A stretch of DNA of 64,000 nucleotides. Origin: Gemmatimonadota bacterium (lineage in GTDB: Bacteria > Gemmatimonadota > Gemmatimonadetes > Longimicrobiales > Gaopeijiaceae). Below are positions 1 through 64,000 of the stretch, in pieces. A program made the position numbers and the translations under genes. Position 1 is the first letter of the stretch. Every line of letters starts with the position of its first letter. The stretch spans positions 33,980 to 97,979 of the forward strand of contig JADFNK010000001.1 in the NCBI GenBank assembly GCA_022563405.1, given 5' to 3'. Under the pieces are notes generated by a model. The model made no database searches, was not told the origin of the DNA, and worked only from the letters and a program-made list of their open reading frames with translations.

Positions 1-1848
1 CCGCCACCGCGAAAGGACGTGCCGGGTTCGTACCCGGTGGCCGGACCGGGTAAAATCCTGGCTCCTCAAGCTCCAAGAAACGAGGTCCGGCCGTCGCGGG
101 CAAGGCCACACTTCCACCGCCCGGCGTCAGCGCGACCAGATCCACGTCGGGCGGTAGCTCGGTCTCCCGGTCCGCGACGAACACCAGACCGGCCGGATCC
201 GCGAGGTCGAGGACCTGACCGATGGTGAACCAGGGCACTCGTTCCTGGTATCCGGAGAGGTGGCGCATCAACCCGTGGATGAACGGGAGAAATACGGGCT
301 GAACCGCCAGATCGTTCCAGTACCTGTCCATCGTGCTGGTCCAGACGAGCACAGTCCCCTCACCCAGGCGCCGCTCGGCAAGCGCGACCGACCCGTCGTC
401 GAACCACGCGAGCCCTCGTCCCTCTGGAACCAGCTCCAAGTCCCGCGACCGGAAAAACCGCGCCCGGGAGAAGTCGCCGCTCCGGGGTCCAGCGAACGCC
501 TCGAACACAGGATGGGAACGATCGAGGCGCCCCAGTCGAGCCGCTCCCCTCGAGTGGTTCCTGGCGGGGCCGAAGCGTCCGGGGAGTATCTCTTCGAGCC
601 CCGTTTGCCACGCGCTCCGCTCTCCTAGGACGAGCAAGAGTCCCCCGCCCTCCTCGACGAACCTGCGCAGGCGATCACCAGCAGCGCCCTGTGGGAATGG
701 GATGTCATTGAGAATGACCACGTCCGTCGACGCCAAATCGGCCGCCGAGAGGGAAGTGGAACGCCTCACTTCGACGTCGAAGGACGCCTCTTCGCTTATA
801 TGAGCGGTTTCGATGTAAAAGCTGGCGTCTTGCTGCGGATTGGCGCCCTCCAACACGATGGTACGCATCGCCCTTCCGGGCGAAAGCACGAAGTGGAACT
901 CGTCGTCTTGGGGAAGTGCATCGGGGTCGATCCGGATCGACCCACGGGTGTACACGTCCGAGAGTGTGAAGGCCTCGAACGTCACCACCGCCGAGCCCGT
1001 CGACTCGAGGTGCACGGTCTGCGTCTGTACTTCCTGTCCGTCGATTTCGAGGACTATGGACAGGTCTACCGGTGCTTCCCCGCCACGGCGGACCACACGG
1101 GCCTCCGCCGTCATACGTTCCTGGCCGGAGAAGAAATCTCGCCGGAGGGTCACCGACGCTACGGTGGCATTCGGAGTCGTTTCATCGGAAATCAGCACGG
1201 GGCTCACGAGCGTTCCGGGGGGGAACGTCACACCCTCGTCTCCCTTCCACCCGTTACGTTGGAAGTCGCTGATGATCACGACCTCCCGCTGGTACTGGGG
1301 CTCGGACTCATCCAGGATCGTCTGGGCCAACTTCAGGGCGGGGCCGTACAGAGTCCCGTCTGCGCTCACACTGGTGGTGTCCAGGGCGGCAAGCAGGCGG
1401 TCCCGATCGGAGGTCGCCCGGAGGACCGCCTCCGCACCCCTCGACATCAGGACCAGGCTCGCGCGATCTTGAGCGCCTAGGCCCTCGAACACTTCTCGAG
1501 CCTGAGTCTTGGCCCGCTCCCAGCGGTCGCCGTAGCCCATCGAGTAGGATCGGTCCAGTACTACGACGACTTCGCGGGGTCCTCCGGTCGAGCCGATCCC
1601 CACTACATCGTTCTCGAAGAATGGGCGGCTGAACGCGGCCACGAGTAGTGCCAACGCCAGAGCCCGGATCGCCAACAGGGCCCAGTGGTGGATCTTCTTA
1701 CGCCGGCTCGACCGAAAGGGGATCTGCCTGAGGAACATCAAAGATGGGAAGTCCACCACTTGGCGGCGCTGTCTCTCAGTCAGGTGGACGACGATCGGCA
1801 CCACCAGACCCGCGAGGCCCAGCAGGAAGAGGGGCGCGAGAAGACCCA
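1..1848 (-). CDS. BatA-like protein (N-terminal TM segment + VWA domain); 3' end runs off the window
   Basis: Absent from the ORF track because it leaves the window. Hand translation from ATG at 1848 (ATGA overlap with the DUF58 stop at 1849) gives MGLLAPLFLLGLAGLVVPIVVHL..., then VVVVLDRSYSMGYGDRW (DxSxS MIDAS-like). The frame stays open to nt 1. Confidence 0.75.
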
Positions 1849-2772
1849 TCAGCGCACCCTGGCCAACTTCTCGCGGCTCGAGAGGTACTGGAAGAGGGCG
1901 TGATCCAGCGGCTTCGAGGTGTCGAGCACCGTGTAGTCGATACGGCTCCCCGTGAAGAGACGTGCCAACTCTTCCGTGTGTTCGCCAATGAGAGCACGAT
2001 ATTCGGTTGCGAGCCGATCGGGCACGATGGGAATCATCTTATCACTCTCCATATCCCGAAAACTCGCCGCACTCTCGAACGGGAATTCCAGTTCGGCCGG
2101 GTCGAGCACATGAAACACGATCACGTCGTGGCCTCGAGCTCTGAGATGTCGAATGGAGTCGATCACCTGCTCCGGCTCTTCGTAAAAATCCGAAATGACG
2201 AGAATGATCCCCCGGTGGTGGAGGTTGTCACCCAGTCGCATGAGTGGGTCCCGCAGTACGCCGGGCCGCCCCGGTTCCGCGCGCGTCAGCACGTGTAGGA
2301 TACGCTGCAAGTGGCGGGTGGACGGCGGTATGTACTCCACGATCTCGTGGTCGAAGGTCGCGAGGCCCACCCGGTCTCTCTGCTTTTGTGAGAAGAAAGA
2401 GAGAGCCGCCGCCAAGTAACGGGCGTAGTCCAGTTTGGTGACCGCGTGTGTACCGAAGCTCATGGACTTGGAGATGTCGAGCGCGATCACAAAATTGGCG
2501 CTGGTCTCCGCCTCGAAGAGCTTGAGATAAAAACGGTCCGTGCGACCGTAGAGCTTCCAGTCGATGCGCCGGATGTCATCGCCCGGCATGTATTGGCGGT
2601 GCTCCGCGAAATCGAGTGACAACCCCAGGTGCGGTGACCTGTGAATGCCCTGGAGGAATCCGTCCACGACGGTGCGGGCCAACAGATCCAGACCGTTTAT
2701 TCGGCTCAATATGGCCGGATCGAGGAACTGCGTATCGGCACCGTGAATACTCGACCGTTCTCTGACAGCCAT
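1849..2772 (-). CDS. DUF58 domain protein (MoxR-operon partner)
   Basis: 307 aa ORF. Contains HRQYMPGDDIRRIDWKLYGRTDRFYLKLFE and FVIALDISKSMSF, typical of DUF58. Lies directly downstream of the MoxR ATPase. Confidence 0.9.
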   Translation of the reverse strand: MAVRERSSIHGADTQFLDPAILSRINGLDLLARTVVDGFLQGIHRSPHLGLSLDFAEHRQYMPGDDIRRIDWKLYGRTDRFYLKLFEAETSANFVIALDISKSMSFGTHAVTKLDYARYLAAALSFFSQKQRDRVGLATFDHEIVEYIPPSTRHLQRILHVLTRAEPGRPGVLRDPLMRLGDNLHHRGIILVISDFYEEPEQVIDSIRHLRARGHDVIVFHVLDPAELEFPFESAASFRDMESDKMIPIVPDRLATEYRALIGEHTEELARLFTGSRIDYTVLDTSKPLDHALFQYLSSREKLARVR

Positions 2773-2784
2773 TGGGAAATCCGC

Positions 2785-3873
2785 CTAGAGGCCCGAGGAG
2801 GGCACAGGCACGATCTCGAGCAGCTGGTCGACCAGTTCGGCCGTCGTCACACCTTCGGATTCCGCGTGGAAGTTGGTGAGAATTCTGTGCCTCAGGACCG
2901 GGTGGGCGAGCGCTCGGATGTCCTCGAAGCTCACGTTGTAACGTCCCTTCGTTATCGCTCGAGCCTTCCCTCCCAGAATGAGATATTGGGCGGCCCGGAC
3001 GCTTGCCCCGAAGGCGACCCACTTGTTGATGAAGTCCGGACTATCTCCGTTCCGACTCGGCCGCGTGGTCCTGACCATGTTGACGGCATAACGCATTACC
3101 GCGTCCGGGACGGGTACCTTTCGCACGAGCTCCTGGAACGCGACGAGATCCGGGCCCGTGACGGCGTGCTTGAAGTCGGGCTTCAGGATTCCGGTCGTCG
3201 TGCGCACCACCTCCATCTCATCATCTAGCTCGAGATGGTCCATGATGATCTTGAACATGAAGCGGTCGAGCTGCGCCTCTGGCAGTGGGTATGTGCCCTC
3301 GAGCTCGATGGGATTCTGGGTCGCGAACACATAGAAAGGCTCTTCGAGCACGTAAGTCGTGCCCTGAACCGTAACACGGTGCTCTTGCATCGCTTCCAGG
3401 AGCGCCGACTGGGTCTTGGGGGGCGTCCGGTTGATCTCGTCGGCGAGGAGAATGTTCGCGAAGATGGGACCTGGGGCGAACACCATGCTCCGGCGACCGG
3501 TCTTCGGGTCTTCCTGGATGATGTCCGTGCCCGTGATGTCCGACGGCATCAAGTCCGGAGTGAACTGGATTCGCGAGAACTTGAGATCGAGGACTTCAGC
3601 GACGGTGTGGATCAACAACGTCTTCGCCAGCCCGGGAACACCGAGCAGCAAGCTATTGCCGCCCACGAAGAGAGAAAGAAGCATCTGCTCGATGACCTCT
3701 TCCTGCCCGATTATGAGCTTCCGAACCTCCTTTATGATCTGCTCACGCCCCGCCTTCATTCGATCGGCGAGATCGATGTCATCCGGACTCTCTAGAGCGC
3801 GCGACTTGGGCCCGTCGTCTGCCTCGGCCTCAACTGCGACTTCGGCGACTTCCTGTTCTTCCTTGAATGCCAT
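2785..3873 (-). CDS. MoxR-family AAA+ ATPase
   Basis: 362 aa. Walker A GVPGLAKT, Walker B LLADEINR, and overall MoxR-like layout. Confidence 0.93.
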   Translation of the reverse strand: MAFKEEQEVAEVAVEAEADDGPKSRALESPDDIDLADRMKAGREQIIKEVRKLIIGQEEVIEQMLLSLFVGGNSLLLGVPGLAKTLLIHTVAEVLDLKFSRIQFTPDLMPSDITGTDIIQEDPKTGRRSMVFAPGPIFANILLADEINRTPPKTQSALLEAMQEHRVTVQGTTYVLEEPFYVFATQNPIELEGTYPLPEAQLDRFMFKIIMDHLELDDEMEVVRTTTGILKPDFKHAVTGPDLVAFQELVRKVPVPDAVMRYAVNMVRTTRPSRNGDSPDFINKWVAFGASVRAAQYLILGGKARAITKGRYNVSFEDIRALAHPVLRHRILTNFHAESEGVTTAELVDQLLEIVPVPSSGL

Positions 3874-3975
3874 TTCGTGCTCCGTCGAGGCCGGCGCGCG
3901 GCCAGCTGGCTCATCGTTGAGGTTTCTTGCCGTCCCGGTCGGCTACGATGCCACCGGGGTGGATTATGGTACCAC

Positions 3976-4791
3976 TCAGTGTGTCATGGCGTAGATGACA
4001 TAGTTGACACCCAATTTGTACGCTTCGTTGGACAGGTCGATCGGATACCACCCTACGTCTGAGAACTCCCAGTACTCTCCGATGTCGTTGTTATAGTTGG
4101 CGATCACCATCAAACGCCGTTCCGGATCGTTTTTTTCGTGGAGCCCCAAATACACGGGCACAACCCGGTAGGTAGGAGACGCCAGGGTCTTTAGCGACTC
4201 GATCCGGAAAAAAGAGTCGAAGATCCTATGGGTTTCGTCAAGTTCGACGAATTCGGCCCCCGGGATCACTCGTTTCATCTGAGCGTCGAAGTTGAACCAA
4301 TCGGCGTCACGGAAGTCGTCGGCGATCAGAAAGCCGCCTTTGAGCAGGTAGTTCCTGAGCCCTTCGACCTCCGATTCCGTCGGATTCCAATACCCGGGCT
4401 CGGAGATATACGCAAGGGGGAAGCGGGTGAGTTCCGGGTCGTCCGTCGTGAAAATATTCCCGCCGTCCATATAGGGCCGCAGGTAAGTCGTCTCGCGAAG
4501 GATGTTCATGAAGTTCCGTTCCGCCCTGGGGTAGTCATGGGCCCACGGCGGCTGCCCTCCTCGCCCTCGCCCAAAACTTCCGGCGCTGAGACCTACGCCG
4601 AAGCGGATACGCGCGAACGTGAAGCGGCCATCGTAGGGCACGTTGGCGTCCTGTAAATTGCCGCCGCCGCGGACCACCTCGATCTCGGGTGGATCTCCTG
4701 GGTGGAGCCCGGAATGTACGACCGCGACCGATCCGGTCAGCACCGAAGCCGTGACGAAACCCAGCAGGGGCAGAGGGAGCGCGCCGCTCAC
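3976..4791 (-). CDS. DUF4159 domain protein (paralog 1)
   Basis: 271 aa with an N-terminal hydrophobic segment. Contains FTFARIRF...WAHDYPRAERNF...LTRFPLAYISEPGYW...GGFLIADDF. Its GTG start overlaps the upstream stop (GTGA). Confidence 0.8.
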   Translation of the reverse strand: MSGALPLPLLGFVTASVLTGSVAVVHSGLHPGDPPEIEVVRGGGNLQDANVPYDGRFTFARIRFGVGLSAGSFGRGRGGQPPWAHDYPRAERNFMNILRETTYLRPYMDGGNIFTTDDPELTRFPLAYISEPGYWNPTESEVEGLRNYLLKGGFLIADDFRDADWFNFDAQMKRVIPGAEFVELDETHRIFDSFFRIESLKTLASPTYRVVPVYLGLHEKNDPERRLMVIANYNNDIGEYWEFSDVGWYPIDLSNEAYKLGVNYVIYAMTH

Positions 4792-7526
4792 CTCGAGCGC
4801 GCGCCGGGGGGGGCCACCGGTCCGTCCGTCCCTGGCGAAGTCGCTCCGCCATCCGGTCGTGCCGGAGGAGCACCGCCAGCCGCGCCGCTTCTGATGTCGA
4901 GAAGTAGCTCCAGTCCCGCCGGGAAGTTCGGTGCGATCTCGAGGGCCCTCAGAATCGTCCGTCGGGCTTGAACCGGATCACGGGCCCGTACATAAGAGAG
5001 AGAGAGATCGTAGTACGCGCCCGCCAAGTCCGCCGGCTCCAGCGCGAGAATGGCTCTCCGCTCCCGCACCTCACCTATTGCGTCCCCACGGGCCTCATGA
5101 GCCTCCGCCAGGCGGTCGTGTAGATCGACCTCGTAGGGGTAGATGAGAACGGCCGCGTCCATCGCCTCGGCGGCGCGCTGGGTGTCGCCCAGCTCGGTCC
5201 GAAGCTCGGCGAGTTGGAGAAACGCTTCGTAATGGCTCTCGTTCAAAGCAGTCAGGTGCGCGAGTGCGTCCGCGGCCTCCTCCGTCTCTTCTCGTTGCTG
5301 ATGAATCTGCGCGAGATACCAATACGGACTGCCCGCTCCTCCGTACTCCGGGAAGAGATCGACCGCTGCGCGGAGATGCTCCTCGGCCTCCTCCAAGCGT
5401 TCCTCCTGGAACAGCATGATTCCGAGGGACAGCCGCGCCTGAAAGTTGCCCGGGTTCTCTCGCACCACCCTCGTCAAATCTTCGATCGTCTGCGGGTTCT
5501 CAGGGATGCCCGGGCTGTCGGCGGGCGGCTCGAGGGCCTTCAACGGGATGGCGAAACGCTCCTGGAAATATTCGTCGAAGTCGCGGTCGAGCTCGTCCAT
5601 GCTGATGTCCAGGAGGCTCTCCATCAGCTCCGGTGTCGCCCGTCCGTCCCGGTATCCAAGGAGCATGTCCCGAATGACCTGAAGTCCCCAGCGGTCCTCG
5701 ATAAAGGCGAACACGAGCGACGCTTGCAGATAAGAATCGATGACCTGCTCGGGGTAGTCGGGCTGCACGAAACCGGAATTCAACTCGCTTACCGGTAGCA
5801 GCATTCCCTCGCGGTATCGGTTGAGAAACGCGGGGTCGGGCTGGTGGCCCCAACCTTCGCGGGCGCGGCGCTGTTCGTGGACGGCCAAACCCTCGGAGAA
5901 CCAGCGCGGGACGTTGTGCTCGGTGAGCCCGAGGTGGAACACGTGGGCGAGTTCGTGCCAGAGGACGGACGCCCAGTTGAAATTTCCGACGGGCCGGGCG
6001 GCGGGCGAGTCCATAGCGAGAAGGCTTCCGAAGGCCACGCCGAGAGCGCCCATGCCACTCAGCCCGATGGTCCGGACAGAGAAGTCGCTGGAATTCGGAT
6101 AGACCTCGATTCGGATGGGCAGCGGCGGCTCATACCCGCCATACCGTTCTACCAGGGCCTCGTATGCCTCTTCCGCGATCTGTTCAATGTACGGCTGGAG
6201 CAGTGCCGACTCGCGTTGGTGCACAACGAAGAGGAAACGGGGGTCGTCGTCATCGATATCGTAGTACTCGAAGGTGTCCATGAGCAGCAGCGTGTTGTAA
6301 AACCACACGCTGTGCGGATCTCCCTCGAAGGCCGTCTCGAGGTTGGCCTTGGCTTCCTCGATCAAGCCGAGCCGCAGCTGATTCACGCCGAGGATCCCGT
6401 AGGCTCTCCACGAGAGGGAGTCTATTCTGACGGCCTCTTCCGCCAGGCGAGTCGCCTCGAGGTACTTCCGGCTCTCTACGCTCAAGAGCGCGATATCGTT
6501 GTACAGCTCGGCGTAGGTTGGGCTGAGCCCGGTAACCTGGTCACGGATCGCCTCATACTCACCGGTCTCGCCGCGGAGAAAATGACTGGCCGCGAGGACG
6601 CTCAGCGCCTCCAAGGAGGTGGGGTTCACCTCGAGTGCCCGCTCGAGCTCGGATCGGGCCTCTTCGTGATTTTCCGCCTTGAGGAGAAGTCTGGCCTTGA
6701 AGACCCTCGCTTCGACCAGATTCTCGTTCTGCTCGAGGGCCATGTCTACCTGATCCATCACTCCGATCGTGCCATTGAATTCCATCGCGCGGGCTAAACC
6801 CAGGAGCGCGCGTGGATGGTTCGGATTTAGTTGGAGCACCTCCTGCATCGCCACGTCGGCTTCCGGTCCGTTGTACTTCTCGAGAAAGAACTCCCCGACC
6901 AGGACGCGCGGTTCCAGGTTACCCGGATCGGCGGCGATGGCTTCATCGTAGGCCCTGAGGGCGTCCTGGAAGAGTGCGTACTCCCGGGAGCCCAGGTAGC
7001 GAACCGCTGTCGCCACGGCGGTGAGGTCGGCCGAGGAGAGAGGCGTCGAGCCGTTGTAGATGTCGATGAAGGAGTCGAAGATCGATAACGCGGCCTCACG
7101 ATCCCCATACGTCCATTCTATGATGGCGAGCTTCAAGCGGGCGGAGTGCCGGTCGACCGCACCACCCTGGACCGCTCGATTGAAGTGGACGCGGGCTTCG
7201 TCGATCCGTCCCAATTCGTAATAGACTTCGCCGGCGGTGTAGGCGAGTTCGGTCTCCAAAACGGGCGGGGCCTGAGCCAAGGCTTCGAGCGCATCCTCGT
7301 ATCGGCCCACCTCGGCCAGGGCCGAGACATACGCCACGTATGCTCTTCGGCGATCGTTTCGGCTCAGATCCGGCCCCGGGTCCGATCGGGAGATCTCCGC
7401 GAGGGACTCGATGGCCGTCTCATAGGCCCCCGAGCGAAGTTCAGAGATGGCTTCGTCCAGCGTCTGCGCTCCACCGGCGGATGGACCGAACGCGGCGAGC
7501 GCGACCAGGAGAAACCCGCGTTTCAT
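4788..7526 (-). CDS. Secreted TPR-repeat protein with embedded gluzincin (peptidase MA-like) HEXXH...E motif
   Basis: 912 aa. Signal-like N-terminus MKRGFLLVALAAFGPSAGGAQ and multiple TPR-like helical repeats. WHELAHVFHLGLTEHNVPRWFSEGLAVHEQ matches HEXXH followed by a downstream Glu. Confidence 0.85.
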   Translation of the reverse strand: MKRGFLLVALAAFGPSAGGAQTLDEAISELRSGAYETAIESLAEISRSDPGPDLSRNDRRRAYVAYVSALAEVGRYEDALEALAQAPPVLETELAYTAGEVYYELGRIDEARVHFNRAVQGGAVDRHSARLKLAIIEWTYGDREAALSIFDSFIDIYNGSTPLSSADLTAVATAVRYLGSREYALFQDALRAYDEAIAADPGNLEPRVLVGEFFLEKYNGPEADVAMQEVLQLNPNHPRALLGLARAMEFNGTIGVMDQVDMALEQNENLVEARVFKARLLLKAENHEEARSELERALEVNPTSLEALSVLAASHFLRGETGEYEAIRDQVTGLSPTYAELYNDIALLSVESRKYLEATRLAEEAVRIDSLSWRAYGILGVNQLRLGLIEEAKANLETAFEGDPHSVWFYNTLLLMDTFEYYDIDDDDPRFLFVVHQRESALLQPYIEQIAEEAYEALVERYGGYEPPLPIRIEVYPNSSDFSVRTIGLSGMGALGVAFGSLLAMDSPAARPVGNFNWASVLWHELAHVFHLGLTEHNVPRWFSEGLAVHEQRRAREGWGHQPDPAFLNRYREGMLLPVSELNSGFVQPDYPEQVIDSYLQASLVFAFIEDRWGLQVIRDMLLGYRDGRATPELMESLLDISMDELDRDFDEYFQERFAIPLKALEPPADSPGIPENPQTIEDLTRVVRENPGNFQARLSLGIMLFQEERLEEAEEHLRAAVDLFPEYGGAGSPYWYLAQIHQQREETEEAADALAHLTALNESHYEAFLQLAELRTELGDTQRAAEAMDAAVLIYPYEVDLHDRLAEAHEARGDAIGEVRERRAILALEPADLAGAYYDLSLSYVRARDPVQARRTILRALEIAPNFPAGLELLLDIRSGAAGGAPPARPDGGATSPGTDGPVAPPGARSR

Positions 7527-8524
7527 TCGTTCCCGCCCGTCCGAGCCTCGATCTCCCTGTTGGTGAGAGCCAGCTCGACGAGCAACTCCTCCAGTTCGTT
7601 ATCGTACCGGTCCTGGTCGATCTGACCCCTCAGCGGGAGGAGCTCCTCGATGCGCCGCTCCACGTCCGCCTTCCGCACCAAGATGGCTCGGAGCTCCTCA
7701 TCGTCGGTGGCGCGCGCCGCGGCGAGGGTCGGGTCGCCGGCCAAGAACATCGTCCGTGCGAGAGCACCATCCAGCGCGTCCACCAAGTCGGTGCTCCCTT
7801 CTCCATCGCCGTTGTCGTCGAGCACGGGGTGCTCGGTGGCGATCCGGTTCGACGTCTCGTATTCCCGCGTGACTTCGGAGCGCGCGAACTCGAATGCCTC
7901 CCAGACCGACACGCGCCCATCCTTGTTCAGATCGGCGTCTTCACCGGTGAACGCGTCGATGAAGTAGCCCCCGAAGATCGTTTCGTTCCTCTCCCTCCCG
8001 GTCCTCGTGGCGGTGACGATCGTACGTCCCTCTCCTGAGAGGGCCTTCACGAATTCTCCGCTCGCACTCGCGAGGTTCATGAACGCCACTCGCCGACCTG
8101 ACAGCTGATCGAGGTGCAGGGCGAAGTCCTCCGCGGTGAGGTCGGGCCCCGGAAGGTTGAAGCGAGACTGTCCGGTGGAGTAGCTGCCGTGCCCGATCAG
8201 CACCACGAAGATGTGATCGCCGGGCTGGGAGTTGGAAACCAGCTTGGCGAAAGCCAGGTCGACGTTCTCTCGGGTCGAGCGGTCCTGGATGCGCACATCG
8301 GCGGTCGGGTCCTCGCCCAAGTAGATGATGTGATCGGCGGGTAGGCCGAACTTCTCACTCGCCACAGCGACGAGAGCGCTGCCCCACTCCGTGAATCGCT
8401 CGCTGTACATTGGGTCCCCGCCCAGACCCGTGATGACGAGGAGGTGGGGGTCCTGCCCCGCTACCGGTCGAGCCACAGCCGTCGCCGCCAAGAGCAAGAC
8501 GATGCCAAGAGTGCCCCTAGACAT
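7523..8524 (-). CDS. Legumain/C13-like fold protein with Cys->Ser at the nucleophile position, an EF-hand loop and a C-terminal coiled coil
   Basis: Start moved to the internal MSRGTLGIVLLLAATAVA, which removes the overlap with the upstream gene. GDHIFVVLIGHGS aligns to legumain DHVFIYFTDHGS. AFMNLASASGEF aligns to FYIEACESGSM. DLNKDGRVSVWE is a canonical 12-residue EF-hand loop. Confidence 0.7.
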   Translation of the reverse strand: MSRGTLGIVLLLAATAVARPVAGQDPHLLVITGLGGDPMYSERFTEWGSALVAVASEKFGLPADHIIYLGEDPTADVRIQDRSTRENVDLAFAKLVSNSQPGDHIFVVLIGHGSYSTGQSRFNLPGPDLTAEDFALHLDQLSGRRVAFMNLASASGEFVKALSGEGRTIVTATRTGRERNETIFGGYFIDAFTGEDADLNKDGRVSVWEAFEFARSEVTREYETSNRIATEHPVLDDNGDGEGSTDLVDALDGALARTMFLAGDPTLAAARATDDEELRAILVRKADVERRIEELLPLRGQIDQDRYDNELEELLVELALTNREIEARTGGNE

Positions 8525-8535
8525 CACCGGGGAGA

Positions 8536-10827
8536 TCAAATGAGACTCCTCTTCCTCCGGTAGCCCCACTCACCGGCCATCAATCCCAAGACGAGAAACA
8601 GCAGGATCGGCATGTCCCAGAGATCCCGTTCCTCGGTGAGCGTGACGCCGGCCCCGGTAAAGCTGATGTCCTCGGCGAGGGTCGCCACATTCTCCGGCGT
8701 GTAAAACAGCCCGCCGGTCTGGTCCGCAATCCGGCGCAATGTAGTCCCCCGCATGCTCGCGTCGAAGTACTCGTCGGCCGAGGGCGCCGCCTCCACGTAG
8801 GTGACGGCGGTCCCGATGGTGTCTCCGCCGCGCGACGCGAGTATGGAGACTTCGTACAGCCCCGGGGAGGTGGTCAGAAAACGACCGCCGTATTGCCCGT
8901 CTTGTTCTACATCCCATTCCAGGGTGATGGTCATGGAGTCGCCGGATGGATCGCGTACGACGGCGACGACGTTGGCGTTGTTTACGGCCGCATACGCCGA
9001 GTCTCCCACCTCGACCAGGATATTCACGGGTTGCCCCGGCTCCACCAGCTCACGCTCGGTTTGGGCCCCGACCTGCTCGGGCACACCGTCCGTGAGCCAG
9101 CGGAGAAGCTGCCGCCAGAACGTCTCGTGGGTCTGGTCTTCGAGCGGGATGTCGGCGTGCATCTGCCAGATCCAGGAGTCCTGGATCGGCAGCACGACCA
9201 CCTTGCCGCGGCCATAACGATGGAAGGCGAGTACCACCTGGCGCTCCCGGTCCTCCTCCGTACCACCGGTCAAGAGGCTGGTGGCACCGGGTTTGAGACG
9301 TGTGATGGGATTGAGGGTCGTGACGGACGGGAGGGCTTCCCACCGTTCAACGACCGCCTCGCTGTTGTCGGCTCCGAGTTGCGTAGCGGGGTGCGTGAGA
9401 CCCGCGCGCGTGGGGGTGATGAAGAGCTCGTCGAAGTAAGGCCCGACCCCTGAGCTCAGTTCGTCGTCCAGAAAGACGGGTAGGACCTCCGCCAAGCGCG
9501 TGCCTTGGTAACCTCCCTCCGCGAACGCGTTGCGGCCGCCCAGGAACAAGAGGCCGCCGCCCCGCCGGGACACGAAGTCCGCGATCATGTCGAGCTGATC
9601 GTGCGTGAAGAAGCTCGCCTCCACACTCCCGAGGATCAGCGCCCGGTACCGGAACAGCTCTTCCCGTGTCTTCGGGAAACCGGCCGCGAGCTCCTCGGCG
9701 TTGTCGACGTCCAGACGGAGGAATTTGCCTTCGGCCGTACGTTGAAGAAGCACAACTTGGAGGTTCTCGTCTTCAGAGACCGCACGGCGGAGGAATTTCA
9801 CCTCCCAGCGAGGCTCCCCCTCGAAGTAGAGGATCTTTTCCGCGTCGCTCACGACGTTGACGAGGACGTCCCGAACGTTGTTCTCCGTCACCCGCTCACC
9901 TGGCTGAATCGAGACTCGGAATCGGAGCAGACGGGGTCCCGCGTCCTGGGCCTGGATCCGGACCCTGACCACCACCGGTTCGCCATCGCGCTCGAAGGTC
10001 ACGTCCTCGGAGGCCAGAAGCAGGCCTGTGTCCTCCACCACGAGTTGGACCGTCCGCCCCGAATACCCCCGGTGTGACACGATGACGTCTACCACCAACG
10101 ACGTTCCTGCGAGGACCGTCCTCGGCATCTCCACGCGGCTGATTTGCACGTCCGGCGTAAGTTCCTCCTCACCGAGGCCCACTGTATAGACGGGAATGCC
10201 GGCAGCCTGGAGCGGCAAGAGCGATTCGGCCAAGACCTCGCCGGAATTGTCGGCACCGTCCGAAAAGACCACCAAACCCGAGATCGGAACGCCGGCCAGC
10301 TCCTCCTGAGCCCGCACCATAGCGTTACCGAGGTTCGTCGCCGTACCCGAGTACGACAGATCGGCCATGTCGTTTAGACGGCTCGCGTCGCGGCTGAAAC
10401 GGAAGAAGCGGAGCGTGAACTTCTCTTCCAGAGCCGTCAGAAGCTCGCTGCCTTCGCTGCCGAAGGTCGCCTGGACGAAGTCGCTTCTGGCCACTCCGTC
10501 TTGATCGGTGATGCGCATGCTTTGCGAATCGTCGATCAGAATACCCACGAAATTCCGCTGTGGAACGACCGAAGTGAGTATCAGCGTAGGCCGGAAGAGA
10601 ATGAAGACGAGGATCGCCACCAACCCGAGCCTCAGCGCCGCCATCACACCTCGGTCCCATCGGCTGCTGGCTCCCCTGGCCGCTCTATACGTCAAAAGGG
10701 CAGGCAGCGTAACCACCGCCACACCGCCCAGAACGAGCAAGACCGGCCAAGGCGAGGCGAACGTGAAGTCCCCCTCCTGGAACAGGAGCAGCCTGTACTT
10801 AAAAAGGAACTCGAAGATCGTGTCCAT
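8536..10827 (-). CDS. Large membrane-anchored VWA-domain protein (Bat-operon type, GATase1-like middle region)
   Basis: 763 aa with N-terminal TM helices. FVGILIDDSQSMRI is a VWA MIDAS motif. LILGSVEASFF...GGGLLFLGG resembles a ThuA/GATase1-like module. Confidence 0.85.
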   Translation of the reverse strand: MDTIFEFLFKYRLLLFQEGDFTFASPWPVLLVLGGVAVVTLPALLTYRAARGASSRWDRGVMAALRLGLVAILVFILFRPTLILTSVVPQRNFVGILIDDSQSMRITDQDGVARSDFVQATFGSEGSELLTALEEKFTLRFFRFSRDASRLNDMADLSYSGTATNLGNAMVRAQEELAGVPISGLVVFSDGADNSGEVLAESLLPLQAAGIPVYTVGLGEEELTPDVQISRVEMPRTVLAGTSLVVDVIVSHRGYSGRTVQLVVEDTGLLLASEDVTFERDGEPVVVRVRIQAQDAGPRLLRFRVSIQPGERVTENNVRDVLVNVVSDAEKILYFEGEPRWEVKFLRRAVSEDENLQVVLLQRTAEGKFLRLDVDNAEELAAGFPKTREELFRYRALILGSVEASFFTHDQLDMIADFVSRRGGGLLFLGGRNAFAEGGYQGTRLAEVLPVFLDDELSSGVGPYFDELFITPTRAGLTHPATQLGADNSEAVVERWEALPSVTTLNPITRLKPGATSLLTGGTEEDRERQVVLAFHRYGRGKVVVLPIQDSWIWQMHADIPLEDQTHETFWRQLLRWLTDGVPEQVGAQTERELVEPGQPVNILVEVGDSAYAAVNNANVVAVVRDPSGDSMTITLEWDVEQDGQYGGRFLTTSPGLYEVSILASRGGDTIGTAVTYVEAAPSADEYFDASMRGTTLRRIADQTGGLFYTPENVATLAEDISFTGAGVTLTEERDLWDMPILLFLVLGLMAGEWGYRRKRSLI

Positions 10828-10846
10828 CAGCGCGCTCCCCGGGCCA

Positions 10847-11818
10847 TCAGTGACTCATCGCATAGACTATGAAATTGACGCCCATCTCGTAGGCGTACTT
10901 GGAGTATACAAACGGGTAATAGGGGTCGTCCGCCCACTCCCACGCGTCGCCCAGGTCGGTGTTCCAGTTGATGATGACCATGAGGCGACCCTTTTCGTCG
11001 TGGATCCCCTTGACCATGGGAATGAAGCCGTCGCGTTCCCAGGTCGGACAGCGGCTGAGGTCGGCCTGGGAGAACGCAGTACAGTTTCTGATGCCTATAT
11101 TCGGCACCTGGATCACTTCGTCGATCTCGTAGAATGTCGTGAAAATGTTATGGTCGATCGGCAGGTCCTCGATCTCGTATCCGGGCAGAACCTGTTGGAT
11201 CTCATACTCGAAATTCGCCCACTCCCGGGTGCCCCAGAAGTCGTCGATGACCAGAAACCCGCCCTGTAGCAGGTAACCGCGAAGGCCCTCGATTTCGGCT
11301 GGGCGGAGCGCCATCCTGCCCACCTCGAGCGCATATAAGAAGGGGAAACGGCGTAAGTCGGGGTCGTCGAGGAAGACTACGAATTCCGAAAGATAGGCGT
11401 CGAGGTTCGGGAGGAGCCGATCGATGAACGAGAGGAAAATCTCGTCCGCCCTCGGATAATCCGTCCTCCAGGAACCCCCTCGGCCATAAAACCCGCCGAA
11501 CCCGCTGTAGGCGACACGGGAGAAATAGAACTCATGCGGTATGCCGATGGTCAGAATTTGAGCGGCGTCGGCTCGGCTCTCCGCGCCGACCCCCGCTTCG
11601 ATCGGAGCCCGAAGAGCGCCCAGAGCTTCGGACACACCAGTCGAGCTCAAGAAGCGGGCCTGGGCCTTGGGGAGCGGGGCGGAGCTCTCGGTGTTCGTGG
11701 CGTCGGACGGGGTTGTCGCATCCGTCCTGGCCGGTGGGGAGCCGAGCAGCACGATCAGAGCGATCGCACCCGCGGCGGCGCCCACTGATGACGGTAGTAC
11801 CCGCACGATACGCTCCAT
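10847..11818 (-). CDS. DUF4159 domain protein (paralog 2)
   Basis: ORF 10847..11884; I prefer the internal ATG (MERIVRVLPSSVGAAAGAIALIVLL) over the TTG at 11884. Contains FYFSRVAY...WRTDYPRADEIF...LRRFPFLYALEVG...GGFLVIDDFWG. Confidence 0.8.
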   Translation of the reverse strand: MERIVRVLPSSVGAAAGAIALIVLLGSPPARTDATTPSDATNTESSAPLPKAQARFLSSTGVSEALGALRAPIEAGVGAESRADAAQILTIGIPHEFYFSRVAYSGFGGFYGRGGSWRTDYPRADEIFLSFIDRLLPNLDAYLSEFVVFLDDPDLRRFPFLYALEVGRMALRPAEIEGLRGYLLQGGFLVIDDFWGTREWANFEYEIQQVLPGYEIEDLPIDHNIFTTFYEIDEVIQVPNIGIRNCTAFSQADLSRCPTWERDGFIPMVKGIHDEKGRLMVIINWNTDLGDAWEWADDPYYPFVYSKYAYEMGVNFIVYAMSH

Positions 11819-12039
11819 TCTTTCGTCGGTGACAACTACTTCCAGCGTACCGGGCCGAACGGGTAGCCGCGATGCCCTGACCAAGCAGGCATATCGGTAC
11901 GTTTCTCTGACACGAAAGGTCCCTCATGCCCGGCGTCGGACTTGCGCCGCCGGCCCAGTGAACCAAAAGACGTAATAGCTTCGTAGGGTATACCGCAATG
12001 TCGGAGCGAATAGGCGCTCACACTACTTGAGGTATAGAT

Positions 12040-12432
12040 ATGGATCCCAGGACGAAGGTTTCAATCCGTGATTTCGCCATCTTCCAGCTCAAGTTGATGA
12101 TCGACGGGCTGAAGGACGGCGCTGTTTTCGTGATGTCGTTTGTGGCATTCGGGATAGACCTCGTCTTCGGCCGCCACGGACGGCGGCGATTTTTCTACAA
12201 GATGATGAGGGTCAGCGAGAGGCTCGACCTTTGGCTCAACCTCCACGGCGCGACAGAGGGGGCCGACGAGGATCCAGACGGCCTTTTCGGAACGAGTAAG
12301 GCTGGAAGCGACACCTTGCTGGGCCAGGTCGAGCAAATCGTTCGAGGCGGCGATGAGCCGTCTCCCCGGAAGAACAGAAGGCCGACGCGTGTCCACGCCC
12401 ATATAGGATCGTCGTCGACCCGCTTGATGTAG
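12040..12432 (+). CDS. Hypothetical small membrane protein
   Basis: 130 aa ORF with coding-like codon usage and one hydrophobic segment (GAVFVMSFVAFGIDLVF). No recognisable family. Confidence 0.45.
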   Translation: MDPRTKVSIRDFAIFQLKLMIDGLKDGAVFVMSFVAFGIDLVFGRHGRRRFFYKMMRVSERLDLWLNLHGATEGADEDPDGLFGTSKAGSDTLLGQVEQIVRGGDEPSPRKNRRPTRVHAHIGSSSTRLM

Positions 12433-12696
12433 TCAGGAACACTCCCGCCCCACTCCCCCCTTGAGCGCTCTGGTCGCCCGTGCGCCCACGACCATGAGGG
12501 GAATGACCTTACACGTTGAAGGGTTGCGGTGGCACGACCCCGACCACGCTAACGCGCGGTGCCCCGTTGTTGGAGCTCCTAACCATAGCGAATGCTATGG
12601 CGTCGTCGCTCCCGACCCACGCTTCGCGCGGGTACCCCGGAGCTGGGGCCGTGGCATCCGCAACGCGGCCCACTATACTTCTTCAACAGCCTGCTG

Positions 12697-12726
12697 GTGT
12701 CCTGGGTCAAGAGTGTCCTGGGTCAA
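12697..12726 (+). promoter_or_regulatory. Perfect 14-nt direct repeat GTGTCCTGGGTCAA x2 (16-nt period) just upstream of ferritin
   Basis: Copies at 12697-12710 and 12713-12726 are identical. They end 32 nt before the ferritin ATG at 12758. Confidence 0.4.
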
Positions 12727-12757
12727 AAGTCTGGCTGAATTTCAACGAGGTCGCGCC

Positions 12758-13261
12758 ATGAACGAAGTGGTACAGGACGCCTTCAACGAACAGATCAAGA
12801 GTGAGTTGTTTTCCGGCTATCTATATCTTTCGATGTCGGCTCACTTCGATCACGAAAACATGCCGGGGTTCGCCCACTGGATGCGGCTTCAGGCCCAGGA
12901 GGAGCTCGCACACGCGATGCGCTTGTTCGACTACGTGCTCCGAAGGGGAGGCCAGGTCGAACTCCACGGCATCGATGCCCCCACCACCGATTTCGGATCA
13001 CCACTCACGCTCTTCGAGAGTGTGCTGGAGCATGAGCGGGCGGTGACCGGAATGATCCACAGGCTGTTCGAGCTCTCCGGAAAGGAGGGCGACTGGGCGG
13101 CCCAACAGGAGCTCCAGTGGTTCATTGCCGAACAGGTCGAAGAAGAGGACGCTGCTGCGACTGTGCGGGACCAGGTGCGCATGGCCGGTGACGACCAGGC
13201 CGCTCTGCTCATGTTGGATCAGCAGCTTGGCAGCCGTACTGCAGGTCCTGAGCAAGCCTGA
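12758..13261 (+). CDS. Ferritin (non-heme, Ftn-like)
   Basis: Internal ATG of ORF 12461..13261. MNEVVQDAFNEQIKSELFSGYLYLSMSAHF...QAQEELAHAMRLFDY...LEHERAVT carries the ferroxidase-centre E/ExxH pattern. The upstream 99 codons look non-coding. Confidence 0.9.
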   Translation: MNEVVQDAFNEQIKSELFSGYLYLSMSAHFDHENMPGFAHWMRLQAQEELAHAMRLFDYVLRRGGQVELHGIDAPTTDFGSPLTLFESVLEHERAVTGMIHRLFELSGKEGDWAAQQELQWFIAEQVEEEDAAATVRDQVRMAGDDQAALLMLDQQLGSRTAGPEQA

Positions 13262-13330
13262 TCCAGTGGTACTGGAGTGATCCGGCGGTACCGGCGGTAC
13301 CGGCGTGGCGGTGTGAACGGGGGGTCCTCC

Positions 13331-13366
13331 AGAAGGCTGCTGAAGGAGTACAGGGGGTAACGCACA
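13331..13366 (+). repeat. Conserved intergenic element, copy A (AGAAGGCTGCTGAAGGAGTACAGGGGGTAACGCACA)
   Basis: 32/36 identical to copy B at 40867-40902. Ends exactly at the GTG start of the ABC exporter. Confidence 0.6.
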
Positions 13367-15202
13367 GTGCCGCCTGAGTTGGCGAGGGCCCGTTCCGCTG
13401 ATCTCCCACCTTTTAAGGAGCGAATGATCGCGCTCCGCCTCATCCCGAGGTTTCTGGGCATGGTGTGGAGGGTTAAACCCGCCTATGCCGCCGCCATTCT
13501 TTCGTTCCGGGTCCTGCTGGCGTTTTCGCCCGCGGTCCAGCTCTGGATCGGAAAGCTCATCATCGACGGGGTTCTGGCGAACATCGGGGCGACTACTCCC
13601 GACTGGACCGGCCTTTTCCGCTTGGTGGCATTGGAGTTGGTGGTGGCGCTCGCCTCGGACGTGTTACAACGCACGTCGAATCTGCTCGAGAGCCTGCTCG
13701 GCGATCTGTTCGGCAATCGGCTTTCAGTACAGATCATGGAGCACGCGGCCACCCTGGACCTGGAGAACTTCGAGGACCCCGAGTTCTACGATTCGCTGCA
13801 GCGGGCGCGCCAGCAGACCGTCGGACGGATCGGGCTGTTGGCGGTGCTACTCGGCATGGGGCAGAGCGCGTTGAGCCTGATTACGCTCCTCGGGGTCCTC
13901 ATCGTCTTCAACGGGTGGCTCGTGCTGATGCTCGTGCTTGCCGTACTGCCGTCGTTCATTGGAGAGACACACTTCGCGGGTCTCTCGTATTCGCTGCTCT
14001 ACAAGTGGACGCCGGAGCGCAGGGAGCTCGACTATCTACGTTATGTAGCGACCAGCGACGTGACGGCGAAAGAAGTGAAACTCTTCGGCCTCGCCGACTA
14101 CTTCACTCGCAAGTACGAGCGACTCGCGGACGAATTCTACGAGGCCAACCGAGCCCTCTCCATCAAACGGGCCGCCACGTCCGGTGGGCTCACTGCGGTA
14201 TCCACGCTGGGGTACTACGCGGCATACGTCTTTATCATCGTCGACACAGTGCGTGGATTTCTCACACTGGGCGAGCTCACCATGTTGGTCGGAACGTTCC
14301 GGCAGAGCCGCGGCATGATCAGTGGGATCCTGCTTCGGTCCGCCGACATGTATCGGCAGAGCCTGTTCCTGAGAGATCTGTTCACCTTCCTCGAGATGAA
14401 ACCCCGCACGGCGAGCCCTGAACATCCCGTGCCGGTGCCCCGGCCGATCCGGGACGGCGTGATTTTCGAGAACGTGGGCTTCCGCTATCCGGACAAAGAG
14501 GACTGGGCCCTCAGGGGTGTTTCGCTGAGGATCGGCGCGAACGAGCGTGTGGCCCTCGTGGGTGAGAACGGCGCCGGCAAGACGACGCTGGTCAAGCTCC
14601 TGGCCCGCCTCTACGATCCGACCGAGGGGCGGATCCTGTTGGATGGTATAGACCTCCGCGAATACGACGTGGACGAACTCCGCGGTATGATCGGCGTCAT
14701 CTTTCAGGACTTCGTGCGATACGACCTGAAGGTGCGTGAGAACATCGCGGTCGGGCAGATCGACGCGATCGGCGACCAACCTCGTATCGTGCGGGCCGCA
14801 GAGATGAGTCTCGCCGACGGCGTTATCGCCGGTTTGGAGAGCGGCCTGGATCACATGCTCGGGCGCCGCTTCAAAGGCGGGGCCAACCTGTCCGGGGGTG
14901 AGTGGCAGAAGGTGGGCCTGGCGCGAGCGTACATGCGCGACGCCCAGATCCTCATTCTCGACGAGCCGACGGCCTCCCTCGATGCCAGGGCTGAATATCA
15001 GGTGTTCGAGAGGTTCGCGGACCTCACGGAAGGCAGGATGGCCGTGCTCATCAGCCACCGGTTCTCGACGGTGAGGATGGCGGACCGCATCGTGGTGTTG
15101 GAGGACGGCACCGTCACCGAAGACGGGACTCATGACGAGTTGCTCGTTCTCTCCGGGCGTTACGCGGAGCTGTTCACACTCCAGGCCGCAGGGTACCGGT
15201 AA
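13367..15202 (+). CDS. ABC transporter, fused permease/ATPase (exporter type)
   Basis: 611 aa with an N-terminal 6-TM region. Walker A GENGAGKTT, signature LSGGEWQKV, Walker B ILILDEPT. Confidence 0.9.
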   Translation: MPPELARARSADLPPFKERMIALRLIPRFLGMVWRVKPAYAAAILSFRVLLAFSPAVQLWIGKLIIDGVLANIGATTPDWTGLFRLVALELVVALASDVLQRTSNLLESLLGDLFGNRLSVQIMEHAATLDLENFEDPEFYDSLQRARQQTVGRIGLLAVLLGMGQSALSLITLLGVLIVFNGWLVLMLVLAVLPSFIGETHFAGLSYSLLYKWTPERRELDYLRYVATSDVTAKEVKLFGLADYFTRKYERLADEFYEANRALSIKRAATSGGLTAVSTLGYYAAYVFIIVDTVRGFLTLGELTMLVGTFRQSRGMISGILLRSADMYRQSLFLRDLFTFLEMKPRTASPEHPVPVPRPIRDGVIFENVGFRYPDKEDWALRGVSLRIGANERVALVGENGAGKTTLVKLLARLYDPTEGRILLDGIDLREYDVDELRGMIGVIFQDFVRYDLKVRENIAVGQIDAIGDQPRIVRAAEMSLADGVIAGLESGLDHMLGRRFKGGANLSGGEWQKVGLARAYMRDAQILILDEPTASLDARAEYQVFERFADLTEGRMAVLISHRFSTVRMADRIVVLEDGTVTEDGTHDELLVLSGRYAELFTLQAAGYR

Positions 15203-16857
15203 CCTTCGCCGGGCGGATGGCTCCACCGACCCATCCGGGTGCCTCTCCTCGAGCGGGGGGCCTGTCGGGAGGCCGGCGTATGAAGGTCTTCGAAGACGTC
15301 GAATAACGCCGGATCGAAGATGATTCCGCGATCCTCGCGCATGACCGAGAGAGCGTGGCCCGGCGTCAATCCGGCGCGGTAGCTTCGGCCGGAGGTGAGT
15401 GCGTCGAATACGTCGGCAAGGCAGAGGATCCGGGCTGAAAGAGGAATGTCGTCCCCGGCCAGGCCATCCGGGTACCCTGAGCCGTCCCAATGTTCATGAT
15501 GGTGCCGGACCATCGGTCGGATGTCCCAGGGGAACTCGATCTCCCGGAGTAGATGCACCCCCGCCTGGGGATGCCGCTTCATGATCGCCCACTCCTCGGC
15601 GGTAAGGGGGCCGGGTTTGTTCAGGATGGACGAAGGCACGACGATCTTGCCCACGTCGTGGAGCAGAGCGCCCATCCGGAACCACCTCAGGCGCTCCGAG
15701 TCGATCCCTGAAGCCGACGCCAGAGCACACGCGTAGGAAGCGACACGCTCACAGTGTCCTTGCGTGTAGTGGTCCTTGGACTCGATCGACTCCCCCCAAG
15801 TGCGGACCACGTCCAGGAAGCGGCGCTCCAGCTGCGTGACCCGCTCGCGGACTTCCGCGAGATCGTGTTTCGCGTGGAAGTTCGAGTAGAGTCGGAGACT
15901 CTCGTTCAGGGCCTTGAGGGTGTCCTGGTTTCGGCCCTGCTTTCTATAGACCTCGGCCAACTCCCGTGCCGTCTCGGCGGCCAGAAGTGTGTCCCCTTCT
16001 CTGTCGGCCACCTTGCGTGCCTGTGCGAGCGAGTCGAGAGCCAACTCGAGCCGACCCGTGGATTGGTAGATGGCCCCGTAGTGCTTGAGAATCTCACCAG
16101 TCCATCGCCCACCCGAGACGTCCCGGGAGAGGCTACAAGCTCGATCGCACGACTCGTGGGCACGCTTGAACTCCTTCCTGGTGATCCACATCCGGGCCAA
16201 GTTGACGTGACTGAGCACCTGATGGTCGATTTCTCCGGACTGCTTACATCTTCGCCCGGCTTCCTCGAGGGCGATTTCCGCGTCGTCCCACTCGCCCAGG
16301 TCGGCGTGTAGACGGCCGATATTGTTGAGAAGCGGACCGACGCGGTCGTCCTCTCCAAGCTGGTCGTAGGCCTCTTTGCTGGACTGATACCGCAGGAGTG
16401 CCTCGGTGAAATCCCCCTGGATGTTCGCCACAACGCCCAGGTTCTGGTGGATCATGGCGGCTAGGGTGTCGTACCCCGTCGCCGTCGACGCACGCTCGAG
16501 GCTCCAGGTGTAGTGGTCGGCCGCCGCCTGGAGGTTTCCACGCATCTGCTCCACGATGCCTTTTCCGTTCACCGCGTGCGCCTGGCCCAACACGTCACCG
16601 TGGGCCTCGGCGACCCCGAGTGCGGCCTCGTAGCAGTCCATGGCCGCGGTGAGGTGCCGGTCCTCGTAGTGTGTCCGGGCGATCCACCTCAAAATCGCGC
16701 TGGCGAGGGTCGGGTGCTTGGTCTCGTCGAGGGTGCGGAGCGCGGTCTCGTACAGGGAGCGGGCGCGGCTCCGGCGAGCCTCCCGTTCCGCACCGCGCGC
16801 TTGGGCGATCAGCTCTCGGACGGCCTCCGGAATACCCTCGTCGGTGGTCGAGTCCAC
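15160..16857 (-). CDS. TPR-repeat sensor fused to an HD-GYP domain (putative c-di-GMP phosphodiesterase)
   Basis: 565 aa. C-terminal LLHDVGK and HHEHWDGSGYPDGL are HD-GYP motifs. The N-terminal ~330 aa is a TPR array paralogous to the 17928..18989 product. Confidence 0.88.
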   Translation of the reverse strand: MDSTTDEGIPEAVRELIAQARGAEREARRSRARSLYETALRTLDETKHPTLASAILRWIARTHYEDRHLTAAMDCYEAALGVAEAHGDVLGQAHAVNGKGIVEQMRGNLQAAADHYTWSLERASTATGYDTLAAMIHQNLGVVANIQGDFTEALLRYQSSKEAYDQLGEDDRVGPLLNNIGRLHADLGEWDDAEIALEEAGRRCKQSGEIDHQVLSHVNLARMWITRKEFKRAHESCDRACSLSRDVSGGRWTGEILKHYGAIYQSTGRLELALDSLAQARKVADREGDTLLAAETARELAEVYRKQGRNQDTLKALNESLRLYSNFHAKHDLAEVRERVTQLERRFLDVVRTWGESIESKDHYTQGHCERVASYACALASASGIDSERLRWFRMGALLHDVGKIVVPSSILNKPGPLTAEEWAIMKRHPQAGVHLLREIEFPWDIRPMVRHHHEHWDGSGYPDGLAGDDIPLSARILCLADVFDALTSGRSYRAGLTPGHALSVMREDRGIIFDPALFDVFEDLHTPASRQAPRSRRGTRMGRWSHPPGEGYRYPAAWSVNSSA

Positions 16858-16861
16858 AATC

Positions 16862-17902
16862 TCAAACGCCGTCTTCCAGGCCGTACTCGCGGATCTTCCG
16901 GTGGATCGTCGGCCGTGAAATGGCGAGGATGCGTGCGGCGGCGCTACGATTGCCCCTGGTCATCTTCAGTGTGATGCGCAGCGCCTCGGCCTCAACCTCC
17001 GCCAGGGTCATCCCGATGTCGGGAATCTGGATGGCCTGTCCGGGATCGTCTTTTCTCCCGCGTCCGTTCCCATGCCAGTCGAAGATACTCAGGTGCGTGG
17101 CGTTGATCTCGGGCCCATCACAAAGGGTGATGGCTCGCTGCATCACGTTCTTCAACTCCCGGACATTGCCGGGCCAATTGTGGAGCTTCAGTACGTCGAT
17201 TGCGTCGGCGCTGAGGGGTTTGGGAGCCACTCCTATCTCATGGGAGATCTGCTCCATGAAGTAGCGCGCCAAGATCACCTGGTCGTCTCCGCGCTCCGAG
17301 AGTGGCGGGATGTTGATGCGTAGAACGTTCAGTCGGTAGAACAAGTCCTCCCTGAAGCGCCCCTCGCTCAGGGCGTCCTCGAACGACCCATTGGAGGACG
17401 CGATCACGCGGCACCGCGCCTCTATCTCGTCCGTGCCTCCCACCCGGCGGAAGAGCCGTTCCTCGAGCGCTCGCAACAGCTTCGGCTGTAGGTTGGGCGG
17501 TAGCTCACTGACTTCGTCGAGAAAAAGGGTTCCGGCGCCCGCGAGCTCGAGCAGACCGAGTTTTCGGACTCGGGCGTCGGTGAAGGCGCCCCGCTCATGA
17601 CCGAAGAGCTCTGACTCCAAGAGGTTGGCGGGGATCGCCGCGCAATTCACCGTGACGAAGGGCTCTTGCGCCTCGGAGCCTGCGTAGTGAATACCCCGTG
17701 CGAAGAGCCCTTTGCCTGTCCCCGTGGCTCCCACGATGAGCACGGTCGTGCCTTTGCGAGTAGCGATGCGCATGGAGAACTGGATCGCTTTGCGAAGGGA
17801 GGCGCTCCGACCCACGATGGCTTGGAAGCCGATGTCTGTGGCGTTCTTGTCCGACGGCGCCAAGCCTCCGTTGACTTCTCTACTGGCTAGTTGGTAGCTC
17901 AC
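16862..17902 (-). CDS. Sigma-54-dependent transcriptional activator (AAA+ and Fis-type HTH only, no sensory domain)
   Basis: ORF 16862..18040. I prefer the in-frame GTG at 17902, which is preceded by AAGGAG 12 nt upstream and does not overlap the TPR gene. Walker A GATGTGKG, GAFTDA loop, Walker B LFLDEV, HTH GNRSAAARILAISRPTIHRKIREYGL. Confidence 0.88.
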   Translation of the reverse strand: MSYQLASREVNGGLAPSDKNATDIGFQAIVGRSASLRKAIQFSMRIATRKGTTVLIVGATGTGKGLFARGIHYAGSEAQEPFVTVNCAAIPANLLESELFGHERGAFTDARVRKLGLLELAGAGTLFLDEVSELPPNLQPKLLRALEERLFRRVGGTDEIEARCRVIASSNGSFEDALSEGRFREDLFYRLNVLRINIPPLSERGDDQVILARYFMEQISHEIGVAPKPLSADAIDVLKLHNWPGNVRELKNVMQRAITLCDGPEINATHLSIFDWHGNGRGRKDDPGQAIQIPDIGMTLAEVEAEALRITLKMTRGNRSAAARILAISRPTIHRKIREYGLEDGV

Positions 17903-17927
17903 GGTACGATTCCACTCCTTGAACGGA

Positions 17928-18989
17928 TCATTGGGCTTCAGACCGCATTTGCTCCAGACGCTCCTGAACGGCCGTGGCGTCGAGGCCGGCGTTCGTCTCG
18001 GTGAAGAGCTTGTTCGCCCGCTCGAAGAACTCCCGAGCACTTTCGAACTGCCTCGCCTGTGCGTGTGTTTCTCCCAGCTCCCTAGCCGCCTCCGCAGCCA
18101 GGAGTACGTCCTCGCTTTCCTCGGCCAACTTGTGGGATTGGATCAACGTTTCGGTCGCCATGGACAATTCGCCCTTGGCTCTCTGGATCATACCCAGGAA
18201 CTTGAGCCCGTCCGCCCTCCGGAGGGGGTCGCCCCTCTCGTCGGCGATCGCCAGGGCGCCGGAGACGTGTAGCTCGGCGTCGGTCCACCGCTCGAGTTCT
18301 ATGTAGACCTCGGCAAGGTTGGACTCCACGAGGGCCTGCGTATGGAGGTCCATCCGGTTTCTTGCGATCTCGAGGGCGCGCAGGAAGTACTGCTCGGCTT
18401 CCGCATACTTCCCGAGGTCCGTATGGAGCATACCGAGGTTGTTGAGGACCCAGGACATCCCTTCCTGGAAGCTGCCTTCTTCAAACTGGCGTAAGCTCGC
18501 CCGGTAGCGGACCAGCGCCCCGTCCAGGTCTCCCTGAATGTTCGCGAGGACGCCCAGGTTCTGCTCCACCATGCCGGCCAAGCGGTGCTCTCCGGCGCCG
18601 TCGGCTTGACGGGCTGCTTGCCGGTAGAGGCCTTGTGCCCTTTCCACGTCCCCCCTGCGTTGTGCGATGATGGCCAGGCAGTTGAGGGCGTGGGCCTCTC
18701 CCGCCTGGTAGCTGACCTTGCGCGCCAAGGCACGACTTTCTTGGTAGTGGAATTCGGCGGCGGCGGTTTGCCCAAGCTCCCTACGCGTCGTTCCGAGCCA
18801 ACGGAGGATGTCCGCTCGGAGAGGAGATGGCTCGGAGTCCGGCAGCAACGAAATGGCTGCCTCCAACTTGGACAGCGAGTCACCGAGGGCCCCTCGGGTT
18901 TCTGCCTCGCGTCCCTCGTGGGCGAGCCTGCTGGCCTGAGCTTGTCTCACGTTCGTGGAGTCGCTCTGGCTGTCGACCTTAGGCTTCAC
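17928..18989 (-). CDS. Stand-alone TPR-repeat protein (paralog of the HD-GYP protein's N-terminal half)
   Basis: 353 aa. LANIQGD, LNNLGMLHTDLG and LLAAEAARELGE match VANIQGD, LNNIGRLHADLG and LLAAETARELAE in the HD-GYP protein. Confidence 0.8.
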   Translation of the reverse strand: MKPKVDSQSDSTNVRQAQASRLAHEGREAETRGALGDSLSKLEAAISLLPDSEPSPLRADILRWLGTTRRELGQTAAAEFHYQESRALARKVSYQAGEAHALNCLAIIAQRRGDVERAQGLYRQAARQADGAGEHRLAGMVEQNLGVLANIQGDLDGALVRYRASLRQFEEGSFQEGMSWVLNNLGMLHTDLGKYAEAEQYFLRALEIARNRMDLHTQALVESNLAEVYIELERWTDAELHVSGALAIADERGDPLRRADGLKFLGMIQRAKGELSMATETLIQSHKLAEESEDVLLAAEAARELGETHAQARQFESAREFFERANKLFTETNAGLDATAVQERLEQMRSEAQ

Positions 18990-19048
18990 AGACCTCTATC
19001 TCCGGGCGGGTGCGAAATAAAACAGCGTGAAGACCACTTCGTCCCTAC

Positions 19049-19558
19049 CTACCCTGACGCCACCGCAAACCCACGGAGTTCGCGGATCTCGCCGGGCGCA
19101 AGTTCAAAGAGGATAGTGCCCCCGTCATATAGGACGGGGAAGATCTCTAATATTACGGGGTCGGACGTGGAACCTCCCTCCAAGTAGACGCCGAGGATCT
19201 CCAACCATGGTCGAGCTAGCCTCTCGCCATCAATACGAATCTCAATGGGAACGGCCAAGGGCAATCCAGGAACTCCGAACTCGAAGGCCACAACCGAACC
19301 CTCGAGGACTCGGGCTTCGATCAACACGCTCTCCGAAACGGCCCCCTCCGGGAAATGGATCTCGGTGCCGGCGCCCAGGAGCTCGATTACGCCACCCGCC
19401 GGACCGATCATTTGGTTGGCCACGATTTCCTCAACCGGCTCACGCCACTCTAAGACGCCGAGGCCGGGTGCCGGGGCCGTAGGGTGATCTGCACACCCGA
19501 ACAGACCCAGCATGAGAGTCACGGGGATCGGATACCAAGCCTTCCTCAACAGCTTCAT
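19049..19558 (-). CDS. Hypothetical lipoprotein
   Basis: ORF 19049..19573. I prefer the ATG at 19558 (MKLLRKAW...), which has GAGGAG 8 nt upstream. Lipobox LGLFGC. Confidence 0.6.
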   Translation of the reverse strand: MKLLRKAWYPIPVTLMLGLFGCADHPTAPAPGLGVLEWREPVEEIVANQMIGPAGGVIELLGAGTEIHFPEGAVSESVLIEARVLEGSVVAFEFGVPGLPLAVPIEIRIDGERLARPWLEILGVYLEGGSTSDPVILEIFPVLYDGGTILFELAPGEIRELRGFAVASG

Positions 19559-19616
19559 CTTTCCACTCCTCAATCAATCGATGGTTCCCCGACTGCAACG
19601 GGTGAAGCGCCTCTTG

Positions 19617-19632
19617 AGCAATGTTGGTGCCA
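19617..19632 (-). promoter_or_regulatory. Sigma-54 (-24/-12) promoter
   Basis: The minus strand reads TGGCACcaacaTTGCT, a full match to TGGCAC-N5-TTGCW. It lies 59 nt upstream of the lipoprotein ATG, inside an AT-rich intergenic island. Confidence 0.6.
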
Positions 19633-19747
19633 AAGATTGAAAGTAACGTAAACCATTGTAGGTCAACCAGTTATGACCGATCCGAGTTAAGACCTCCGGG
19701 GTTCAGAGTGTGTCATAGTATTACACTTTCTGGGGATACGCAATGTT

Positions 19748-19776
19748 ATGTTACACTAGTGCGATATCTGTAACAT
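19748..19776. promoter_or_regulatory. Candidate upstream activator site: dyad ATGTTACA-N13-TGTAACAT
   Basis: Perfect 8-bp inverted repeat 116-144 bp upstream of the -24 element. Extra half-site-like copies: TTACACT at 19721 and 19751, TGTAAC at 19779. Confidence 0.4.
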
Positions 19777-19794
19777 TATGTAACGTCGCTTGCA

Positions 19795-20268
19795 CTATTC
19801 GGTGCTTGTGATGCGCACGGACTCCATGACAACCGGTTCGAGTGGGATGTCCCCGGGGCCGGTGGCCGTGGCACCGATCGAGCGGACCGTCTCCATACCC
19901 TCGATCACCTTGCCAAACACCGCGTGTTTGCCGTCCAGCCAGTCCGTGGCGGCGAGGGTCACGAAGAACTGAGATCCGCCGGTGTTCGGCCCGGAATTCG
20001 CCATCGAAAAAACACCCTCCGAGTCGTGTGACAGCTCAGCGTGGAATTCATCGGCGATCGTATAACCTGGCCCGCCTCGACCGTTGCCATCGGGACAGCC
20101 GCCCTGGAGCATGAATCCTTTGATCACGCGGTGGAAGACGATTCCGTCGTAGTAGCCCTTCTCGACCAAGTCGATGAAGTTCTTCGTGGTAGCAGGCGCG
20201 CCCCCCTCGAAGAGTTCAACCTGGAAATCGCCGAGGTTGGTCGTGAAGTGCGCGAGTCGGTTTGCCAT
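19795..20268 (-). CDS. Peptidyl-prolyl cis-trans isomerase, cyclophilin type
   Basis: 157 aa. FHRVIKGFMLQGG...GGPGY...FSMANSGPNTGGSQFFVT is the cyclophilin signature. Confidence 0.95.
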   Translation of the reverse strand: MANRLAHFTTNLGDFQVELFEGGAPATTKNFIDLVEKGYYDGIVFHRVIKGFMLQGGCPDGNGRGGPGYTIADEFHAELSHDSEGVFSMANSGPNTGGSQFFVTLAATDWLDGKHAVFGKVIEGMETVRSIGATATGPGDIPLEPVVMESVRITSTE

Positions 20269-20421
20269 GGTGATCCTGTGATTGAGGTGTCGGCCGAAGT
20301 CGCACGCTCTTCGACCGTGAATCAGATAATCCCGAAAGAGTCCGATCGAGTCCAGTGCGGAAGGCTGTTGCAGGAGTAGAGCGGGCCGTGATGCAGGAGC
20401 GGGCGACGGGCGTCCGGTCCG

Positions 20422-20661
20422 TCAGCCCGGACGTGTGTTGGGCCGATCGATCACCAGGCCCGTGCCACAGGTAGCACAGATCAGCCAGATTCGATCTCTT
20501 ACGTAAGGGACATCCTTCCGTGGAGGGACGTCGGTGCGATCGAAACGTCCCTGACACCGAGGGCAAACCGGGTCGGACCCGCCGACGAGAGCGGCGCGGA
20601 TACGTTCGACTTCTTCGGGTTCGATCTTCTTGTTCACGTGGTCAAAGTCTCTCGAGTTCAT
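20422..20661 (-). CDS. Small zinc-ribbon protein (hypothetical)
   Basis: 79 aa. CPRC...CATC four-Cys arrangement. Shares the DPxCPRxQG motif with the 54896..55297 product. Confidence 0.5.
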   Translation of the reverse strand: MNSRDFDHVNKKIEPEEVERIRAALVGGSDPVCPRCQGRFDRTDVPPRKDVPYVRDRIWLICATCGTGLVIDRPNTRPG

Positions 20662-20802
20662 TTCGAGTTAGCCATTTGTTTACAGCCAGCCAAAGGACGT
20701 TAACTCCGACGGGTGAGGAAGGGTCCGAAAACGTATCGTTGCTCCACGGTTAGCGGCGTGCTATCGTCCCCGTAGTACCAATGGATCAGACGCGAGAGGC
20801 GA

Positions 20803-21018
20803 GTGGCGAAAGAAGCGATTGAAATCGAGGGATTGGTCAGCGAAGTGCTTCCCAACGCCCGATTCCGCGTGGAGTTGGAGAACGGCCATGAGGTCTTGGC
20901 GTATCTCTCAGGTAAGATGCGGCAACACTACATTCGCGTGCTCGAAGGTGATCGCGTGAAGGTGGAGTTGTCGCCTTACGATCTCAGTAAAGGCCGTGTA
21001 ACCTACCGTTACAAGTAG
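20803..21018 (+). CDS. infA: Translation initiation factor IF-1
   Basis: 71 aa. [39 protein letters not shown]...RVTYRYK is unmistakable IF-1. Confidence 0.95.
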
Positions 21019-21020
21019 GC

Positions 21021-21304
21021 CTACTTCGCTTCGAGCAAGCCGTCGTCGAATTTCACGATGAACGAGGCGATCAGCGCGAACCAGACGCCGATTCCCGTTA
21101 TGCCGGCCGCCAAGAGAACCATCGTAAAGTTCCGGCCAAGCTCGGACAGGGGGCCGACCTCCCGGAAACCCACTGCGGTCACGGTAATGACCGTCGTATA
21201 AGGCCTTCTCGCCAAGGCCGCCCCTCGATGGACACATAGCCGACGATCCCAACGGCGGTCAGCACAACGAGATAGGCGATCGCACCCAAGAATCGGAGGA
21301 TCAA
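21021..21304 (-). pseudogene. Minimal 2-TM potassium-channel-like gene, apparently frameshifted
   Basis: C-terminal part in the frame of ORF 21021..21368: YTTVITVTAVGFREVGPLSELGRNFTMVLLAAGITGIGVWF (pore helix, filter-like segment, TM2). The N-terminal TM1 (LRFLGAIAYLVVLTAVGIVGYVSIEGRPWREGL) is in another frame. The junction is near 21199-21204, where the DNA reads CCTTAT but CTTTAT would keep the frame. Confidence 0.5.
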
Positions 21305-21594
21305 GAACGCGCATCGCTCGACGAGTTCTCCGCGTGAAGCTGACCTGATCGCAGGGAACCGCTCCCACGGGAAGCTAGGCAGGACGCGGGTTTTCGGCCG
21401 TTTCTTTACTTGACGCTCTGTTCAGCGGGCCTTACCGTTGTCCTAACTGATGCTTGCCAGAGCCGCTACGGTCCCTTTGTGGGTCCGAATGCCCAGCGTG
21501 AAAGGCCCGACACGCAGAGGCCCGGACCGCAGCTGGAGGAAGGCCGGCGTAGGCCGCGAAGTCAAGAGGCATTACCCCTTTTGAGGAGTAACAA

Positions 21595-21876
21595 ATGAAC
21601 AAATCCGATCTAGTAGACGCCCTTGCCGACAAAGCCGGAATGACCAAAGCCGATTCGTCGCGGGCTCTGGACGCCCTGTTCGGTTCGGGAGGTGTGATCG
21701 CTCGCGCCTTGAAGGCCGAAGAGCGTGTGCAGATCACTGGCTTCGGCACGTTCGAGGCGAAGCATCGCAAGGCTCGCATGGGCCGGAATCCTCGTACTGG
21801 TGCCACGATTCATATTCCGGCATCGAAGACTCCGGGGTTCCGAGCCGGTAAGGGCTTCAAGGACGCCATCCAGTAG
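21595..21876 (+). CDS. hup: HU-family DNA-binding protein
   Basis: 93 aa. MNKSDLVDALA...GFGTFEAKHRKARMGRNPRTGATIHIPASKTPGFRAGK. Confidence 0.95.
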   Translation: MNKSDLVDALADKAGMTKADSSRALDALFGSGGVIARALKAEERVQITGFGTFEAKHRKARMGRNPRTGATIHIPASKTPGFRAGKGFKDAIQ

Positions 21877-21921
21877 GATCCCCCTTTGGGTAGTCCCCAT
21901 AGGGGAATCGAAGGATCGGAT

Positions 21922-21957
21922 AGAGGCCACGCCCCTCGGGCGTGGCCTCTTCTTTCC
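21922..21957 (+). terminator. Rho-independent terminator after HU
   Basis: 12-bp perfect stem AGAGGCCACGCC / GGCGTGGCCTCT, loop CCTCG, followed by TCTTTCC. Confidence 0.7.
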
Positions 21958-22041
21958 CCCCTTCCCGGCTGTGCTGGCTCTGATGCGGCGCGTCCTCTCC
22001 TGACTTGGTTTCGCGTCCTGACTTGAGTTTCGCGAACGCGG

Positions 22042-23640
22042 CTACTGCCGGTGGCTGCTTCCGCGGGCACTGCCTCGGTTACCAGCACGGCTAGTACCGG
22101 GCTTACCAGCGCCGCTACTACCGCGGTCGTAGTCCACTCTCGCGCTCCGGCCACGGATGCTCGTGCCGTTCACGGCTTTGATGACTTTCTCCGCTTCAGA
22201 CGGCCTGACTTCGACCAGGGAGTAGGTATCACGTATTTCGATCTTTCCGAACGACGATCCGTCCACCCCGGACTCTCCGGCGAGCGCACCCAGCAGATCT
22301 CCGGGTTTAACACCCTCCATCTCACCGATGCTCACGAAAAGCCGAGTCCACCCGTCGGTTCCGGTAGCCTTTTCTGCGCGAGCCGCCGTGCCTTGCGGTA
22401 CTGTGGCGCCCGCGGGAGCTTGAGGAATGAGTAGAGCGAGCGCGGCCGCGGCGAGTTCCTGCGGGCTGAAGCGTTCCAGCAGAGGCTCCAGGACTAGGTA
22501 GAGCGGGGCGAGATCTCCGCTCGTGGCGGCTTCTTCGAGGCGATCGCGAATCACACTGATTCGGTCCTCGACCACTGAGTCGGGCGGAGGCAGGGGCCTC
22601 ACACGGTACCCGGTGCGACGGGCCGTATCTCTAAAGTGGGGGACTTCGCGGGGAAGGAGCATCACTGTGGCCTGTCCTCCAGCACCATGGCGCCGATCCA
22701 TAGAGTCCGGGTCCGCTGGACAGTCCAAGCTCACGGTCGCCACCTCGGCGGGAGAAGTGCTCTCGTTGAGAGCCTGTCGGGCCGGAAGGGCGTCCACGGC
22801 CAACCAGATCGGAGCCGTCTCATCACCCGGGGAACCCGCCATGAACCCGTGGAGGGTCAGGAAGTCTCCCACATCGGCGGCCCGGTCGGTGGAGCTGCAA
22901 AACAACAGCACGTGGCGAGCGCCGTCTTCGAGGAGCTCGGACACCAGCGGAGCCAAGGCATCCACTTTGTCCTCTCCTGTGATACGGTACCGCAACTCCC
23001 CTCGGTCCGGTGGCTTCGCGGTGGAGCCCTCGATGGCTGGGGTGGGCGGTATGCGGATCGCCTTCGGCACATGTTGGGCGACTAAGGCCCGGATTGATTC
23101 GGGGACCGGCTGACTCAAGATGATCCGTTGGGCTCCAGCCGGCACATATTCGAACAACGCGCCCAAGGTATCGAGGCCTGAAATCGTTTCGATCGCGCTG
23201 GCACCGTCGACGACCAAGAACTGGACGCCCTCCAGCGTGAGACTCGATCCGTCGACCGCTGATTTCACGTCGCTCGGGGTCGCAAAAAGGACATCACATC
23301 GCTCGGGTAACAGCCACGCTCCACCGAAAGCTCCGACCGAATGCCCGGTGGCGGAGGCGATGCGTGCCAGTGAGTCGGCGAGGCCGGTGGCACCAGCGGT
23401 TGTCGGCACCAGAACGAGTGCCCCGGGGCGGCCGGCTTGGGGCTCGGTTTTGTCCAGTATCGCCGTTCCGTATGCCAGCAGCGTTCCGGCTCCCGGGCCG
23501 ACGGCTCCCAGGAGGTTGTTGCCTCGCCGGAGAAGGGGAATGGCCGTCCGCTGAAACTCGGTGGGCTCCTCGAAGCCCTCGGCGGAAAGTGCTTCGGTCA
23601 TTTCCGAGGGTAACTCCAGATCCTCGAACGACTGCATCAT
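22042..23640 (-). CDS. DEAD-box/DbpA-like protein with degenerate ATPase motifs
   Basis: 532 aa. Q-motif PTEFQRTAIP is kept. Walker A reads GPGAGT (no Lys), motif II reads VVDGAS (not DEAD), motif III reads LSQ, and motif VI reads RRHGAGG. The C-terminal DbpA-type RNA-binding domain (GWTRLFVSIG...IEIRDTYSLVEV) and an RG-rich tail are present. Confidence 0.85.
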   Translation of the reverse strand: MMQSFEDLELPSEMTEALSAEGFEEPTEFQRTAIPLLRRGNNLLGAVGPGAGTLLAYGTAILDKTEPQAGRPGALVLVPTTAGATGLADSLARIASATGHSVGAFGGAWLLPERCDVLFATPSDVKSAVDGSSLTLEGVQFLVVDGASAIETISGLDTLGALFEYVPAGAQRIILSQPVPESIRALVAQHVPKAIRIPPTPAIEGSTAKPPDRGELRYRITGEDKVDALAPLVSELLEDGARHVLLFCSSTDRAADVGDFLTLHGFMAGSPGDETAPIWLAVDALPARQALNESTSPAEVATVSLDCPADPDSMDRRHGAGGQATVMLLPREVPHFRDTARRTGYRVRPLPPPDSVVEDRISVIRDRLEEAATSGDLAPLYLVLEPLLERFSPQELAAAALALLIPQAPAGATVPQGTAARAEKATGTDGWTRLFVSIGEMEGVKPGDLLGALAGESGVDGSSFGKIEIRDTYSLVEVRPSEAEKVIKAVNGTSIRGRSARVDYDRGSSGAGKPGTSRAGNRGSARGSSHRQ

Positions 23641-23939
23641 GAAGGCTCCCCAGAACCGCGTCCACCGGCATCTCCCGGCTCGTAGGGGAGCTCCGTGAGG
23701 AACTTCTGAATTTCGTAGTCGAGACGAGAAGTCCGGAGTCGGTCGCTCGAGACCAATACTTGTGTGTACGGGCCGTGCCGGTGCGCCGTGAGGGTCACCG
23801 TGCCTTCGTCACCCGAGAAGGTCGCCGTGTGGGATGCGGTTTTTGTTCTGGTCAGGCCAAGCCACTGGGGAAGCAACTCTTCCGCCTTTGCCAGAATATC
23901 GGACGGAGAGAGGACGGTTCTTCGCTGGTAGCCAGCCAT
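23637..23939 (-). CDS. Hypothetical protein, translationally coupled (ATGA) to the degenerate helicase
   Basis: 100 aa ORF. Its stop overlaps the downstream ATG at 23640. No recognisable family. Confidence 0.55.
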   Translation of the reverse strand: MAGYQRRTVLSPSDILAKAEELLPQWLGLTRTKTASHTATFSGDEGTVTLTAHRHGPYTQVLVSSDRLRTSRLDYEIQKFLTELPYEPGDAGGRGSGEPS

Positions 23940-23964
23940 TTGGTGATCTCTCTCTACTGTTCGG

Positions 23965-24552
23965 CTATAGGAGTCTCAGGTGTTCCAGGAAGTGTCGAAG
24001 CTCGCTGATCGAAGCAGGACCTTCAAGACTCGTGTCACCAGATCGGAGCGTCGGCACTCGCCGCACACCCGCGGCCTCGGCCTCCCGTCGAAGATCCACG
24101 ACACGGTCCCGGTGTTTGTCCACATCGAGGACCGCTTTCGATTCGCTCGGGTCGAGCCCGACCTTTTCCGCTGATGCCACCAGGACATCGACGCGTCCGA
24201 TGTCGGCTCCTTCTAGGAAACGGGCCGAGAAGACCGTCTCGTGAAGCGCTGATTCCAGTCCTTGTTCAGCGGCGTGCAGGCGCAGTTCGTGCGCTTTCCG
24301 GCTCCAGGGGACGAACGTGGGATGAACCATCCGGATTTCGGCCTCATCCGCGAGGTCTGCCACGGTCTCTCCGTAGGATCGCCAGTCCGAGCCCGACCCG
24401 TCGATGAGCTCGTGCGGCACAGGGCAGACTTCGAACGGATGGCGAACGAGTTCGACCCCCTCGGGTAGGATCTGGCCCAGTTGGCGGTCGGTCAGGAAGG
24501 ATCCCGGATCGACGTAATCAAAGTAGAAGACAAGAGCGCGCGAGTCGTACAT
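23965..24552 (-). CDS. DsbA/FrnE-family thioredoxin-fold protein lacking the CXXC motif
   Basis: 195 aa. Layout resembles DsbA-family oxidoreductases (VFYFDYVDPGSFL...RKAHELRLHAAEQG...GVRRVPTL). DPGS sits where CPWC is expected. Confidence 0.75.
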   Translation of the reverse strand: MYDSRALVFYFDYVDPGSFLTDRQLGQILPEGVELVRHPFEVCPVPHELIDGSGSDWRSYGETVADLADEAEIRMVHPTFVPWSRKAHELRLHAAEQGLESALHETVFSARFLEGADIGRVDVLVASAEKVGLDPSESKAVLDVDKHRDRVVDLRREAEAAGVRRVPTLRSGDTSLEGPASISELRHFLEHLRLL

Positions 24553-24680
24553 CTGGAGAAGCTGCTCTCCGTCCCCGTCAGGATCAACCTGATGGAGTTG
24601 ATGAGTCCGGGCGCGTGCGGCGTTGGCATCCGCATCCGGCGTTACTTGATCCGAATTCCCGGTGACTCGATATTCCCGGC

Positions 24681-25886
24681 ATGAAATTCAGCCCAAACAT
24701 TTCACGGCTAGAACCGTCAGCCACGATCGCGGTCAGTACCCTCGCCAAACGTCTTCGGGCGGAGGGCCGCGACATCATCGATTTGAGTGCCGGCGAGCCG
24801 GACTTCGGCACCCCGGAATGGATTTCTGAGGGTGGGATCGAGGGGATTCGATCCGGCGCGACCCGATATACGCCCGTGTCGGGTATCCCTGAGCTGAGGC
24901 GTGCGATCGCCGGGTATCTCGAATCGGTCGGGGGCAAGCCCGTCGACTGGGAAGGTGTCGTCGTAGGGGCGGGTGCGAAGCAGGCTTTGTTCAACGCCGC
25001 TTTCGCACTTTTCGGCCCGGGTGACGAGGTGCTCATCGGTGCACCCTACTGGACGAGTTATCCGCAGATGGTCGTCTTGGCTCGAGCCGAGCCGATCCCG
25101 GTGGCCGGAGACGCGGACCGGAATTTCCTCCTTACCAAGGCGGATCTCGACGCCGCATGTACGGAGCGGACCCGGGGCCTGATTTTGTGCTCACCGTCCA
25201 ATCCGACGGGTGCGGTATATACCCTTGAGGAGCTACGGGAGATCGCGGAGTGGGCTAAGGAGAAGGACATCGTTCTCATTGCCGACGAGATCTACCGTGA
25301 GATCTATTTTGGGGACGACCGGCCGTGTGCGCCCAGCATCCTCGAATTGCCGGCCGAGTCCGTGGGCCCTTACGTCTTGATCGACGGGGCTTCCAAGTGT
25401 TTTGCGATGACCGGATGGCGAATCGGGTTCTCGTATACAGAGGTGGAGGTCGCGAAGAAGCTCGGGGCCCTTCAGAGCCACGCCACTTCCAACGCCGCGA
25501 CACCCTCGCAGATGGCCGCCTTGAGCGCGTACTCGGATCTCGAGCGCGCGCGGGAGGCCAAGCAGGAGATGGCCGCCACGTTTCGTGGACGGAGGGACAA
25601 GGTCGTCTCTCTACTGCAGGAACTCTTGCCGCAGCTCTCGTTCGTGGAGCCGATGGGTGCGTTCTATTTCTTCATTCGGGTGGACGCATTGTTCCGCGAT
25701 GGTGTGTCCGATTCCACGGCGTTGTGTTCGTGGCTTCTCGAAGAGAGCGGCGTGGCCATGGTCCCTGGTGTCGCGTTCGGTGACGATCGCTTCGTGAGAG
25801 TCAGCTTCGCCACCTCGGACGAGTTGATGGAGAGCGCGCTCCGGCGGTTGGCGGAGGTGGTCGGGAGTCCGGCCTCCACCGTATAG
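24681..25886 (+). CDS. Class I PLP-dependent aminotransferase (aspartate aminotransferase-like)
   Basis: 401 aa. SAGEPDF, SPSNPTG, and SKCFAMTGWRIG with the PLP lysine. Confidence 0.9.
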   Translation: MKFSPNISRLEPSATIAVSTLAKRLRAEGRDIIDLSAGEPDFGTPEWISEGGIEGIRSGATRYTPVSGIPELRRAIAGYLESVGGKPVDWEGVVVGAGAKQALFNAAFALFGPGDEVLIGAPYWTSYPQMVVLARAEPIPVAGDADRNFLLTKADLDAACTERTRGLILCSPSNPTGAVYTLEELREIAEWAKEKDIVLIADEIYREIYFGDDRPCAPSILELPAESVGPYVLIDGASKCFAMTGWRIGFSYTEVEVAKKLGALQSHATSNAATPSQMAALSAYSDLERAREAKQEMAATFRGRRDKVVSLLQELLPQLSFVEPMGAFYFFIRVDALFRDGVSDSTALCSWLLEESGVAMVPGVAFGDDRFVRVSFATSDELMESALRRLAEVVGSPASTV

Positions 25887-25933
25887 GTCGACCCCACCTT
25901 CGGACCGAGGTGTCTACGGCGTCTTGGGGGGGT

Positions 25934-26908
25934 TCACCGGGAGGCCACAGCACGCCGCAAGGCCCCTGCCACGCCGTTGACGTAGCTGCCTCCAAAGAGG
26001 TTTACGTGCACCAGAAGAGGGTAGAGTTGGTACACGCAACGGCGAAGGTCCTCGTACCCGTCCTCGAGGGGACTGTGGTCTTCATAGGCCGCGTAGAAGG
26101 CTCTCGGAAAACCTCCGAAGAGTTCGGTCATAGCCAAGTCGACTTCGCGGTGCCCCCGATAGACGGCCGGGTCCACCAGGACCGGCCCGCCGTCGGGGCC
26201 CGGGTACACGTTTCCACTCCAGAGATCACCATGGAGGATGGAGCACCCGTCCTCTTCCGCGGCCTTGAGCAGGTCGGGGAGCTTCGACTCGAGTGCGGCC
26301 CACTCCCGGTCCAGGCCGGCCAGCCATCCGTTGTCGCTCGCCATCACCCACTGGGGCTCGAGACGTTGGGACCACCAGAACGCGGGCCAGTCATCCATGG
26401 GTGCGTTCGCTTGGGGGAGCGAGCCGATGTAGTTGGAACGGTGCCAGCCGTACCGGCCTTGGCCGGGCTGGTGTAACGCCGCGAGGGCCCGTCCGAGGCG
26501 CTCCGCGTAGTCCCCGCCCGGGCTTCCGTGGGGGACGTACTCCAGAAGCAACCAGGCCGGCCGCGCCCGGGTATCGGAGTGGCCCACGACTTCCGGGAGG
26601 GTCAGGTCGATCGAGTCACCCGTCGAGCCCTTTAGGGCACTCAGGCCGTCGGCCTCGGCGGCAAAGACGTCCGATAAGGGGTCCTGAGCCCACTTGAGAA
26701 AAAAGTCCTCCCGCAGGTTGGTCGATATACGCACGGTCTGGTGGATACAGCCCCCCGTCACGGGCTCCGCTCCAAGGATCTCCACGCTCCGTCCCACACG
26801 GCTGGACAGAGCCGCCTCGACACCCTCCCGGAGGGCGGTGGGGAGTATGCTGGGGGACACGGAAGCCTCTGGGCCGTCAGGTCGAGAGTTCAGAGAGAAG
26901 GTGCTCAA
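25934..26908 (-). CDS. Fructosamine/ketosamine-3-kinase family protein
   Basis: 324 aa. LHGDLWSGN, and the usual family C-terminus FYAAYE...RRCVYQLYPLLVHVNLFG. Confidence 0.88.
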   Translation of the reverse strand: MSTFSLNSRPDGPEASVSPSILPTALREGVEAALSSRVGRSVEILGAEPVTGGCIHQTVRISTNLREDFFLKWAQDPLSDVFAAEADGLSALKGSTGDSIDLTLPEVVGHSDTRARPAWLLLEYVPHGSPGGDYAERLGRALAALHQPGQGRYGWHRSNYIGSLPQANAPMDDWPAFWWSQRLEPQWVMASDNGWLAGLDREWAALESKLPDLLKAAEEDGCSILHGDLWSGNVYPGPDGGPVLVDPAVYRGHREVDLAMTELFGGFPRAFYAAYEDHSPLEDGYEDLRRCVYQLYPLLVHVNLFGGSYVNGVAGALRRAVASR

Positions 26909-27371
26909 CGAACGCGGCGCAGGTCCGATCGACCATCTCGAACATCAGATCGAATCCGTCGGGGCCCCCGTAGTAGGGGTCAGGTACATCGAGGTCCCCA
27001 TCCTGATGGGGGTCGAAGGCCCTGAAGAGGGAGAGCGCGGCGCCTCCATCGCTCTCGGACTCGAGATAACGCAGATCCCGGAGATTGCTTCCGTCCATCG
27101 CGAAGACGTAGTCGAACTCCTGGAAGTCCCCCACCCGAACGAGCCGCGCCCTCCCCCGGAGTGTGATCCCGTGCCGCGTCGCGACGTCGATGGAGCGCGG
27201 GTCGGGCGGCTCTCCTTCGTGCCAGGCGCCCGTGCCGGCCGAGTCGACGCGAACCCGGTCAGAGAGCCCTTCTTGGTCCAGACGGTGGGCCAGGACCCCC
27301 TCTCCGAGAGGAGAACGGCAGATGTTGCCCAGGCATACGAAGAGAACGGACACGTCGTGTTTCGAGGTCAT
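26877..27371 (-). CDS. Low-molecular-weight protein-tyrosine phosphatase
   Basis: 164 aa. VLFVCLGNICRSP is the CX5R(S) P-loop, and the DPYY motif is present. Confidence 0.9.
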   Translation of the reverse strand: MTSKHDVSVLFVCLGNICRSPLGEGVLAHRLDQEGLSDRVRVDSAGTGAWHEGEPPDPRSIDVATRHGITLRGRARLVRVGDFQEFDYVFAMDGSNLRDLRYLESESDGGAALSLFRAFDPHQDGDLDVPDPYYGGPDGFDLMFEMVDRTCAAFVEHLLSELST

Positions 27372-27516
27372 GGTCGGGTATTTTCGAGGAGCGGCTGCCG
27401 CCGAAGGTTCTTAATCTTGGGGCGAACTTCTAACTTATAGGCCAATCGAAAGCCGGTCGCACGCGACGTCACTTCGGCGCCTGATCAGATCGGCATATCC
27501 GTGTGAGAGCAACTGA

Positions 27517-28800
27517 GTGGAAGACGAGAAAAAGGAAGAGTCCCAGGAACCTCCAACCTTCGAGGATTTGGGTGTATCCGGTGAGCTACGCGCCGCCGTG
27601 GAAGCGCTCGGGTGGGAGCGGCCGACTCCGATCCAGGTCAAGAGCATCCCGACCGGCCTCGCCGGGAGTGATCTGGTGGGCATCGCCCAGACGGGAACCG
27701 GCAAAACCGGTGCCTTCATGCTTGCCGCTCTGGAGAGAATCGAGGCGGGCAAAGGCCTGCAGGTTCTGGTTCTGTGCCCCACGCGGGAACTGGCGCAGCA
27801 GGTTTGTGACGACACCGAAGAGCTCGCCAAAGGGACTCGGATTCGGGCGGCCTCGATCTACGGGGGGGTGGCGTATGACCCTCAGCTAAAGGCGCTCAAG
27901 GACGGTTTTGAGGTCATCACTGCGACCCCGGGGCGGTTCCTCGATCACCTCGGGCGGGGCAGGGTCGATCTGAAGAACGTGCGCACGTTCGTGCTCGATG
28001 AGGCGGACCGCATGCTCGATATGGGCTTCCGCCCGCAGATCGAGGGGGTCCTGCGAGAACTGCCCAGGGAGCGCCAAACGATGCTTTTCTCGGCCACGAT
28101 GCCCCATGGTGTGCATGATCTCGCTTCGCGCATCACCAAGGATGCGGTGTGGGTCGAGGCCGCTCCCTCGGGAACCAAGGCCGAGGGGATCACCGAACTC
28201 GTGTACTCGGTCAAGCCCGAAATGAAGCCGGATCTGCTTCTCCACCTGCTGGAGTCTCCCGAGTGGAAGCAGGTGCTCATCTTCACTCGCACCAAGGCCG
28301 GGGCGGATGCGCTGAAGGCCCGGCTGGACCGAGAGGGCATCCGAACGGAGGCCCTGCACTCGAACTTGCGCATGGCGCACAGGACGAGGGCGTTGGAGCG
28401 TTTCGCGCAGAAGAAGGTTCGAGTTCTGGTAGCCACCGACATCGCCCAACGGGGCCTGGATGTCGAGGGGATCTCGCACGTCGTCAACTACGATGTACCG
28501 AAGGACCCCGAGGACTATACCCACCGCATCGGCCGGACCGCCAGGGCCGGTGCGGTCGGGACCGCCGTCACGTTTTTGGCCGCGGCCGACCTCGGAACGT
28601 TCAAGTCGCTGACGTACCATATCGGGAGAGATTTGGAGCGTATCCACCTTCCCGATTTCGACTACGCCGGCACGCCCCAGGCGGTGTCCGGTGCTTCTCC
28701 AACGCGGGGGCGCCACTCGCGTTCGCCGACGGGCATGGGCTCTCGCAACGCCGACGATCTGACCGACGAAGAGTTGGCCGACCTGCTCAAAGGCAGTTGA
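27517..28800 (+). CDS. rhlE: DEAD-box ATP-dependent RNA helicase (RhlE-like), motifs intact
   Basis: 427 aa. AQTGTGKT, PTRELA, DEAD, SAT, HRIGRTARAG. Confidence 0.93.
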   Translation: MEDEKKEESQEPPTFEDLGVSGELRAAVEALGWERPTPIQVKSIPTGLAGSDLVGIAQTGTGKTGAFMLAALERIEAGKGLQVLVLCPTRELAQQVCDDTEELAKGTRIRAASIYGGVAYDPQLKALKDGFEVITATPGRFLDHLGRGRVDLKNVRTFVLDEADRMLDMGFRPQIEGVLRELPRERQTMLFSATMPHGVHDLASRITKDAVWVEAAPSGTKAEGITELVYSVKPEMKPDLLLHLLESPEWKQVLIFTRTKAGADALKARLDREGIRTEALHSNLRMAHRTRALERFAQKKVRVLVATDIAQRGLDVEGISHVVNYDVPKDPEDYTHRIGRTARAGAVGTAVTFLAAADLGTFKSLTYHIGRDLERIHLPDFDYAGTPQAVSGASPTRGRHSRSPTGMGSRNADDLTDEELADLLKGS

Positions 28801-28801
28801 A

Positions 28802-29209
28802 ATGATCCTCCGTCGATATGGCACGACCATGCAAAGCGTCGAAGCGAACTTCGACTCCAAAGCCTTCACCGAGATCGGGTTTCGTCGAGATCACGTCTAT
28901 TCCAGTTCAGCGGACGAATTTTCAGACCGCCACGAACGGATCGCGGAGCACCTTCTCGAGGCCGAGTCCGAAGGGGATGTGCAAGACGAGGCCGAGTCGG
29001 TGATGCTCCAGCGGTTGCTCGATCAGCTTCTGAAGATCGATGGCGATTTGGCCGAGGGCGAGTTCGTTGTTATTGAGAGCGAGCCGGCCAAGGATTACCC
29101 GAAGACGCGCACCCAGCAGAAAAATGTGGTCGTAGACGGAGAGAATCGCCTTTATTTCTACTCCAGCGTGTCTCCGCCGCTGAAAGTGGCCGTGTTCAGG
29201 GCCCGTTAG
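28802..29209 (+). CDS. Hypothetical acidic protein coupled to rhlE
   Basis: 135 aa. Its ATG is 1 nt after the rhlE stop. No recognisable family. Confidence 0.55.
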   Translation: MILRRYGTTMQSVEANFDSKAFTEIGFRRDHVYSSSADEFSDRHERIAEHLLEAESEGDVQDEAESVMLQRLLDQLLKIDGDLAEGEFVVIESEPAKDYPKTRTQQKNVVVDGENRLYFYSSVSPPLKVAVFRAR

Positions 29210-29234
29210 ACTCCAACCAACCGTTTTGATCTTG

Positions 29235-29301
29235 TCGGCGTCTAATCCGTTGCATCCGTTCGGCGTCCAAATCCTTTGAATCTAATCGGCGTCCAATCCG
29301 T
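29235..29301 (+). repeat. Three 16-nt direct repeats TCGGCGTC[TC]AA[A]TCC[GT]T at 25-26 nt spacing
   Basis: Copies at 29235-29250, 29260-29275 and 29286-29301, in non-coding DNA downstream of the 28802..29209 stop. Confidence 0.6.
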
Positions 29302-29440
29302 AGAGATGGATGGGTGGAAGGGGACATGGGTGGTTTGGTAGGTGGCTTCAAGGGCGTCGGGGTCGTTTCGGGACGCACCGCGGACGTGCGGTGATGAGGT
29401 GGGGTGGTGACGTGGCGTGGCCTCCGAGGCACTGGCGCCC

Positions 29441-29478
29441 GGGCTCGGTCGGCTTAGGTCGACCGAGCCCCTTTTTTT
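29441..29478 (+). terminator. Strong rho-independent terminator, about 230 nt downstream of the nearest plus-strand stop
   Basis: 11-bp GC-rich stem GGGCTCGGTCG / CGACCGAGCCC, loop GCTTAGGT, then C-TTTTTTT. Confidence 0.75.
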
Positions 29479-29513
29479 GGGGCAGGGGTGGTCCCCCCCT
29501 TCAAACGGGAGCG

Positions 29514-30215
29514 TCAGCGTCCGGGTACCGGGATCACGAAGATCCCGTCAGCGAGATCGGAGCCGATGACCTCTGCGTTCACTCGGGTCTCGACGGAGAC
29601 GGTCGTGGGCCCGTCGAAGGGGGCTCTTTCCCGAACCGTGATGCGAGCCCCCGGCACGAGGCCCAACGTCTCGAGATAACGAAGGCGGGCGGGATCTTCA
29701 TCCGGCACGGAACGGATCTGCACGGCCAGGCCAAGTGCGACCTCGTTGAGCGTCACGCACTCAGGGCGCTCGATCTCGCCGGATGGAGTGGGGATCGGTG
29801 CACCGTGAGGGTCGTGACTCGGGTGTTCGAGAATCGCGGCCATGCGATCGATCAACGTGTCGGATGCCGCGTGCTCCAATCGTTCGGCTTCTTGATGGAC
29901 GTCGTCCCACGAGTAACCAAGGTGTGTGTACAGGTATGTCTCAAGGATCCGGTGTCTGCGGATGATCCGCAGGGCCTCGCGTGATCCCGCTTCGGTGAGC
30001 CTGGTCCCGTGATACCGGGTGTGTTCCAGGTACCCGCACTCGGCGAGACGTTTGACCATTCCGGTGACGGACGCCGGTTGTACGTCGAGGGCCTCAGCCA
30101 ACGCGCTCGTCGAGGCGGACTCCTCTCTTTCGGTGAGAGAGTAGACGGCCTTCAGGTAATCTTCAACGGAGCGAGTAAGGCGAGGTCCAGTGGTGTTGCT
30201 CATATGTGTAAACAT
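29514..30215 (-). CDS. DtxR/MntR-family metal-dependent transcriptional regulator with C-terminal FeoA/SH3-like domain
   Basis: ORF 29514..30314. The true start is probably ATG 30215 or 30203 (MSNTTGPRLTRSVEDYLKAVYSL...). Winged HTH followed by a metal-site region (HxxE..H). Confidence 0.88.
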   Translation of the reverse strand: MFTHMSNTTGPRLTRSVEDYLKAVYSLTEREESASTSALAEALDVQPASVTGMVKRLAECGYLEHTRYHGTRLTEAGSREALRIIRRHRILETYLYTHLGYSWDDVHQEAERLEHAASDTLIDRMAAILEHPSHDPHGAPIPTPSGEIERPECVTLNEVALGLAVQIRSVPDEDPARLRYLETLGLVPGARITVRERAPFDGPTTVSVETRVNAEVIGSDLADGIFVIPVPGR

Positions 30216-30253
30216 GGGCCTGGCCACGCGGCGTGGGAAGTCCAAATGCTTGG

Positions 30254-30269
30254 CCTCGAACGTTCGAGG
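30254..30269. promoter_or_regulatory. Perfect 16-bp palindrome CCTCGAACGTTCGAGG in the dtxR-like/apaG divergent region
   Basis: Lies 45 nt upstream of the apaG ATG and about 40-50 nt upstream of the regulator's start. Confidence 0.45.
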
Positions 30270-30313
30270 TTCGGCGATTCGCGTGGCACCTCGGGACCAG
30301 GTAAGATGGCTCA

Positions 30314-30727
30314 ATGGACTACGAAGAAACGACCGAGGGGATTCGCGTGGTGGTTCGCCCGAGTTTCTCTCTCCCCTACTCCGAGCCGGCGGACGGAAAG
30401 TTCGTCTTTACCTACCTGGTCCAGATGGAGAACCACAGTGGGGAGGTGGCGCAGCTTCTCTTTCGTCACTGGCTCATTCACGACAGCGCAGGAGAGGACT
30501 TGGAGATAGACGGCGAGGGGGTTCTGGGGGAACAACCCACCTTGGCTCCAGGGAAGTCGCATGTATACCAGAGTTTTTGCGTCTTGCGTTCTCCGTCAGG
30601 CTTCATGGAGGGGTACTATACGTTCGTCCGCCCCAACGGAGAGGAATTTCGGGTCTCCGTCCCAAGGTTCGACCTCCGGGCTCCCTGGACTGTCGGGAAA
30701 GGTCTTGAAGCGGAGCCGATGAACTGA
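30314..30727 (+). CDS. apaG: ApaG (DUF525) protein
   Basis: 137 aa. GIRVVVRPSF...FVFTYLVQMENHSGEVAQLLFRHWLIHDSAGE...GEQPTLAPGKSHVYQS is the typical ApaG pattern. Confidence 0.88.
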   Translation: MDYEETTEGIRVVVRPSFSLPYSEPADGKFVFTYLVQMENHSGEVAQLLFRHWLIHDSAGEDLEIDGEGVLGEQPTLAPGKSHVYQSFCVLRSPSGFMEGYYTFVRPNGEEFRVSVPRFDLRAPWTVGKGLEAEPMN

Positions 30728-30826
30728 GGTCTCAACAGCCTTCTAGTGCCTCACTTGGACCGACCATGCGATCGCAAAGCGTTGGAATAACTGCCGACAA
30801 CAGCTAATTTTAACAGCTTACAAGCA

Positions 30827-31045
30827 TTGTTGCGGTATTCGTTGCGCGGGGAGGTGCAGTTGTCCGATTCAGTCGTCGTAGACGCCAAACGTATCCTTTT
30901 ACGTTATGGCGCCCCGATCAATGTCCTGGATGGGGTCTCGGACGAGGTCCGGATTACCCTGGCTCGTGACATCGCCAAGACCAACTTGCCGGACCGCGAG
31001 GCCCGGCTCAGAGAACTTCTTGCTGAGCTCGGGTCCGGTTCCTAA
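30827..31045 (+). CDS. Small hypothetical protein
   Basis: 72 aa ORF with a non-ATG start (possibly the internal GTG at VQLSD). Helical-looking sequence, preceded by a lower-GC spacer. Confidence 0.4.
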   Translation: MLRYSLRGEVQLSDSVVVDAKRILLRYGAPINVLDGVSDEVRITLARDIAKTNLPDREARLRELLAELGSGS

Positions 31046-31060
31046 GGCGGACGCGATCTC

Positions 31061-32812
31061 TTAGAAACCGTCGCCCGTTGCGCCTGTGGGCCCCACCGCC
31101 GTGGACCTCACCTCTAGAGTGCGTAGACGATTCAGGGCGGCTGCCAGTTCCATCGGACGGAAGTGAGCCAGATCGCCGACCATCCGGTCGTCGAGTTCGT
31201 CTAGGCCGTCGTCCTCGATGGTCTGCATGACGAGGTCCAGAATCTCGCTCACGGAACGTCGCCCGTCCATGAACCTGGTACGGGCCAGGAGCAACCCGCG
31301 GCCCACGGCGAGTGTCTGCGCGCGAGAAACGAGCTGAGCGACCGCGGAAAGGGCGATCGTCTCGGTTCCGAAGACCAATGATTGCCCCTGGAAGACCTTG
31401 ATCTCCGCCTCTCTCTTTTTGGTGCGGGGATCGACCGAGGTGGGGTTCGGAAGTCGCGCCCGGAAGACCTCGATCGGTCCGGGCGCTTCATCCTTCCGGC
31501 CGGTGGGAAGCTCCGACGCGACGCGTCGGGCTTCAGCGGTCACGTCGGCCGGGCGGAACTCCTTCATGGCGACAACCGTGTCGGCGACATCCAGATAGTC
31601 GCCGCTCCCGCCCAGAACGATGACACAGCTGACGCCGCGTGTCTCCCACAGGGATCTGACCCGGTCGACCAAGGGTGTGATGGGCTCTCCCTCCTTTGGA
31701 ATCAGCGCCTGCATTCGCCGGTCGCGGATCATGAAGTTGGTGGCCGCCGTGTCTTCGTCGATCAACAGGGTGGTTGCCCCGGCTTCGAGCGCCTCGACGA
31801 TACCGGCCGCCTGGCTCGTGGAACCCGAAGCATTGGGGGTCGAGAATGCGCGTGTGTCCTGTCCTTGAGGCAGCGTACCGATGAAAGCGGAGATGTCGAC
31901 CCCGGCCACTGAACGGCCGTCCTCCGCTCTGATTGTCACTGCCGAGGGATCGGTCACGACCGACTCCCGTCCGTCTCCGTAGCAGTGATTGTATACGCCG
32001 CGTTCGATAGCCCGAAGCAGGGTACTTTTCCCGTGGTAACCACCTCCCACGATCAACGTGACCCCACGTGGTATCGCCATCCCACGGACCGTTCCGGCGT
32101 TCGGGAGCTCGACTTCTGCCGTCAGTCCGGCCGGTGTGGAGAAGGGGATCGCCGTGTCCCCGAGAAGCGGTCGGTCATCCACTCCACTTTTTCGCGCCAG
32201 TTGCGCGCCATCCGCGACGAAGGCGACCCAGTTGCGGGCAACCAACTCCGCCCGCAACGCGTCGGCGTCTTCGTTGGTCGTTGCGTGCCGCCGAATGTCC
32301 TGATGGCCGACGGATCCGGCCCGAAGGCTCTGATTCAAGACGGTGGGAACGTCCGTCGTAAGGAGTGCGACGGCGGCTTGCCCGTGGGCGCGCCTCCCGT
32401 GCGCCGGTAACCCGATCCGGAATCGAGCCTCCACTGTGCCGTGTTCTCCAACCATGACGGCGGTCTGCGCCAACACCTGCTGGCCCGGACTCTCGATTTC
32501 GATGAGGCCGCTCTTGCCGCTCCCCCGCCGGACCGTGGTTGCCCGCGCCGCTTCATGGAAACGTTTGGCGAGCAGACAAGCCACACCCAACCTCCTCGAC
32601 CTGGAGGTGAGCACATCGTCCTCGAGCGCGGCCGTCTCGGGGGGAAGGATCACGCGCACTCGGCTCGGCGCAGCGAAGGGGTCACCCTGCACGTGGTCCA
32701 CATGCAGGGTGAAGTCAGGGAAGACCCAGGTGCCTCTCAGCCCCTTGTAGGCCTTGTACCCTTGTCCGTCGATCCCGTTGAGGAAATCGACCAGGGAGTG
32801 CACGGTGTTCAT
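31061..32812 (-). CDS. ABC-ATPase domain protein (predicted ABC-class ATPase, COG3044-like)
   Basis: 583 aa. N-terminus LNGIDGQGYKAYKGLRGTWVFPDFTLHVDHVQGDPFAAPSRVRV, Walker A GGGYHGKST, LLIDEDTAATNF. Confidence 0.82.
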   Translation of the reverse strand: MNTVHSLVDFLNGIDGQGYKAYKGLRGTWVFPDFTLHVDHVQGDPFAAPSRVRVILPPETAALEDDVLTSRSRRLGVACLLAKRFHEAARATTVRRGSGKSGLIEIESPGQQVLAQTAVMVGEHGTVEARFRIGLPAHGRRAHGQAAVALLTTDVPTVLNQSLRAGSVGHQDIRRHATTNEDADALRAELVARNWVAFVADGAQLARKSGVDDRPLLGDTAIPFSTPAGLTAEVELPNAGTVRGMAIPRGVTLIVGGGYHGKSTLLRAIERGVYNHCYGDGRESVVTDPSAVTIRAEDGRSVAGVDISAFIGTLPQGQDTRAFSTPNASGSTSQAAGIVEALEAGATTLLIDEDTAATNFMIRDRRMQALIPKEGEPITPLVDRVRSLWETRGVSCVIVLGGSGDYLDVADTVVAMKEFRPADVTAEARRVASELPTGRKDEAPGPIEVFRARLPNPTSVDPRTKKREAEIKVFQGQSLVFGTETIALSAVAQLVSRAQTLAVGRGLLLARTRFMDGRRSVSEILDLVMQTIEDDGLDELDDRMVGDLAHFRPMELAAALNRLRTLEVRSTAVGPTGATGDGF

Positions 32813-32851
32813 CGAAGCCCATCCGACCCCTCGGGCCCGTGCCGGTTCCCA

Positions 32852-32882
32852 CGAAGGCTGTTGGAGGAGTACGGCGGGTCGC
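32852..32882 (+). repeat. Conserved intergenic element, copy C
   Basis: CGAAGGCTGTTGGAGGAGTACGGCGGGTCGC is 28/31 identical to the matching part of copy B. Sits between the zinc-ribbon gene stop and the ABC-ATPase start. Confidence 0.55.
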
Positions 32883-33493
32883 TAGTCCCCCCGCTCCTTC
32901 CAATGAAAACCAGGGGGCCTCTTGGACACCAACCACGACAGGTACCACGGGCGTGGTGTGCGACCCCGCCGGTTTGACCGAGGCCTCGGCCCGCGGCTCA
33001 TCCCCGGTCCCCAGGGGAAGTGGGGGGGCTTCAGTTCCCACGGAGGAGGCAAGTAAGAGCCGGGTGAGTCGGGTCCGGTCGGTTCGGTCGGCTCTTCTTC
33101 GGCCTGCCATTTGAACCCGGACATAGGGTCGGGTCGGGGTTCGCTCTTCGCTTGCGGACGGTCCGACCGCCAGTAGAAAATCGGGACATTCTCGTAGTCC
33201 GGATCTCCCCAGCGAAATCCAGAATCGTGATCGACAGGCGGATCCAACGGACCCAAGTCCGGCCCGCGAAGTCTCGGACCCTCCCAGGCGCAACGGGAGC
33301 ACCACCGCCACTGAACCCATGGTGATAGAATTCTCAGAAGTCGCCGGAGGACAACGGGGTTGGTCACGCCCCCGCAGTGCGGGCACAGTCGTCCTCGAGG
33401 GAGCGCCAGATAGGCCACAGAGGCGGTAACCAGGAGCAAAATCGAGAGAATTCCTACGAGTGAAATCAGAACAAGCACAAATTCGCCTCTCAA
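32882..33493 (-). CDS. Hypothetical membrane-anchored zinc-ribbon protein with GF[RKH]W repeats
   Basis: 203 aa. N-terminal TM helix, CPHCGG...CSRCAWEG, then a Pro-rich tail with SGFRWGD, SGFKWQAE and PGFHWKER. The overlapping 303-aa ORF (32715..33626) looks like a GC artefact. Confidence 0.5.
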   Translation of the reverse strand: MRGEFVLVLISLVGILSILLLVTASVAYLALPRGRLCPHCGGVTNPVVLRRLLRILSPWVQWRWCSRCAWEGPRLRGPDLGPLDPPVDHDSGFRWGDPDYENVPIFYWRSDRPQAKSEPRPDPMSGFKWQAEEEPTEPTGPDSPGSYLPPPWELKPPHFPWGPGMSRGPRPRSNRRGRTPRPWYLSWLVSKRPPGFHWKERGD

Positions 33494-33684
33494 AAAACCG
33501 GCCGGAGATCCTCCTCAAGAATACCTGGCATGCGCGGGTGAGTCCAGCAAATCTTCCGTGCCCGTTCGGGTGCGCTTGCGTTACCTTTCTCCACACCTGG
33601 GGGCTCCTCCCCGGGGTGCCTCCCACCGGGGCTCCGGTGGGGTTTGTTCTGGGCTCGATCGCCGAGCCGTCTCCTATCTAGAGC

Positions 33685-35511
33685 ATGATCAGGAACATCG
33701 CTATCATCGCACACGTGGATCATGGCAAGACCACGCTGGTGGACCAAATGCTCCGCCAGACGGGCGTCTTTCGTGCAAACGAGAAGGTGCAGGATCGCGT
33801 ACTCGACTCCAACCCGCTCGAGCGGGAACGAGGGATCACCATTCTTGCCAAGAATACGTCGGTCCGGTGGGGCGATGTAAAAATCAACATCGTCGATACG
33901 CCGGGCCACGCCGATTTCGGTGGTGAGGTCGAGCGTATCTTGCGTATGGTCGATGGGGTGCTGCTGCTGGTGGACGCCGCTGAAGGCCCCATGCCGCAGA
34001 CGCGGTTCGTGACCCGCAAGGCGCTGGACCTCGGGCTCCAACCGATTGTGCTCGTCAACAAGGTCGATCGATCGGATGCCCGTGTGATCGAGGTTCACGA
34101 CGAGATCCTAGAGCTCTTCATGAGCCTCGAAGCTTCCGACGCGCAACTGGATGCTCCTTTTCTTTATGGCGTCGGACGAGACGGCTGGGTCAGCCGTGAC
34201 CCAGAGGCGTCGGACGGAGATCTGGGACCGCTCTTCGAGACCATCATCGAGGCCATTGCCGCCCCGCTGGTGGATCCAGACGGCGCGTTCCAGATGCTGA
34301 TCTCCACGCTCGACCACTCGAACTACGTGGGGCGCATCGGAATCGGACGGATCGAGCGCGGGAGGGTGGCCGTCGGGGACGATGTCGTTCTGCTGTCGCT
34401 GGGGGACCCAGGTCTGGTCGGCCCCGATGAGGCGACGCCGGGTCGAGTCGTAAAGCTCTATGGATTCGAGGGTCTGGAGCGCATCGACATCCAGGTCGGG
34501 GACGCCGGGGACATTGTGGCGATAGCGGGCATCGAGGGAGTGGAGATCGGAAAGACCATCACCGATGTTCAGGTGCGCGAGCGGTTACGCGGGATTGCGG
34601 TGGAGGAGCCTACGCTCTCCGTGGACTTCACCATAAACGATTCACCCTTCGCGGGCCGATCGGGGAAGTTTGTGACTACCCGTCAGGTTCGCGACCGGCT
34701 GATGAAGGAACTCGAGCGTAATGTCGCTCTCCGGGTCGAGGAGACCGACGAGGCCGACACCTTCACCGTTTCGGGCCGGGGCGAGTTACATCTCTCGATT
34801 CTCATGGAGACGATGCGCCGGGAGGGATACGAGTTCCAGGTTTCACGGCCACGGGTTATCGAGAAGAAGGGACCCGAGGGTCTGCTCGAGCCGTTTGAAG
34901 AGGCCGTCATCGAGATCCCGGAACAGTACATCGGTGTGGTGATGGAGAAGATGGGTCCTCGGCGAGGTGAAATGGTCGAGATGAGGCCGACGGACAGGGG
35001 CCCTGTCCGGCTTCGGTTCCGGGTGCCCGCTCGGGGGCTCTTCGGATACCGGTCCGAGTTCATGACGGACACCAGGGGCGAGGGCACCCTCCACCACCGA
35101 TTCCTGGAGTACGGCCCGCATGTGGGACCCCTGGTTGGCCGCAAGAAGGGGGTGCTCGTGGCCGACCGGGAGGGATTCGCGGTGGGTTTCGCCCTCTTCA
35201 ACCTTCAGGAACGCGCCACGATGTTCGTGCGACCGGGGGACGAGGTATACATGGGCATGATCGTGGGGGAGCATGTGCGCCCGGGTGATCTGGACGTGAA
35301 TGCCTGCAAGGCCAAGAAGCTCACCAACATGCGGACTACGTCCACGGATGAGAACATCAAGTTGGAGCCGCCCCGGGATCTGACCCTCGAACTCGCACTG
35401 GAGTTCATCGAAGACGATGAGTTGATCGAGATCACGCCGACGCGGATCGTCTTGAGAAAGAGGCATCTGGATCCCATCGCCCGAAAGAAAGCTGCCCGTA
35501 AGAAGGCTTGA
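33685..35511 (+). CDS. typA: Translational GTPase TypA/BipA
   Basis: 608 aa. [28 protein letters not shown], and full-length BipA-like sequence. Confidence 0.97.
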
Positions 35512-35512
35512 A

Positions 35513-36022
35513 GTGGCAATTTTCCAAAAAGATCTCGTCGTGGAGAACAACCACCCCTTGAACCTCGTCGAGGCAGAGGAGATCGATGAAGTGTCGGTCA
35601 CCCGCCCGCCGATCTTCGAGGTGTATATGCGCATGGCGGAGGAGTTGGCCAAACGGAGCACCTGTGCCAGGCTCAAGGTAGGGACGGTCATCACGGACCG
35701 GCACCTCGAGAACGTCCTCGCGATCGGCTACAACGGGAACGCGCGAAGTTTTCCGAACGAGTGCGACGGACCGACCCCCGGGGCGTGTGGTTGCATCCAT
35801 TCGGAACAAAATGCTCTCGTAAAGGCTCCGGGAAGTGTCAGGGACAAGGTGGCTTTCGTGACCGCGAGCCCATGTGTGACCTGCGCCAAATTGCTCATCC
35901 AGGGCAACATCTCGCACTTCTTTTACCGCGAGCTCTACCGGGATCCGTCCGGCCTCGAAGTTCTGGACCGCGGGGGTGTGACTACGGTCCACTACGTTCG
36001 CTGGATGCAGGATTGGCGCTGA
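35513..36022 (+). CDS. Deoxycytidylate (dCMP)/cytidine deaminase family protein
   Basis: HSEQNAL and PCVTCAKLL are the zinc-binding motifs. The start is uncertain: GTG 35513 or an internal codon near MRMAEELAKRSTC. Confidence 0.82.
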   Translation: MAIFQKDLVVENNHPLNLVEAEEIDEVSVTRPPIFEVYMRMAEELAKRSTCARLKVGTVITDRHLENVLAIGYNGNARSFPNECDGPTPGACGCIHSEQNALVKAPGSVRDKVAFVTASPCVTCAKLLIQGNISHFFYRELYRDPSGLEVLDRGGVTTVHYVRWMQDWR

Positions 36023-36177
36023 CGTTTACCGGACTTCCAGAACTCATGAGTCACGTTATCTTCCGGCCCTCGTCACCGACTCCGGGTGTGCCCACCGTCC
36101 GCCGGTCCGGCTCCCGAAGCGTCGGGATTCGTTTTTGCCGAATCACAGCGTAACAGCGCCTGCGTAGGAGATCATTC

Positions 36178-37302
36178 GTGGAGTTGTCCCCCGTGGAGTT
36201 GTCCCCCATAGAGAGTACTCCGTTTGGCCGCTTCTTTCTTCCCGGTCCGACGGAGATTCATCCCGAGGTGCTGAGCGCCCAGACCAAGGCGATGATCGGG
36301 CACCGAGGGCCGGCCATCAAGGAGCTCATCGGCGAGTTGCAGACCGGGCTCCGCGATCTGTTTCGCACGGAGAGTCCGGTTCTGATATCGACATCATCGG
36401 CGACCGGTTTGATGGAGGCTGCCGTTCGGAACGGGGTCCGATCTCGCGTTTTGAGTTTGGTCAACGGTGCGTTCAGCCAGCGGTTCGGCCAGATCGCGGA
36501 GGCTTGCGGATTCGAGGTCGAGAAGCTCGAGGTGGAGTGGGGCCAGATCAATACCGCCGACCAGGTGCGTGAAAGGCTTGCTTCCGGTGGGTTCGATGCT
36601 GTGACGGTCGTTCACTCCGAGACCTCGACCGGGGCGTTGAACCCCATCAGAGAGATCTCCGAGGCGGTCCGAGAACAGGACGACGTGGTGCTTCTCGTAG
36701 ACTCGGTGACGGGGGTGGGCGGGGCCGAGGTTCGAACCGACGAATGGGCTTTGGACTTCGTGCTCACGGGATCCCAGAAGGCTCTCGCGTTACCCCCCGG
36801 CCTCGCCTTCGGTGTTGCTTCGGAGCGCCTCATGACCCGTTCGGCCGCTGCTACGCGGAAGGGGGTCTACTTCGATTTGGTGACGTTCCGGAAACAACTC
36901 GACAACCTCCAGACGCCGACAACGCCCGCGGTTTCACTCATGTACGCCTTGGCCAAGCAGTTGGACCGGATCCGGCTGGAGGGGTTGGAAGCTCGATGGG
37001 ACCGGCACCAGGCGATGGCCGACCGGTGTGTCCAGTGGGTGGACATGATGAGAGAACAGAGAGGGGTCGCCCTGTCCGTACTTGCGCCCGAGGGGTCGCG
37101 TTCCCCGACCGTGACCTGTGTGGCGCTTCCCGAGGGGACGACCGGGCCGTCGGTGGTCTCGGCGATGAAAGAGAGAGGGTTCACCATCGGTGGTGGGTAC
37201 GGAAAGCTGAAGGAGACGGCGTTCCGGGTCGGCCATATGGGCGATCATACCGTTGCCGAACTCGATGCGGTGCTGGACGCCCTCGGGGAGGTGCTCACGT
37301 GA
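36178..37302 (+). CDS. Class V aminotransferase (serine-pyruvate/phosphoserine aminotransferase-like)
   Basis: 374 aa. FLPGPTEIHPEV, TGSQKALALPPG with the PLP Lys. Its stop overlaps the serA start (GTGA). Confidence 0.85.
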   Translation: MELSPVELSPIESTPFGRFFLPGPTEIHPEVLSAQTKAMIGHRGPAIKELIGELQTGLRDLFRTESPVLISTSSATGLMEAAVRNGVRSRVLSLVNGAFSQRFGQIAEACGFEVEKLEVEWGQINTADQVRERLASGGFDAVTVVHSETSTGALNPIREISEAVREQDDVVLLVDSVTGVGGAEVRTDEWALDFVLTGSQKALALPPGLAFGVASERLMTRSAAATRKGVYFDLVTFRKQLDNLQTPTTPAVSLMYALAKQLDRIRLEGLEARWDRHQAMADRCVQWVDMMREQRGVALSVLAPEGSRSPTVTCVALPEGTTGPSVVSAMKERGFTIGGGYGKLKETAFRVGHMGDHTVAELDAVLDALGEVLT

Positions 37303-38903
37303 GCGAGAAATTCGTGGTCATAGCGGCCGACAAGATCTCCCTTTCAGGCCTTGCACCCCTGACGGAGGACGACCGCTTCGAGGTTCTGGTGCCCGACGAC
37401 TGGAGCCCCGAGGAGATGAAGGAGGCATTGGGCCGGGCTCACGGCCTCATCGTACGCAGCGCCACCAAGGTGACCCGTGAACTTCTGGACCAGGCTCCGA
37501 ATCTGAAGGTAGTCGGCCGAGCAGGGGTGGGAGTCGACAACATCGATCTCGACGTCGCAACGGAACTCGGGATCCCGGTGATCAACGCCCCGGAGGGTAA
37601 CACCGTATCCGCCGCTGAGCTCGCGATGGCCCTCATCTTGACGGTCGCGCGCAATATTTCGTGGGCAGATGCCTCGGTGCGGGGCGGAGCATGGGCTCGA
37701 TCTCAGTTCTCTGGGATGGAGATTCGCGGCAAGACGCTCGGACTGGTCGGTGCGGGTCGGATCGGGACGGCGGTGGCTCTACGCGCCCAGGCCTTCGGTA
37801 TGGAAACGATCGCTTACGATCCGTACCTGACGGAGGAGCGTGCCAAGGACCTGGGGATCGAGCGGGTGGAGCTCGACGACCTGATCACTCGCGGAGATGT
37901 GATCTCCTTACACGTTCCGCTCACGCCGCAAACCGAGGGCATGATCGGCGAGGCTCAACTCAAGGCCATGAAACCCACGGCCATCCTGATCAACGCTGCG
38001 CGGGGCGGGGTGGTGGACGAGGGTGCTCTGATCGCGGCGCTCGAGTCGGGGGAAATCGCGGCCGCTGCGCTCGACGTGTACGTCACCGAGCCCCTTCCCG
38101 AGGACAGCCCGTTGAGGGGCACCAAGAACTTGGTTCTCACGCCGCATCTCGGGGCCTCCACAGCCGAAGCTCAGGAGCTGGTCGCAAACGAGATCGCGCA
38201 GGGCGTGAGGGCGGCGCTGCTCGAAGGCGACCTGTCCAAGGCGCTGAACGCACCTGCGATCGGAGGGGAAGATCTCGAAGATCTCAAGCCGCTCATGGAT
38301 CTCGCGCGCAGGGTCGGGCGAGTGGCCGGTGTCCTGGGTCGGGGCGGCATGCAGAGGGTCGAAATCTCGGTCGCGGGGCTCGACCAGGAGATTCTCGGGC
38401 CGTTGACGGCGGCCGCCATGACTGGAGTGCTGACGCCCGTCGTGGGCGCGCGCAACGTCAACTACGTCAACGCCCTCCATCTCGCTGAAGGGCGGGGTAT
38501 CAAAATTGCGACGCTGCTGCAGCCCCCGCGGAAGGACTATGCCAAGTTCCTCGAGATCGTTCTCGAAACCGAGGACCAGAAGGTACGCGTGGCCGGTGCG
38601 TTACTGGGTGAACAGCGTCATCCTCGGATCGTACTGATCGACGGGTACGAGCTGAGCGTCCAACCTGAAGGGTGCCTGATCATACTCAGGAACAATGACG
38701 TCCCCGGTGTCATCGGGCGGGTAGGGACACTCTTGGCCGAGCACGGCTTGAACATCGCCGAGTACATTCAGTCGAGGGAGGCCAAGGGTGGCTTGGCGTT
38801 GGCGGCAGTGTCCGTCGATGACAAGGTCAGCCCCGAGTTCCTCGAGATCCTGAGCAAGGACGAGGATATCCTGGACGCCCGGGCCGTTTATTTCGACGAT
38901 TGA
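37299..38903 (+). CDS. serA: D-3-phosphoglycerate dehydrogenase with C-terminal ACT domain
   Basis: In-frame GTG at 37299 within ORF 36744..38903 (VSEKFVVIAADKIS...). NAD site GLVGAGRIG, catalytic region NAARGG...TPHLGAST, and an ACT-like tail. The upstream 185 codons overlap the aminotransferase and are Arg/Gly-rich junk. Confidence 0.92.
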   Translation: MSEKFVVIAADKISLSGLAPLTEDDRFEVLVPDDWSPEEMKEALGRAHGLIVRSATKVTRELLDQAPNLKVVGRAGVGVDNIDLDVATELGIPVINAPEGNTVSAAELAMALILTVARNISWADASVRGGAWARSQFSGMEIRGKTLGLVGAGRIGTAVALRAQAFGMETIAYDPYLTEERAKDLGIERVELDDLITRGDVISLHVPLTPQTEGMIGEAQLKAMKPTAILINAARGGVVDEGALIAALESGEIAAAALDVYVTEPLPEDSPLRGTKNLVLTPHLGASTAEAQELVANEIAQGVRAALLEGDLSKALNAPAIGGEDLEDLKPLMDLARRVGRVAGVLGRGGMQRVEISVAGLDQEILGPLTAAAMTGVLTPVVGARNVNYVNALHLAEGRGIKIATLLQPPRKDYAKFLEIVLETEDQKVRVAGALLGEQRHPRIVLIDGYELSVQPEGCLIILRNNDVPGVIGRVGTLLAEHGLNIAEYIQSREAKGGLALAAVSVDDKVSPEFLEILSKDEDILDARAVYFDD

Positions 38904-38932
38904 GCGCCGACGGTGGCGCCGCAACCCGAAGG

Positions 38933-39868
38933 TCAGCCGACGGTATCGATCAGGAGCAGGCCCAAGAGCAGGGGCTGGTAGAGAAGAGACCAGAGAAAAA
39001 CTCGCCGGGCCCGGGGTCGCGACATCTGGGCCGCTGCAGCCACTGAAAAGCCGAGAGTGATCAGCCCCAAGACGAAGGCGCCGACCAGGTAGATCTGGCC
39101 TGTGAGCCCCAGGAACGTGGGTAGGCCGCTGATCGCCAACAGGGACACCGAGTGATATACCATGTGCCTGCCGATTTGCAGGCCCTCGGGGTCGCTCGGA
39201 GGGCTCAGGAAAAATCCGACACGCGCGTAGTCCTCCCGGAGTAACCAGGCGAGCGCAAGGACGTGTGGGAGCTGCCAAAGGAAGGCAATACAGAACAGTA
39301 TGACGGCGCCGAACTCCACGGTGCCCGTCGCCGCGCTCCATCCGATCAGAGCTGGAAAGGCGCCCGGTACGGCCCCTACGAGGGTGGCAAGGTACGACCG
39401 GGTCTTGAGGGGTGTGTAGGCGAGAATGTATGCCGCGGCCGAGGCCGCTGTGAGCACGGACGGCAACCAACCGACCATGAGCCCGAGATAGACCACTCCC
39501 ACCACAAGGAGTGCCCCCCCGAACGCCAATGCCTCCGCGGGGCGCAGCCGGCCCGACGGCAGAGGCCGCTTACTCGTGCGCGTCATGACGGCGTCTACTT
39601 CTCGTTCGACGTACTGGTTGAGGGCGAGTGCGCCGGCCGTCCCGAGGGCGACACCCAAGAGCGTGTGTATGAGCGGGAGGACTTCGACGCGGCCCCCAGA
39701 CGCCACGTAGTAGCTCACGCCGGCCGTCATCATGACGTAGCCGGTTATACCGGGCTTGGTGAGTTCGTAGAGCGCGCCGGCCTTGCCCCGTGCAGGCGTC
39801 TCATCCGGGGTTGAATCCGGTCCTGGATCCGGCGGTGGATCCGTTCGCGCTTCGACGGCTTCGGTCAT
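38933..39868 (-). CDS. ctaB: Protoheme IX farnesyltransferase (heme O synthase)
   Basis: 311 aa polytopic UbiA-family protein. LNQYVEREVDAVMTRTSKRPLPSGRL. Confidence 0.9.
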   Translation of the reverse strand: MTEAVEARTDPPPDPGPDSTPDETPARGKAGALYELTKPGITGYVMMTAGVSYYVASGGRVEVLPLIHTLLGVALGTAGALALNQYVEREVDAVMTRTSKRPLPSGRLRPAEALAFGGALLVVGVVYLGLMVGWLPSVLTAASAAAYILAYTPLKTRSYLATLVGAVPGAFPALIGWSAATGTVEFGAVILFCIAFLWQLPHVLALAWLLREDYARVGFFLSPPSDPEGLQIGRHMVYHSVSLLAISGLPTFLGLTGQIYLVGAFVLGLITLGFSVAAAAQMSRPRARRVFLWSLLYQPLLLGLLLIDTVG

Positions 39869-39951
39869 GGCGGCCCTCGTCGCCCCTCTCTTTGCCTCAG
39901 GTGTTTGGTTCTCAGGCGTTGGGAAATCCGGTCAGTGATGGTACGGCTCCG

Positions 39952-40773
39952 TCATCCGACCGAGTCCAGCGTGTCCCTCATCGATCGGGCCAGCCCCGTA
40001 AAAGCCGGGACGTCGAAAAGGGTGTAGGCCGACGCCTCGGTGAGACGAAGGGCCATGAGCAAATCGAGAAAACGCCCCGGATGGTCCGACTCGAAGGCGA
40101 CCACGAACTCCTGGTCGTCCAAGCCGTACGAGTAGGTCGTGTTGAGCTTCACGTCGGGCCACTGGTGGCCGACCCGGATGTGTTCGTCCATCATACGCTG
40201 ACGGTCTTCGTGGGGGAGCTTGTACCAGTCGCGGATTTTCGCCATCGGGTAGACGAAAAGATACTCGGAGCCTTGCGGATTGATGGCGACGCGGGCCGAA
40301 TCGATCGCGTCCTCACCGCCGTACGTCCGCACGTACTCCTTCTCGTAACGGTTGAGGTAGATGGACCGTTTCGTCATGGCGAAGTACGAGTGCGGCAAGG
40401 AGAGGTATCCGCCCAGGCCGGTCTGGTTCAACGCGGCCGCGAAATCATGGAGTTGGCTCAGGTCTCGAGCGGCTTGCCAGAGCAGAAAATCCGCGTCGCC
40501 GCGGGTCCCGACCAGCGCGTAGCTGTAGATCATCATCTCGCGGACGCGCGCCGCCACTACCGACTCGAACTCATCTTTGTGCGCGGTTCGTTCCTCGCGG
40601 GAAAGTCTACGCCAGGCGGGGTCCACCTTGAATACCGAAAAGCGAACGAACTCGCGCTCCTTCATCTTCTCCTGCTCGGCTTGGATCTTTTCCCATGCGT
40701 CTCCGTCCATCGCGGGTCGCTTCGGGAAATTCGGGCGTACGCCCCGCGGGACGTTTTGCTTCGTATCGGTCAT
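39952..40773 (-). CDS. hemQ: Chlorite-dismutase-family protein (HemQ/coproheme decarboxylase-like)
   Basis: Internal ATG (MTDTKQNVPRG...) of ORF 39952..41016. FSVFKVDPAWRRL, YSYALVGTRGDADFLLW, FVYPMAKIRDWY, MMDEHIRVGH. Confidence 0.82.
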   Translation of the reverse strand: MTDTKQNVPRGVRPNFPKRPAMDGDAWEKIQAEQEKMKEREFVRFSVFKVDPAWRRLSREERTAHKDEFESVVAARVREMMIYSYALVGTRGDADFLLWQAARDLSQLHDFAAALNQTGLGGYLSLPHSYFAMTKRSIYLNRYEKEYVRTYGGEDAIDSARVAINPQGSEYLFVYPMAKIRDWYKLPHEDRQRMMDEHIRVGHQWPDVKLNTTYSYGLDDQEFVVAFESDHPGRFLDLLMALRLTEASAYTLFDVPAFTGLARSMRDTLDSVG

Positions 40774-40866
40774 GGCTCGGCTCGTGGGATGGTGGCCCCC
40801 GGGCGGGCTCCCGGGGAGCCTCGAAAGTGCAGAAACTGGAGAACCGGAGCAAGGCGGCTCGGATGC

Positions 40867-40902
40867 AGAAGGCTGTTGAAGGAGTACAGCGGGTCGCGCA
40901 CA
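40867..40902 (+). repeat. Conserved intergenic element, copy B (AGAAGGCTGTTGAAGGAGTACAGCGGGTCGCGCACA)
   Basis: Lies in the hemQ/TonB-like divergent region. In this copy AAGGCTGTTG (40869-40878) pairs with CAACAGCCTT (40901-40910). Confidence 0.6.
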
Positions 40903-40930
40903 ACAGCCTTCCAGGGGCTGGATACGAAAC

Positions 40931-41689
40931 ATGCGCGGGCGAGAGACAGTAGTATCACCTACGTTGTCCCTCTTTCGCCGGAGCCGACCGATCTCGTCCA
41001 CGACCACCCTAGCCACTCACGGTTTGAGCAACGCCGAACGGCGCGTCGGTGAGCGAGCGCTTTGGCGGAGTGGATTTGCCGGAGCCGTGATCGTGCATCT
41101 TCTCATCTTCTTTCTTTGGTGGGGTGAGGCGGAGTTGGTGTCTCCGTTTGCGGCGGCGGGACCGCGGGCCGGGGATAATCGGGCGGCGTCCGGCGGTATG
41201 CAGACCGTGAACATCCGTGTGCCCCCGCCGCGGCCTATCATCCGGCCTCTGGTGCCGCTCCTGAGTTTCGACCCTGTGCCTCTGGAGGAGTTGTTGGATG
41301 AGGACCCGCAGCAGCAGATCGAGACGGCGTCCATCCTGGGCGACCGTCCGGGTGTCGATGGCCCGGGGTTACCCGATGCGGACGGGCGCGGTGACGGTGG
41401 GACCGCCGAGTCGGGCCTGTTCCGTAACGTGCCGCCCACACCTATCCACATGATTATTCCGCTGTGTGAGCGGGGCTGCCGACAGCCGATCGAGGTGTGG
41501 GTCTTCGTGGACGAATACGGACAGGTGGTGGCGGATTCAACTCGACTCCGTCCGCCCTCGTCCGACCGGGCCACCAACGAGCGCCTAATCCGGGAGGCGG
41601 CGGAGTTTTTGTACCGGCCAGCGACGAAGGGTGGGAAACCCGTGGCTTCCTGGACCTTTTATGAGGTCAGTAGGGGTGGAGGTGGATAA
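40931..41689 (+). CDS. TonB-like protein (TM anchor, Pro-rich linker, TonB-C-like end)
   Basis: 252 aa. GAVIVHLLIFFLWW anchor, PPPRPIIRPLVP linker, C-terminal VWVFVDEYGQVV...KGGKPVASW. Confidence 0.55.
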   Translation: MRGRETVVSPTLSLFRRSRPISSTTTLATHGLSNAERRVGERALWRSGFAGAVIVHLLIFFLWWGEAELVSPFAAAGPRAGDNRAASGGMQTVNIRVPPPRPIIRPLVPLLSFDPVPLEELLDEDPQQQIETASILGDRPGVDGPGLPDADGRGDGGTAESGLFRNVPPTPIHMIIPLCERGCRQPIEVWVFVDEYGQVVADSTRLRPPSSDRATNERLIREAAEFLYRPATKGGKPVASWTFYEVSRGGGG

Positions 41690-41696
41690 CTCTGCC

Positions 41697-43277
41697 ATGA
41701 AGCCGTCGGGAAAACGAATCCTCTGGGTCGACGACGAGATCGACCTTCTCAAGCCGCATCTACTCTTTCTGCAAGCGCGTGGATACCACGTGGACGTGAT
41801 CACGAATGGGGACGACTCCCTCGTTCTGATGCGTGAGAACGCGTACGACCTCATTCTGTTGGACGAGCAGATGCCGGGGCGGAGCGGCCTGGAGGTTCTG
41901 GAGATCATGCGCCGCGAGGACCCACACATCCGGGTCGTTATGGTGACCAAGTCGGCTGAAGATCAGACCATGACGGACGCGATCGGACGGCGGGTGGCCG
42001 ACTATCTCGTGAAGCCGACGAGTCCTCGCCAGGTCCTTTCGGTCGTCACCCGCATTCTGGAAGGGTCTACGATCCGCCAGCAGCGTACGGCGCAAGATTT
42101 CGCGGCTCGCTTCGGGCGGCTCTCGCGGAAGCGCGAAGAGGCGAACACTCCCGCTGATTTCGCCGAGCTCTACATCGAACTGACGGGCTGGCACATCAGC
42201 CTTGAAGAAACCGAGGAGCGGGGGCTCCTCGATACCGTGCAGTCGCTGATGACCGACCTACGTTCGGACTTCGGCCGTTGGGTGGGACGCGAATATGCGG
42301 GATGGCTGAGAGATGAAGGGGATAGGCCCCTCCTCTCGGTGGACATCGTTCGGGAGCACCTGCTCCCACTCCTTGGGCCCTCGCCCGTTTTTTTGGTCGT
42401 GTTGGACTGTATGCGCCTGGACCAGTGGCGGGTGATCGCCCCGCTACTAGCTCCGTACTTCGAGATCGAGGAGTCGTACCACTATTCGATTCTTCCCACG
42501 GCCACACCGTATGCGAGAAACGCGATCTTCAGCGGCCAGTTCCCGGACGAGATCGCGCGAGACCACCCCGGCTGGTGGAACAAGTCGGACGACGAGGGCA
42601 GCCTCAACGCGTTCGAGGACGAGCTTCTTATCAAACAGCTGCAGCGCCTCACCGGAAGGCACATCCCGGTTCACTACGAGAAGATCTTCACTGACAAACA
42701 GGAAGATCAGGTGCGTGGCCGCGTCCGGTCAGCGCTCAAGAAGCCCCACTCCGTCATCGCGATGGTTTTCAACTTCGTCGACCTCATGACACACGGGCGA
42801 AGCGAATCGCCCATTCTGATGGAGGTGGCCAAGGACGAGGCTGCGCTCCGCGGGCTGACCCGGGCCTGGTTCAAACGATCGACCGCGTTCTCTGTTCTCA
42901 AGGAAGCCGCTGCCGCCGGCCACAAAGTGATCATGACCACCGATCACGGCTCGATCCTTTGCCAGAGGCCGGCGACCGTCTTTGCCCGAAGGGACGCAAC
43001 CAGCAACCTCCGGTACAAGTTCGGTCAGGACCTGAGGACCGAGAAGGCCAATACAGCGTTTTCCACCAGTCGGTCGGAGGACCTCCGTTTTCCCAAGGGG
43101 AAACTCGGTGTGACGTACGCGTTGGCCGTCGACGACTACTTCTTCGTGTATCCGACCAAGTTGAGGGAATACCAGCGCCGATACCGCAACTCGTTCCTGC
43201 ACGGGGGCATCTCCCCAGAGGAGATGATCGTCCCGGTCGCGCGCCTTACGCCGCGTGGTCGCGGCCCCACACGTTAA
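41697..43277 (+). CDS. Response regulator receiver fused to a PglZ/alkaline-phosphatase-superfamily domain (PorX-like)
   Basis: Internal ATG (MKPSGKRILWVDDEIDLL...) of ORF 41631..43277. Receiver motifs DLILLDEQMPG and VTKS, followed by a ~400-aa PglZ-like region (VVLDCMRLDQW, TTDHGS). Confidence 0.82.
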   Translation: MKPSGKRILWVDDEIDLLKPHLLFLQARGYHVDVITNGDDSLVLMRENAYDLILLDEQMPGRSGLEVLEIMRREDPHIRVVMVTKSAEDQTMTDAIGRRVADYLVKPTSPRQVLSVVTRILEGSTIRQQRTAQDFAARFGRLSRKREEANTPADFAELYIELTGWHISLEETEERGLLDTVQSLMTDLRSDFGRWVGREYAGWLRDEGDRPLLSVDIVREHLLPLLGPSPVFLVVLDCMRLDQWRVIAPLLAPYFEIEESYHYSILPTATPYARNAIFSGQFPDEIARDHPGWWNKSDDEGSLNAFEDELLIKQLQRLTGRHIPVHYEKIFTDKQEDQVRGRVRSALKKPHSVIAMVFNFVDLMTHGRSESPILMEVAKDEAALRGLTRAWFKRSTAFSVLKEAAAAGHKVIMTTDHGSILCQRPATVFARRDATSNLRYKFGQDLRTEKANTAFSTSRSEDLRFPKGKLGVTYALAVDDYFFVYPTKLREYQRRYRNSFLHGGISPEEMIVPVARLTPRGRGPTR

Positions 43278-43286
43278 TCTGTCGGC

Positions 43287-45170
43287 GTGACGCTCTACAC
43301 TCGGGTCCTCTCGTACCTTCGTCCCTACCCATTCGCTCTCGCTGCGGCGGGTGCTGCAATTTTCGCGTTCGCCGCGCTCGACGCTTCGGCATACGTGCTG
43401 CTCATTCCTTTTGTGGACACGCTCTTCCGTGCCGGACCGACCGGAGGAGGTGGAGCGTTATCCGGTGAGGCGGGTGGTCCGGACCTGATGACCAGGGTCC
43501 TGGACGTTACGGTGTACCGGTTGGTGGACGTCGAGGGTGACCCACTCCAGGCGGTCCAGGGGATCGTCGTTCTCATCCTGGTCGTATTTCTGCTCAAGAA
43601 CGTATTCGACTTCGCCCGGACCTATCTGGTGGCGTGGGTGGAGCAGACCGTGACACGGGACTTGCGGAACGAGGTCTACGATCACGTTCTACGGCTCGAC
43701 CTTTCTTTCTTCGCCGGGACGAAGGTCGGACAGATCACTTCCCGGATCACCCACGACGTGGAGCAACTGCGTCGTCTCCTCACGACGGAGTTGGCGAGGC
43801 TTCTGTCGTCCGGTTTCGAGGTCGCCGCGTTAGTGGCTCTCATGCTGCTCCTGTCTTGGAAGCTCACACTCGCGGCGTTCGTGGTGATTCCCGGTACCAT
43901 GGGGGTCTGGGCTTTATTGGTGAAGCCCCTCCGACGGGGCGATCGGCGCGTCTTGGATCTGGCCGGAGAGGTGAGCGCTCGGATTCAGGAGACTCTGTCC
44001 GGAATTCGGGTGGTTAAATCCTCTTCCGCGGAGGAAATGGAGCGGGAACGGTTCCGCTCCGTCACGGGTGATTATCACAGGACGTTTTTGAGAGCGGAAC
44101 GGTTACGGGCCCTCGCGGGCCCCCTCACCGAGACGCTCGCGACGGTTGGCACCGTCGTCATCCTGTTGTACGGGGCTCGTCTGGTGTTGTCGGATGGAGC
44201 GTTGAGCGGGGCCCAGTTCGTCAGTTTCATCGCCCTCAGTCTCAAGCTCTACAGGCCCGTGAAGTACGCGGCCAAGTTCCCGACGCTGGTGCAGCCCGGG
44301 CTCGCGGGGGCCGAGCGCGTCTTCGAATTCCTGGAGACACCCATCACCATCAGGGATCGGCCCGGGGCGAAAGTCCTGAGAAATCCGACCGGCGCCATCA
44401 CGTTCGAAAACGTCACCTTCGAATACCGACCCGGCGAGCCCGTACTCCGAGACATCACCATGGAAATTCCGGCCGGAAGTGTCGTGGCCCTGGTCGGACC
44501 GAGTGGCGCGGGGAAGAGTACACTCGCAGATCTCGTGGTGCGGTTCCACGACGTGACGTCGGGTCGAGTCACCGTCGATGGTGTGGACGTGAGGGACTGG
44601 ACGGTTTCGAGTCTGCGTGCGTCGATGGGCATCGTACCCCAGGAGACCGTGCTCTTCCACGATACGATCGCCGCCAATATCACATATGGGACCAAGGATG
44701 CGACGGACCTGGAAATCCGGCGTGCGGCGCGAGCAGCCAATGCCCACGGATTCATCACTGCCCTGCGGGGGGGGTACGAGATGGTGGTGGGCGAACGGGG
44801 CACTCGGCTGTCGGGTGGCGAGCGCCAGCGCATCGCGCTTGCGAGGGCGATCCTCTCAGATCGTCCCATCCTCATTCTCGACGAAGCCACGAGCGCCCTC
44901 GATACCGAGTCGGAACGCCTGGTGCAGGAGGCCGTGGGGCGCCTCATGGGCGGGCGCACGGTGCTGGTGATCGCCCACCGGCTGTCGACCGTCCGGCGCG
45001 CCGATCTCATCCTCGTGCTGAAGGGCGGGCGGATCGTCGAACGGGGCGACCATAACTCGCTGTTCGCGGCGAGCGGGCTCTATCGGCGCTTGTACGAGCT
45101 TCAGCACCCCGAAGCGGCTTTCCCTTCTACCGAGAGCGAGCCCGCGCCACGTGTGGAGGTCCGGGCCTGA
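43287..45170 (+). CDS. msbA: ABC exporter, MsbA-like lipid flippase
   Basis: 627 aa. 6-TM region plus GPSGAGKST, LSGGERQRIALARA, ILILDEATSALD. Immediately precedes a lipid A acyltransferase-like gene. Confidence 0.85.
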   Translation: MTLYTRVLSYLRPYPFALAAAGAAIFAFAALDASAYVLLIPFVDTLFRAGPTGGGGALSGEAGGPDLMTRVLDVTVYRLVDVEGDPLQAVQGIVVLILVVFLLKNVFDFARTYLVAWVEQTVTRDLRNEVYDHVLRLDLSFFAGTKVGQITSRITHDVEQLRRLLTTELARLLSSGFEVAALVALMLLLSWKLTLAAFVVIPGTMGVWALLVKPLRRGDRRVLDLAGEVSARIQETLSGIRVVKSSSAEEMERERFRSVTGDYHRTFLRAERLRALAGPLTETLATVGTVVILLYGARLVLSDGALSGAQFVSFIALSLKLYRPVKYAAKFPTLVQPGLAGAERVFEFLETPITIRDRPGAKVLRNPTGAITFENVTFEYRPGEPVLRDITMEIPAGSVVALVGPSGAGKSTLADLVVRFHDVTSGRVTVDGVDVRDWTVSSLRASMGIVPQETVLFHDTIAANITYGTKDATDLEIRRAARAANAHGFITALRGGYEMVVGERGTRLSGGERQRIALARAILSDRPILILDEATSALDTESERLVQEAVGRLMGGRTVLVIAHRLSTVRRADLILVLKGGRIVERGDHNSLFAASGLYRRLYELQHPEAAFPSTESEPAPRVEVRA

Positions 45171-45175
45171 AGGCT

Positions 45176-46063
45176 GTGACGGCCCGGTACCGGATCGAGT
45201 TCTGGACTTTTCGAGCTCTTTCCTGGATCGTGGCGGTGCTTCCGGAGCGAGCCGCATTGGGCCTGGCAAGTGCGCTCGGATGGTTTGCCGGTGTGGTGTT
45301 GCGGGTCCGTCGGGTCGACACCGATCGGCACCTCCAGATCGCGTTTCCTGAGCGGGATTCGGCCTGGCGGCGGCGTGCGGCGCGGGCCAGTTACATACAT
45401 TTCGCCCGGGAGGCAGCCATGACCATCCGCCTTTCGCGGATGCCCCCGGAGGAGATCGTTCGGCGCACGGAGGTAGTGGGTCTCGAAGCCCTGAAGGAAG
45501 CCGCCTCCGAGGGTAAGGGGGCCGTCATGATTTCCGGGCACTTGGGCAACTGGGAAATGGCGGCGGCTTCGGTGGCGGTGAGGGGCGTACCGATGGATGT
45601 GGCGGCTCATCTCCAGAAGAACCCGTTGTTCTACCGCCATATGGTTGAGTTGCAGAATCGTCTCGGACTGACTGTCATCGTGAAGAACGAAGCGTTTCGT
45701 CTGGTGCCGCAGGCGCTCGCCGCGGGCCGAGTGGTCGCCCTGATTGCGGACCAGAACATCCGGCAACGCGGAGTCTTCGTCGATTTTTTCGGGAAGGCGG
45801 CCGCCACCGCCAAGGGTCCCGCATTGTTCGCCCTCCGCACGGGTGCTCCGGTCTTCTTGGGCGTGGCGGTTCGGAAACAAGGTCACCCCTCGCGGTACCG
45901 GGTCACCATCGAACCCGTTCCGGTCGAGAAGGGAGCCCGTGGTGCGGATGCGATCCGTGACTTGACCCAGCGGCACGTCTCCATACTCGAGTCACACATT
46001 CGCAAAGCGCCGGGCCAGTACTTCTGGCAGCATCGCCGGTGGAAGACGCGTCCGGAGCGGTAA
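45176..46063 (+). CDS. Lysophospholipid/lipid A late acyltransferase family (LpxL/HtrB-like)
   Basis: 295 aa with the HLGNWE (HX4E) acyltransferase motif. Confidence 0.82.
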   Translation: MTARYRIEFWTFRALSWIVAVLPERAALGLASALGWFAGVVLRVRRVDTDRHLQIAFPERDSAWRRRAARASYIHFAREAAMTIRLSRMPPEEIVRRTEVVGLEALKEAASEGKGAVMISGHLGNWEMAAASVAVRGVPMDVAAHLQKNPLFYRHMVELQNRLGLTVIVKNEAFRLVPQALAAGRVVALIADQNIRQRGVFVDFFGKAAATAKGPALFALRTGAPVFLGVAVRKQGHPSRYRVTIEPVPVEKGARGADAIRDLTQRHVSILESHIRKAPGQYFWQHRRWKTRPER

Positions 46064-46154
46064 CTACCTTCGGAACCGCACTCACTCTGATTCGCTATCT
46101 TTGTTTAGATTTCTAGTCTCGCCTGGACATGGCCCCTTTGGGTAGCATCGACCC

Positions 46155-46925
46155 TTGATCTACATCTGCATTCCTGCGCACAACGAAGAGCGAACCATCG
46201 GGGTTCTTCTTTGGAAGATCCGGAAGGTGATGCGCGAATTCGGCCGTGACTACGAGGTTCTGGTGCTCGATGATGGTTCCACTGACGGGACCGCCACGGT
46301 CCTCGACCGTTACCGCAATGTCCTTCCGCTACGAGTTCTCAAGGAAGAACATCGCGGGGGGTATCCGGGCGCCGTTCAGCGTTTACTTCGGGAGGCGCTC
46401 GATCGCACGAGCTACCCGAAGAGAGACGCCGCGGTCTTGTTGCAAGCGGACTTCTCGGAGAGCCCCGACTACATCGTTCCACTGCTCAAGGCACTGGAGG
46501 GTGGGGCTGACATCGTTGCCGGTGTGGTCGAAGAGAACGGGCGCTCCGCGCCCAACGGGCATCCTGCGCCCCGCGCGGTCCGTGTGGTCAGGCGGATGGC
46601 CCCGTGGGTCCTCGGAAAGGCTTATGACGGTGCACCGGTGTCCGATCCACTGTCCGGATTTCGGGCGTACCGGCTGATCGTGCTGAAGAAGGCGTTGGCG
46701 GAGTTCAGAGGCAGGCCTTTCTTAACGACCGAAGGATGGGCGTCCAACGTAGAGCTGCTCGGCCTCGTCGCACCCCACGCACGACGGATTGCCGAAGCGC
46801 CCCTTACGCTGCGATACGATGTCGATGGGCGCCCCTCACGGTTCAGCGCGGTCCGAACCCTTAGGGGGCTGCTCCGTGTACGACGAGAGAGATGGGAGAG
46901 TCACGCAAGAGAGGGAAAGCAGTAA
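46155..46925 (+). CDS. Family 2 glycosyltransferase
   Basis: 256 aa. ICIPAHNEERTIG, VLVLDDGSTDGT, and a DxD-like QADFSE. Confidence 0.85.
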   Translation: MIYICIPAHNEERTIGVLLWKIRKVMREFGRDYEVLVLDDGSTDGTATVLDRYRNVLPLRVLKEEHRGGYPGAVQRLLREALDRTSYPKRDAAVLLQADFSESPDYIVPLLKALEGGADIVAGVVEENGRSAPNGHPAPRAVRVVRRMAPWVLGKAYDGAPVSDPLSGFRAYRLIVLKKALAEFRGRPFLTTEGWASNVELLGLVAPHARRIAEAPLTLRYDVDGRPSRFSAVRTLRGLLRVRRERWESHAREGKQ

Positions 46926-46944
46926 TGGGGCGGATAAAGCAGTG

Positions 46945-47829
46945 ATGCACAGAAGATGTCTGGCGGTTGGTCTGGCGCTGATGTTGGGCCTCGCGACACC
47001 CGAGGTGGGGGTCGGGCAGGGTGCCGATACGGACCTCGACCCGCGGTTGGCCGACCCCCTCACGGCGGCCGACACCCCAGAGGCCCACCGTGCTGACTCG
47101 GTCAGCTACGAGATCGATCCTTTCGCAGCGGTCGTTCCGTTTGGCCCCGGAGAGCGGCTGGAGTACAAGGTCAAGCTCGGCATCTTCAACGCGGGTGAGG
47201 CACACATGGAGGTTCTGGGCATCGACACGGTACGAGGTGAGCCCACGTACCACATCGACGTGGCCATGGAGGGGAGCCTCCTGTTGGGAGCCTTCAAGCT
47301 GGACAGTCGTTTCGAGTCGTGGCTCGACACGCGACTGATCATGAGTCGCCGATACATCTCGGACGAGAGCTACACCGGCTACAGCAGCTACCGTTCGTTC
47401 GAGTTCTACCCGGACCAGATGTACTGGCATCAGACGGACGAGGACGTGATCGGTGAGTTGGCGACCGCCCTTCCCCTGGACGACATCTCGTTCATCTATT
47501 TCCTCCGGTCTCTTCCGCTCGAGGTCGGACAGACCTACACGTATTCACGGTACTTCAAGAAGGACGGCAACCCTGTCATCATCGAGGTCGAGCGCCGGGA
47601 TGTGCGTGAAACCGCCGCCGGTACTTTCAACACGATCGTAGTGCGCCCCACGATTCAGACCGACGGACTCTTCGCGGATGGGGGAGACGCAGAACTACAC
47701 TTCACCGACGACGAGAATCGGTACCTCGTGTACATGCGCGTCGGGATGCCGTTTATCGGCTCCATCACGCTGCACCTCGAGAAAATCATACCGGGAACGC
47801 TCATCCACCCTGGGGCGGCTGCCCGCTAG
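46945..47829 (+). CDS. DUF3108-like secreted protein
   Basis: Internal ATG (MHRRCLAVGLALMLGLA...) of ORF 46789..47829. FGPGERLEYKVKLGIFNAGEAHMEV is the typical DUF3108 opening. Confidence 0.72.
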   Translation: MHRRCLAVGLALMLGLATPEVGVGQGADTDLDPRLADPLTAADTPEAHRADSVSYEIDPFAAVVPFGPGERLEYKVKLGIFNAGEAHMEVLGIDTVRGEPTYHIDVAMEGSLLLGAFKLDSRFESWLDTRLIMSRRYISDESYTGYSSYRSFEFYPDQMYWHQTDEDVIGELATALPLDDISFIYFLRSLPLEVGQTYTYSRYFKKDGNPVIIEVERRDVRETAAGTFNTIVVRPTIQTDGLFADGGDAELHFTDDENRYLVYMRVGMPFIGSITLHLEKIIPGTLIHPGAAAR

Positions 47830-47898
47830 AACCGGAGGGGCCTCGACCCTCGCGGTGGCCTACGAACTTCCGGGACACGACACCCAGGTGGTGAGCAC

Positions 47899-48456
47899 GT
47901 GAGCCGGCGACTCGACCTGAGAAAGCTTCGCCTGAGGGCCGTCTGGCTTCTCATCCTTCCGTTTTACATTTTTGCAGCCCCCGCGGTGAACCTGTTGTGG
48001 TGGGGCGCCGGCCTGAGCGCAGCGGGGCTCGCACTCAGGGCTTGGGCCGCGGGGTCCATTCGGAAGGATCGTGAACTGGCCACGACCGGACCGTATGCTC
48101 ACACCCGGAATCCACTCTACCTGGGCAGCTTCATGCTTGGCACGGGTGTGACGCTCGCCGGGGGGCTGTGGGTGTTCGGTGTGGCCTTCCTGGTGTTTTT
48201 TTTCCTGGTCTACCGGGCGACCGTACGCCGTGAGGCCACGGAGTTGGAAGCGCGTTTCGGGGAGAGCTACACAACTTACGTTGCGCAGGTGCCCGCGGTG
48301 TTTCCGCGGATCACCGGGTACCAGGGCGGGGGCTCGGATTCGGCACGGGGTGGGTTCTCCCCAGCCCGCTACCTTCGCAATCGCGAATGGGAGGCGGCAC
48401 TCGGAGCGGTTGCGGCCTTCGGCCTACTGGCTTTGAAGCTGCGGCTCTGGCTTTGA
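47899..48456 (+). CDS. Isoprenylcysteine carboxyl / phospholipid methyltransferase family membrane protein
   Basis: 185 aa, polytopic. GPYAHTRNPLYLG plus REATELEARFGESY. Confidence 0.8.
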   Translation: MSRRLDLRKLRLRAVWLLILPFYIFAAPAVNLLWWGAGLSAAGLALRAWAAGSIRKDRELATTGPYAHTRNPLYLGSFMLGTGVTLAGGLWVFGVAFLVFFFLVYRATVRREATELEARFGESYTTYVAQVPAVFPRITGYQGGGSDSARGGFSPARYLRNREWEAALGAVAAFGLLALKLRLWL

Positions 48457-48499
48457 CGAACCTCTAGAGGTCGGACAGGGGGGCGGGTCGCGCTAGGAT

Positions 48500-48967
48500 C
48501 TATCCGATCCCGACTTGGCGTTGTAGCCAACGTATGTAGCCCACGATCTCCAGGACGATTTCGTCCGTTACGCCGGGGACGGGCGGCATGTCACCGAAGC
48601 GCCAGTGATGGGCCCGTACGCCATTACGTGCGGCCAGAATGAAGGCTGCATCGGCGTGGTGGTTGGGTTCATAAATGATGTCTACCAGGGGCGGACCTTG
48701 GGTGGTACCGTCGCCGGCCGGACCATGACAGACGCTGCAGTTTTGTGCGAACAACGTCTTGCCCTCTGCCAGTTCAGGTGGAGATGTCGCTGCGATCCCG
48801 CGAAGTACGACCTGCCTTTCGTCGGTCGGCGGAGCCGGAGCGGGAGCCTCAGAGGGAGACGGAGACGGAGACCGACCTTCTGGCTCGGCACCGCATGCCG
48901 TGCCCACAATCGAGAACAAGAGGGCCGCTCCAACGGTCCAGAATCCTGATCTGTTACGTATAGTCAC
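48500..48967 (-). CDS. Lipoprotein c-type cytochrome
   Basis: 155 aa. Lipobox VGTAC, one CSVCHG heme-binding site, and a distal Met region (FGDMPP). Confidence 0.8.
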   Translation of the reverse strand: MTIRNRSGFWTVGAALLFSIVGTACGAEPEGRSPSPSPSEAPAPAPPTDERQVVLRGIAATSPPELAEGKTLFAQNCSVCHGPAGDGTTQGPPLVDIIYEPNHHADAAFILAARNGVRAHHWRFGDMPPVPGVTDEIVLEIVGYIRWLQRQVGIG

Positions 48968-49031
48968 CTTCGCTCCTAGTCAGCTTGGCTCCGCATGTCC
49001 GGGGCGCTGTGCGGTCACAGGTTTGCCCTGG

Positions 49032-50078
49032 TCACAGGTAGTTACGGACGGCCAGGTCCACTTTCTCGAGGACCATCTCGGCTGTCACTCGTTTCATGCC
49101 GTTTCTCTGGTCCATGGAAATCGGGTATTCCTCGCCTGGAAATTCGGCGTATCCGTCGACCACCAGGTCATAATAACGGCGGTAGGGTCCCGAGCGTTTC
49201 GGATTGGTGCACCCGTAGATACCGACGACCGGCGTCTCGAGGGCCCGGCTGATGTGTAAAGGTCCCGTGTCGGGGCTTACAGTCAAGGCGCTGCCGTCGA
49301 GGAGGTAAACGAGGCGGCGCAGGTCGTCTCCGATGGCGTCGATGGGATGGGCTTTCGTCAAGCTGAGAATCTCGTCCGCCATCTCGCGTTCGAGCTTGGA
49401 CGGTCCACCCACGAGAATGGGCTGGAGCCCATGCGTCGACTCGATCTCCTCCAGAATTCGTGCGTATCCCTCGGCGGTCCAATTTTTCCTGGGCTTGGTA
49501 GTGGCGACTACGACGGAACAGGCTGGCTTGTCCAATTCGGAGAAGAACGACGCCTGGGCCTCGCGGTCCTGGTCCGCGATGGGGATGTCCCATTCGACGG
49601 GCTCGGGATCGACGCCCAAGTAGTGCAGGAACTCGAAATACTGTGCCTGCACGTGTTGAGGGGGCTGCGGGGGAATACGCTCATTCGTGAAGATCCAGTT
49701 GGCGTCGCGTGCGCGTGCCGTGTCGAAGCCCAGCTTTCTTTTCGCCGGTAGCATGCCGACGACGATGCCGGCTTTGAGGTAGACCTGGAGCGCGAGGGCG
49801 AGATCGAAGTGCTTCCCTCGTACATAGTGGCCGAGGTCGGCGAAGTTGGTCCAGGATCGTAACCCGCCCCTCCTCCTCTCGAACACGATAAGCTCATCGA
49901 TGGCGGCGTGTCCCTCGACGAGTGCCCTGAGCGTGGGCTGGATGATCCACGAAATCCGAACGTCCGGCCAGGCACGTTTCAGCGCGTTGGCCACGGGGAG
50001 GACGTGGACGGCGTCACCGATGGCGCTCAGCATCACGATGCAAACGCTGCCGATAGGTCCGTTCGCCTGGGTCGTCAT
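49032..50078 (-). CDS. Family 9 glycosyltransferase (LPS heptosyltransferase-like)
   Basis: 348 aa. IVMLSAIGDAVHVLPV, and the C-terminal SPDTGPLHISRALETPVVGIYG. Confidence 0.88.
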   Translation of the reverse strand: MTTQANGPIGSVCIVMLSAIGDAVHVLPVANALKRAWPDVRISWIIQPTLRALVEGHAAIDELIVFERRRGGLRSWTNFADLGHYVRGKHFDLALALQVYLKAGIVVGMLPAKRKLGFDTARARDANWIFTNERIPPQPPQHVQAQYFEFLHYLGVDPEPVEWDIPIADQDREAQASFFSELDKPACSVVVATTKPRKNWTAEGYARILEEIESTHGLQPILVGGPSKLEREMADEILSLTKAHPIDAIGDDLRRLVYLLDGSALTVSPDTGPLHISRALETPVVGIYGCTNPKRSGPYRRYYDLVVDGYAEFPGEEYPISMDQRNGMKRVTAEMVLEKVDLAVRNYL

Positions 50079-50974
50079 GACGTTGTCCTGTCCAGGCCCA
50101 GCAAGTGGTTCATCTCGTCCTTGGTCAGATTCCCCCCGCCGTCTTGGTCGGTCCGCTGCTGGGACCGTTGATGTGTACGATCGAGTTTACGGATCGAACG
50201 AGCAAGCCGTCGCTGAAGCCTTCCGGCATTCACAGAGTCGCCCGGCCCCGCCAGCCTACACCCGTCCAGGTCGAGTAGAATAGCATGGACGTGCTGCTCT
50301 TCTCGAGCAATAAGGATGTTCCTGGCGTTCAGATCCTTGTGACGCACACCCGCCTCCGACAAGCGTGTGATCAGGTCTCTGGTGCAGGTCAGGGCCTCTC
50401 GGCGTGCGTCTCCGGCGGCACGTCCATCGGAGGGGTCGTGGATACCGAACAGTACATCAGCGAGAGTCCGGGCGTGGGGCACGAACTCTGTGACGAGGTC
50501 GGCTCGGTAGAGGACACCCCTTGGATACACGGCTGCAGCCACGATTCGGGGTGTGGTGAAACCCAGCTCCACGATCCGGGCGCTGCTCTCCAGTTCGATG
50601 AAACTCCGGGGCCGTCCCAGCCGAAGGAAGCGGTCACCGAAGGATCTCATGAGCCCGCCTCGGCGGTAACGTCGAACCACCCACGGTGGCCCCGCCCCGT
50701 CCGGATTCGCCACGACCGGCACGGGCCCTCTCCCGTGGAGCGTCCGACGGGCCGAAGCGCGTGCGGCTTGGTACAGGGATCCATATTCTTCGACCGCTTG
50801 GCGACTCCAAGATGCGGCTTCGGGCCGTGCAAGGATCTGTGCTCTTCCTACCGTGATGCGTTTGAATCCTCTAGGCGGCTGTCCCTCCGGACCGATGTAC
50901 GGTCCCTCCCGCTCGACGTTGTCGTCCCGGCGGGGCTCCTGAGGGCCTACCGAGGATGGTTCGCTGTCTCTCAT
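50075..50974 (-). CDS. Lipopolysaccharide core kinase family (Kdo/InaA-like)
   Basis: Internal ATG at 50974 (ATGA overlap with the upstream GT9 stop) within ORF 50075..51157. RYRRGG, GVRHKDLNARNILI, LLDLDG. Confidence 0.78.
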   Translation of the reverse strand: MRDSEPSSVGPQEPRRDDNVEREGPYIGPEGQPPRGFKRITVGRAQILARPEAASWSRQAVEEYGSLYQAARASARRTLHGRGPVPVVANPDGAGPPWVVRRYRRGGLMRSFGDRFLRLGRPRSFIELESSARIVELGFTTPRIVAAAVYPRGVLYRADLVTEFVPHARTLADVLFGIHDPSDGRAAGDARREALTCTRDLITRLSEAGVRHKDLNARNILIAREEQHVHAILLDLDGCRLAGPGDSVNAGRLQRRLARSIRKLDRTHQRSQQRTDQDGGGNLTKDEMNHLLGLDRTTS

Positions 50975-52071
50975 CAGTGGCGCCCAACTCCGTATCGCTC
51001 GCGGGCCCGGCTGACACGTTCTAGAACGTCTCTGATCCCGATTCCCGGCATTCGTCCCGGGCGGGGTCCGTAGTGGGCTGGGGTCCGGGTCTCGCCGGGA
51101 TCCGTGTATCGGTCCACGACCAGGTCGTGGTAACGCTCGTACGGGCCGACCCTCCACGGATTGGTGTGGCCGAAGAGCCCGATCACGGGAACGCCCATCG
51201 CGTGGGCGATATGGAGGGCCCCGGTGTCCGGGCTGATGACGAGGTCACACCCTCGGATGCTCCAGATCAATTGCCGTACCGAATTGGACAGCGCCGACCT
51301 CGCGGTGACCGCTCCGTCGTGCATGATGGCTTGCGCGGTGGCTTGCTCCTTCTCCCCTGGCCCCCCCAACAGAAGCACGTCGAATCCGAACTCGGCCTCC
51401 AGAGCGCGAGCGAGCGACACGTACCGGTCGGTTGGCCAATCTTTTGCCCGGCTGGCGGTGCCCAATGCCAACCCGACCACCGTCGCACCTGCCGAAGGTA
51501 AGAAAAAAGTCTCGGCTGCCGACTCCTCATCTTCCGACAGAGTGATCTCCCACTCCAGGGGGTCCGGTCTCTCGACGCCCACAACATCCAGAAACTCCAG
51601 GAACAGATCCTGCGTGTGTCGCCACTCCCCTCCCGCTGTGTACTCGGTGTTGACGAACCGGACTCCATCACGTGTCCTCGAGGGCGCGAGGCCCACTCGT
51701 ACCGGTGCGCCCGAGAGGTAGGCCGGGAAGATACTCTTGGCGTAGCGCTGCATGTTCAGCGTCAGATCGCAGGAGGGTCCGGCGCGAAAGGCGTTCCAAA
51801 GATCGTATACTCCCCGGAGACCTCTCTCCGGCCGGAAGACGATTACTTGGTCCACCGCCGGGTGATGCTCGAGGACCTGCGCCGGTACGGCTTCGGCGAC
51901 CCAGATGATCTTCCTGGAAGGCCGATCGCGTTTTAGGGCCACGGCAACGGGAAGTCCGTGAACGACGTCCCCGATGCCCGAAAGGAGCACGATACAGACA
52001 CGGTCGCCTGGGGTGGCCTGGGCTGCCGTCCTCTGAAGTTCGCCGCCCTCGCGCGCACCGGGTCGGATCAT
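50974..52071 (-). CDS. Family 9 glycosyltransferase (second heptosyltransferase-like)
   Basis: 365 aa. IVLLSGIGDVVHGLPV and SPDTGALHIAHAMGVPVIGLFG. Confidence 0.88.
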   Translation of the reverse strand: MIRPGAREGGELQRTAAQATPGDRVCIVLLSGIGDVVHGLPVAVALKRDRPSRKIIWVAEAVPAQVLEHHPAVDQVIVFRPERGLRGVYDLWNAFRAGPSCDLTLNMQRYAKSIFPAYLSGAPVRVGLAPSRTRDGVRFVNTEYTAGGEWRHTQDLFLEFLDVVGVERPDPLEWEITLSEDEESAAETFFLPSAGATVVGLALGTASRAKDWPTDRYVSLARALEAEFGFDVLLLGGPGEKEQATAQAIMHDGAVTARSALSNSVRQLIWSIRGCDLVISPDTGALHIAHAMGVPVIGLFGHTNPWRVGPYERYHDLVVDRYTDPGETRTPAHYGPRPGRMPGIGIRDVLERVSRARERYGVGRH

Positions 52072-52478
52072 TCCGAGGAGCTCCCCGCGGGCAGTTCCAT
52101 CAGAAAAAGGGAGGGGCCCTCGTAGTCCCGGCCCTTGATACGGATCCGAAAGTGGTACGCCCCGGGTTCGGGAAAGACGATCCCCCGAAGTGGCATGACG
52201 ATCTGAGTGCGTGCAGGAGGGCTCTTAGGGTCACGCCGGTCCACTTCCGAGTGTCCTTTGATCGTCATCGTGGATTGGCCGGACGGCCCGGTCACTTCCA
52301 CGACGAAGTCGTAGTGGCCGATGTCGTTTCGGCTCCACTCCACAGCGATGACCAGCACCATGTCGTGTTTAGCGGGGAACCCCGGAGCGGCGAGATCATT
52401 GAAGACTCCGCGGATGTCGAGTTTACCGTCCGCGGTTTGCTCTGCGTGGTCGCAGACGAGGGCCAGCTGCAATTGCAT
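52068..52478 (-). CDS. Hypothetical protein coupled (ATGA) to the GT9 gene
   Basis: 136 aa, beta-rich-looking (MQLQLALVCDHAEQTADGKLDIRGVF...GAYHFRIRIKG). No family recognised. Confidence 0.6.
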   Translation of the reverse strand: MQLQLALVCDHAEQTADGKLDIRGVFNDLAAPGFPAKHDMVLVIAVEWSRNDIGHYDFVVEVTGPSGQSTMTIKGHSEVDRRDPKSPPARTQIVMPLRGIVFPEPGAYHFRIRIKGRDYEGPSLFLMELPAGSSSE

Positions 52479-52507
52479 CGTACCCGGTTCCTATGAAGGC
52501 TTCACGG

Positions 52508-54124
52508 TCAACAGTCCTCGGCGGAGCCCCATCCTCCTCCGCCGGGAGAACGAATACTGACGACGTCGCCGAGTTGTGCGAAGAACGTAACCTTCGCCGG
52601 AAGCGGCTCCTCACTGCCCTTTCGGATGAGGACGTTTCGGCCGGGGCTCCCGTCATGCCCGCCCCGTGCACCCGAGGGCCGTCGGCTCCGGCGCTCGGAG
52701 AGGAGCGTTACGGTTGCCTCGCACAGTAGCTGTACGTCCCTGCGAAGACCGTCTCCGCCCTGGTAAAACCCGGCACCCCCACTCTTCCGCCTCAATGAAT
52801 ATCGGGTGATCCGGAAGGGATAGGCGTGTTCAAGGGCCTCGATGGGAGTGTTGAGGGAGTTCGACATATGGGTGTGTACACCAGAAAGTCCATGTCCGGC
52901 AGGACCCGCACCCATCCCTCCCCCGACGGTCTCGTAGTAGGCGAAATTGGCTCCGTTCCTGGGATCCACCCCCCCGATGGTCATGTTGTTCATCGTGCCT
53001 TGGGAAAGTGCAGGCATGAGGTCCGGAAGGGCACGCGCGAACGCCTGGAAAAGGACGTCCGTGATGCGCTGGCTGGTCTCGACATTCCCGGCCGCAACAC
53101 TCGCGGGAAGGCTGGCGTTCACCACCGAGTTTTCCGGCAGGATCAGCCGGACCATCGACATGGAGCCGCCGCCGGCCGGGAGCGATTCGCCTAGGAGGGC
53201 CTCCACGACGCAGCGTACGGTGTACCTCGTGGCGGAGTGGGTGATGGCCCTTACGGCGTTGATCCCGCCCTTCACTTGAGGGCTGCTCCCCGTAAAGTCG
53301 ACATCGAGACCGTCGCGGTGTCGGACGAGCTTCACACGAATCGGGATGTCCACGGTTCCGAATCCGTCGTCGTCCATGAAGTCCTCGGCCTCGTACTCAC
53401 CGCGCTCGATGTGTGCGAGGCCGGCCTCCACGAGTCGATCCGCGTACTCGACCAACAAGTCCATGGCCGCCGTTGTCGCCGTGTCGCCGCGTCGTTTGAC
53501 GATCTCAAGTAGCCGGGACGCGCCCACGTGCAGGGCGGCAAGTTGGGCGTCGAGGTCACCACTTCGTTCGGTCGGGGTTCGGACGTTTGCCAGTATGAGG
53601 TTCCACACCCCTTCTTCGCGTACGCCTCCCCTGTAGAGGTAGACGGGTGGGATGCGTAGTCCCTCCTGATAGATCTCCTGGGCCAGCGGCATCGATCCGG
53701 GGCTCATCCCGCCGACGTCCGAGTGATGGGCCCTCGACGCCACATAAGCGAGCGGTGTGCTGCGGTTCGGGTCGTGGACCGGCGAAATCAAAGTGATGTC
53801 GGGTAGATGTGTACCGCCCCGGAAGGGATCGTTCAGGCAGACGACGTCTCCGGCGTCGAGCGGGCCGAGTTCGCTGAGGGCAGACTCTACGCTCAGCGGC
53901 ATTGCGCCCAGGTGGACCGGCATGTGGTCCCCTAGAGCGACGGGCGCGCCCGTCGCTGAAAAGAGCGCGCACGAGTAATCTCGACGTTCCTTGATGTTGG
54001 GTGAGAAGGAGGCTCGCCGGAGCGCGGCGCCCATCTCTTCGGTCAAGGCCGTAAAGAGGTGACGGAAAATCTCAAGCGCTATGGCGTCGGGCTCCTCCCG
54101 TCCCGTTGGCCGACTATCGAGCAT
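52508..54124 (-). CDS. Hydantoinase B/oxoprolinase family protein (HyuB-like)
   Basis: 538 aa. NDPFRGGTHLPD, FYQGGDGL, and full-length HyuB-like layout. No HyuA partner is visible in the window. Confidence 0.88.
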   Translation of the reverse strand: MLDSRPTGREEPDAIALEIFRHLFTALTEEMGAALRRASFSPNIKERRDYSCALFSATGAPVALGDHMPVHLGAMPLSVESALSELGPLDAGDVVCLNDPFRGGTHLPDITLISPVHDPNRSTPLAYVASRAHHSDVGGMSPGSMPLAQEIYQEGLRIPPVYLYRGGVREEGVWNLILANVRTPTERSGDLDAQLAALHVGASRLLEIVKRRGDTATTAAMDLLVEYADRLVEAGLAHIERGEYEAEDFMDDDGFGTVDIPIRVKLVRHRDGLDVDFTGSSPQVKGGINAVRAITHSATRYTVRCVVEALLGESLPAGGGSMSMVRLILPENSVVNASLPASVAAGNVETSQRITDVLFQAFARALPDLMPALSQGTMNNMTIGGVDPRNGANFAYYETVGGGMGAGPAGHGLSGVHTHMSNSLNTPIEALEHAYPFRITRYSLRRKSGGAGFYQGGDGLRRDVQLLCEATVTLLSERRSRRPSGARGGHDGSPGRNVLIRKGSEEPLPAKVTFFAQLGDVVSIRSPGGGGWGSAEDC

Positions 54125-54208
54125 GAGTTAGCTTTAATGGCTAAGGTAGTGTCGCATACATCTGGACCGGATATTGTATCCGTTCAAAGGGAATACAGGG
54201 AGGTGTGA

Positions 54209-54598
54209 GTGCCAATAGAGAAGATTTTTGCGCAGGCTCGGGACGAGTTGTTCAGCCACATCAATCGATGCGGCGTGCTGAGCGCCACGGATGACGACCG
54301 AACGACGTGGATGACCGAGACCATCGACTATATCGGTGAGCGTTATCCGGATCTGGTGGATCCCGATCTCCGTGAGCTCCATGCGGTCGGTATCAGGTTC
54401 TGTCAGCCGGCCATCAACAACGTGCCTGCTGCCGTAGTAGCGGGACCAGGGGCCGAGCCGGCATCCGAGGCTACAGCCGACGAGGCTACGGCTACGGATG
54501 TGCCCGAAGCAGCAGATACACCCGAAGCCGTAGAGAAGCCCGAAGCGGTAGATGCACCCGAGGCCGTGGATGCGCCGCAGGCCGCCGCCGCACAGTAA
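54209..54598 (+). CDS. Hypothetical acidic protein with C-terminal PEAVDA hexapeptide repeats
   Basis: 129 aa, GTG start preceded by GGAGG. The tail reads PEAADT PEAVEK PEAVDA PEAVDA PQAAAA. Confidence 0.55.
   Translation: MPIEKIFAQARDELFSHINRCGVLSATDDDRTTWMTETIDYIGERYPDLVDPDLRELHAVGIRFCQPAINNVPAAVVAGPGAEPASEATADEATATDVPEAADTPEAVEKPEAVDAPEAVDAPQAAAAQ
54503..54592 (+). repeat. 5 x 18-bp in-frame tandem repeat (PEAVDA units)
   Basis: CCCGAAGC(N)G(N)AGA(N)(N)C(N) units read directly from the sequence. Confidence 0.8.
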
Positions 54599-54692
54599 GC
54601 TTCTCCGACGTCCTAGCCGACCCCGGGCTGGACCAGACAGGGGCGCCAACGCTGTCCCAGAGCTTACCCACATCACTCTGATCGTCCGTCCT

Positions 54693-54727
54693 ACGGCGGG
54701 AAGCTGCGTCTTCCCGCCGTTTTCTCC
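54693..54727 (+). terminator. Rho-independent terminator
   Basis: Stem ACGGCGGGAAG / CTTCCCGCCGT, loop CTGCGT, then TTTCTCC. Confidence 0.7.
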
Positions 54728-54895
54728 TCTTGGATAGGGCGGCAAGGTTGTCCGCGGCAGGCTGAGCGGGGGTGCTGGCGCACACTTCGGACACATAGTA
54801 TGTTGCCGCCCCAGTTGGCGGGACTGATGAGTACGCGCCTGTCGAAAGGGTGACCCGGACGCCTCTATGAGGGACGCTCAAGAAACGGAATTGCG

Positions 54896-55297
54896 GTGTG
54901 GCGTGCGTCGAAACGGCTCATGACCGGCGCCCGTAAGGACCCGAGTGTGGCGGCGGAGAGCGGCCAACGCCTGATACTCGCGGATGAGGATGGCCTCCTT
55001 TCCATCTATTACGAGGGAGGGCGTCTGCCTTCTCCGTCGGGCGGATTCCTGATGGTCCTGGGGGTTCAGCCTGAGGCCGAGGGGGCGGGTTCGGTCTTCC
55101 TGGAGTGCACGTCGTCGTCGCTTCGGTACCGGATGAGTGTGCCCAAGGCCACGCGCGCCGAGAGGAAGAAGGTGCGGGACCTGATCGACGAGGGCCGTGA
55201 TCCGGAATGTCCCCGGCACCAGGGTCAACTCCTGGTGCGAATACGTCACGATCTTGCTTGCTCGAGGTGTGGTGTACGGTATGCCAAGGCGAAGTAG
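54896..55297 (+). CDS. Hypothetical zinc-ribbon-like protein
   Basis: 133 aa. DPECPRHQGQL...CSRCG is paralogous in motif to the 20422..20661 product. Start uncertain. Confidence 0.45.
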   Translation: MWRASKRLMTGARKDPSVAAESGQRLILADEDGLLSIYYEGGRLPSPSGGFLMVLGVQPEAEGAGSVFLECTSSSLRYRMSVPKATRAERKKVRDLIDEGRDPECPRHQGQLLVRIRHDLACSRCGVRYAKAK

Positions 55298-55408
55298 TGG
55301 CCGGCGAGGGTCAGGGTGGTTATCGCCACGGGCGTCCATTACATTTGCGCTGTTCGCCCTCGAAGGCCGTCCTTTGGCAGCCCTCTAACGTAAGGAGCTT
55401 TTGTCGCG

Positions 55409-56506
55409 ATGGCAGAGGGTTTCCTCAGTTCTGAGGAGTACGACGAAAAAGCTCATCAGCTCTACAACAGTGGGGATTACGAAGGGGCCCTCGAGACGCT
55501 CAAAGAGGGCCTCTCGATTTATCCCAACGCAGTTGAACTCTGCGTGGGGATGGGCTACGCACGTCTCGCCCGGGAGGAGTATGCATGGGCGCGCAGGGCG
55601 TTCGACCGTGCGCTCGTTCTTGATCAAGGGCATGAGGACGCCCTGGTCGGGTTAGGCGAGACACTGCTCCGCTTCGGGGAGCGTGACGCCGCGCTCGCAC
55701 TGTTCGAGCGAGTCGCCGCGCTGGGGTTCGAGGACGACGTGGAGCTGATGCTGACGGTGGGGCGGGCGCTTTATCGCGAAAGCCTTTACGCCGAAAGCCG
55801 GGATGTGTTCGCCAAGGCCGCCGCCGCCCGTCCCGACAGTGCGGAGGTCGCGGCCTCGCTTGGCTACGCACTCCATCGGCTTGGCGAGGAGGTAGGGGCC
55901 GGGCGTCAGATCCGGAGGTCCCTCCGCCTCGATCCCGATCTCCATGAAGCCAGAATCTATCTCGGCCATCTCTTGTATGATCGCGGAGACTGGGAGGGAG
56001 CACTCCGCGAGTTCGAACGTGTCCCGCCGCTCGATCACTGGGACGCGTTGGCGGTGTGGCGTCTCGTCGAGCTAAAACGAGCGCTCTGGCAGGTGGAAGA
56101 CGGGGACCTGAGGATCAAGCCCTGGCAAAAGCGCTTGGACGAGCTCGAGGCGCTCCATGATCCCATCGACCGTTTACTCGCTGAAGTCGAAGCACAGGTC
56201 AACGGTGGTGAACGATCGCTTGTCGACCCGAGTCAGCTCGAACTCTTCGAGCGGGGTGAACGAAAAGGCGCCACGGAGTCGCATGAGGTCCGAATTGGCG
56301 ATGGGCACCTGTTCCGCGGAACATGGCAAGGTATCGTGCGGCAGATGAGAGATCAGGCCGGATTTTCACACGAGTCTCTATCCCAGTACATGAGACGGCT
56401 GGCGGAGCGTTGGCACGAACAGCTCGGCGTGGAGATTCCCTTTGCCGATCCCGAGACCTTCCTCGAGGCTGCCATTCGTGCCGGCGTGGTGTATCTCGAA
56501 GACTAG
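55409..56506 (+). CDS. TPR-repeat protein
   Basis: 365 aa. About 6 TPR-like units, then a non-TPR C-terminal ~120 aa. Confidence 0.8.
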   Translation: MAEGFLSSEEYDEKAHQLYNSGDYEGALETLKEGLSIYPNAVELCVGMGYARLAREEYAWARRAFDRALVLDQGHEDALVGLGETLLRFGERDAALALFERVAALGFEDDVELMLTVGRALYRESLYAESRDVFAKAAAARPDSAEVAASLGYALHRLGEEVGAGRQIRRSLRLDPDLHEARIYLGHLLYDRGDWEGALREFERVPPLDHWDALAVWRLVELKRALWQVEDGDLRIKPWQKRLDELEALHDPIDRLLAEVEAQVNGGERSLVDPSQLELFERGERKGATESHEVRIGDGHLFRGTWQGIVRQMRDQAGFSHESLSQYMRRLAERWHEQLGVEIPFADPETFLEAAIRAGVVYLED

Positions 56507-56531
56507 GACTCCTTTCAACAGCTTTCTGACC

Positions 56532-57491
56532 ATGCCACAGTCCGGAGATGTTCTTGAGCGTTTCATCAAGGCGCTCGTACTGGAGATCACGTCTACCCGT
56601 CCCGAGTACCTGACCACTCCGTTCACGGTCGCGGAGATCTACCAGGACCTCGTTCCTTACCGATCCCACCGGGCTTTGATCGGGGTCGAGATGAACGGGG
56701 ACTACGAGGAAGCACTCTTGCAGATGCTCTCTGGCGAGGGCGACTGCCTCCTCCTCGACTCTGCGGTTGCGCGCCAGGAGATGCAGGACGAACTCGCCAG
56801 CTCGAATCCAAACACTGGGCTGTTCCATGATTTTGCGGCGGTGGACGTCCGTTTACATCCCGGGCGGGTGCCCCTGGACGCGGGCCGCGGATCCGCAACG
56901 GGACACGGCGAGGCTTCAGAAGCGGACACCACCGATCGGCAGATGGCCCCGACGAGGGGAGCGGACGTCGAGTTGGAGGTCGAGAGGGAGTTAGAGGCAG
57001 AGAGAGAGTTAGAGGTTGAGCGGGAGTTGGAGGCAGAGAGAGAGTTAGAGGCTGAGCGGGAGTCGCAGGCTGAGACGGAGCAGAACACCCCAGTGGAAAT
57101 CGCCCCAAGAGCAGCCGAAGTGGGGGGCACGGGGCCAGCCGATCCGGCGACGGTGCCCCCGGACGGAGGCGATCCGGTGGAGCTCTTGAGGGCCGAACCC
57201 GGAGCGTCCGGCGAGGACGGCGTGGTGGGTCACATTGAGACGGCTTCTGCGCCGCCGCCGACCTCGTCTGAAGAGGCGGCACGTGACCGCAGGGTTCCGA
57301 CGGACGGCCAGCCCGGTGATGTCTTGATGGTGTGTCACTGGTGCCGTGAGACCCTTCCGGTGCGCGATTCTGTCCATTTCTGCCCGTTCTGTGGCAGCGA
57401 CCTTCGCCCGTCTCCGTGTCGCGAGTGTGGCGAGGCGATGGAGGCCCGGTGGCATTTCTGCGTCTCCTGTGGGGCCGATGTACGCGGTTAG
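56532..57491 (+). CDS. Hypothetical protein with ELE[AV]ER repeats and a C-terminal double zinc ribbon
   Basis: Internal ATG (MPQSGDVLERF...) of ORF 56442..57491. CHWC...CPFCG...CRECG...CVSCG gives 4 CxxC pairs. Confidence 0.62.
   Translation: MPQSGDVLERFIKALVLEITSTRPEYLTTPFTVAEIYQDLVPYRSHRALIGVEMNGDYEEALLQMLSGEGDCLLLDSAVARQEMQDELASSNPNTGLFHDFAAVDVRLHPGRVPLDAGRGSATGHGEASEADTTDRQMAPTRGADVELEVERELEAERELEVERELEAERELEAERESQAETEQNTPVEIAPRAAEVGGTGPADPATVPPDGGDPVELLRAEPGASGEDGVVGHIETASAPPPTSSEEAARDRRVPTDGQPGDVLMVCHWCRETLPVRDSVHFCPFCGSDLRPSPCRECGEAMEARWHFCVSCGADVRG
56970..57077 (+). repeat. 6 x 18-bp in-frame tandem repeat (ELEVER/ELEAER units)
   Basis: GAGTT(R)GAGG(N)(N)GAG(M)G(R) units read directly. 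The last unit is degenerate (ESQAET). Confidence 0.85.
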
Positions 57492-57936
57492 GAGCCTAGG
57501 GGCTCTCGCCTGTCTGGCCGTCGTAGGATGCGGGATCGAGACCAAGACGCGCCTCGAGGTAAGCGGGGTGGACAGCACGGATCTACACGCAGACATCGCC
57601 GCCGTTGCTCAGGTCATTCGGCTTTCTGGCGGCCGCGACGTTGAGCATGTGGTCCCGCCCCACCTGGAGATCGACCTCGGGGAGTGGGTCCAGTTCGTAT
57701 CCCTGGACCGCCGTGTGCACACGGTGTCCTTCGCGCCCGACTCTCTTTCGCCGGAGGCCCTGGTCTACCTGATCGACACCGGCCAGCTCGAGGGCCCACC
57801 ACTTCTCGTTCTCGGAAGTCGATTCCTCGTCGATTTTCGAGAGGCGCCCCCAGGTCGGTACGTTTTTTCGAGCACGAGCCATGGCGACCCTGTCTTTGGC
57901 AGCATTACCGTGCGGGAGATCTCGGCGAATCCGTAA
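57478..57936 (+). CDS. Hypothetical lipoprotein (small beta-rich, cupredoxin-like impression only)
   Basis: Internal ATG (MYAVRSLGALACLAVVGCG...) of ORF 57346..57936. Lipobox VVGC. Overlaps the previous stop by 14 nt. Confidence 0.55.
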   Translation: MYAVRSLGALACLAVVGCGIETKTRLEVSGVDSTDLHADIAAVAQVIRLSGGRDVEHVVPPHLEIDLGEWVQFVSLDRRVHTVSFAPDSLSPEALVYLIDTGQLEGPPLLVLGSRFLVDFREAPPGRYVFSSTSHGDPVFGSITVREISANP

Positions 57937-57984
57937 ACCTTGCGGGTGCCGCGGGCACTACCGCGCCGGTGCTTGCCCGTGCCG

Positions 57985-58014
57985 GCGGCCCGCCGTACTC
58001 CGTTCAAACGCCTC
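57985..58014 (-). repeat. Conserved intergenic element, degenerate copy D (reverse orientation)
   Basis: The minus strand reads GAGGCGTTTGAACGGAGTACGGCGGGCCGC. Similar to copies A-C with one 1-nt indel. Lies 14-43 nt upstream of the thiolase ATG. Confidence 0.4.
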
Positions 58015-58027
58015 GAGGGTGACCTAG

Positions 58028-59233
58028 ATGGGAACACAAGGACACACCAAGGACATTGTGGTTCTCTCCGGAAAGAGGACTCCGTTCGGAACCTTCGGTG
58101 GAAGCTTGAAGAGCTTCACGGCGACAGATCTCGCGGTTTTCTCGAGTGTCGCTGCGATCGAGGTCGCTGGCGTGGATCCGGGCCAGATCGATCACTCGTT
58201 CTTCGGAAACGCACTCCAGACCTCTTCGGATGCGATTTACCTTGCCCGACACGTGGCATTACGGTCGGGCGTGCCTCAGGAAAGCCCGGCGCTGACCGTA
58301 AACAGGCTGTGTGGGTCCGGGTTCGAAGCGATCGTCCAGGGGGCCAAGGAGATTCTGCTCGGGGGAGCCGAGCTGACGTTATGCGGCGGCTCGGAGTCCA
58401 TGAGCCAGGCGCCCCACGTCATACGCGGTGCGCGCTGGGGACAGCTTCGCCTGGGGCCGGCCGGAAACTCTTTCGAGGACCTCCTTTGGGAGGCGCTCAG
58501 TGACTCCAACTGCGATATGACGATGGCGCAGACTGCGGAGGAATTGGCAGAGCGCTACGAAGTGACCCGTGAAGAGGCCGATCAAGTCGCGGTCCGCAGC
58601 CAGCAGCGTGCCAAGGCTGCATGGGACGGCGGTTACTTCGCCGCCGAGATCGTTCCCGTCATGATCGAGAGCCGAAAGGGGGAGCAGGAGTTCGGGCACG
58701 ACGAACACATGCGGCCCGACACCACATTGGAAGTGCTGAGCGGCCTTCGGCCGTTCTTCAAGAAGGATGGTCTGGTGACCGCGGGTAACGCCAGCGGGAT
58801 CGGCGACGGAGCAGCGAGCGCTCTGCTCGCCGCGGCGGATTGGGCCGATCGAAATGGGATCCAGCCTCTGGGCCGCATCGTGTCATGGGGATTCGCGGGT
58901 GTGGAGCCACGGATCATGGGTATTGGACCGGCCCCCGCCTCCCGTCTGGCTCTTGAAAACGCGGGTTTGACGTTGGACGATATGGACTTGGTGGAGGTGA
59001 ACGAAGCGTTTGCGGCCCAGTACATGGCGGTCGAGAAGGAACTCGGACTCGATCCGGCCATCACGAACGTAAACGGCGGGGCGATCGCGCTCACTCACCC
59101 CCTCGCGGCGTCAGGGGCGCGCATCACGATCCATCTTCTCCACGAATTGAGGCGGAGGGGTGGGCGGTACGGCCTTGGGGCTGCTTGTATCGGTGGGGGG
59201 CAGGGTGGCGCAGTGATCGTGGAGGCGCTGTAA
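58028..59233 (+). CDS. Acetyl-CoA C-acetyltransferase (thiolase II)
   Basis: 401 aa. VNRLCGSG with the active Cys, NGGAIALTHPL, GAACIGGGQG. Confidence 0.95.
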   Translation: MGTQGHTKDIVVLSGKRTPFGTFGGSLKSFTATDLAVFSSVAAIEVAGVDPGQIDHSFFGNALQTSSDAIYLARHVALRSGVPQESPALTVNRLCGSGFEAIVQGAKEILLGGAELTLCGGSESMSQAPHVIRGARWGQLRLGPAGNSFEDLLWEALSDSNCDMTMAQTAEELAERYEVTREEADQVAVRSQQRAKAAWDGGYFAAEIVPVMIESRKGEQEFGHDEHMRPDTTLEVLSGLRPFFKKDGLVTAGNASGIGDGAASALLAAADWADRNGIQPLGRIVSWGFAGVEPRIMGIGPAPASRLALENAGLTLDDMDLVEVNEAFAAQYMAVEKELGLDPAITNVNGGAIALTHPLAASGARITIHLLHELRRRGGRYGLGAACIGGGQGGAVIVEAL

Positions 59234-59253
59234 GCGCGTGGGGCGAAATTCGG

Positions 59254-59448
59254 CTAGACCTTGCCCCGGCGCTGACGGCGTCGTTCACGGCGAATGGCCG
59301 CCTCACGTTTCCTCTTCCGCTGGGCGCTCGGCTTTTCGTAAAAGCGACGCTTCCGGAGTTCGGAATAGAGACCCGACCGCTGCACCTTACGCTTGAACCG
59401 GCGAAGGGCCCGTTCGAGGCTTTCGTTGTCCTGAATAGTTACTTCCAA
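59254..59448 (-). CDS. rpsU: 30S ribosomal protein S21
   Basis: 64 aa. [31 protein letters not shown]. Confidence 0.93.
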
Positions 59449-59538
59449 AAGATCACCACTCCCTGCGGTAGGTCGAATCCAAAAAGATAACCGATCGAAT
59501 GTCCGACCAGGGAGAAAAAAATAGTGGCTACGGCCGGA

Positions 59539-60237
59539 TCAGGGAAGTCTTCGTTCACGGTGGAGGGTGTGGCTGTACAGCATGTACTCCTCCGTATGGG
59601 CCAGGAAGTCCTCGACCCACACTTCGAACGGCGGCATGGGAATACGTGCCTCGATGTACTCGATGACCAGCATCCCCAGCTGCAATCGATCCTTGGCACC
59701 GAAGTCTACCCGTTGGCCCTCCAGAATCGAGGCGACGGCGGCCTCGAAGCATTCAGGGTCAACGAGAGTGATGAAATGGCACACCTGATCAAGCCGATAG
59801 GATTGGTAGAGAGATCGGAGTTGGGCCGTGTCCGACATCCCGTCGGAGGCATCCAGGTGTCCTTCGGCGGAGGCTGAGAGCTCCTCCGAATTCTTCAGCA
59901 GCAACTTCCTGAACCAACGTCGGGTCTTGGGAGACTGCCGGGCCTCGTCTCCTCGCCTCGTGTGCATGGCCGAGGAGAGCAACGCTCGGAAAAGCGGCCG
60001 CCCCAGTCCGCGCGCCTTATGATCAATCTCCGCTTCAGACGCTTCGATGAAGATATCGGCGGTCCGAACCTCGTCTGATTCTCCGTCGCTGTCCTGAGGA
60101 CGGAACGTGACGTGCCCGTGCCACTGGCCATCCCGACCGACGAAGGTCACGAGAAAACAAGACCAGGTTTCCTGTTCCCAGTCCAGAAATCCGAGCGATC
60201 GCCGGCGGGATCGGTCGATGAGAGCGTGTTCCGTCAA
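59539..60237 (-). CDS. Hypothetical two-domain protein (N-domain + C-domain of a locally repeated family)
   Basis: 232 aa. N-domain: LVTFVGRDGQWHGHVTF...VRTADIFIEASEAEIDHKARGLGRPLFRALLSS. C-domain: LRSLYQSYRLDQVCHFITLVDPE...IPMPPFEVWVEDF. Confidence 0.6.
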   Translation of the reverse strand: MTEHALIDRSRRRSLGFLDWEQETWSCFLVTFVGRDGQWHGHVTFRPQDSDGESDEVRTADIFIEASEAEIDHKARGLGRPLFRALLSSAMHTRRGDEARQSPKTRRWFRKLLLKNSEELSASAEGHLDASDGMSDTAQLRSLYQSYRLDQVCHFITLVDPECFEAAVASILEGQRVDFGAKDRLQLGMLVIEYIEARIPMPPFEVWVEDFLAHTEEYMLYSHTLHRERRLP

Positions 60238-60483
60238 GTCGCCGGTTGAGTAGAGGGTGAGGGATGAAACCTAGAATGCTACCGTGCCGTGGCGTCGGCA
60301 AGCAACCATGAGACCGTGGTAGGCGGAGCCGGTGGGCGTCGGTAGCGTCCCGGTAGGACACCACCTACAGGTGTCTTGCCATAACCGTAAACATATTGTT
60401 ATCGTGGATCAACCAGGACTGGGGAAGACTAGCATTACCGCATTACAAAGGCCTTTTGCGGAGGCTTGCGACGCAGGAACGTA

Positions 60484-60506
60484 CCGGCAGGAATGCCGGA
60501 TTTTTT
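60484..60506 (+). terminator. Short hairpin + U-run inside the 5' leader of the 60595 gene (attenuator or terminator candidate)
   Basis: CCGGCA-GGAA-TGCCGG followed by A-TTTTTT. Only a 6-bp stem. Confidence 0.3.
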
Positions 60507-60594
60507 ACCTGGATACTCTCGGGGGACAGCTTCAGAGGCCCGCCGATACAGACATCGACCACTCGTTCGGACCGTTTCGGACGTAAGGAGAGAC

Positions 60595-61503
60595 ATGGAG
60601 GGGACGACTTTCTCACCGCACTCCGCCGCTCGGCCCGAAGCCATGGCCGATGTACCCGGTGTCTGTGAGCTTCCCCTGACGAGGGCCGTGGTCCACTACC
60701 GCGATCTTCACGAGGTCGATTCGCCCGGCGGGCGGATCCAGGACATCGGACTCGCCCTCGTGCTCGAGGGCCGCTTTGCTTCATCCGCGGAAGCGTTGGA
60801 TCTGGGGAGCTCCACCGTGAAGCTTCTGGATTTGAGTTCGGAATTGGTCGTGCTCGACTGGGTCTATGAGCCGACACTGAAGCACATCAATCGTCTGCTG
60901 ACCGAAAGAGCCCGGGGGGCTGAGGATGTGGACGCTGCTGGACGGCTCGGCGCCTACTCGTTCCAGATGGCCTTGAGCTTGCTCGGCCGGCTCGGGTACG
61001 GGCCGCTCACCCGCCCCACGTTTCTCAGGATTGGATTCCGGGACATATGCCGGGACTTGGATTTTCACGAGGGTACCTCAGTGAGGATAGTCCTCGGCGA
61101 GCATCGCGTTGCACGTGCACACCTCGATTATGACTCGAACTCCTTGGTGTTCAGTACGCCCTCGCCAGAGCCGGACGCATCACTCGAAGCCGCCGTACTC
61201 GAGGTTTTCCCTCGCAGTGACGTCATGCGTATCAGCGAGGCCCACAGCGGTGGGTCTGTGTGTTACCAGGTCCGGCTCCTGTTCCCGGCCAGTTTGGCCG
61301 AGGCCCGTGGGGAGCTCCTTACGATCAGGCGAGGCCTTGGGGCATTGTTGGCCCGCTTCGAGCCGGAGCGCTTCAAGGGGATCGAGCAACATCTCACCAC
61401 CTTCGGATCGCGAGACACACTCTCGCAACTCCGCGTCCGGGAGCGGCGAACCAAGACCGAGGCGCTACAGACCCGTCACGCCGCCAGCGACACCGTCCAC
61501 TAG
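60595..61503 (+). CDS. Hypothetical protein
   Basis: Internal ATG of ORF 60466..61503, preceded by TAAGGAGAGAC. 302 aa. No family recognised. Confidence 0.6.
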   Translation: MEGTTFSPHSAARPEAMADVPGVCELPLTRAVVHYRDLHEVDSPGGRIQDIGLALVLEGRFASSAEALDLGSSTVKLLDLSSELVVLDWVYEPTLKHINRLLTERARGAEDVDAAGRLGAYSFQMALSLLGRLGYGPLTRPTFLRIGFRDICRDLDFHEGTSVRIVLGEHRVARAHLDYDSNSLVFSTPSPEPDASLEAAVLEVFPRSDVMRISEAHSGGSVCYQVRLLFPASLAEARGELLTIRRGLGALLARFEPERFKGIEQHLTTFGSRDTLSQLRVRERRTKTEALQTRHAASDTVH

Positions 61504-61756
61504 CAACTAGCACCCGCCATGACCGTCGATGCGGAGTTGGGCAGGGTGGGGGGGCCGGTGGGGCCGCCGGTTGATCGGCTAGACCACGAGGGTTCGCCAC
61601 GCCATTCGGCGGCCTTGAAGGGACGCTACGAGGAGTATTGTCGGCAGCAGGTATTCCTTCCTCCTGGAGATCATCCCACGTGAGGCGGTGAGGCCGCTTT
61701 ACCGGCGCGCAAGGACTTGGGCGACCGAGAGGGGGGTCCACGAATCCAAAGATCCG

Positions 61757-62133
61757 ATGTCGACTCTGCGGCTCTTCTGTCGTGAGGTCCTACCGTTGCC
61801 ACCGTTTGAAGTCTGGCTCATGGACTATGAAACGCATCGCCTGACCCACGTGAGCACGGGACTAGGATTGTTGCCTGTGCCCGAACCGATGGAGCCGATC
61901 GCGGTCGAGTTCAGGCGATTGGAACACGAGGCGGAGCCGTGGCGCGGAACGCTCGAAGTCTACGAGGCGGGGATGCCTGGAGGGGGCTCATTCGATTCCA
62001 GCGTGACGGCAAGGAGGGCCAGTTCCGCACTGGCGAGATCTTCCGTGAAGACGACCTCCAAGACCTTAGAGACCGCTTTATTTCCTTTACTGTGCCTACC
62101 CTGAGGGCCTTTCTGCGATCCACCCTCCCGTAA
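61757..62133 (+). pseudogene. Paralog of the 59539..60237 N-domain, split over two frames at a G5 run
   Basis: Frame A (61757..) gives MSTLRLFCREVLPLPPFEVWL...AVEFRRLEHEAEPWRGTLEVYEAGMPGG. Frame B (to 62133) gives LIRFQRDGKEGQFRTGEIFREDDLQDLRDRF...PTLRAFLRS. Both halves align to consecutive parts of the 232-aa protein. The switch is at GGGGG 61982-61986. Confidence 0.5.
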
Positions 62134-62320
62134 CCCCGGTTTTTTGCAAAAAACGCTCTCGGAGAAAGCAGGGTTTTTTGCGGAATTGGTTCCCGTAAGT
62201 TCCCATCGCAGTTGCATTTCACTCCTTCGAACACCTGAACTATGGGCCGCTTCGGGGGTCGAGGAACAATTGATTTCGAGCCAAATCGGTAATTTATAAG
62301 TAGTTGTTGTACAAGGAGTT

Positions 62321-62332
62321 ACGAAATTTCGT
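62321..62332. promoter_or_regulatory. Perfect palindrome ACGAAATTTCGT within an array of TTTCG-containing motifs upstream of the RHH-like gene
   Basis: Related copies: CAATTTCGA (~62344), TTTCGAAATTC (~62425), CATTTCGTG (~62463), GTTTTCGAG (~62472). Confidence 0.4.
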
Positions 62333-62504
62333 TGGGCACACGACAATTTCGATCGCAGGCTTGCGCACGTCGCAAAGGATCTGTACTATGGGTTCGCCTC
62401 GACGTTGTTGCTTTTCCATGACACTTTCGAAATTCACGATGGTAACGTCGATCCTATCGGGTCATTTCGTGAGTTTTCGAGCCACCGAAAACCTGGGGAG
62501 AAGT

Positions 62505-62714
62505 GTGTCCATGTGGGAGACCCGATCTGTTCAAATCACAGTGTTACTTCCCCATGATATTGCAGAACAAGCTGAAGAAGTGCAGAAGACGGATCCTGAG
62601 TTCTTGAGCCGGGTCGTGCTCTACGGTCTCACTCGCCGATCCATTTATCACCAGTTGCGCGACCGCAATCGGGACCAAGGTTCAGTCGATTACTCCCCCC
62701 CCCCTGCCATGTAA
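62505..62714 (+). CDS. Small ribbon-helix-helix-like DNA-binding protein (tentative)
   Basis: GTG 62505 or ATG 62511, preceded by GGGGAG. SVQITVLLPHDIAEQAEEVQK..FLSRVVLYGLTRR fits a strand-helix-helix pattern. The upstream part of ORF 62304.. is AT-rich leader. Confidence 0.5.
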   Translation: MSMWETRSVQITVLLPHDIAEQAEEVQKTDPEFLSRVVLYGLTRRSIYHQLRDRNRDQGSVDYSPPPAM

Positions 62715-62822
62715 GGGCTTGACTCTCTCGGCACCCCACTAAAAACTAAGGGTAAGTAGGGCAGGCACTTGCACGTCGAAGGCCGGCGTGCCGCGTGCGC
62801 GTGGACCGTGCTGAGAGGATGT

Positions 62823-63194
62823 ATGAGCGACGCCGGGCCGGAAGAATCCCCAGAAGGAAACCGTGATAGAGCGGAGCGCGTACTCCGGGCGAAGTACCTG
62901 GACTACTGCTCCTCTCAAATCGCTGGCCATCTAGTCCTGCTATCGCCGGACGAGATCTACGTCCTTGCTCAGGAAGCGCATCGTGCGGGTGGCGGGGAGA
63001 GTGAGCCCTCCTACGAACAGATGGTGCGTTCGGCCACCGAAGGTGTCGCTCAGCGCCTCACACTCCCCACGTTCGAGCAATGGGCTGAGGAATACGAGCG
63101 GGATCCGGCTCGATATGACGAGCAGCTCCTCGGTCTCTGGGAAAGCGAACTGGAGGAAGCGCCCGGCCCTGAGGAGGGTCCAAGCCCCACCTGA
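62823..63194 (+). CDS. Hypothetical acidic protein = stand-alone C-domain of the local family
   Basis: Internal ATG (MSDAGPEE...) of ORF 62769..63194. LRAKYLDYCSSQIAGHLVLLSPDE...LTLPTFEQWAEEY aligns with LRSLYQSYRLDQVCHFITLVDPE...IPMPPFEVWVEDF. Confidence 0.55.
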   Translation: MSDAGPEESPEGNRDRAERVLRAKYLDYCSSQIAGHLVLLSPDEIYVLAQEAHRAGGGESEPSYEQMVRSATEGVAQRLTLPTFEQWAEEYERDPARYDEQLLGLWESELEEAPGPEEGPSPT

Positions 63195-63219
63195 TACCCC
63201 CCCCTTGCCGATAGCCCTC

Positions 63220-63657
63220 CTAGAACGGCAAGTCGTCGTCCGGCTCAGAGATGGGCGATGCGGGGGACGATACCGGGCTGGAATCGCTCTGAAAATCTCC
63301 GCCGCGGCCGCCTCCGTCTCCACCGCCGGTCGACCCGAGCATGACCATCTCGAGGACGATGATATCGGTCCAGTACTTTTTCTGGCCATCGCTCTCCGAC
63401 TCGGAGTATTCTATGCGCCCTTCGATGTAGAGCCGGTCACCCTTCTTGACCCATTGATCGACGATGTCGACGAGGCGGCCGAAGAACGTCAAGCGGTGCC
63501 ACTCGGTCTTCTCCTTCTGCTGCCCCGAGCCGTCCTTCCACTGGCGGCTGGTTGCCAGAGACACTTTCGCTACTCGGGTACCCGAGGAGGTGGCTCGGAT
63601 GTCAGGCTCGCTTCCCACGTTTCCGATGAGCATGACCTTGTTGAGGGACCGGCTCAT
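63220..63657 (-). CDS. ssb: Single-stranded DNA-binding protein
   Basis: Internal ATG (MSRSLNKVMLIGNVGSEPDIR...) of ORF 63220..63729. OB-fold motifs (TEWHRLTFFGR), a Gly-rich linker, and the acidic tail DDDLPF. Confidence 0.95.
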   Translation of the reverse strand: MSRSLNKVMLIGNVGSEPDIRATSSGTRVAKVSLATSRQWKDGSGQQKEKTEWHRLTFFGRLVDIVDQWVKKGDRLYIEGRIEYSESESDGQKKYWTDIIVLEMVMLGSTGGGDGGGRGGDFQSDSSPVSSPASPISEPDDDLPF

Positions 63658-63824
63658 TATCGCGCACTCCTTGGAGAATTGATGCAGGGTCACGTGCCAT
63701 TTGGGCCGTGAGGCGCCACAAGGTACCAAGGGCTCCGAGCGGGCGCTATGCTACGCTACGCTTTTGTTCGATATGCCTCGCCGGGGCGCCCTCCAACGCC
63801 GGATCTGGCGGAGCCTAGCATCGG

Positions 63825-63983
63825 ATGGCGCTGGAGTCCCTCTACGTGGCACAGAATTCGGCGCCGGCGGACGCCCCGAGCCTCGAATCCACGCTGTTTG
63901 GATTACTCGCTTCCACCGCCGACATGAGAGAGGAATTGACGGCCTTTCCGGAGAAGCGAAAGGCGGCGTCCAAAGGCGAATGA
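63825..63983 (+). pseudogene. Possible relic of an enoyl-CoA hydratase/crotonase C-terminus
   Basis: 52-codon ORF that opens right after a TAG. ...LESTLFGLLASTADMREELTAFPEKRKAASKGE resembles the crotonase tail (E..LF..L..T.D..EG..AF.EKR.P.F.G). No upstream body is present. Confidence 0.3.
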
Positions 63984-64000
63984 AACAGGGCGGAGACGGG

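Follow-up and report, generated by a model that had tools for sequence, protein, structure and literature searches.

Four co-directional genes lie on the minus strand of the window, that is, the whole 64-kb stretch of DNA that was analysed, and encode a lipoprotein (L), a TPR protein (T), an enhancer-binding protein (EBP, E) and a TPR-HD-GYP protein (H), preceded by a sigma-54 promoter and a cluster of palindromes (Table 1). The four open reading frames and the gaps between them (59 nt for L/T, 25 nt for T/E and 4 nt for E/H) were verified as given in the preliminary description of this DNA. The gene junctions are tight or overlapping, both in the window and in related loci, and inside the operon neither a sigma-70-like promoter nor a convincing terminator was found. 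The 3' end of H overlaps a convergent ABC-exporter gene by 43 nt.

Table 1. Genes and candidate regulatory elements of the L-T-E-H locus (window positions)
Feature	Positions	Strand	Basis or remark
L (lipoprotein)	19558-19049	minus	ORF call
T (TPR protein, 353 aa)	18989-17928	minus	ORF call
E (EBP, 346 aa)	17902-16862	minus	ORF call
H (TPR-HD-GYP protein)	16857-15160	minus	ORF call
Sigma-54 (-24/-12) promoter TGGCACCAACATTGC	19618-19632	minus	59 nt 5' of the L ATG
Candidate enhancer (UAS) cluster, three AT-rich palindromes	19709-19785	minus	Sequence read and window scan
TGTAAC-N5-GTTACA-type palindrome	19769-19785	minus	2 mismatches
TGTAAC-N5-GTTACA-type palindrome	19739-19755	minus	3 mismatches
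TGTAAC-N5-GTTACA-type palindrome	19709-19725	minus	3 mismatches

Proteins encoded by the four genes

The domains of E are those of a canonical AAA+ activator of sigma-54 whose HTH is of the Fis type: Pfam assigns Sigma54_activat to residues 29-196 (E-value 5e-60), followed by AAA_lid_14 and HTH_8, and a search of Pfam and NCBIfam gave no equivalog. The leader before the AAA+ domain is just 28 residues long, which leaves E without a sensor domain of its own, as had been proposed for the window copy and as holds throughout the family, the Walker A motif of the orthologues lying about 55 residues past the start. The GTG start at 17902 is backed by the N-terminus VSYQLASR, conserved in orthologues; [MV][ST]YQLA[SA], with a variable linker after it, opens the E of 25 of the 63 modules, while the EBPs of Gemmatimonadaceae have a different leader without SYQLAS. 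The protein bears GAFTDA instead of GAFTGA, a feature of 56/64 orthologues. When E is aligned with FleQ, the c-di-GMP-binding residues R144, R185, N186, E330 and R334 of the latter (PMC8335546) fall on Q27, R69, G70, Y214 and Q218, so that one of the five is kept.

T is a cytoplasmic stand-alone TPR protein whose only Pfam matches are TPR repeats (TPR_12, E-value 1e-29; TPR_MalT), and in its AF2 model (pLDDT 95.2, pTM 0.90, 17 helices) some eight TPRs form a superhelix like that of LGN/Pins. In a Foldseek search of the PDB with this model, the top 24 matches were LGN/Pins TPR domains with extended peptides bound (20-23% identity), and phage Rap with its pheromone was also among the structural matches. 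The kinship of T with the TPR half of H, previously read from three pairs of peptides, all of which were found in the translations, is confirmed by BLASTP (307 aa aligned with a single gap, 31% identity, E-value 1e-39). Identity is 43-65% within the T and H-TPR classes and 25-28% between them, and the nearest neighbour of every sequence always belongs to its own class; the two are thus best described as ancient paralog classes, both retained phylum-wide. Moreover, an Asn ladder (N103, N144, N184 and N224 in T) is strictly invariant (100%) across 99 T and 82 H-TPR sequences.

In H, the T-like TPR region (about residues 1-345) is followed by an HD_5/HD-GYP domain (358-518, E-value 6e-40; Pfam HD_5, HD and TPR) and by a low-complexity tail. 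The HD and HHEHWDGSGYP motifs of the window copy are intact, as are HD...HD.GK and HHExxDGxGYP in 81 of 86 orthologues. Homologues of H are fused to REC-GGDEF or encoded beside it, and these associations point to c-di-GMP rather than cGAMP as the linked nucleotide.

L carries a signal peptide and a lipobox (LFGC) with a Cys that is nearly invariant in the family. A Pfam search with L gave nothing above threshold; below it, ZU5 was matched at the same profile positions in six of six family members, and three further homologues are listed as 'ZU5 (faint)' in precomputed Pfam. With the AF2 model of L (pLDDT 65.5), the top 12 Foldseek matches in the PDB were the ZU5 domains of ankyrin, UNC5b and ZO-1 (probability 1.0), GAIN domains coming next, and L is predicted to be an exported lipoprotein with a ZU5-like beta-sandwich. 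An HFS motif lies in the last 45 residues of 98/108 L members and in the last 14 of 72/108, most often about seven residues before the C-terminus; the window L, which ends in ELRGFAVASG, is without it, and its closest relatives have likewise lost it.

Conservation of the module and of its promoter region

Related loci were recovered through T or H and not through E, all of them from metagenome-assembled genomes (MAGs), with inspection of the best 80 of 149 hits; the 84 loci compared belong without exception to the Gemmatimonadota. The order T-E-H occurs in 63 of these 84 loci, with the E gene exactly between T and H and with stop and start codons overlapping or nearly so, and T-H without E in 30; a family HMM places L directly 5' of T in 82/96 cases. 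The genes that flank the L-T-E-H loci are unrelated from one locus to another, whether the locus was retrieved via T or via H. The four families are therefore kept together as a unit in relatives, and L/T/E/H is, on this comparative evidence, a genuine operon with phylum-wide conservation.

The composition of the module varies around a constant part. Two loci (L087 and L089) have L-H without T or E, and in a third (L086) L-H stands alone, as a REC-GGDEF fusion. Across the loci compared, L-H is the invariant core, and E is dispensable for the module, as indicated by the 30 L-T-H loci and the L-H modules. The lipoprotein, which had been treated as a passenger, is rather, together with H, the most constant member. 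In Gemmatimonadaceae, L-T-H and L-T-E-H modules are found in tandem and a gene for an OppA-like SBP_bac_5 protein follows immediately 3' of H in about 22 loci. Four MAGs have a second T-bearing contig: at least three of them combine an L-T-H contig with an L-T-E-H contig, and in the fourth the second contig stops after T.

The sigma-54 element is the sole zero-mismatch match to TGGCAC-N5-TTGC in the window, where by our estimate about 0.1 perfect elements would be expected by chance in 128 kb (both strands). Among relatives, scanned over 320 nt upstream with at most two mismatches and with GG and GC fixed, such an element was found for 73 of the 81 module starts (expected 0.065), usually 40-95 nt from the start codon. 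The same is true of loci retrieved with H as the query and of T-H and L-H modules that have no E. In the window, the three palindromes occupy the region from 77 to 153 nt upstream of the -24 element. Of 74 related modules, 47 have a TGTAAC-N5-GTTACA site with at most two mismatches ahead of the sigma-54 element, whereas some 2% of random 260-nt windows contain one, and the spacing of the site is fixed by lineage (62-64 nt in Gemmatimonadaceae, 100-140 nt in Longimicrobiales). Since both the promoter and the palindromic upstream site are conserved, self-activation of the operon from its sigma-54 promoter, which the preliminary description had suggested, is well supported by comparison.

A candidate signalling circuit and its alternatives

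The reading that we favour, and that we consider about equally apt to prove right or wrong, is that L-T-E-H is a phylum-wide signalling operon, transcribed by sigma-54 and self-activating, in which the TPR proteins regulate E and H. E would bind the palindromes upstream of the sigma-54 element and drive L, T, E and H, in a positive loop. Given that E has no sensor domain, its activity would have to be set in trans, and the likeliest regulators would be the paralogous TPR proteins T and H, which share a groove with an Asn ladder of the LGN/Pins type that the SYQLAS peptide of E, borne on a variable linker, would fit. T would also act on H by TPR-TPR contact, gating the HD-GYP domain as RcbA acts on RcbB, and the outputs would be delivery of the ZU5-like lipoprotein to the envelope and a drop in c-di-GMP. 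The persistence of the T-H pair in loci without E counts in favour of an action of T on H. Against regulation of E by the TPR proteins speak the SYQLAS N-terminus, limited to 25 of 63 modules, and the absence of E from L-T-H and L-H modules, which implies that T and H have an E-independent role. For the latter reason T is more likely to have H than E as its primary partner, as in RcbA/RcbB. A partner switch between TPR proteins and EBP is plausible, as something that we infer only.

A trans-acting regulator of E is not obligatory, given that some sensor-less EBPs are controlled chiefly via their abundance. In a less probable reading, E is constitutively active once made and regulated by its amount alone, merely bringing the operon under sigma-54 control, T-H being a self-contained c-di-GMP module of the RcbAB type, with L as its co-expressed envelope product and with neither contact nor partner switch between TPR proteins and EBP. 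The sigma-54 promoters kept by E-less T-H and L-H modules would agree with this, as would the MAGs in which an L-T-H contig accompanies an L-T-E-H contig and the fact that RcbAB functions without any EBP; furthermore, as the module types stand in tandem in Gemmatimonadaceae, a single E could act in trans on several promoters. Against this reading, 63 loci have the E gene inserted precisely between T and H, with overlapping or nearly overlapping codons, a conserved terminal peptide on a variable linker such as that of E typically marks a motif that is recognised in trans, and a positive loop devoid of input would be bistable and uncontrolled.

A peptide loop is improbable, in which L would cleave itself at HF|S and free an octapeptide S-[G/R]-Y-x-[L/V]-A-S-G that re-enters the cell and competes with the S-Y-Q-L-A-S of E for the grooves of T and H, thereby releasing E and re-setting the phosphodiesterase. 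Domains of the ZU5 type cleave themselves at HFS or SFS (HF|S in PIDD and Nup98, SF|S in CARD8/NLRP1; PMC3210808), bacterial ZU5 autopeptidases are known on surface proteins (PMC3482391), and HFS stands near the C-terminus of most L proteins. The motif [YF]x[LVIM]A[ST], with a background of 8e-5 per residue in T/H, is C-terminal in 71/108 L proteins and N-terminal in E, the tail of L in locus L086 (SGYQLASG) resembling the SYQLASR of E; the TPRs with peptide grooves in T and H and the SBP_bac_5 gene after H would also suit such a loop. Against this, HFS is missing from the window L and its closest relatives, the Gemmatimonadaceae EBPs, which belong to the SBP-bearing loci, do not have the SYQLAS N-terminus, the L tail may be no more than the final strand in the ZU5 core, and the shared motif was defined post hoc.

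That E itself senses c-di-GMP in the manner of FleQ or VpsR, with H lowering c-di-GMP and so feeding back on E and the TPRs sensing input for H only, is likewise improbable. In its favour, the operon also encodes an HD-GYP enzyme, joined in some loci by a REC-GGDEF cyclase, and E is as close to the AAA+ domain of FleQ (46% identity) as to other members of the NtrC family. Against it, E keeps one of the five FleQ binding residues (R185, R69 in E), an Arg common in EBPs generally, though another mode of binding is conceivable.

Comparison with known systems

A search of the literature for a description of an L-T-E-H system found none, in agreement with the earlier impression that it does not correspond to a described system, and the operon as a system is apparently undescribed; each of its parts has relatives elsewhere. 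L recalls ZU5, FIIND, GAIN-GPS and Nup98 domains in its fold, in its weak ZU5 sequence signal and in the H-F-S with which the domain of most members ends, the place of cleavage in PIDD and Nup98 (HF|S) and in CARD8/NLRP1 (SF|S). It differs as a small, single-domain lipoprotein with only about seven residues past HFS, a motif absent from the window copy, and cleavage of L is putative.

The best structural match to T is LGN/Pins (GPSM2), with eight TPRs and a conserved Asn per repeat lining the peptide groove; the LGN/Pins Asn ladder binds the backbone of extended peptides. LGN/Pins is, however, a eukaryotic scaffold for spindle orientation, and T shares its fold and type of groove, orthology not being implied. 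The RRNPP regulators of Firmicutes (Rap, NprR, PlcR, PrgX) are likewise cytoplasmic receptors of the TPR type, and the Opp-like binding protein gene adjoining the module in Gemmatimonadaceae adds to the likeness. In contrast to them, T has no fused effector or HTH and no small pro-peptide gene is present, while the Gemmatimonadota are diderm and a peptide signal would here be purely hypothetical.

With FleQ/FleN and VpsR the operon has in common an activator of the sigma-54 family that is functionally tied to c-di-GMP turnover, although the FleQ binding residues are not conserved in E and there is neither a FleN-type ATPase nor a REC-like N-terminal domain. PspF/PspA and HrpR-HrpS/HrpV/HrpG offer a parallel for an EBP that has no N-terminal regulatory domain and is controlled by another protein, the product of a gene in the locus under its control, as we infer for E; HrpV/HrpG form a partner switch that acts on the sensor-less HrpR-HrpS. 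Here the candidate regulators are TPR proteins rather than PspA/ESCRT-III-like or HrpV-type proteins, the E gene lies inside the operon that E would activate, and a cyclic-di-GMP enzyme is coupled to it.

The closest described analogue, and the one whose mechanism best serves as a template for T and H, is RcbA/RcbB of Vibrio vulnificus, in which a stand-alone TPR gene lies beside that of a c-di-GMP enzyme whose N-terminal TPR domain comprises about seven repeats; this domain represses the enzyme, and the free TPR protein relieves the repression through TPR-TPR contact (PMC12282931). The differences are that H is an HD-GYP phosphodiesterase whereas RcbB is a GGDEF cyclase, that RcbA has a further C-terminal region which T, made up of TPRs alone, lacks, and that T and the TPR domain of H are clear paralogs; the likeness of the two pairs is drawn from architecture. 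Moreover, the unit of the Gemmatimonadota, a different phylum, is driven by sigma-54 and includes an EBP and a ZU5-like lipoprotein.

Operon structure, promoter and distribution

The genes of the lipoprotein L, the stand-alone TPR protein T, the enhancer-binding protein (EBP) E and the TPR-HD-GYP protein H follow one another in the order L-T-E-H. The preliminary description had reported four co-directional genes with small gaps, and both their coordinates and their location on the minus strand were reproduced, with intergenic distances of 59 (L/T), 25 (T/E) and 4 nt (E/H). In many relatives, stop and start codons overlap at the last two junctions. The H gene shares its last 43 nt (15160-15202) with the 3' end of an ABC-exporter gene that runs towards it on the plus strand (13367-15202). 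The C-terminal ~45 residues of H are of low complexity and vary in length among orthologues.

Genes and transcription signals of the L-T-E-H module (window coordinates)
Feature	Position	Strand	Remark
L	19558-19049	minus	ORF
T	18989-17928	minus	ORF
E	17902-16862	minus	ORF
H	16857-15160	minus	ORF
Sigma-54 element TGGCACCAACATTGC	19618-19632	minus	sole perfect TGGCAC-N5-TTGC match in the window
Three palindromic sites, candidate enhancer	19709-19785		window scan

The ATG of L is located 59 nt downstream of the perfect sigma-54 element. The promoter that had been proposed ahead of the module has a counterpart in most relatives: when up to two mismatches were allowed, with GG and GC fixed, a -24/-12 element was found within the 320 nt upstream of 73 of the 81 module starts, against an expectation of 0.065 per region. 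The usual distance to the start codon is 40-95 nt, including in modules without E, and such elements are also present in the loci retrieved through H. A palindrome, TGTAAC-N5-GTTACA, was found with at most two mismatches upstream of 47 of 74 promoters, as compared with about 2% of random 260-nt windows, and its spacing is constant within each lineage (62-64 nt in Gemmatimonadaceae, 100-140 nt in Longimicrobiales). The operon interior contains no sigma-70-like promoters; its terminator-like sites are as frequent as in shuffled sequence, none being convincing, and Rfam at gathering thresholds revealed no RNA element in or near the operon between window positions 14000 and 23000. By sequence comparison, the operon is of the sigma-54 type, and both it and its enhancer-like site are conserved; it is very probably under sigma-54 control and activated by its own product E.

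A further, perfect palindrome (TGTAACCTACCGTTACA, 20997-21013) lies ~1.37 kb upstream of the sigma-54 promoter, between two convergent genes, an ion-channel-like ORF (21021-21368, minus strand) and an apparently infA-like gene (plus strand). About 0.008 perfect matches to TGTAAC-N5-GTTACA are expected by chance across the window; this copy may be a distant binding site or the hairpin of a weak bidirectional terminator, or it may have arisen by chance.

Named homologues of T were found only in Gemmatimonadota. A scan with the T alignment of one genome per prokaryotic species gave 149 relatives, of which the best 80 matches were inspected; the best 78 loci all belong to Gemmatimonadota, the closest being Longimicrobiales MAGs (87% identity), and the window is assigned to this order accordingly. 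A search of 1.8 billion representative proteins with the T profile returned 288,211 matches, swamped by giant multi-TPR proteins and uninformative on distribution. All the related loci come from MAGs or metagenomes and were reached through T or H rather than E; they were annotated by tblastn and by an HMM of L, the small upstream protein.

The neighbourhood search called for by the preliminary description confirms the synteny of the four genes. An uninterrupted T-E-H is present in 63 of the 84 distinct loci and an uninterrupted T-H, without E, in 30; 16 contain both arrangements. L immediately precedes T in 82 of 96 cases, and tandems such as L-L-T-H-L-T-E-H are present in Gemmatimonadaceae. 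Since the flanking genes differ from lineage to lineage, the module itself is the unit, and chance adjacency of the four genes, whose synteny is kept amid unrelated neighbours, was ruled out. Among the loci retrieved through H, two (L087 and L089) carry L-H alone, L088 carries L-T-E-H followed by a REC-GGDEF gene, and in L086 L adjoins a fusion of H with REC-GGDEF. These variants indicate that L and H make up the invariant core, T and E being often added to it. Four MAGs yielded a second contig with T; in at least three of them L-T-H is paired with L-T-E-H, and in the fourth the second contig stops after T. In the 64-kb window, no second copy of the module was found.

Two irregular arrangements were observed. 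In locus L001 (8089-9305), on a 2.3-Mb contig whose T is 83% identical to that of the window, a deletion joins E, at residue ~70, directly to H, at residue ~205, and an IS1595-family transposase gene lies immediately upstream of L; either E and the greater part of the H TPR domain have been knocked out naturally, or the contig is misassembled here. In L032 and L036, ~1.4 kb of additional sequence separates E from H.

TPR domains, enzyme and activator

T contains TPR repeats only (TPR_12, TPR_MalT), over its whole length. The paralogy between T and the TPR half of H, for which peptide pairs had been quoted that are indeed found in the two translations, is borne out by BLASTP (31% identity across 307 residues, one gap, E-value 1e-39). 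The two proteins represent old paralog classes, both retained throughout the phylum: sequences of one class are 43-65% identical to each other and 25-28% identical to those of the other, and the nearest neighbour of every T and H-TPR sequence belongs to its own class. The confident AF2 model of T (pLDDT 95.2, pTM 0.90) is a 17-helix solenoid, with LGN/Pins TPR domains complexed with extended peptides as its 24 best PDB matches; further matches include MalT domain III and a phage Rap protein bound to its pheromone. Four Asn residues with a spacing of 40-41 residues (N103, N144, N184 and N224 in T; N97, N139, N179 and N219 in H) are kept in every one of the 99 T and 82 H-TPR sequences, and an R-W pair is also common to the two domains. 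In LGN-type and other peptide-binding TPRs, Asn ladders of this kind run along the concave groove and hold the main chain of a peptide bound in extended form. We infer that the TPR domains of T and H bind the same kind of ligand, which is the precondition for the competition that a partner switch, as envisaged in the preliminary description, would require.

In H, the TPR repeats are followed by an HD_5/HD-GYP domain (PF13487, residues 358-518, E-value 6e-40), and the HD...HD.GK and HHExxDGxGYP motifs, with their metal ligands, are intact in the window copy and in 81 of 86 H proteins. About eight homologues (~50% identity) bear an extra REC-GGDEF, giving TPR-HD-GYP-REC-GGDEF fusions of ~900 aa (P0203, P0205, P0212, P0219, P0229, P0237, P0238 and P0262, and also L086 6001-8694), and in L088 a separate REC-GGDEF gene (6647-7603) directly follows H and overlaps its stop codon. 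The module can therefore carry both a synthase and a hydrolase of c-di-GMP, and this association points to c-di-GMP, more than any other cyclic dinucleotide, as the molecule on which the H family probably acts. The prediction that H hydrolyses c-di-GMP is thereby supported indirectly.

E comprises a Sigma54_activat domain (PF00158, residues 29-196, E-value 5e-60), an AAA lid and a C-terminal HTH_8 domain (residues 299-340). It carries GATGTGKG, LFLDEV and FREDLFYRLN as Walker A, Walker B and arginine-finger elements, and its top PDB sequence matches are NifA, NtrC1, ZraR and FleQ. E can be assigned to the ordinary NtrC-family AAA+ proteins, with no named equivalog, and its HTH, taken with the -24/-12 promoter and the upstream palindrome, marks it as an EBP at the sequence level. 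In the window the sigma-54-contacting loop (residues ~105-110, window 17600-17620, minus strand) has the sequence GAFTDA, a form shared by 56 of 64 orthologues, and five carry the canonical GAFTGA; GAFTDA retains the F and the T. The AAA+ domain is preceded by 28 residues, with no N-terminal regulatory domain. Walker A lies ~55 residues from the start across the family, and the lack of a sensor, already noticed in the window, extends to all 64 orthologues.

In 25 of 63 modules, from Longimicrobiales and many Gemmatimonadales, E begins with (M/V)(S/T)YQLA(S/A)(R/H/Q) (window 17878-17902, minus strand), followed by a variable linker of ~18 residues; E of Gemmatimonadaceae has another conserved leader. 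A conserved peptide on a variable linker is what a short motif bound by a partner protein usually looks like. In the proposed working of the module, E would bind the palindrome and activate its own operon, giving a positive loop, and would also activate in trans the paralogous operons that lack E. The activity of E would be controlled in trans by T and H, which might do so by binding its N-terminal peptide; indirect hints of such control are this conserved peptide and the presence of genes for peptide-groove TPR proteins on either side of the E gene. T would also gate H through a TPR-TPR contact, modelled on RcbA/RcbB. The outputs would be an envelope lipoprotein and a lowered level of c-di-GMP. 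This scheme, taken in full, from the self-activated sigma-54 operon to the two outputs, has about an even chance of being correct.

A less probable, though tenable, alternative is that E is regulated through its abundance only, T and H forming an independent module. That E itself senses c-di-GMP is unlikely. The c-di-GMP residues of FleQ (R144, R185, N186, E330 and R334; PMC8335546) align with Q27, R69, G70, Y214 and Q218 of E, the FleQ sequence used having been checked against the PDB; since only one of the five is retained, a FleQ-type pocket in E is ruled out.

The lipoprotein and its C-terminal tail

L starts with a signal peptide and a lipobox LFGC (MKLLRKAWYPIPVTLMLGLFG-C), whose C22 is nearly invariant in 29 homologues, and lipoboxes are present across the family. 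No Pfam match of L exceeds the threshold; ZU5 is the best or only weak match in six of six L-family members, at the same profile positions (13-20 bits, cut-off 21), and is faintly visible in the precomputed Pfam results of three further homologues. With the AF2 model of L (pLDDT 65.5), the first 12 Foldseek matches in the PDB are the ZU5 domains of ankyrin, UNC5b and ZO-1 (probability 1.0, TM ~0.5), followed in the ranking by GAIN domains. L is thus predicted, from profile and model, to be an exported ZU5-like lipoprotein.

Near the C-terminus, 98 of 108 L-family members have HFS, ~7 residues before the stop, in a typical tail HFS(G/R)Y(M/A/V/I)(L/V)A(S/T)(G/D), for example HFSRYMLASG or HFSGYAVASG. 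At the C-terminal end of ZU5-type domains, HFS or SFS are the autocleavage sites of PIDD, Nup98, CARD8 and NLRP1 (PMC3210808), and ZU5 autopeptidases are known on secreted bacterial proteins (PMC3482391). The HFS-bearing lipoproteins would offer a simple bacterial model for autoproteolysis of the ZU5/GAIN type. HFS is lost in L of the window, which ends in ELRGFAVASG (19049-19078, minus strand), in its closest relatives L001, L008 and L009, and also in L017, L019 and L021.

The N-terminus of E, SYQLASR once Met is removed, resembles the tail S-G/R-Y-x-L/V-A-S-G of the L family, that of L086 being SGYQLASG; this likeness could be mimicry or chance. Tails of the G-Y type pair with EBPs of the SYQLAS type and tails of the R-Y type with the other EBP leader. 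This co-variation was discarded as a link, since it follows phylogeny and is inseparable from it.

One explanation gives this likeness a function. The ZU5-like L would cut itself at HF/S, just as a strand becomes exposed or is released in GAIN and FIIND domains. Cells would then import the resulting octapeptide, S-[G/R]-Y-x-[L/V]-A-S-G, for which the Opp-like binding protein encoded beside H in Gemmatimonadaceae is a candidate route. Inside, it would compete with the look-alike N-terminus of E (SYQLAS), displacing it from the Asn-ladder grooves of T and H, so that the sigma-54 operon would be turned on and c-di-GMP re-set together. In its favour, [YF]x[LVIM]A[ST], a motif defined after the fact, is shared by the C-terminus of 71 of 108 L proteins and the N-terminus of E; elsewhere it is very rare, with 8e-5 occurrences per residue in T and H. 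Moreover, an orphan OppA/DppA-like SBP_bac_5 gene, absent from the window, lies directly after H on the same strand, at 40-180 nt and with no permease genes beside it, in ~22 Gemmatimonadaceae loci (L003, L006, L007, L039, L044, L051, L055, L056, L058-L060, L062, L064, L071, L078, L079, L081-L084). However, the clade bearing the SBP gene has a different EBP leader, and the loss of HFS in the lineage of the window means that the loop would here be at best degenerate or based on a differently processed peptide. Attractive as it is, the mechanism is improbable, and with it the reading of the module as a circuit by which a diderm phylum achieves autoinduction through a peptide.

Significance and relation to known systems

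The preliminary description had not recognised the module as a described system, and none was found in the sources searched. NCBIfam has no equivalog for L, T, E or H, all scores being far below the cut-offs. PADLOC gave only generic TPR, AAA+ and HD matches, with no system-specific model among them, and an anti-phage defence system was set aside on this ground. In the literature on HD-GYP, TPR, EBP and sigma-54 together with Gemmatimonadetes, no description of the module was found, RcbAB being the sole analogue. It is a phylum-specific signalling module made of parts from known families, in an apparently undescribed combination.

Soils and sediments are rich in Gemmatimonadota, whose signalling is, to our knowledge, almost unstudied. 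The module is present in most of the lineages sampled, a genome often having two or three copies of it, and the new combination would be that of a self-activating sigma-54 operon having a sensor-less activator with free and fused TPR paralogs around a c-di-GMP phosphodiesterase and with a ZU5-like lipoprotein. If, as in the preferred scheme, the TPR proteins control E, they would represent a new class among the anti-activators or co-activators of EBPs, and sigma-54 would be coupled directly, at the level of transcription, to c-di-GMP turnover. The predicted promoter, the enhancer site, the N-terminal peptide and the Asn ladder are concrete targets for mutagenesis.

Among known systems, PspF/PspA and HrpRS/HrpV/HrpG share with the module a sensor-less EBP, but the module encodes no regulator of either type; it differs from FleQ in the c-di-GMP site, whose residues are not conserved in E. 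In RcbA/RcbB of Vibrio vulnificus, the enzyme is repressed by its own TPR domain and relieved by a free TPR protein (PMC12282931). There, as here, the gene of a stand-alone TPR protein is found beside that of a c-di-GMP enzyme fused to TPRs, T and H being adjacent in 30 loci and separated only by E in 63. Unlike RcbAB, the enzyme H is an HD-GYP and not a GGDEF protein, and T consists of TPRs only, without the C-terminal region of RcbA; the likeness to RcbAB is therefore one of logic and not of membership.

Follow-up and report, generated by a model that had tools for sequence, protein, structure and literature searches.

Among well-described sigma-54 systems, XylR at Pu and NtrC at glnAp2 use pairs of palindromic UAS, located at roughly -110 to -170 with some three helical turns between them, a geometry shared by the locus described here, and IHF or an intrinsic bend lies between the UAS and the -24/-12 element, for which our locus may have a counterpart in an IHF-like candidate. 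PspF of the phage-shock system is controlled in trans by PspA, and its gene has a separate sigma-70 promoter and does not belong to the sigma-54 operon. NorR at Escherichia coli norVW has three sites, read as three dimers that form the active hexamer (Tucker et al., 2010, PMC2831303). The loop by which such activators contact sigma-54 has a natural variant, GAFTDA, in OrpR (DVU2106), an experimentally proven sigma-54 activator; for VfmH the effect of a GAFTDA loop has been reported as not known. Sigma-54 regulation has barely been studied in the Gemmatimonadota, a widespread phylum with few cultured members, and our literature search found nothing on sigma-54 promoters in this phylum or on the gene cassette considered below.

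We have analysed a 236-nt spacer that separates a cyclophilin gene from a lipoprotein gene in a 64-kb stretch of DNA (the window). From sequence and comparative evidence we put at about 0.75 the probability that a self-activating sigma-54 operon of four genes is controlled from this spacer. Switches that combine a sigma-54 promoter with a self-encoded activator are well known in bacteria; the present case comes from a little-studied phylum. An initial annotation of the window had called the spacer conspicuously AT-rich, and indeed its G+C content is 45%, compared with 62% for the window. When the sequence was re-checked, every element listed in that annotation was found in its place, and its main reading, in which a sigma-54 promoter serves the lipoprotein operon and is preceded at 110-170 bp by enhancer DNA, is backed by the comparison of related loci.

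The -24/-12 element and the operon downstream

The elements between the promoter and the first codon are as follows.

19617-19632, minus strand: predicted sigma-54 promoter TGGCACcaacaTTGCT, with GG at 19631-19630 (-25/-24) and GC at 19619-19618 (-13/-12)
19605-19607, minus strand: predicted transcription start, placed by the canonical -24/-12 geometry 12 nt beyond the -12 C
19566-19571, minus strand: Shine-Dalgarno sequence GAGGAG, 7 nt upstream of the start codon (ATG, 19558); 13 loci share an unchanged AGGAGT

The plus strand at 19617-19632 reads AGCAATGTTGGTGCCA and the minus strand reads TGGCACCAACATTGCT, in which the GG and GC doublets are exactly 10 nt apart within the extended consensus TGGCAC-N5-TTGCW. 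The 3′ end of the element lies 59 nt from the lipoprotein ATG (19558), on the same strand. Blocks, spacing and distance are those given by the initial annotation, which was also right in reporting no other intergenic match: TGGCAC-N5-TTGC occurs a single time on the two strands of the 64 kb (0.06 matches expected), and 6 of 100 shuffles contained at least one match. Scoring with a sigma-54 PWM (our own approximation of the published consensus), a check that the annotation had proposed, gives the element the top score among 128,000 positions, 4.75 bits ahead of the next, at 58598-58613, which lies antisense inside a 401-aa open reading frame. This runner-up is also the best of the five one-mismatch sigma-54-like sites in the window, where 2.7 are expected. 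From the predicted start, the 5′ UTR would be about 48 nt long. A hairpin in it (CCCG-N7-CGGG) or anti-Shine-Dalgarno pairing was considered and rejected; single-sequence folds disagree, and RNAalifold gave -2.1 kcal/mol with essentially no covariation.

Conservation of the promoter was judged upstream of orthologous operons, as the annotation had advised. All 14 orthologous Longimicrobiales loci have a spacer of 234-237 nt and contain TGGCAY-N5-TTGC once per locus, in the orthologous place and nowhere else; the distance from the element to the start codon is likewise kept in these loci, as are the blocks further upstream. Pairwise identity of the -24/-12 block is 0.88, the highest of the spacer's regulatory blocks, while four-fold degenerate sites reach 0.61-0.64 and unconstrained spacer 0.44-0.58. 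Eight distant Gemmatimonadota copies of the cassette were included (activator 55-73% identical; six with different upstream neighbours). In seven of them, a clear -24/-12 element precedes the first gene by 59-74 nt, and in the eighth (L020) the element is weak and located at -91. GG and GC do not vary in any of the 21 other loci whose sequence covers the upstream region, and the element is the best PWM match of the whole locus in 10 of 11 loci. The match exceeds chance, and its sequence and distribution are those of a probable, deeply conserved sigma-54 promoter. Six-frame translations of the window and of the loci retrieved first contained no RpoN box, and the presence of sigma-54 is backed at phylum level only: Gemmatimonas aurantiaca, the type species of the phylum, is listed with it (Francke et al., 2011, supplement).

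The operon comprises four genes.

19049-19558, minus strand: lipoprotein, first gene; lipobox LFGC, ZU5-like beta-sandwich, fast-evolving
17928-18989, minus strand: TPR protein, cytoplasmic and paralogous to the N-terminal half of the HD-GYP protein; 52% identical to its counterpart in locus L018
16862-17902, minus strand: sigma-54 activator (bEBP) of 346 aa, with AAA+ Sigma54_activat domain, lid and Fis-type HTH_8
15160-16857, minus strand: TPR-HD-GYP protein, last gene, a predicted c-di-GMP phosphodiesterase

The lipoprotein has 42 homologues and no Pfam or NCBIfam match; its AF2 model (pLDDT 68) finds its best structural matches among ZU5 domains (TM ∼ 0.5). The TPR-HD-GYP gene is accessory and is absent in L013. 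Within the operon we found no sigma-70-like promoter. Terminator-like matches number 4, no excess over the 2.9 expected from shuffles, the only same-strand one being inside the activator gene, and the lipoprotein-TPR spacer has no hairpin more stable than shuffled controls.

The activator matches PF00158 (Sigma54_activat, E 6.6e-60) and PF02954 (HTH_8, E 1.9e-11) and aligns with the central and C-terminal domains of NifA, NtrC, ZraR, FleQ and PspF; the alignments to NifA, NtrC and NorR begin after the N-terminal domains of those proteins. Only ∼ 28 residues precede the AAA+ domain and there is no sensor or receiver domain. Its Walker motifs (GTGKG/GTGKE and DE) are conserved. The sigma-54 contact loop is GAFTDA rather than GAFTGA and is invariant or nearly so across the family, and the HTH is nearly invariant as well. 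No obvious LFRS or R-N signature of the FleQ kind is present, and we do not claim FleQ-like binding of c-di-GMP. This is the cassette's only protein with a recognizable DNA-binding domain. The initial annotation had named this Fis-family AAA+ protein, encoded by the operon itself, as the likely activator, and the comparative evidence supports that reading.

Three phased palindromes upstream of the promoter

Three dyad-symmetric sites lie upstream of the promoter.

19770-19784, minus strand: putative enhancer site A (distal), GTTACATAATGTTAC, centre ∼ -171, one mismatch from GYAA-N7-TTRC
19740-19754, minus strand: putative enhancer site B (central), GTAACATAACATTGC, centre ∼ -141, an exact GYAA-N7-TTRC palindrome
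19710-19724, minus strand: putative enhancer site C (proximal), GTAATACTATGACAC, centre ∼ -111, pairwise identity 0.82

Judged from the aligned loci, what is conserved is a palindrome of 15 bp, GYAA-N7-TTRC, which occurs three times at a spacing of 30 bp. Site A is an inverted copy of site C, and site B sits on the symmetry axis of the array. The A-B and B-C spacings are exactly 30 bp, and site C lies 91-93 bp from the -24 GG, in 13 of 13 close loci, which are related and so do not amount to 13 independent observations. Across these loci, the G, T, A, A and T, T, G, C of site B are invariant or nearly so. Pairwise identity of site A (A2 positions 14-28) is 0.77, compared with the 0.44-0.58 of unconstrained spacer. 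When up to three mismatches are allowed, the site C pattern matches only sites C and A in the window. All three sites fall within 80-200 bp upstream and are in mutual helical phase, in keeping with the enhancer-like distance noted by the initial annotation.

The motif is strongly associated with the cassette: GYAA-N7-TTRC has 23 matches in 3.7 kb of DNA upstream of cassettes versus 1 in 225 kb elsewhere. 15-mers of the site B type also occur upstream of distant cassettes (L016-L019, L022 and L023), where site number and spacing differ (13 and 19 bp in L022); L020 and L021 have no exact GYAA-N7-TTRC site. The window holds a second match at 20998-21012, inside the infA coding sequence, which we judge to be a chance occurrence because two matches were found where 1.1 are expected. 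From the co-inheritance of motif and cassette, together with the conserved HTH, we infer that the activator binds these sites.

One alternative accepts the sigma-54 promoter but assigns the 15-mers to a different protein encoded elsewhere, be it a repressor, a nucleoid protein or another regulator, and has the activator working at other sites or from solution; in our estimation it is rather unlikely. Such a model would fit the observation that sites A, B and C differ from one another more than repeated sites of one protein typically do. Moreover, some bEBPs are able to act without specific DNA binding. NorR does so at high concentration (PMC2831303). However, GYAA-N7-TTRC travels with the cassette through changed genomic neighbourhoods, and that cassette encodes one protein with a recognizable DNA-binding domain, whose HTH has hardly changed. 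Classical enhancers also show this position (-110 to -170), dyad symmetry and helical phasing.

The annotation had singled out a different unit as the candidate enhancer site.

19748-19776, no strand assigned: perfect dyad ATGTTACA-N13-TGTAACAT, made up of the A-B linker flanked by site A's right arm and site B's left arm

This dyad is a perfect 8 + 8 inverted repeat (arms 19748-19755 and 19769-19776, 13 nt between them), and the further copies of its parts reported with it, TTACACT at 19721 and 19751 and TGTAAC at 19779, are all present. The repeat thus stands where it was described, but it is not the conserved unit and instead joins halves of two adjacent sites. Alone it is not significant: a perfect inverted repeat of at least 8 nt with a gap of at most 30 turns up in 9% of spacer shuffles that preserve dinucleotides (P ∼ 0.09), and its significance derives only from conservation across related loci. 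We consider it very unlikely that the single dyad, whose arm centres are 21 bp apart, is the binding unit of the activator. Its perfection in the window and the retention of the inner 5 nt of each arm (TTACA/TGTAA) in 13 close loci would agree with such a role. In contrast, the symmetry of each arm's outer 3 nt is lost in 2-8 of the 13 loci, depending on position, and L018, L019, L022 and L023, the four most distant loci with GYAA-N7-TTRC, lack the N13 dyad altogether. HTH dimers of the activator's family usually read half-sites about one turn apart. The half-sites of NorR, GT-N7-AC, likewise speak against the longer unit (PMC2831303).

The symmetry of the array could also be read as RNA structure. 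Site A is complementary to site C in 79% of cells, the region starts right after the cyclophilin stop codon, and pairing of A with C could form a long hairpin, so that the AT-rich palindromic region might act as a cyclophilin 3′ UTR or terminator, or as a small RNA. This is highly improbable. None of the 20 pairs shows a compensatory change and one mismatch is kept in 13 of 13 sequences; mirror symmetry without compensatory changes indicates protein sites rather than RNA. An RNA element in 19700-19797 was rejected on a folding z of -1.1 and the lack of covariation in three pairing schemes. Rfam has no match in 19300-20000 at E up to 1, the spacer contains no terminator and no terminator-like hairpin with a T-run, and the motif persists in loci without a cyclophilin neighbour.

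That TGGCAC-N5-TTGC is a chance match, with the operon read from a sigma-70-type promoter in the spacer, is scarcely credible: AT-rich spacers often hold housekeeping promoters, and shuffling does yield an occasional match somewhere in 64 kb, but 19000-20400 contains no sigma-70-like (-35/-10) candidate, the GG and GC doublets do not vary among the other loci and the operon encodes a sigma-54 activator.

A proposed route to activation

Two further elements lie between the putative enhancer and the promoter.

19661-19673, no strand assigned (plus-strand reading): IHF-like core GGTCAACCAGTTA (consensus WATCAANNNNTTR), ∼ -67 to -55
19646-19658, minus strand: conserved proximal block CAA-N4-TTAC-N-T, ∼ -52 to -40, pairwise identity 0.75

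The loose resemblance to an IHF core pointed out by the initial annotation holds in part. TCAACCAGTTA is present at 19663-19673 and its position fits; the TCAA-N4-TTA of the consensus is matched, the WA is not. Five positions (TAA, TG) are invariant or nearly so in 13 loci and the distance to GG is a constant 41-42, but overall the core is only partly conserved, with a pairwise identity of 0.62 that is close to the neutral level. A role for IHF at this core is a possibility. The proximal block may serve either as an additional TTRC half-site or, in an IHF-type site, as its AT-rich arm. In each of 12 loci inspected, L016-L019 among them, a TTRC precedes GG by 19-21 nt; the sequences of L022 and L023, read by eye, lack it.

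On our preferred reading, a self-activating sigma-54 operon, sigma-54 RNA polymerase would bind TGGCAC-N5-TTGCT (19632-19617) as a closed complex, with transcription starting near 19606. The operon's own 346-aa activator would bind as dimers to the three GYAA-N7-TTRC sites ∼ 111, 141 and 171 bp upstream, which are exactly three helical turns apart, with the outer pair mirrored across the middle site. The ATPase hexamer could then be assembled by three dimers sitting on the same face of the helix; since sites A and C each have one degenerate arm, occupancy by three dimers is a guess. The DNA between enhancer and promoter would loop, possibly aided by an IHF/HU-type bend at ∼ -60, allowing the GAFTDA loops of the hexamer to contact sigma-54 and ATP hydrolysis to open the promoter.

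Because the activator gene lies in the operon, such activation would close a positive feedback loop. An activator gene driven purely by sigma-54 needs a source of basal expression; transcription running on from the cyclophilin gene is the probable source, as the spacer shows no detectable terminator. As the activator has no sensor domain, the signal would have to enter in trans, most likely via the co-encoded TPR protein(s) and/or the HD-GYP enzyme; the TPR protein (17928-18989) is a candidate partner or controller of the activator. We tentatively suggest, as a possibility that goes well beyond the reading above, that the cassette is an undescribed, Gemmatimonadota-wide switch in which a mirror-symmetric three-site enhancer templates a trimer-of-dimers hexamer, the TPR paralogues gate it in trans (perhaps via the conserved N-terminal MSYQLAS) and the whole is coupled to c-di-GMP turnover. 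If true, it would realize PspF/PspA-like logic from unrelated parts, with the sigma-54 promoter closing the positive feedback loop.

Relation to known sigma-54 systems

As a kind, the element is ordinary and teaches nothing new in principle on sigma-54 promoters. The locus is a clean test case in its phylum, with a defined promoter, a 15-bp motif (GYAA-N7-TTRC) and a candidate activator small enough to purify, and the conserved gene set links sigma-54 control with a surface lipoprotein and c-di-GMP turnover.

XylR and NtrC have sensor or receiver domains and two strong sites, as opposed to the symmetric triplet seen here, and their recognition sequences are unrelated. OrpR of Desulfovibrio vulgaris shares the GAFTDA loop and works with IHF and a palindromic site; it differs in its N-terminal sensory domain with an Fe-S cluster, its 17-bp GC-rich site and its target genes. 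The activator shares with PspF an architecture of AAA+ plus HTH only, lacking a regulatory domain, and aligns to it over residues 29-270; control by another protein is suggested by this architecture. The score against the PspF equivalog is nevertheless far below the cut-off (233 versus 443 bits), and unlike the PspF/PspA system the cassette has no PspA homologue or psp effector genes but TPR proteins, an HD-GYP enzyme and a ZU5-like lipoprotein.

With NorR at norVW the locus has in common three consecutive dyad sites upstream of a -24/-12 promoter; the bend site that lies between them at norVW may have a counterpart in the IHF-like candidate. NorR reads an 11-bp core, GT-N7-AC, and its three sites fit within 66 bp (PMC2831303), whereas here the motif is GYAA-N7-TTRC (GT-N11-RC, 15 bp), repeated exactly every 30 bp in a mirror-symmetric array. 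NorR carries a GAF sensor domain and its gene is transcribed divergently; the activator described here has no sensor or GAF domain, is encoded inside the operon that it would activate and scores below the NorR equivalog cut-off (265 versus 476 bits). A phased, symmetric three-site enhancer could help with the question, derived from NorR, of how enhancer DNA templates hexamer assembly. Of the known systems, the locus most resembles the three-site NorR enhancer and activators of the PspF type.

The predicted promoter element and its operon

An AT-rich spacer carrying a near-consensus sigma-54 promoter and an upstream candidate enhancer had been proposed in the initial annotation, and all the elements it named were located where it had placed them. 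The spacer is 236 nt long, has a G+C content of 45% (62% for the window) and forms the upstream control region of a four-gene cassette on the minus strand.

Features of the cassette and its control region (window positions; A2 is an alignment of 13 spacers)
20268-19795, minus: cyclophilin-type isomerase
between the cyclophilin and lipoprotein genes, minus: control region (spacer)
19784-19770 (A2 14-28): conserved block A
19754-19740 (A2 44-58): conserved block B
19724-19710 (A2 74-88): conserved block C
19558-19049, minus: lipoprotein, no family assignment
18989-17928, minus: TPR protein
17902-16862, minus: sigma-54 activator (Sigma54_activat AAA+ domain, lid, Fis-type HTH)
16857-15160, minus: TPR-HD-GYP protein

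With both strands read, the minus strand at 19632-19617 is TGGCACCAACATTGCT, and the lipoprotein ATG (19558) lies 59 nt downstream. It is the only TGGCAC-N5-TTGC match on either strand of the 64 kb (0.06 expected), as the initial annotation had claimed for intergenic DNA. Scored with a sigma-54 weight matrix, our own approximation of the published consensus, it ranks first among 128,000 positions with a lead of 4.75 bits; the second-best site is antisense within a long ORF. Neither spacer nor operon shows a sigma-70-like promoter, and the spacer has no terminator-like hairpin. The operon's single same-strand terminator-like match falls within the activator gene, matches of this kind do not exceed what shuffling predicts, and folding of the lipoprotein-TPR spacer is no more stable than that of shuffled controls. 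The four genes are separated by 59, 25 and 4 nt. A search of the window and the fetched loci gave no rpoN; support for sigma-54 comes from the phylum, where the supplement to Francke et al. (2011) lists it for Gemmatimonas aurantiaca.

The lipoprotein has 42 homologues. Genome and metagenome scans gave 15 close loci, two of them in Longimicrobiales (Gemmatimonadota) genomes. The order cyclophilin, lipoprotein, TPR, activator, HD-GYP is preserved wherever contig extent permits, except in L013 (4507-4545), where the HD-GYP gene is absent. Spacer length is 234-237 nt throughout. All 14 loci covering the region have exactly one TGGCAY-N5-TTGC, each at the orthologous place, and the GG and GC doublets are invariant in A2. 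The -24/-12 block has a pairwise identity of 0.88; four-fold degenerate sites in the flanking genes reach 0.61-0.64, and unconstrained spacer 0.44-0.58.

The 5' UTR (19559-19606, minus) and its counterparts in most orthologues can be drawn with a short GC hairpin (CCCG-N7-CGGG) and with CUUCAC possibly paired to the stretch past the Shine-Dalgarno sequence; the register of these pairings shifts among orthologues and RNAalifold gives no supported structure. At the far end of the operon, the HD-GYP ORF and a convergent ABC-transporter ORF (13367-15202, plus) overlap at their 3' ends by about 43 nt (15160-15202); ABC and ferritin neighbours were found again in L013, L016 and L017.

Architecture of the predicted enhancer

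Blocks A, B and C, the three further conserved blocks of the spacer (identity 0.74-0.82), start exactly 30 bp apart in 13/13 loci, the distance from block C to the -24 GG being 91-93 bp. Taking the predicted start site as 19606, the blocks are centred at about -171, -141 and -111. Blocks A and C are reverse complements of each other, and the axis between them runs through block B, itself a palindrome; complementarity under this mirror symmetry holds for 83% of cells versus 19-53% in slid controls. Reading the blocks as an RNA helix fails, since the symmetry shows no compensatory change and one mismatch is retained in all 13 sequences; the pattern is therefore that of conserved protein sites. 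Folded as RNA, the region has an ordinary energy (z = -1.1), and Rfam gives no match.

The candidate enhancer site had been taken to be a perfect inverted repeat with 8-nt arms 13 nt apart, ATGTTACA (19748-55) and TGTAACAT (19769-76), accompanied by TTACACT at 19721 and 19751 and TGTAAC at 19779. All of these are present, but an equally good dyad occurs in 9% of shuffled spacers, and its conservation is limited to the inner five bases (TTACA/TGTAA). The dyad consists of the right arm of block A and the left arm of block B.

To choose between binding units, more distant cassette copies were fetched via activator homologues. Activators are 72-73% identical in L016 and L017 and 55-61% identical in L018-L023, which come from other Gemmatimonadota assemblies with different upstream neighbours. 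All eight copies retain the four-gene order. In L016 (7064-8784) the HD-GYP gene is split into separate TPR and HD ORFs, and in L020 (6660-9029) a GGDEF gene and a second partial cassette come after it. All eight copies have a -24/-12 element 59-91 nt ahead of the first gene, clear in seven; the element is the top weight-matrix score of the whole locus in 10 of the 11 loci scored. The exception is L020 (75% GC), whose candidate promoter (2048-2063, CGGCACGCCCCCTGCC) is weak and ranks 13th.

The element recurring upstream of these promoters is a 15-mer of the block B type, GYAA-N7-TTRC (TGTAACATTTTATTGCG in L018, CGTAAAGGAACGTTACG in L019, three copies in L022), and it accompanies the cassette despite the changed neighbourhood. 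Over all loci there are 23 instances in 3.7 kb of upstream DNA (-200 to -30 from the GG) versus one in 225 kb elsewhere; L020 has no exact match, and repeated GCAACG/GGAACG motifs stand in its place. Because the 15-mer recurs and the N13 dyad is missing from L018, L019, L022 and L023, the binding unit is, as judged from sequence, a 15-bp palindrome whose half-sites are separated by roughly one helical turn, the usual arrangement for HTH dimers. Within the window, B matches exactly, A has one mismatch (GTTA) and C a variant right arm (ACAC). L018 has three TGTWAC hexamers, again exactly 30 bp apart and shifted 10 bp nearer the promoter, which fits a helical-phase constraint. Comparison of loci thus supports the initial reading of a sigma-54 promoter with an upstream enhancer, the predicted enhancer being a phased triplet of 15-bp palindromes and not a single N13 dyad. 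An exact GYAA-N7-TTRC at 20998-21012 (plus; GTAACCTACCGTTAC), in the infA C-terminal coding region 1.2 kb upstream of the promoter, is probably a chance match (two in the window, 1.1 expected).

Between enhancer and promoter, the proposed IHF-like core (TCAACCAGTTA, 19663-73) is present at a fixed distance from the GG, but across 19661-19673 (about -67 to -55) TAA and TG alone are kept and overall identity is near neutral. A CAA-N4-TTAC block at 19646-19658 (about -52 to -40) is better conserved; TTRC lies 19-21 nt upstream of the GG in 12/12 loci of one comparison and was not seen by eye in L022 and L023. Together the two elements may resemble an IHF site and its AT-rich arm, as in lambda H'.

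The activator and a model of control

Only about 28 residues precede the AAA+ domain of the activator, and its alignments to NifA, NtrC, ZraR, FleQ and PspF begin at the start of their central domains, so it is a sensor-less protein of the PspF type. It scores under all NCBIfam equivalog cut-offs and is, by sequence, a bEBP outside every named subfamily. Its sigma-54 contact loop is GAFTDA in all relatives, a variant listed among those compatible with activity and carried by the proven sigma-54 activator OrpR (DVU2106); in VfmH the effect of this variant is reported to be unknown. The activator probably binds the 15-mers, since the motif follows the cassette across neighbourhoods, the HTH is nearly invariant across the family, and no other cassette protein has a recognisable DNA-binding domain. 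The N-terminal peptide MSYQLAS (17882-17902, minus) persists throughout the activator family, even where overall identity has dropped to 55%, and might be where a TPR partner docks.

The stand-alone TPR protein and the N-terminal half of the TPR-HD-GYP protein are paralogues, with 30-35% identity along about 340 residues. The lipoprotein diverges much faster than the three regulatory proteins (42-68% versus 80-90% identity). Its AlphaFold model (pLDDT 68) has eukaryotic ZU5 beta-sandwich domains as top matches (TM about 0.5, E 4e-4), and its homologues give faint Pfam ZU5 matches.

Following established knowledge of sigma-54 systems, the holoenzyme would occupy 19632-19617, three activator dimers at A, B and C, on one helix face, would assemble a hexamer, and the DNA would loop, perhaps helped by a bend at about -60, before ATP hydrolysis opens the promoter for a start near 19606. 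We further infer positive feedback, as the activator is encoded on the transcript it would switch on, with basal expression probably from cyclophilin read-through, because no terminator was found. Since the activator has no sensor domain, the signal presumably enters in trans, and it could come via the TPR protein, the HD-GYP enzyme or MSYQLAS as docking site.

Comparison with known systems

The literature search found no paper on this cassette. The closest precedent for a three-site enhancer is the E. coli norVW promoter, which requires all three of its NorR sites (GT-N7-AC) as well as an IHF site, and where three dimers form the hexamer (PMC2831303). Here the site sequence is different, the spacing is exactly 30 bp with mirror symmetry, the activator lacks a sensor domain and its gene lies within the operon. 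PspF shares the domain architecture; its partners and gene arrangement differ. The predicted promoter and enhancer are of a well-known sort, and the value lies mainly in the uncharacterised, phylum-wide activator cassette under the promoter's control.

What the first reader, a model, noticed from the sequence alone, without database searches (positions are those of the whole stretch)
59539..63194. Cluster of hypothetical genes where two unrecognised domains are fused in one protein and split across two neighbours
The 232-aa protein (59539..60237, minus strand) has an N-domain (LVTFVGRDGQWHGHVTF...VRTADIFIEASEAEIDHKARGLGRPLFRALLSS) and a C-domain (LRSLYQSYRLDQVCHFITLVDPE...IPMPPFEVWVEDF). The N-domain recurs in the 61757..62133 gene (AVEFRRLEHEAEPWRGTLEV...FRTGEIFREDDLQDLRDRF..PTLRAFLRS). 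That gene curiously begins with the C-domain's terminal motif (LPLPPFEVWLMDY). The C-domain recurs alone in 62823..63194 (LRAKYLDYCSSQIAGHLVLLSPDE...LTLPTFEQWAEEY). So there are three copies of the [LM]P[PT]FE[VQ]W motif within 3.7 kb, in fused and split forms. This Rosetta-stone-type arrangement implies the two domains work together. A 302-aa orphan and an RHH-like gene are interleaved. I could not match any of these to a family by eye. The YxxYxxxQ[IV]...L[LV]xP[DE] stretch vaguely resembles an HTH, but that is weak.
Basis: seen in the sequence. Interest (0 to 1): 0.7.

Follow-up and report, generated by a model that had tools for sequence, protein, structure and literature searches.

The report
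Orphan two-domain paralogues, permuted order
Three neighbouring genes in a Gemmatimonadota genome share two protein domains that match no known family; the apparent fused-versus-split pattern comes from two frameshifts in the middle gene, which is normally a fusion of the same two domains in the opposite order.

Summary
The repeated similarity is real. The 7-residue motif occurs exactly three times in the window (2e-4 expected). Profile comparisons link the helical "C" domain of all three genes, and the beta-rich "N" domain of two of them, at 97-98% probability.

The "split" reading is wrong. Gene 61757..62133 is not a whole number of codons. It is part of a 204-aa ORF (61519..62133) broken in this window by a 1-bp insertion (~61658) and a 1-bp deletion (~61963). 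That ORF is intact in 98.7%-identical contigs and in 60 other loci. Its order is C then N, so the architectures are N-C (232 aa), C-N (204 aa) and C alone (123 aa). N never occurs alone.

The genes ssb | C-only, RHH-like, C-N, 302-aa | N-C, rpsU form a syntenic block in 72-80 of 80 related loci. The C-N gene has been lost in 14 of 74 loci and is frameshifted in 2 loci and in this window.

No protein matches Pfam, NCBIfam, PADLOC, PHROGs or PDB sequences. A confident AlphaFold model (pLDDT 85) has no significant Foldseek match. The C domain has only 197 representatives among 1.84 billion proteins.

Function is unknown. My working model is a set of acidic, soluble protein-protein scaffolds, and this is inferred.

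The parts
59539..60237 (-). p232: 232-aa protein with a TTG start. Architecture is N domain (residues ~11-91, about 59965-60207), a ~45-residue linker, C domain (residues ~136-227, about 59557-59832), then an invariant C-terminal tail LY.HTLHR.GRLP.
   Evidence: ORF. 768 homologues, all unnamed and without Pfam domains. Alignment A1 has a mean column identity of 66%. In the AF2 model the N domain has pLDDT 71-90 and the C half is helical but low-confidence. Local HMMs hit N at residues 13-103 and C at 145-234 of the ORF.
60376..60405 (+). Promoter-like site TTGCCA-N18-(TG)TATCGT upstream of the 302-aa gene. It is the only conserved block in the divergent p232/302-aa intergenic region.
   Evidence: Consensus scan. 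Conserved block cTTGC...GTAAACA.AT.GTTATCGT in the 80-locus alignment.
60484..60499 (+). GC hairpin followed by ATTTTTT inside the ~185-nt leader of the 302-aa gene. It is terminator- or attenuator-like.
   Evidence: The CCGG.TTT.T block is partly conserved. Not followed further.
60595..61503 (+). 302-aa orphan protein. It has many invariant polar residues, including RIGFRDICRDLDLHEGTS and DLGS..VK.LDLS. It ends 15 nt before the C-N gene.
   Evidence: Present in 80 of 80 loci. Alignment A9. 1044 homologues of 295-303 aa, all hypothetical, none with Pfam domains. No PDB or Pfam hit. No N or C domain.
61519..62133 (+). g2: the C-N paralogue, normally 204 aa. C domain is about 61597-61864 and N domain about 61898-62124. 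In this window it is broken by a 1-bp insertion (T, ~61658, CCT[T]CC) and a 1-bp deletion (C, ~61963, TAC[C]GAGG). It is either a pseudogene or an assembly error.
   Evidence: Three-frame translation. Reconstruction is 95% identical over 100% of its length to the intact 204-aa P0122. DNA alignment with L081/L082. Intact single ORF in 60 loci. AF2 model of P0122 has pLDDT 85.2.
62134..62510 (+). Conserved-length (~375 nt), low-GC (0.45-0.5) control region upstream of the RHH-like gene. Elements: palindrome TTTTTTGCAAAAAA at 62140-62153; block GGAACAATTGATTT at 62263-62276; inverted repeat TAAGT...ACTTA at 62297-62321; sigma-70-like promoter TTGCGC (62361-62366), N17, TACTAT (62384-62389); ~115-nt leader; GAGG ribosome-binding site.
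   Evidence: Lengths and GC content. Alignment A6. The promoter pattern is present in 59 of 60 loci, with a spacer of exactly 17 nt in 58 of them, and the distances are fixed. The module is kept when g2 is deleted. No conserved ORF, no Rfam hit, no consensus RNA structure or covariation.
62511..62714 (+). 67-aa RHH-like protein: MWETRSVQ(I/L).V.LP.DIA.QAEEVQ..DPEFLSRVVLYGLTRRSIY.
   Evidence: Present in 74 of 80 loci. Alignment A5 has 71% column identity. Only weak, in-register similarity to Arc: hhalign probability 6.6%, and Pfam Arc at E 0.062 in 1 of 17 members.
62823..63194 (+). g3: 123-aa protein with the C domain only (about 62871-63122) and an acidic tail. pI 4.3.
   Evidence: Present in 72 of 80 loci. 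Alignment A4. hhalign to both other C domains. Charge.
59254..59448 (-). rpsU (ribosomal protein S21), 90 nt downstream of p232 on the same strand. This is the conserved flank of the block.
   Evidence: Pfam Ribosomal_S21, E 1.5e-20. Adjacent in 79 of 80 loci.
63220..63729 (-). ssb, convergent with g3 and 25 nt away. This is the conserved flank of the block.
   Evidence: Pfam SSB, E 1e-30. Adjacent in 65 of 80 loci.

Best explanation
SHOWN.
- This is a vertically inherited block of five orphan genes specific to Gemmatimonadota (Longimicrobiales-type MAGs), lying between ssb and rpsU.
- Three of the genes are paralogues built from two new domains. One is a ~90-residue five-helix domain ('C'). 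Its invariant residues are L...Y..Y...Q on helix 1 and LP.P.F..W..D at the loop into helix 4. The other is a ~75-residue beta-meander plus two helices ('N'), with conserved W, W-[RH]-G and R-T-x-x-I-F-x-E.
- The architectures are N-C (p232), C-N (g2) and C alone (g3). This is a permutation of domain order, not a fused-versus-split pair.
- g2 is the dispensable member. It is lost in 14 of 74 loci and frameshifted in two other loci and here. p232, the 302-aa protein, the RHH-like protein and g3 are retained.

INFERRED.
- C-N most plausibly arose from a tandem duplicate of an N-C gene (permutation by duplication), and C-only arose by truncation.
- All five products are soluble and acidic. Most residues invariant within N and C are aromatic or hydrophobic, with a few charged or polar ones (R-T and E in N; Q and D in C). 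This looks structural rather than catalytic.
- I therefore read p232, g2 and g3 as non-enzymatic scaffold or adaptor subunits. They would dock through the shared C domain onto a common partner or onto each other, and N would supply a second binding surface.
- g3 (C only, net charge about -17) would act as a competitor or regulator of that docking.
- The 302-aa protein, rich in invariant D/H/E/C/R and ending 15 nt before g2, is the candidate catalytic or ligand-binding partner.
- The RHH-like protein probably controls its own rhh-g3 operon through the palindromes in the rigidly spaced ~375-bp upstream region.
- The cellular process is unknown. The only positional hints are the neighbours rpsU and ssb.
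For: - Homology statistics.
- Frameshifts. The intact orthologue P0122 is 95% identical.
- Architecture counts N-C 80, C-N 60, C 76.
- Synteny in 72-80 of 80 loci from distinct GTDB species.
- Recurrent g2 loss or decay. Within-species comparison gives 7 nonsynonymous to 2 synonymous changes plus 2 indels in g2, against 0 to 4 in the neighbouring 302-aa gene.
- The AF2 model of g2 has pLDDT 85.2, with two separately confident domains and pTM 0.49, so the domains are independently folded and flexibly linked.
- Orphan status.
- Narrow spread: 197 C-domain representatives among 1.84 billion proteins, all in the three architecture size classes. No relatives in IMG/VR.
- Acidic, with no transmembrane segment.
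- The 15-nt gap between the 302-aa gene and g2.
- A conserved sigma-70-like promoter and fixed spacing upstream of rhh, retained when g2 is deleted.
Against: - No experiment or co-fold supports any physical interaction. AF2-multimer could not be run.
- The inter-domain orientation in the model is undefined.
- The RHH assignment is not statistically supported.
- The catalytic role of the 302-aa protein rests only on its pattern of invariant residues. No structure was predicted for it.
- The two indels sit in short repeats (T to TT, CC to C) and could be assembly errors rather than pseudogenisation.
- Synteny within one phylum can persist without functional coupling.
- Terminator-like hairpins lie between p232 and rpsU, so co-transcription is not shown.
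- The N-domain profile was never searched against the large databases.
Confidence: 0.55

Rival explanations
1. True Rosetta-stone arrangement: one N-C fusion protein, plus separate N-only and C-only proteins encoded by neighbours.
For: In the window as it stands, no intact ORF carries both domains at 61519..62133. ORF fragments carry part of C (61688..62104) and the end of N (61939..62133).
Against: - The quoted gene is 377 nt and joins two frames.
- A full C domain, starting at LKGRYEEYCRQQV, lies upstream in a third fragment.
- Contigs 98.7% identical, and 60 other loci, carry one intact C-N ORF.
- N-only ORFs number only 4, the count expected from the frameshifted copies in L003/L005.
Confidence: 0.04
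2. The two indels in g2 are sequencing or assembly errors, and the organism has an intact, functional C-N gene.
For: - Both indels are single-base length changes in short runs (CCT[T]CC and TAC[C]GA).
- They compensate each other, so the start and stop codons remain in one frame.
- Some related long-read MAGs also show single frameshifts (L003).
Against: - In the 3,051-nt comparison with L081, every other gene on that stretch remains a single uninterrupted ORF.
- g2 also has the highest substitution density, with a 7:2 nonsynonymous to synonymous ratio.
- g2 is independently deleted in 14 of 74 loci and broken in L003 and L005. Decay of this gene is a recurrent natural event.
Confidence: 0.4
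3. The proteins are nucleic-acid-binding regulators. N would be a PUR/Whirly- or WGR-like single-strand or DNA-end binding module, C a helical DNA-binding (HTH-like) domain, and the system would act on DNA or RNA near ssb or on the ribosome.
For: - PUR-alpha repeats recur among the weak Foldseek hits for both models.
- A phage 'WGR domain' protein is a weak BFVD hit (E 0.12, probability 0.95).
- Conserved aromatic and arginine residues lie on the beta strands.
- The neighbours are ssb and an RHH-like gene.
Against: - All fold matches have E of 0.016 or higher, with TM-scores of 0.56 or below (0.37 or below for the PUR/WGR hits named here).
- PDB sequence profiles give nothing even at E<=10.
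- Both domains are acidic (N net -3 to -4; p232 C -10; g3 -11 to -17), which does not suit general nucleic-acid binding.
- The Y..Y...Q segment is one continuous helix, not an HTH.
Confidence: 0.12
4. The block is a mobile toxin-antitoxin or anti-phage defence island, with an RHH antitoxin plus toxin or effector genes.
For: A small RHH-like gene lies directly upstream of a small protein gene (rhh-g3) and has an operator-like palindrome. All the genes are orphans.
Against: - No PADLOC or PHROGs match and no relatives in IMG/VR.
- The chromosomal position between ssb and rpsU is the same in 65-79 of 80 species-level genomes, and protein identities track those of the housekeeping neighbours.
- The GC content of the coding parts is like the rest of the genome.
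- No integrase, repeats or tRNA were seen at the borders in the ORF list.
Confidence: 0.03

Closest known systems
Ribbon-helix-helix (Arc/MetJ/CopG) repressors, for the 67-aa gene only
   Same: Size. The pattern is a short alternating beta strand (VQLxVRLP), helix (RDIAxQAEEVQ), turn, then helix (EFLSRVVLYGL). The alignment to Arc's QFNLRWPREV strand is in register. A conserved inverted repeat and palindrome lie upstream of its own conserved promoter.
   Different: No significant score: Pfam Arc at E 0.062 in 1 of 17 members, hhalign 6.6% to Arc and 0.3% to CopG, and no PDB hit. The inverted repeat lies 40-65 nt upstream of the -35 element rather than over the promoter. The protein is slightly acidic.
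COMMD proteins (helical HN domain plus beta3-alpha COMM domain, forming hetero-oligomers of paralogues)
   Same: g2 has the same gross layout: a ~90-residue helical domain followed by a domain of three long antiparallel strands plus C-terminal helices. Several paralogues occur per genome. The COMMD7/9/5/10 tetramer is the top-ranked PDB hit, aligned over 198 columns. My knowledge of COMMD architecture is from memory.
   Different: The match is not significant (E 0.38, probability 0.07, TM 0.15). There is no sequence similarity. COMMD proteins are eukaryotic. Here it is the helical domain, not the beta domain, that all paralogues share. p232 has the reverse domain order.
PUR repeat (Pur-alpha) and WGR domain: small beta-meander plus helix modules
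   Same: The N domain has a strands-then-helix topology of similar size. Both appear repeatedly among weak Foldseek hits.
   Different: E values are 0.12-2. No sequence-profile signal. The conserved W-[RH]-G sits at the start of strand 3 and is not the WGR motif (compared from memory). The domain is acidic.
Domain-order (circular) permutation by tandem duplication, and Rosetta-stone fusions (general concepts; Marcotte/Enright 1999, from memory)
   Same: Two homologous domains occur in the orders N-C and C-N in neighbouring paralogues. This is the expected product of duplicating an N-C gene in tandem and trimming the ends. The persistent fusion of N with C in both orders argues that they act together.
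   Different: No N-C-N-C intermediate was found. There is no unfused N, so the classical Rosetta-stone inference does not apply.

Membership tests
Rosetta-stone (fused versus split) gene pair | The two domains exist as separate, intact genes in some genome or position and as a fusion elsewhere | tested here: not met
   The N domain occurs only fused: N-C 80, C-N 60. The 4 'N alone' ORFs match the count expected from broken C-N genes in L003/L005. The window's 'N gene' is a frameshift fragment.
Paralogous domain superfamily (C domain shared by p232, g2 and g3) | Statistically significant profile-profile similarity across the whole domain, with shared invariant residues | tested here: met
   hhalign 97.2-98.3%, E 4e-11 to 2.5e-14. 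Invariant L, Y, Y, P, W and near-invariant Q, P, F, D in the joint alignment A8.
Paralogous domain superfamily (N domain shared by p232 and g2) | Statistically significant profile-profile similarity | tested here: met
   hhalign 97.4-98.2%, E 9e-12 to 2.9e-14. The N-versus-C controls do not match.
Ribbon-helix-helix DNA-binding proteins | Match to an RHH family model (Pfam Arc, RHH_1, CopG and others) above threshold | tested here: not met
   No Pfam hit for the window protein. Arc at E 0.062 in 1 of 17 orthologues. The PDB profile search found nothing relevant.
Ribbon-helix-helix DNA-binding proteins | N-terminal beta strand followed by two helices; dimer that binds a repeated operator | tested here: inconclusive
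   Weak alignment to Arc, in register (probability 6.6%). Conserved palindromes upstream. No structure model was made and no binding data exist.
Known anti-phage defence or toxin-antitoxin systems | Protein match to a PADLOC model; variable or mobile genomic context | tested here: not met
   No PADLOC, PHROGs or IMG/VR hits. The position between ssb and rpsU is fixed.
COMMD-like (HN plus COMM) proteins | Significant fold match of both domains; COMM-domain-mediated dimer | tested here: not met
   Foldseek E 0.38, probability 0.07, TM 0.15. Oligomeric state is not testable here.
PUR repeat or WGR domain (for the N domain) | Significant fold or profile match | tested here: not met
   Foldseek E 0.8-2 (PDB) and 0.12 (BFVD). 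No Pfam WGR or PurA hit at E<=1 in 50 members.
Actin-like ATPase or class I methyltransferase (for the 302-aa protein). Lead from memory: LDLGSG.VK and DLDLHEGTS resemble phosphate-binding or GxGxG motifs | Profile match to any ASKHA or methyltransferase family; matching fold | tested here: not met
   No Pfam hit in 22 members at E<=1, and no PDB sequence hit at E<=10.
Structured non-coding RNA in the 62134-62510 spacer | Rfam match, or a consensus structure with covariation | tested here: not met
   No Rfam hit. RNAalifold predicted 0 pairs. The two palindromes show no more pairing or covariation than shuffles.

The most novel reading that the evidence does not exclude
The five orphan genes encode one previously undescribed, clade-specific cytoplasmic machine. 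It would have a new enzyme (the 302-aa protein, with an invariant D/C/D/D/H/E cluster) whose activity or targeting is set by interchangeable adaptor subunits built from two new folds in permuted order (p232, g2, g3). The RHH-like protein would regulate the whole through a helically phased ~375-bp nucleoprotein control region. Its fixed position beside rpsU and ssb would reflect a housekeeping role in ribosome or single-stranded-DNA metabolism peculiar to this lineage of Gemmatimonadota.
Probability: 0.15. Interest if true: 0.7.

Novelty: categorically new. Interest (0 to 1): 0.45.

Why it matters
These are conserved families with no known relatives. p232 has 768 clusters at 90% identity, g2 has 573 and the 302-aa protein has 1044. 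None has a Pfam, NCBIfam, PDB or significant fold relative. They sit in a fixed chromosomal block in a poorly studied phylum that, in the 80 loci listed, is represented only by MAGs.

The block gives two new domain definitions and a clean natural example of domain-order permutation between adjacent paralogues. It also offers a dispensable paralogue (g2) that could be used to probe function.

"Categorically new" here means only that the block cannot be placed in any known family. It does not mean a new mechanism has been demonstrated.

For annotation, the result is a caution. The fused/split signal in this window is created by two 1-bp indels.

Tried and rejected
- Pfam, NCBIfam, PADLOC and PHROGs scans of all five proteins, and of 17-50 orthologues each, found nothing recurrent.
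- PDB sequence-profile searches with the g2, RHH-like and 302-aa families found nothing.
- Foldseek of the p232 model found no significant match. This model is low-confidence outside the N domain.
- Foldseek of the high-confidence g2 model against PDB and BFVD gave no hit with E below 0.016. COMMD, PUR, WGR and PsbP-like resemblances are therefore kept as leads only.
- hhalign of the 302-aa family against the N and C domains showed no relationship.
- An HTH reading of the Y..Y...Q stretch was rejected on the model.
- A viral origin was rejected.
- Programmed frameshifting in g2 was rejected, because near-identical strains lack both indels.
- A hidden small ORF in the 377-nt spacer was rejected.
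- A structured RNA in that spacer found no support: Rfam, RNAalifold and covariation counts.
- I looked for a second sigma-70, ECF or sigma-54 promoter, or a minus-strand sRNA promoter, around the GGAACA and TAAGT blocks by eye. No convincing match was found.
- The same palindromes were sought elsewhere in the window and are unique to this spacer.
- Literature searches returned nothing relevant.

Full report
**1. What is in the sequence**

ORF listing and three-frame translation show these features:
- a 232-aa ORF at 59539..60237(-), called p232 here;
- a 302-aa ORF at 60595..61503(+);
- a 67-aa ORF at 62511..62714(+);
- a 123-aa ORF at 62823..63194(+), called g3 here.

Pfam identifies the flanks. 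On the left are rpsU (S21, 59254..59448, minus strand), a thiolase, a TPR protein and a double-zinc-ribbon protein. On the right is ssb (63220..63729, minus strand).

Its quoted N-terminal half (AVEFRRLEHEAEPWRGTLEV) and C-terminal half (FRTGEIFREDDLQDLRDRF..PTLRAFLRS) lie in different frames. Upstream, in a third fragment starting at ATG 61519, lies LKGRYEEYCRQQV. This is the start of a full C domain.

Joining frame 0 (61519-61653), frame +1 (61655-61972) and frame 0 (61972-62133) gives a 204-aa protein with a complete C domain followed by the N domain.

**2. The reconstruction is the real gene**

A profile of orthologues found 573 proteins, nearly all 189-223 aa long. One of them, P0122 (204 aa), is 95% identical to the reconstruction over its full length.

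Two independent metagenome contigs that encode P0122 (L081, L082) match the window closely. L081 is 98.7% identical over 3,051 nt. Within this gene both contigs differ from the window by exactly two indels: an extra T in CCT[T]CC near 61658 and a missing C in TAC[C]GAGG near 61963.

In 60 of 80 related loci the gene is one intact ORF with C followed by N. The 'N-only gene that curiously begins with the C-terminal motif' is therefore a fragment of a frameshifted C-N fusion.

**3. Is the similarity more than chance? Yes**

The motif [LM]P[PT]FE[VQ]W occurs three times in 128,000 translated residues, against 2e-4 expected. BLASTP E-values between the three proteins are 3e-6 to 1e-4.

Profile-profile comparison of orthologue alignments (also for the N domain):

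| Comparison | Probability | E-value |
|---|---|---|
| C domain, p232 vs g2 | 98.0% | 1.8e-13 |
| C domain, p232 vs g3 | 97.2% | 3.8e-11 |
| C domain, g2 vs g3 | 98.3% | 2.5e-14 |
| N domain, p232 vs g2 | 98.2% | 2.9e-14 |
| N vs C controls | 14% or less | - |

HMMs of the two domains find no further copies in the window. The 302-aa protein contains neither domain.

**4. Conservation and context**

p232 has 768 homologues, all unnamed and without Pfam domains. A scan of one genome per GTDB species found 136 genomes with it. The 80 best are all MAGs, nearly all labelled Gemmatimonadota or Longimicrobiales.

tblastn of the window's proteins onto these loci shows one syntenic block: ssb | g3, RHH-like, g2, 302-aa | p232, rpsU. 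Counts out of 80 loci:

| Gene | Loci with it |
|---|---|
| 302-aa protein | 80 |
| rpsU (S21) | 79 |
| RHH-like | 74 |
| g3 | 72 |
| g2 | 72 raw; 60 with an intact C-N ORF |
| ssb | 65 |

At the far end of the set, identities are about 50-60% for p232, 35-45% for g2, 50-55% for g3, 55-60% for the 302-aa protein and 65-70% for the RHH-like protein. SSB, a housekeeping neighbour, is about 60-65%. All are therefore under purifying selection and vertically inherited.

Domain architectures over all loci are N-C 80, C-N 60 and C 76. The only 4 'N alone' ORFs match the count expected from the frameshifted g2 copies in L003 and L005.

g2 is the unstable member:
- It is absent from 14 of 74 loci that keep both neighbours. 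These loci span several depths of divergence.
- It is frameshifted in L003, L005 and this window.
- Against the near-identical L081, g2 has 7 nonsynonymous and 2 synonymous changes plus the two indels. The adjacent 302-aa gene has 0 nonsynonymous and 4 synonymous.

The numbers are small, but together with the recurrent losses I favour real decay over assembly error, at about 60:40.

**5. What are the domains?**

Nothing known matches them:
- Pfam, NCBIfam, PADLOC and PHROGs give no hit for any of the five proteins or their orthologues.
- PDB sequence profiles give nothing.
- The AlphaFold2 model of p232 is confident only for the N domain.
- The model of the g2 orthologue P0122, built from 50 diverse sequences, has mean pLDDT 85.2 with both domains above 90. 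Its pTM is 0.49, which indicates two independently folded domains on a flexible linker.

In that model the C domain is five helices (27-51, 54-71, 79-90, 96-105, 107-115). The N domain is three long antiparallel strands (127-136, 139-150, 153-162), two short strands and two helices.

Foldseek finds no PDB match with E below 0.38, and no BFVD match below 0.016. The recurrent weak hits are a COMMD tetramer, PUR repeats, a phage 'WGR domain' protein and PsbP-like proteins. They are leads, not assignments.

A joint C-domain profile searched against 1.84 billion representative proteins finds only 197 proteins at E<=1e-3. They fall into the three length and position classes already seen. No relatives occur in IMG/VR. 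Literature searches found nothing.

**6. Properties that bear on mechanism**

- All five proteins lack hydrophobic segments and are acidic. p232 is about -9 to -11, g3 is -11 to -17, and the N domains are -3 to -4. This argues against general nucleic-acid binding and for protein-protein roles.
- The residues invariant across families are mostly aromatic or hydrophobic: L, Y, Y, P, F and W in C; W, W-x-G and F in N. A few charged or polar positions are also conserved (Q and D in C; the R-T and E of R-T-x-x-I-F-x-E in N). This pattern suggests fold cores rather than active sites.
- p232 is much more constrained than g2 (66% against 47% mean column identity). It also has an invariant C-terminal tail, LY.HTLHR.GRLP.
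- The 302-aa protein has clusters of invariant polar residues (RIGFRDICRDLDLHEGTS; DLGS..VK.LDLS). It ends 15 nt before g2. It is the best candidate for a catalytic or ligand-binding partner.
- The 67-aa protein has an RHH-like pattern but only sub-threshold similarity to Arc.

**7. The working model, and what is inferred**

Shown:
- paralogy of the three genes;
- permuted domain order;
- synteny across the clade;
- orphan status of all five proteins;
- dispensability of g2;
- the frameshifts in this window.

Inferred:
- C-N arose by tandem duplication of an N-C gene and trimming, and C-only arose by truncation.
- The three paralogues are scaffold or adaptor subunits that use the shared C domain to bind a common partner or each other. 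N would provide a second binding surface. The very acidic C-only g3 would act as a competitor or regulator.
- The 302-aa protein supplies the activity.
- The RHH-like protein autoregulates the rhh-g3 operon.

The biological process is unknown. Proximity to rpsU and ssb is the only hint, and terminator-like hairpins separate p232 from rpsU.

**8. Noticed on the way**

The 377-nt spacer between g2 and the RHH-like gene (62134-62510) is unusual. Its length is 364-386 nt in 49 of 60 loci, and its GC content is 0.45-0.5 against 0.62 for the genome. It has no conserved ORF.

It contains four conserved elements:
- the palindrome TTTTTTGCAAAAAA;
- the block GGAACA..TGGTTT;
- an inverted repeat TAAGT...ACTTA;
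- a promoter, TTGCG.-N17-TA...T. The pattern is present in 59 of 60 loci, with a spacer of exactly 17 nt in 58 of them. It is followed by a 107-120-nt leader.

The -35 element lies 224-229 nt from the g2 stop codon in 46 of 59 loci. The whole module, with the same internal spacings, is retained where g2 is deleted.

There is no Rfam hit, no RNAalifold structure and no covariation above shuffles. It therefore looks like a phased DNA control region rather than an RNA gene, but this remains unresolved.

**9. Verdict**

The repeats and the two new domains are real. The fused/split layout is an artefact of two indels.

N and C probably do act together, but the evidence is fusion in both orders, not a Rosetta-stone split.

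The families are unplaceable with current libraries and are restricted to one clade. Interest is moderate: this is a clean, conserved, uncharacterised module with an unusual domain permutation, but its function is not yet known.

Noticed in passing
window 62134-62510: Spacer between g2 and the RHH-like gene. Its length is conserved (~375 nt) and its GC content is low. It holds the palindrome TTTTTTGCAAAAAA (62140-62153), the block GGAACAATTGATTT (62263-62276), an inverted repeat TAAGT..ACTTA (62297-62321) and a strictly conserved TTGCGC-N17-TACTAT promoter (62361-62389). Spacings are fixed to within 1-2 nt across genomes whose proteins are only ~50% identical. No ORF, no Rfam hit and no RNA covariation.
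   Followed up: partly
window 60376-60405 and 60484-60499: Conserved promoter-like site (TTGCCA-N18-TATCGT with an extended TG) for the 302-aa/g2 operon. A GC hairpin plus T-run lies inside its ~185-nt leader and could be an attenuator.
   Followed up: partly
window 60595-61503: The 302-aa orphan has clusters of invariant residues: RIGFRDICRDLDLHEGTS and DLGS..VK.LDLS.ELVVLDW. From memory, these superficially recall phosphate-binding or GxGxG motifs.
   Followed up: partly
loci L008, L011, L027, L036, L039, L045, L054, L056, L062, L063, L071, L072, L076, L077; also L003, L005: The C-N paralogue is deleted in 14 of 74 related loci, leaving only the ~375-nt spacer or a little more. It is frameshifted in two further loci. 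Loss of this gene is recurrent.
   Followed up: yes
window 56442-57491: 349-aa ORF with a run of (E-L-E-[VA]-E-R) repeats and a C-terminal double zinc ribbon (Pfam DZR, E 5.6e-8). It overlaps the next ORF (57346..57936) by ~146 nt as listed, and the same overlap is seen in relatives.
   Followed up: no
window 59454-59510 (minus strand): Two terminator-like hairpins lie between the p232 stop codon and the rpsU start. Despite their conserved adjacency, the two genes may therefore be separate transcription units.
   Followed up: no
window 24000-62000: GC skew is positive on the + strand from about 24 kb to 62 kb and flattens in the last 2 kb. The window ends too soon to tell whether this is a skew switch.
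   Followed up: no
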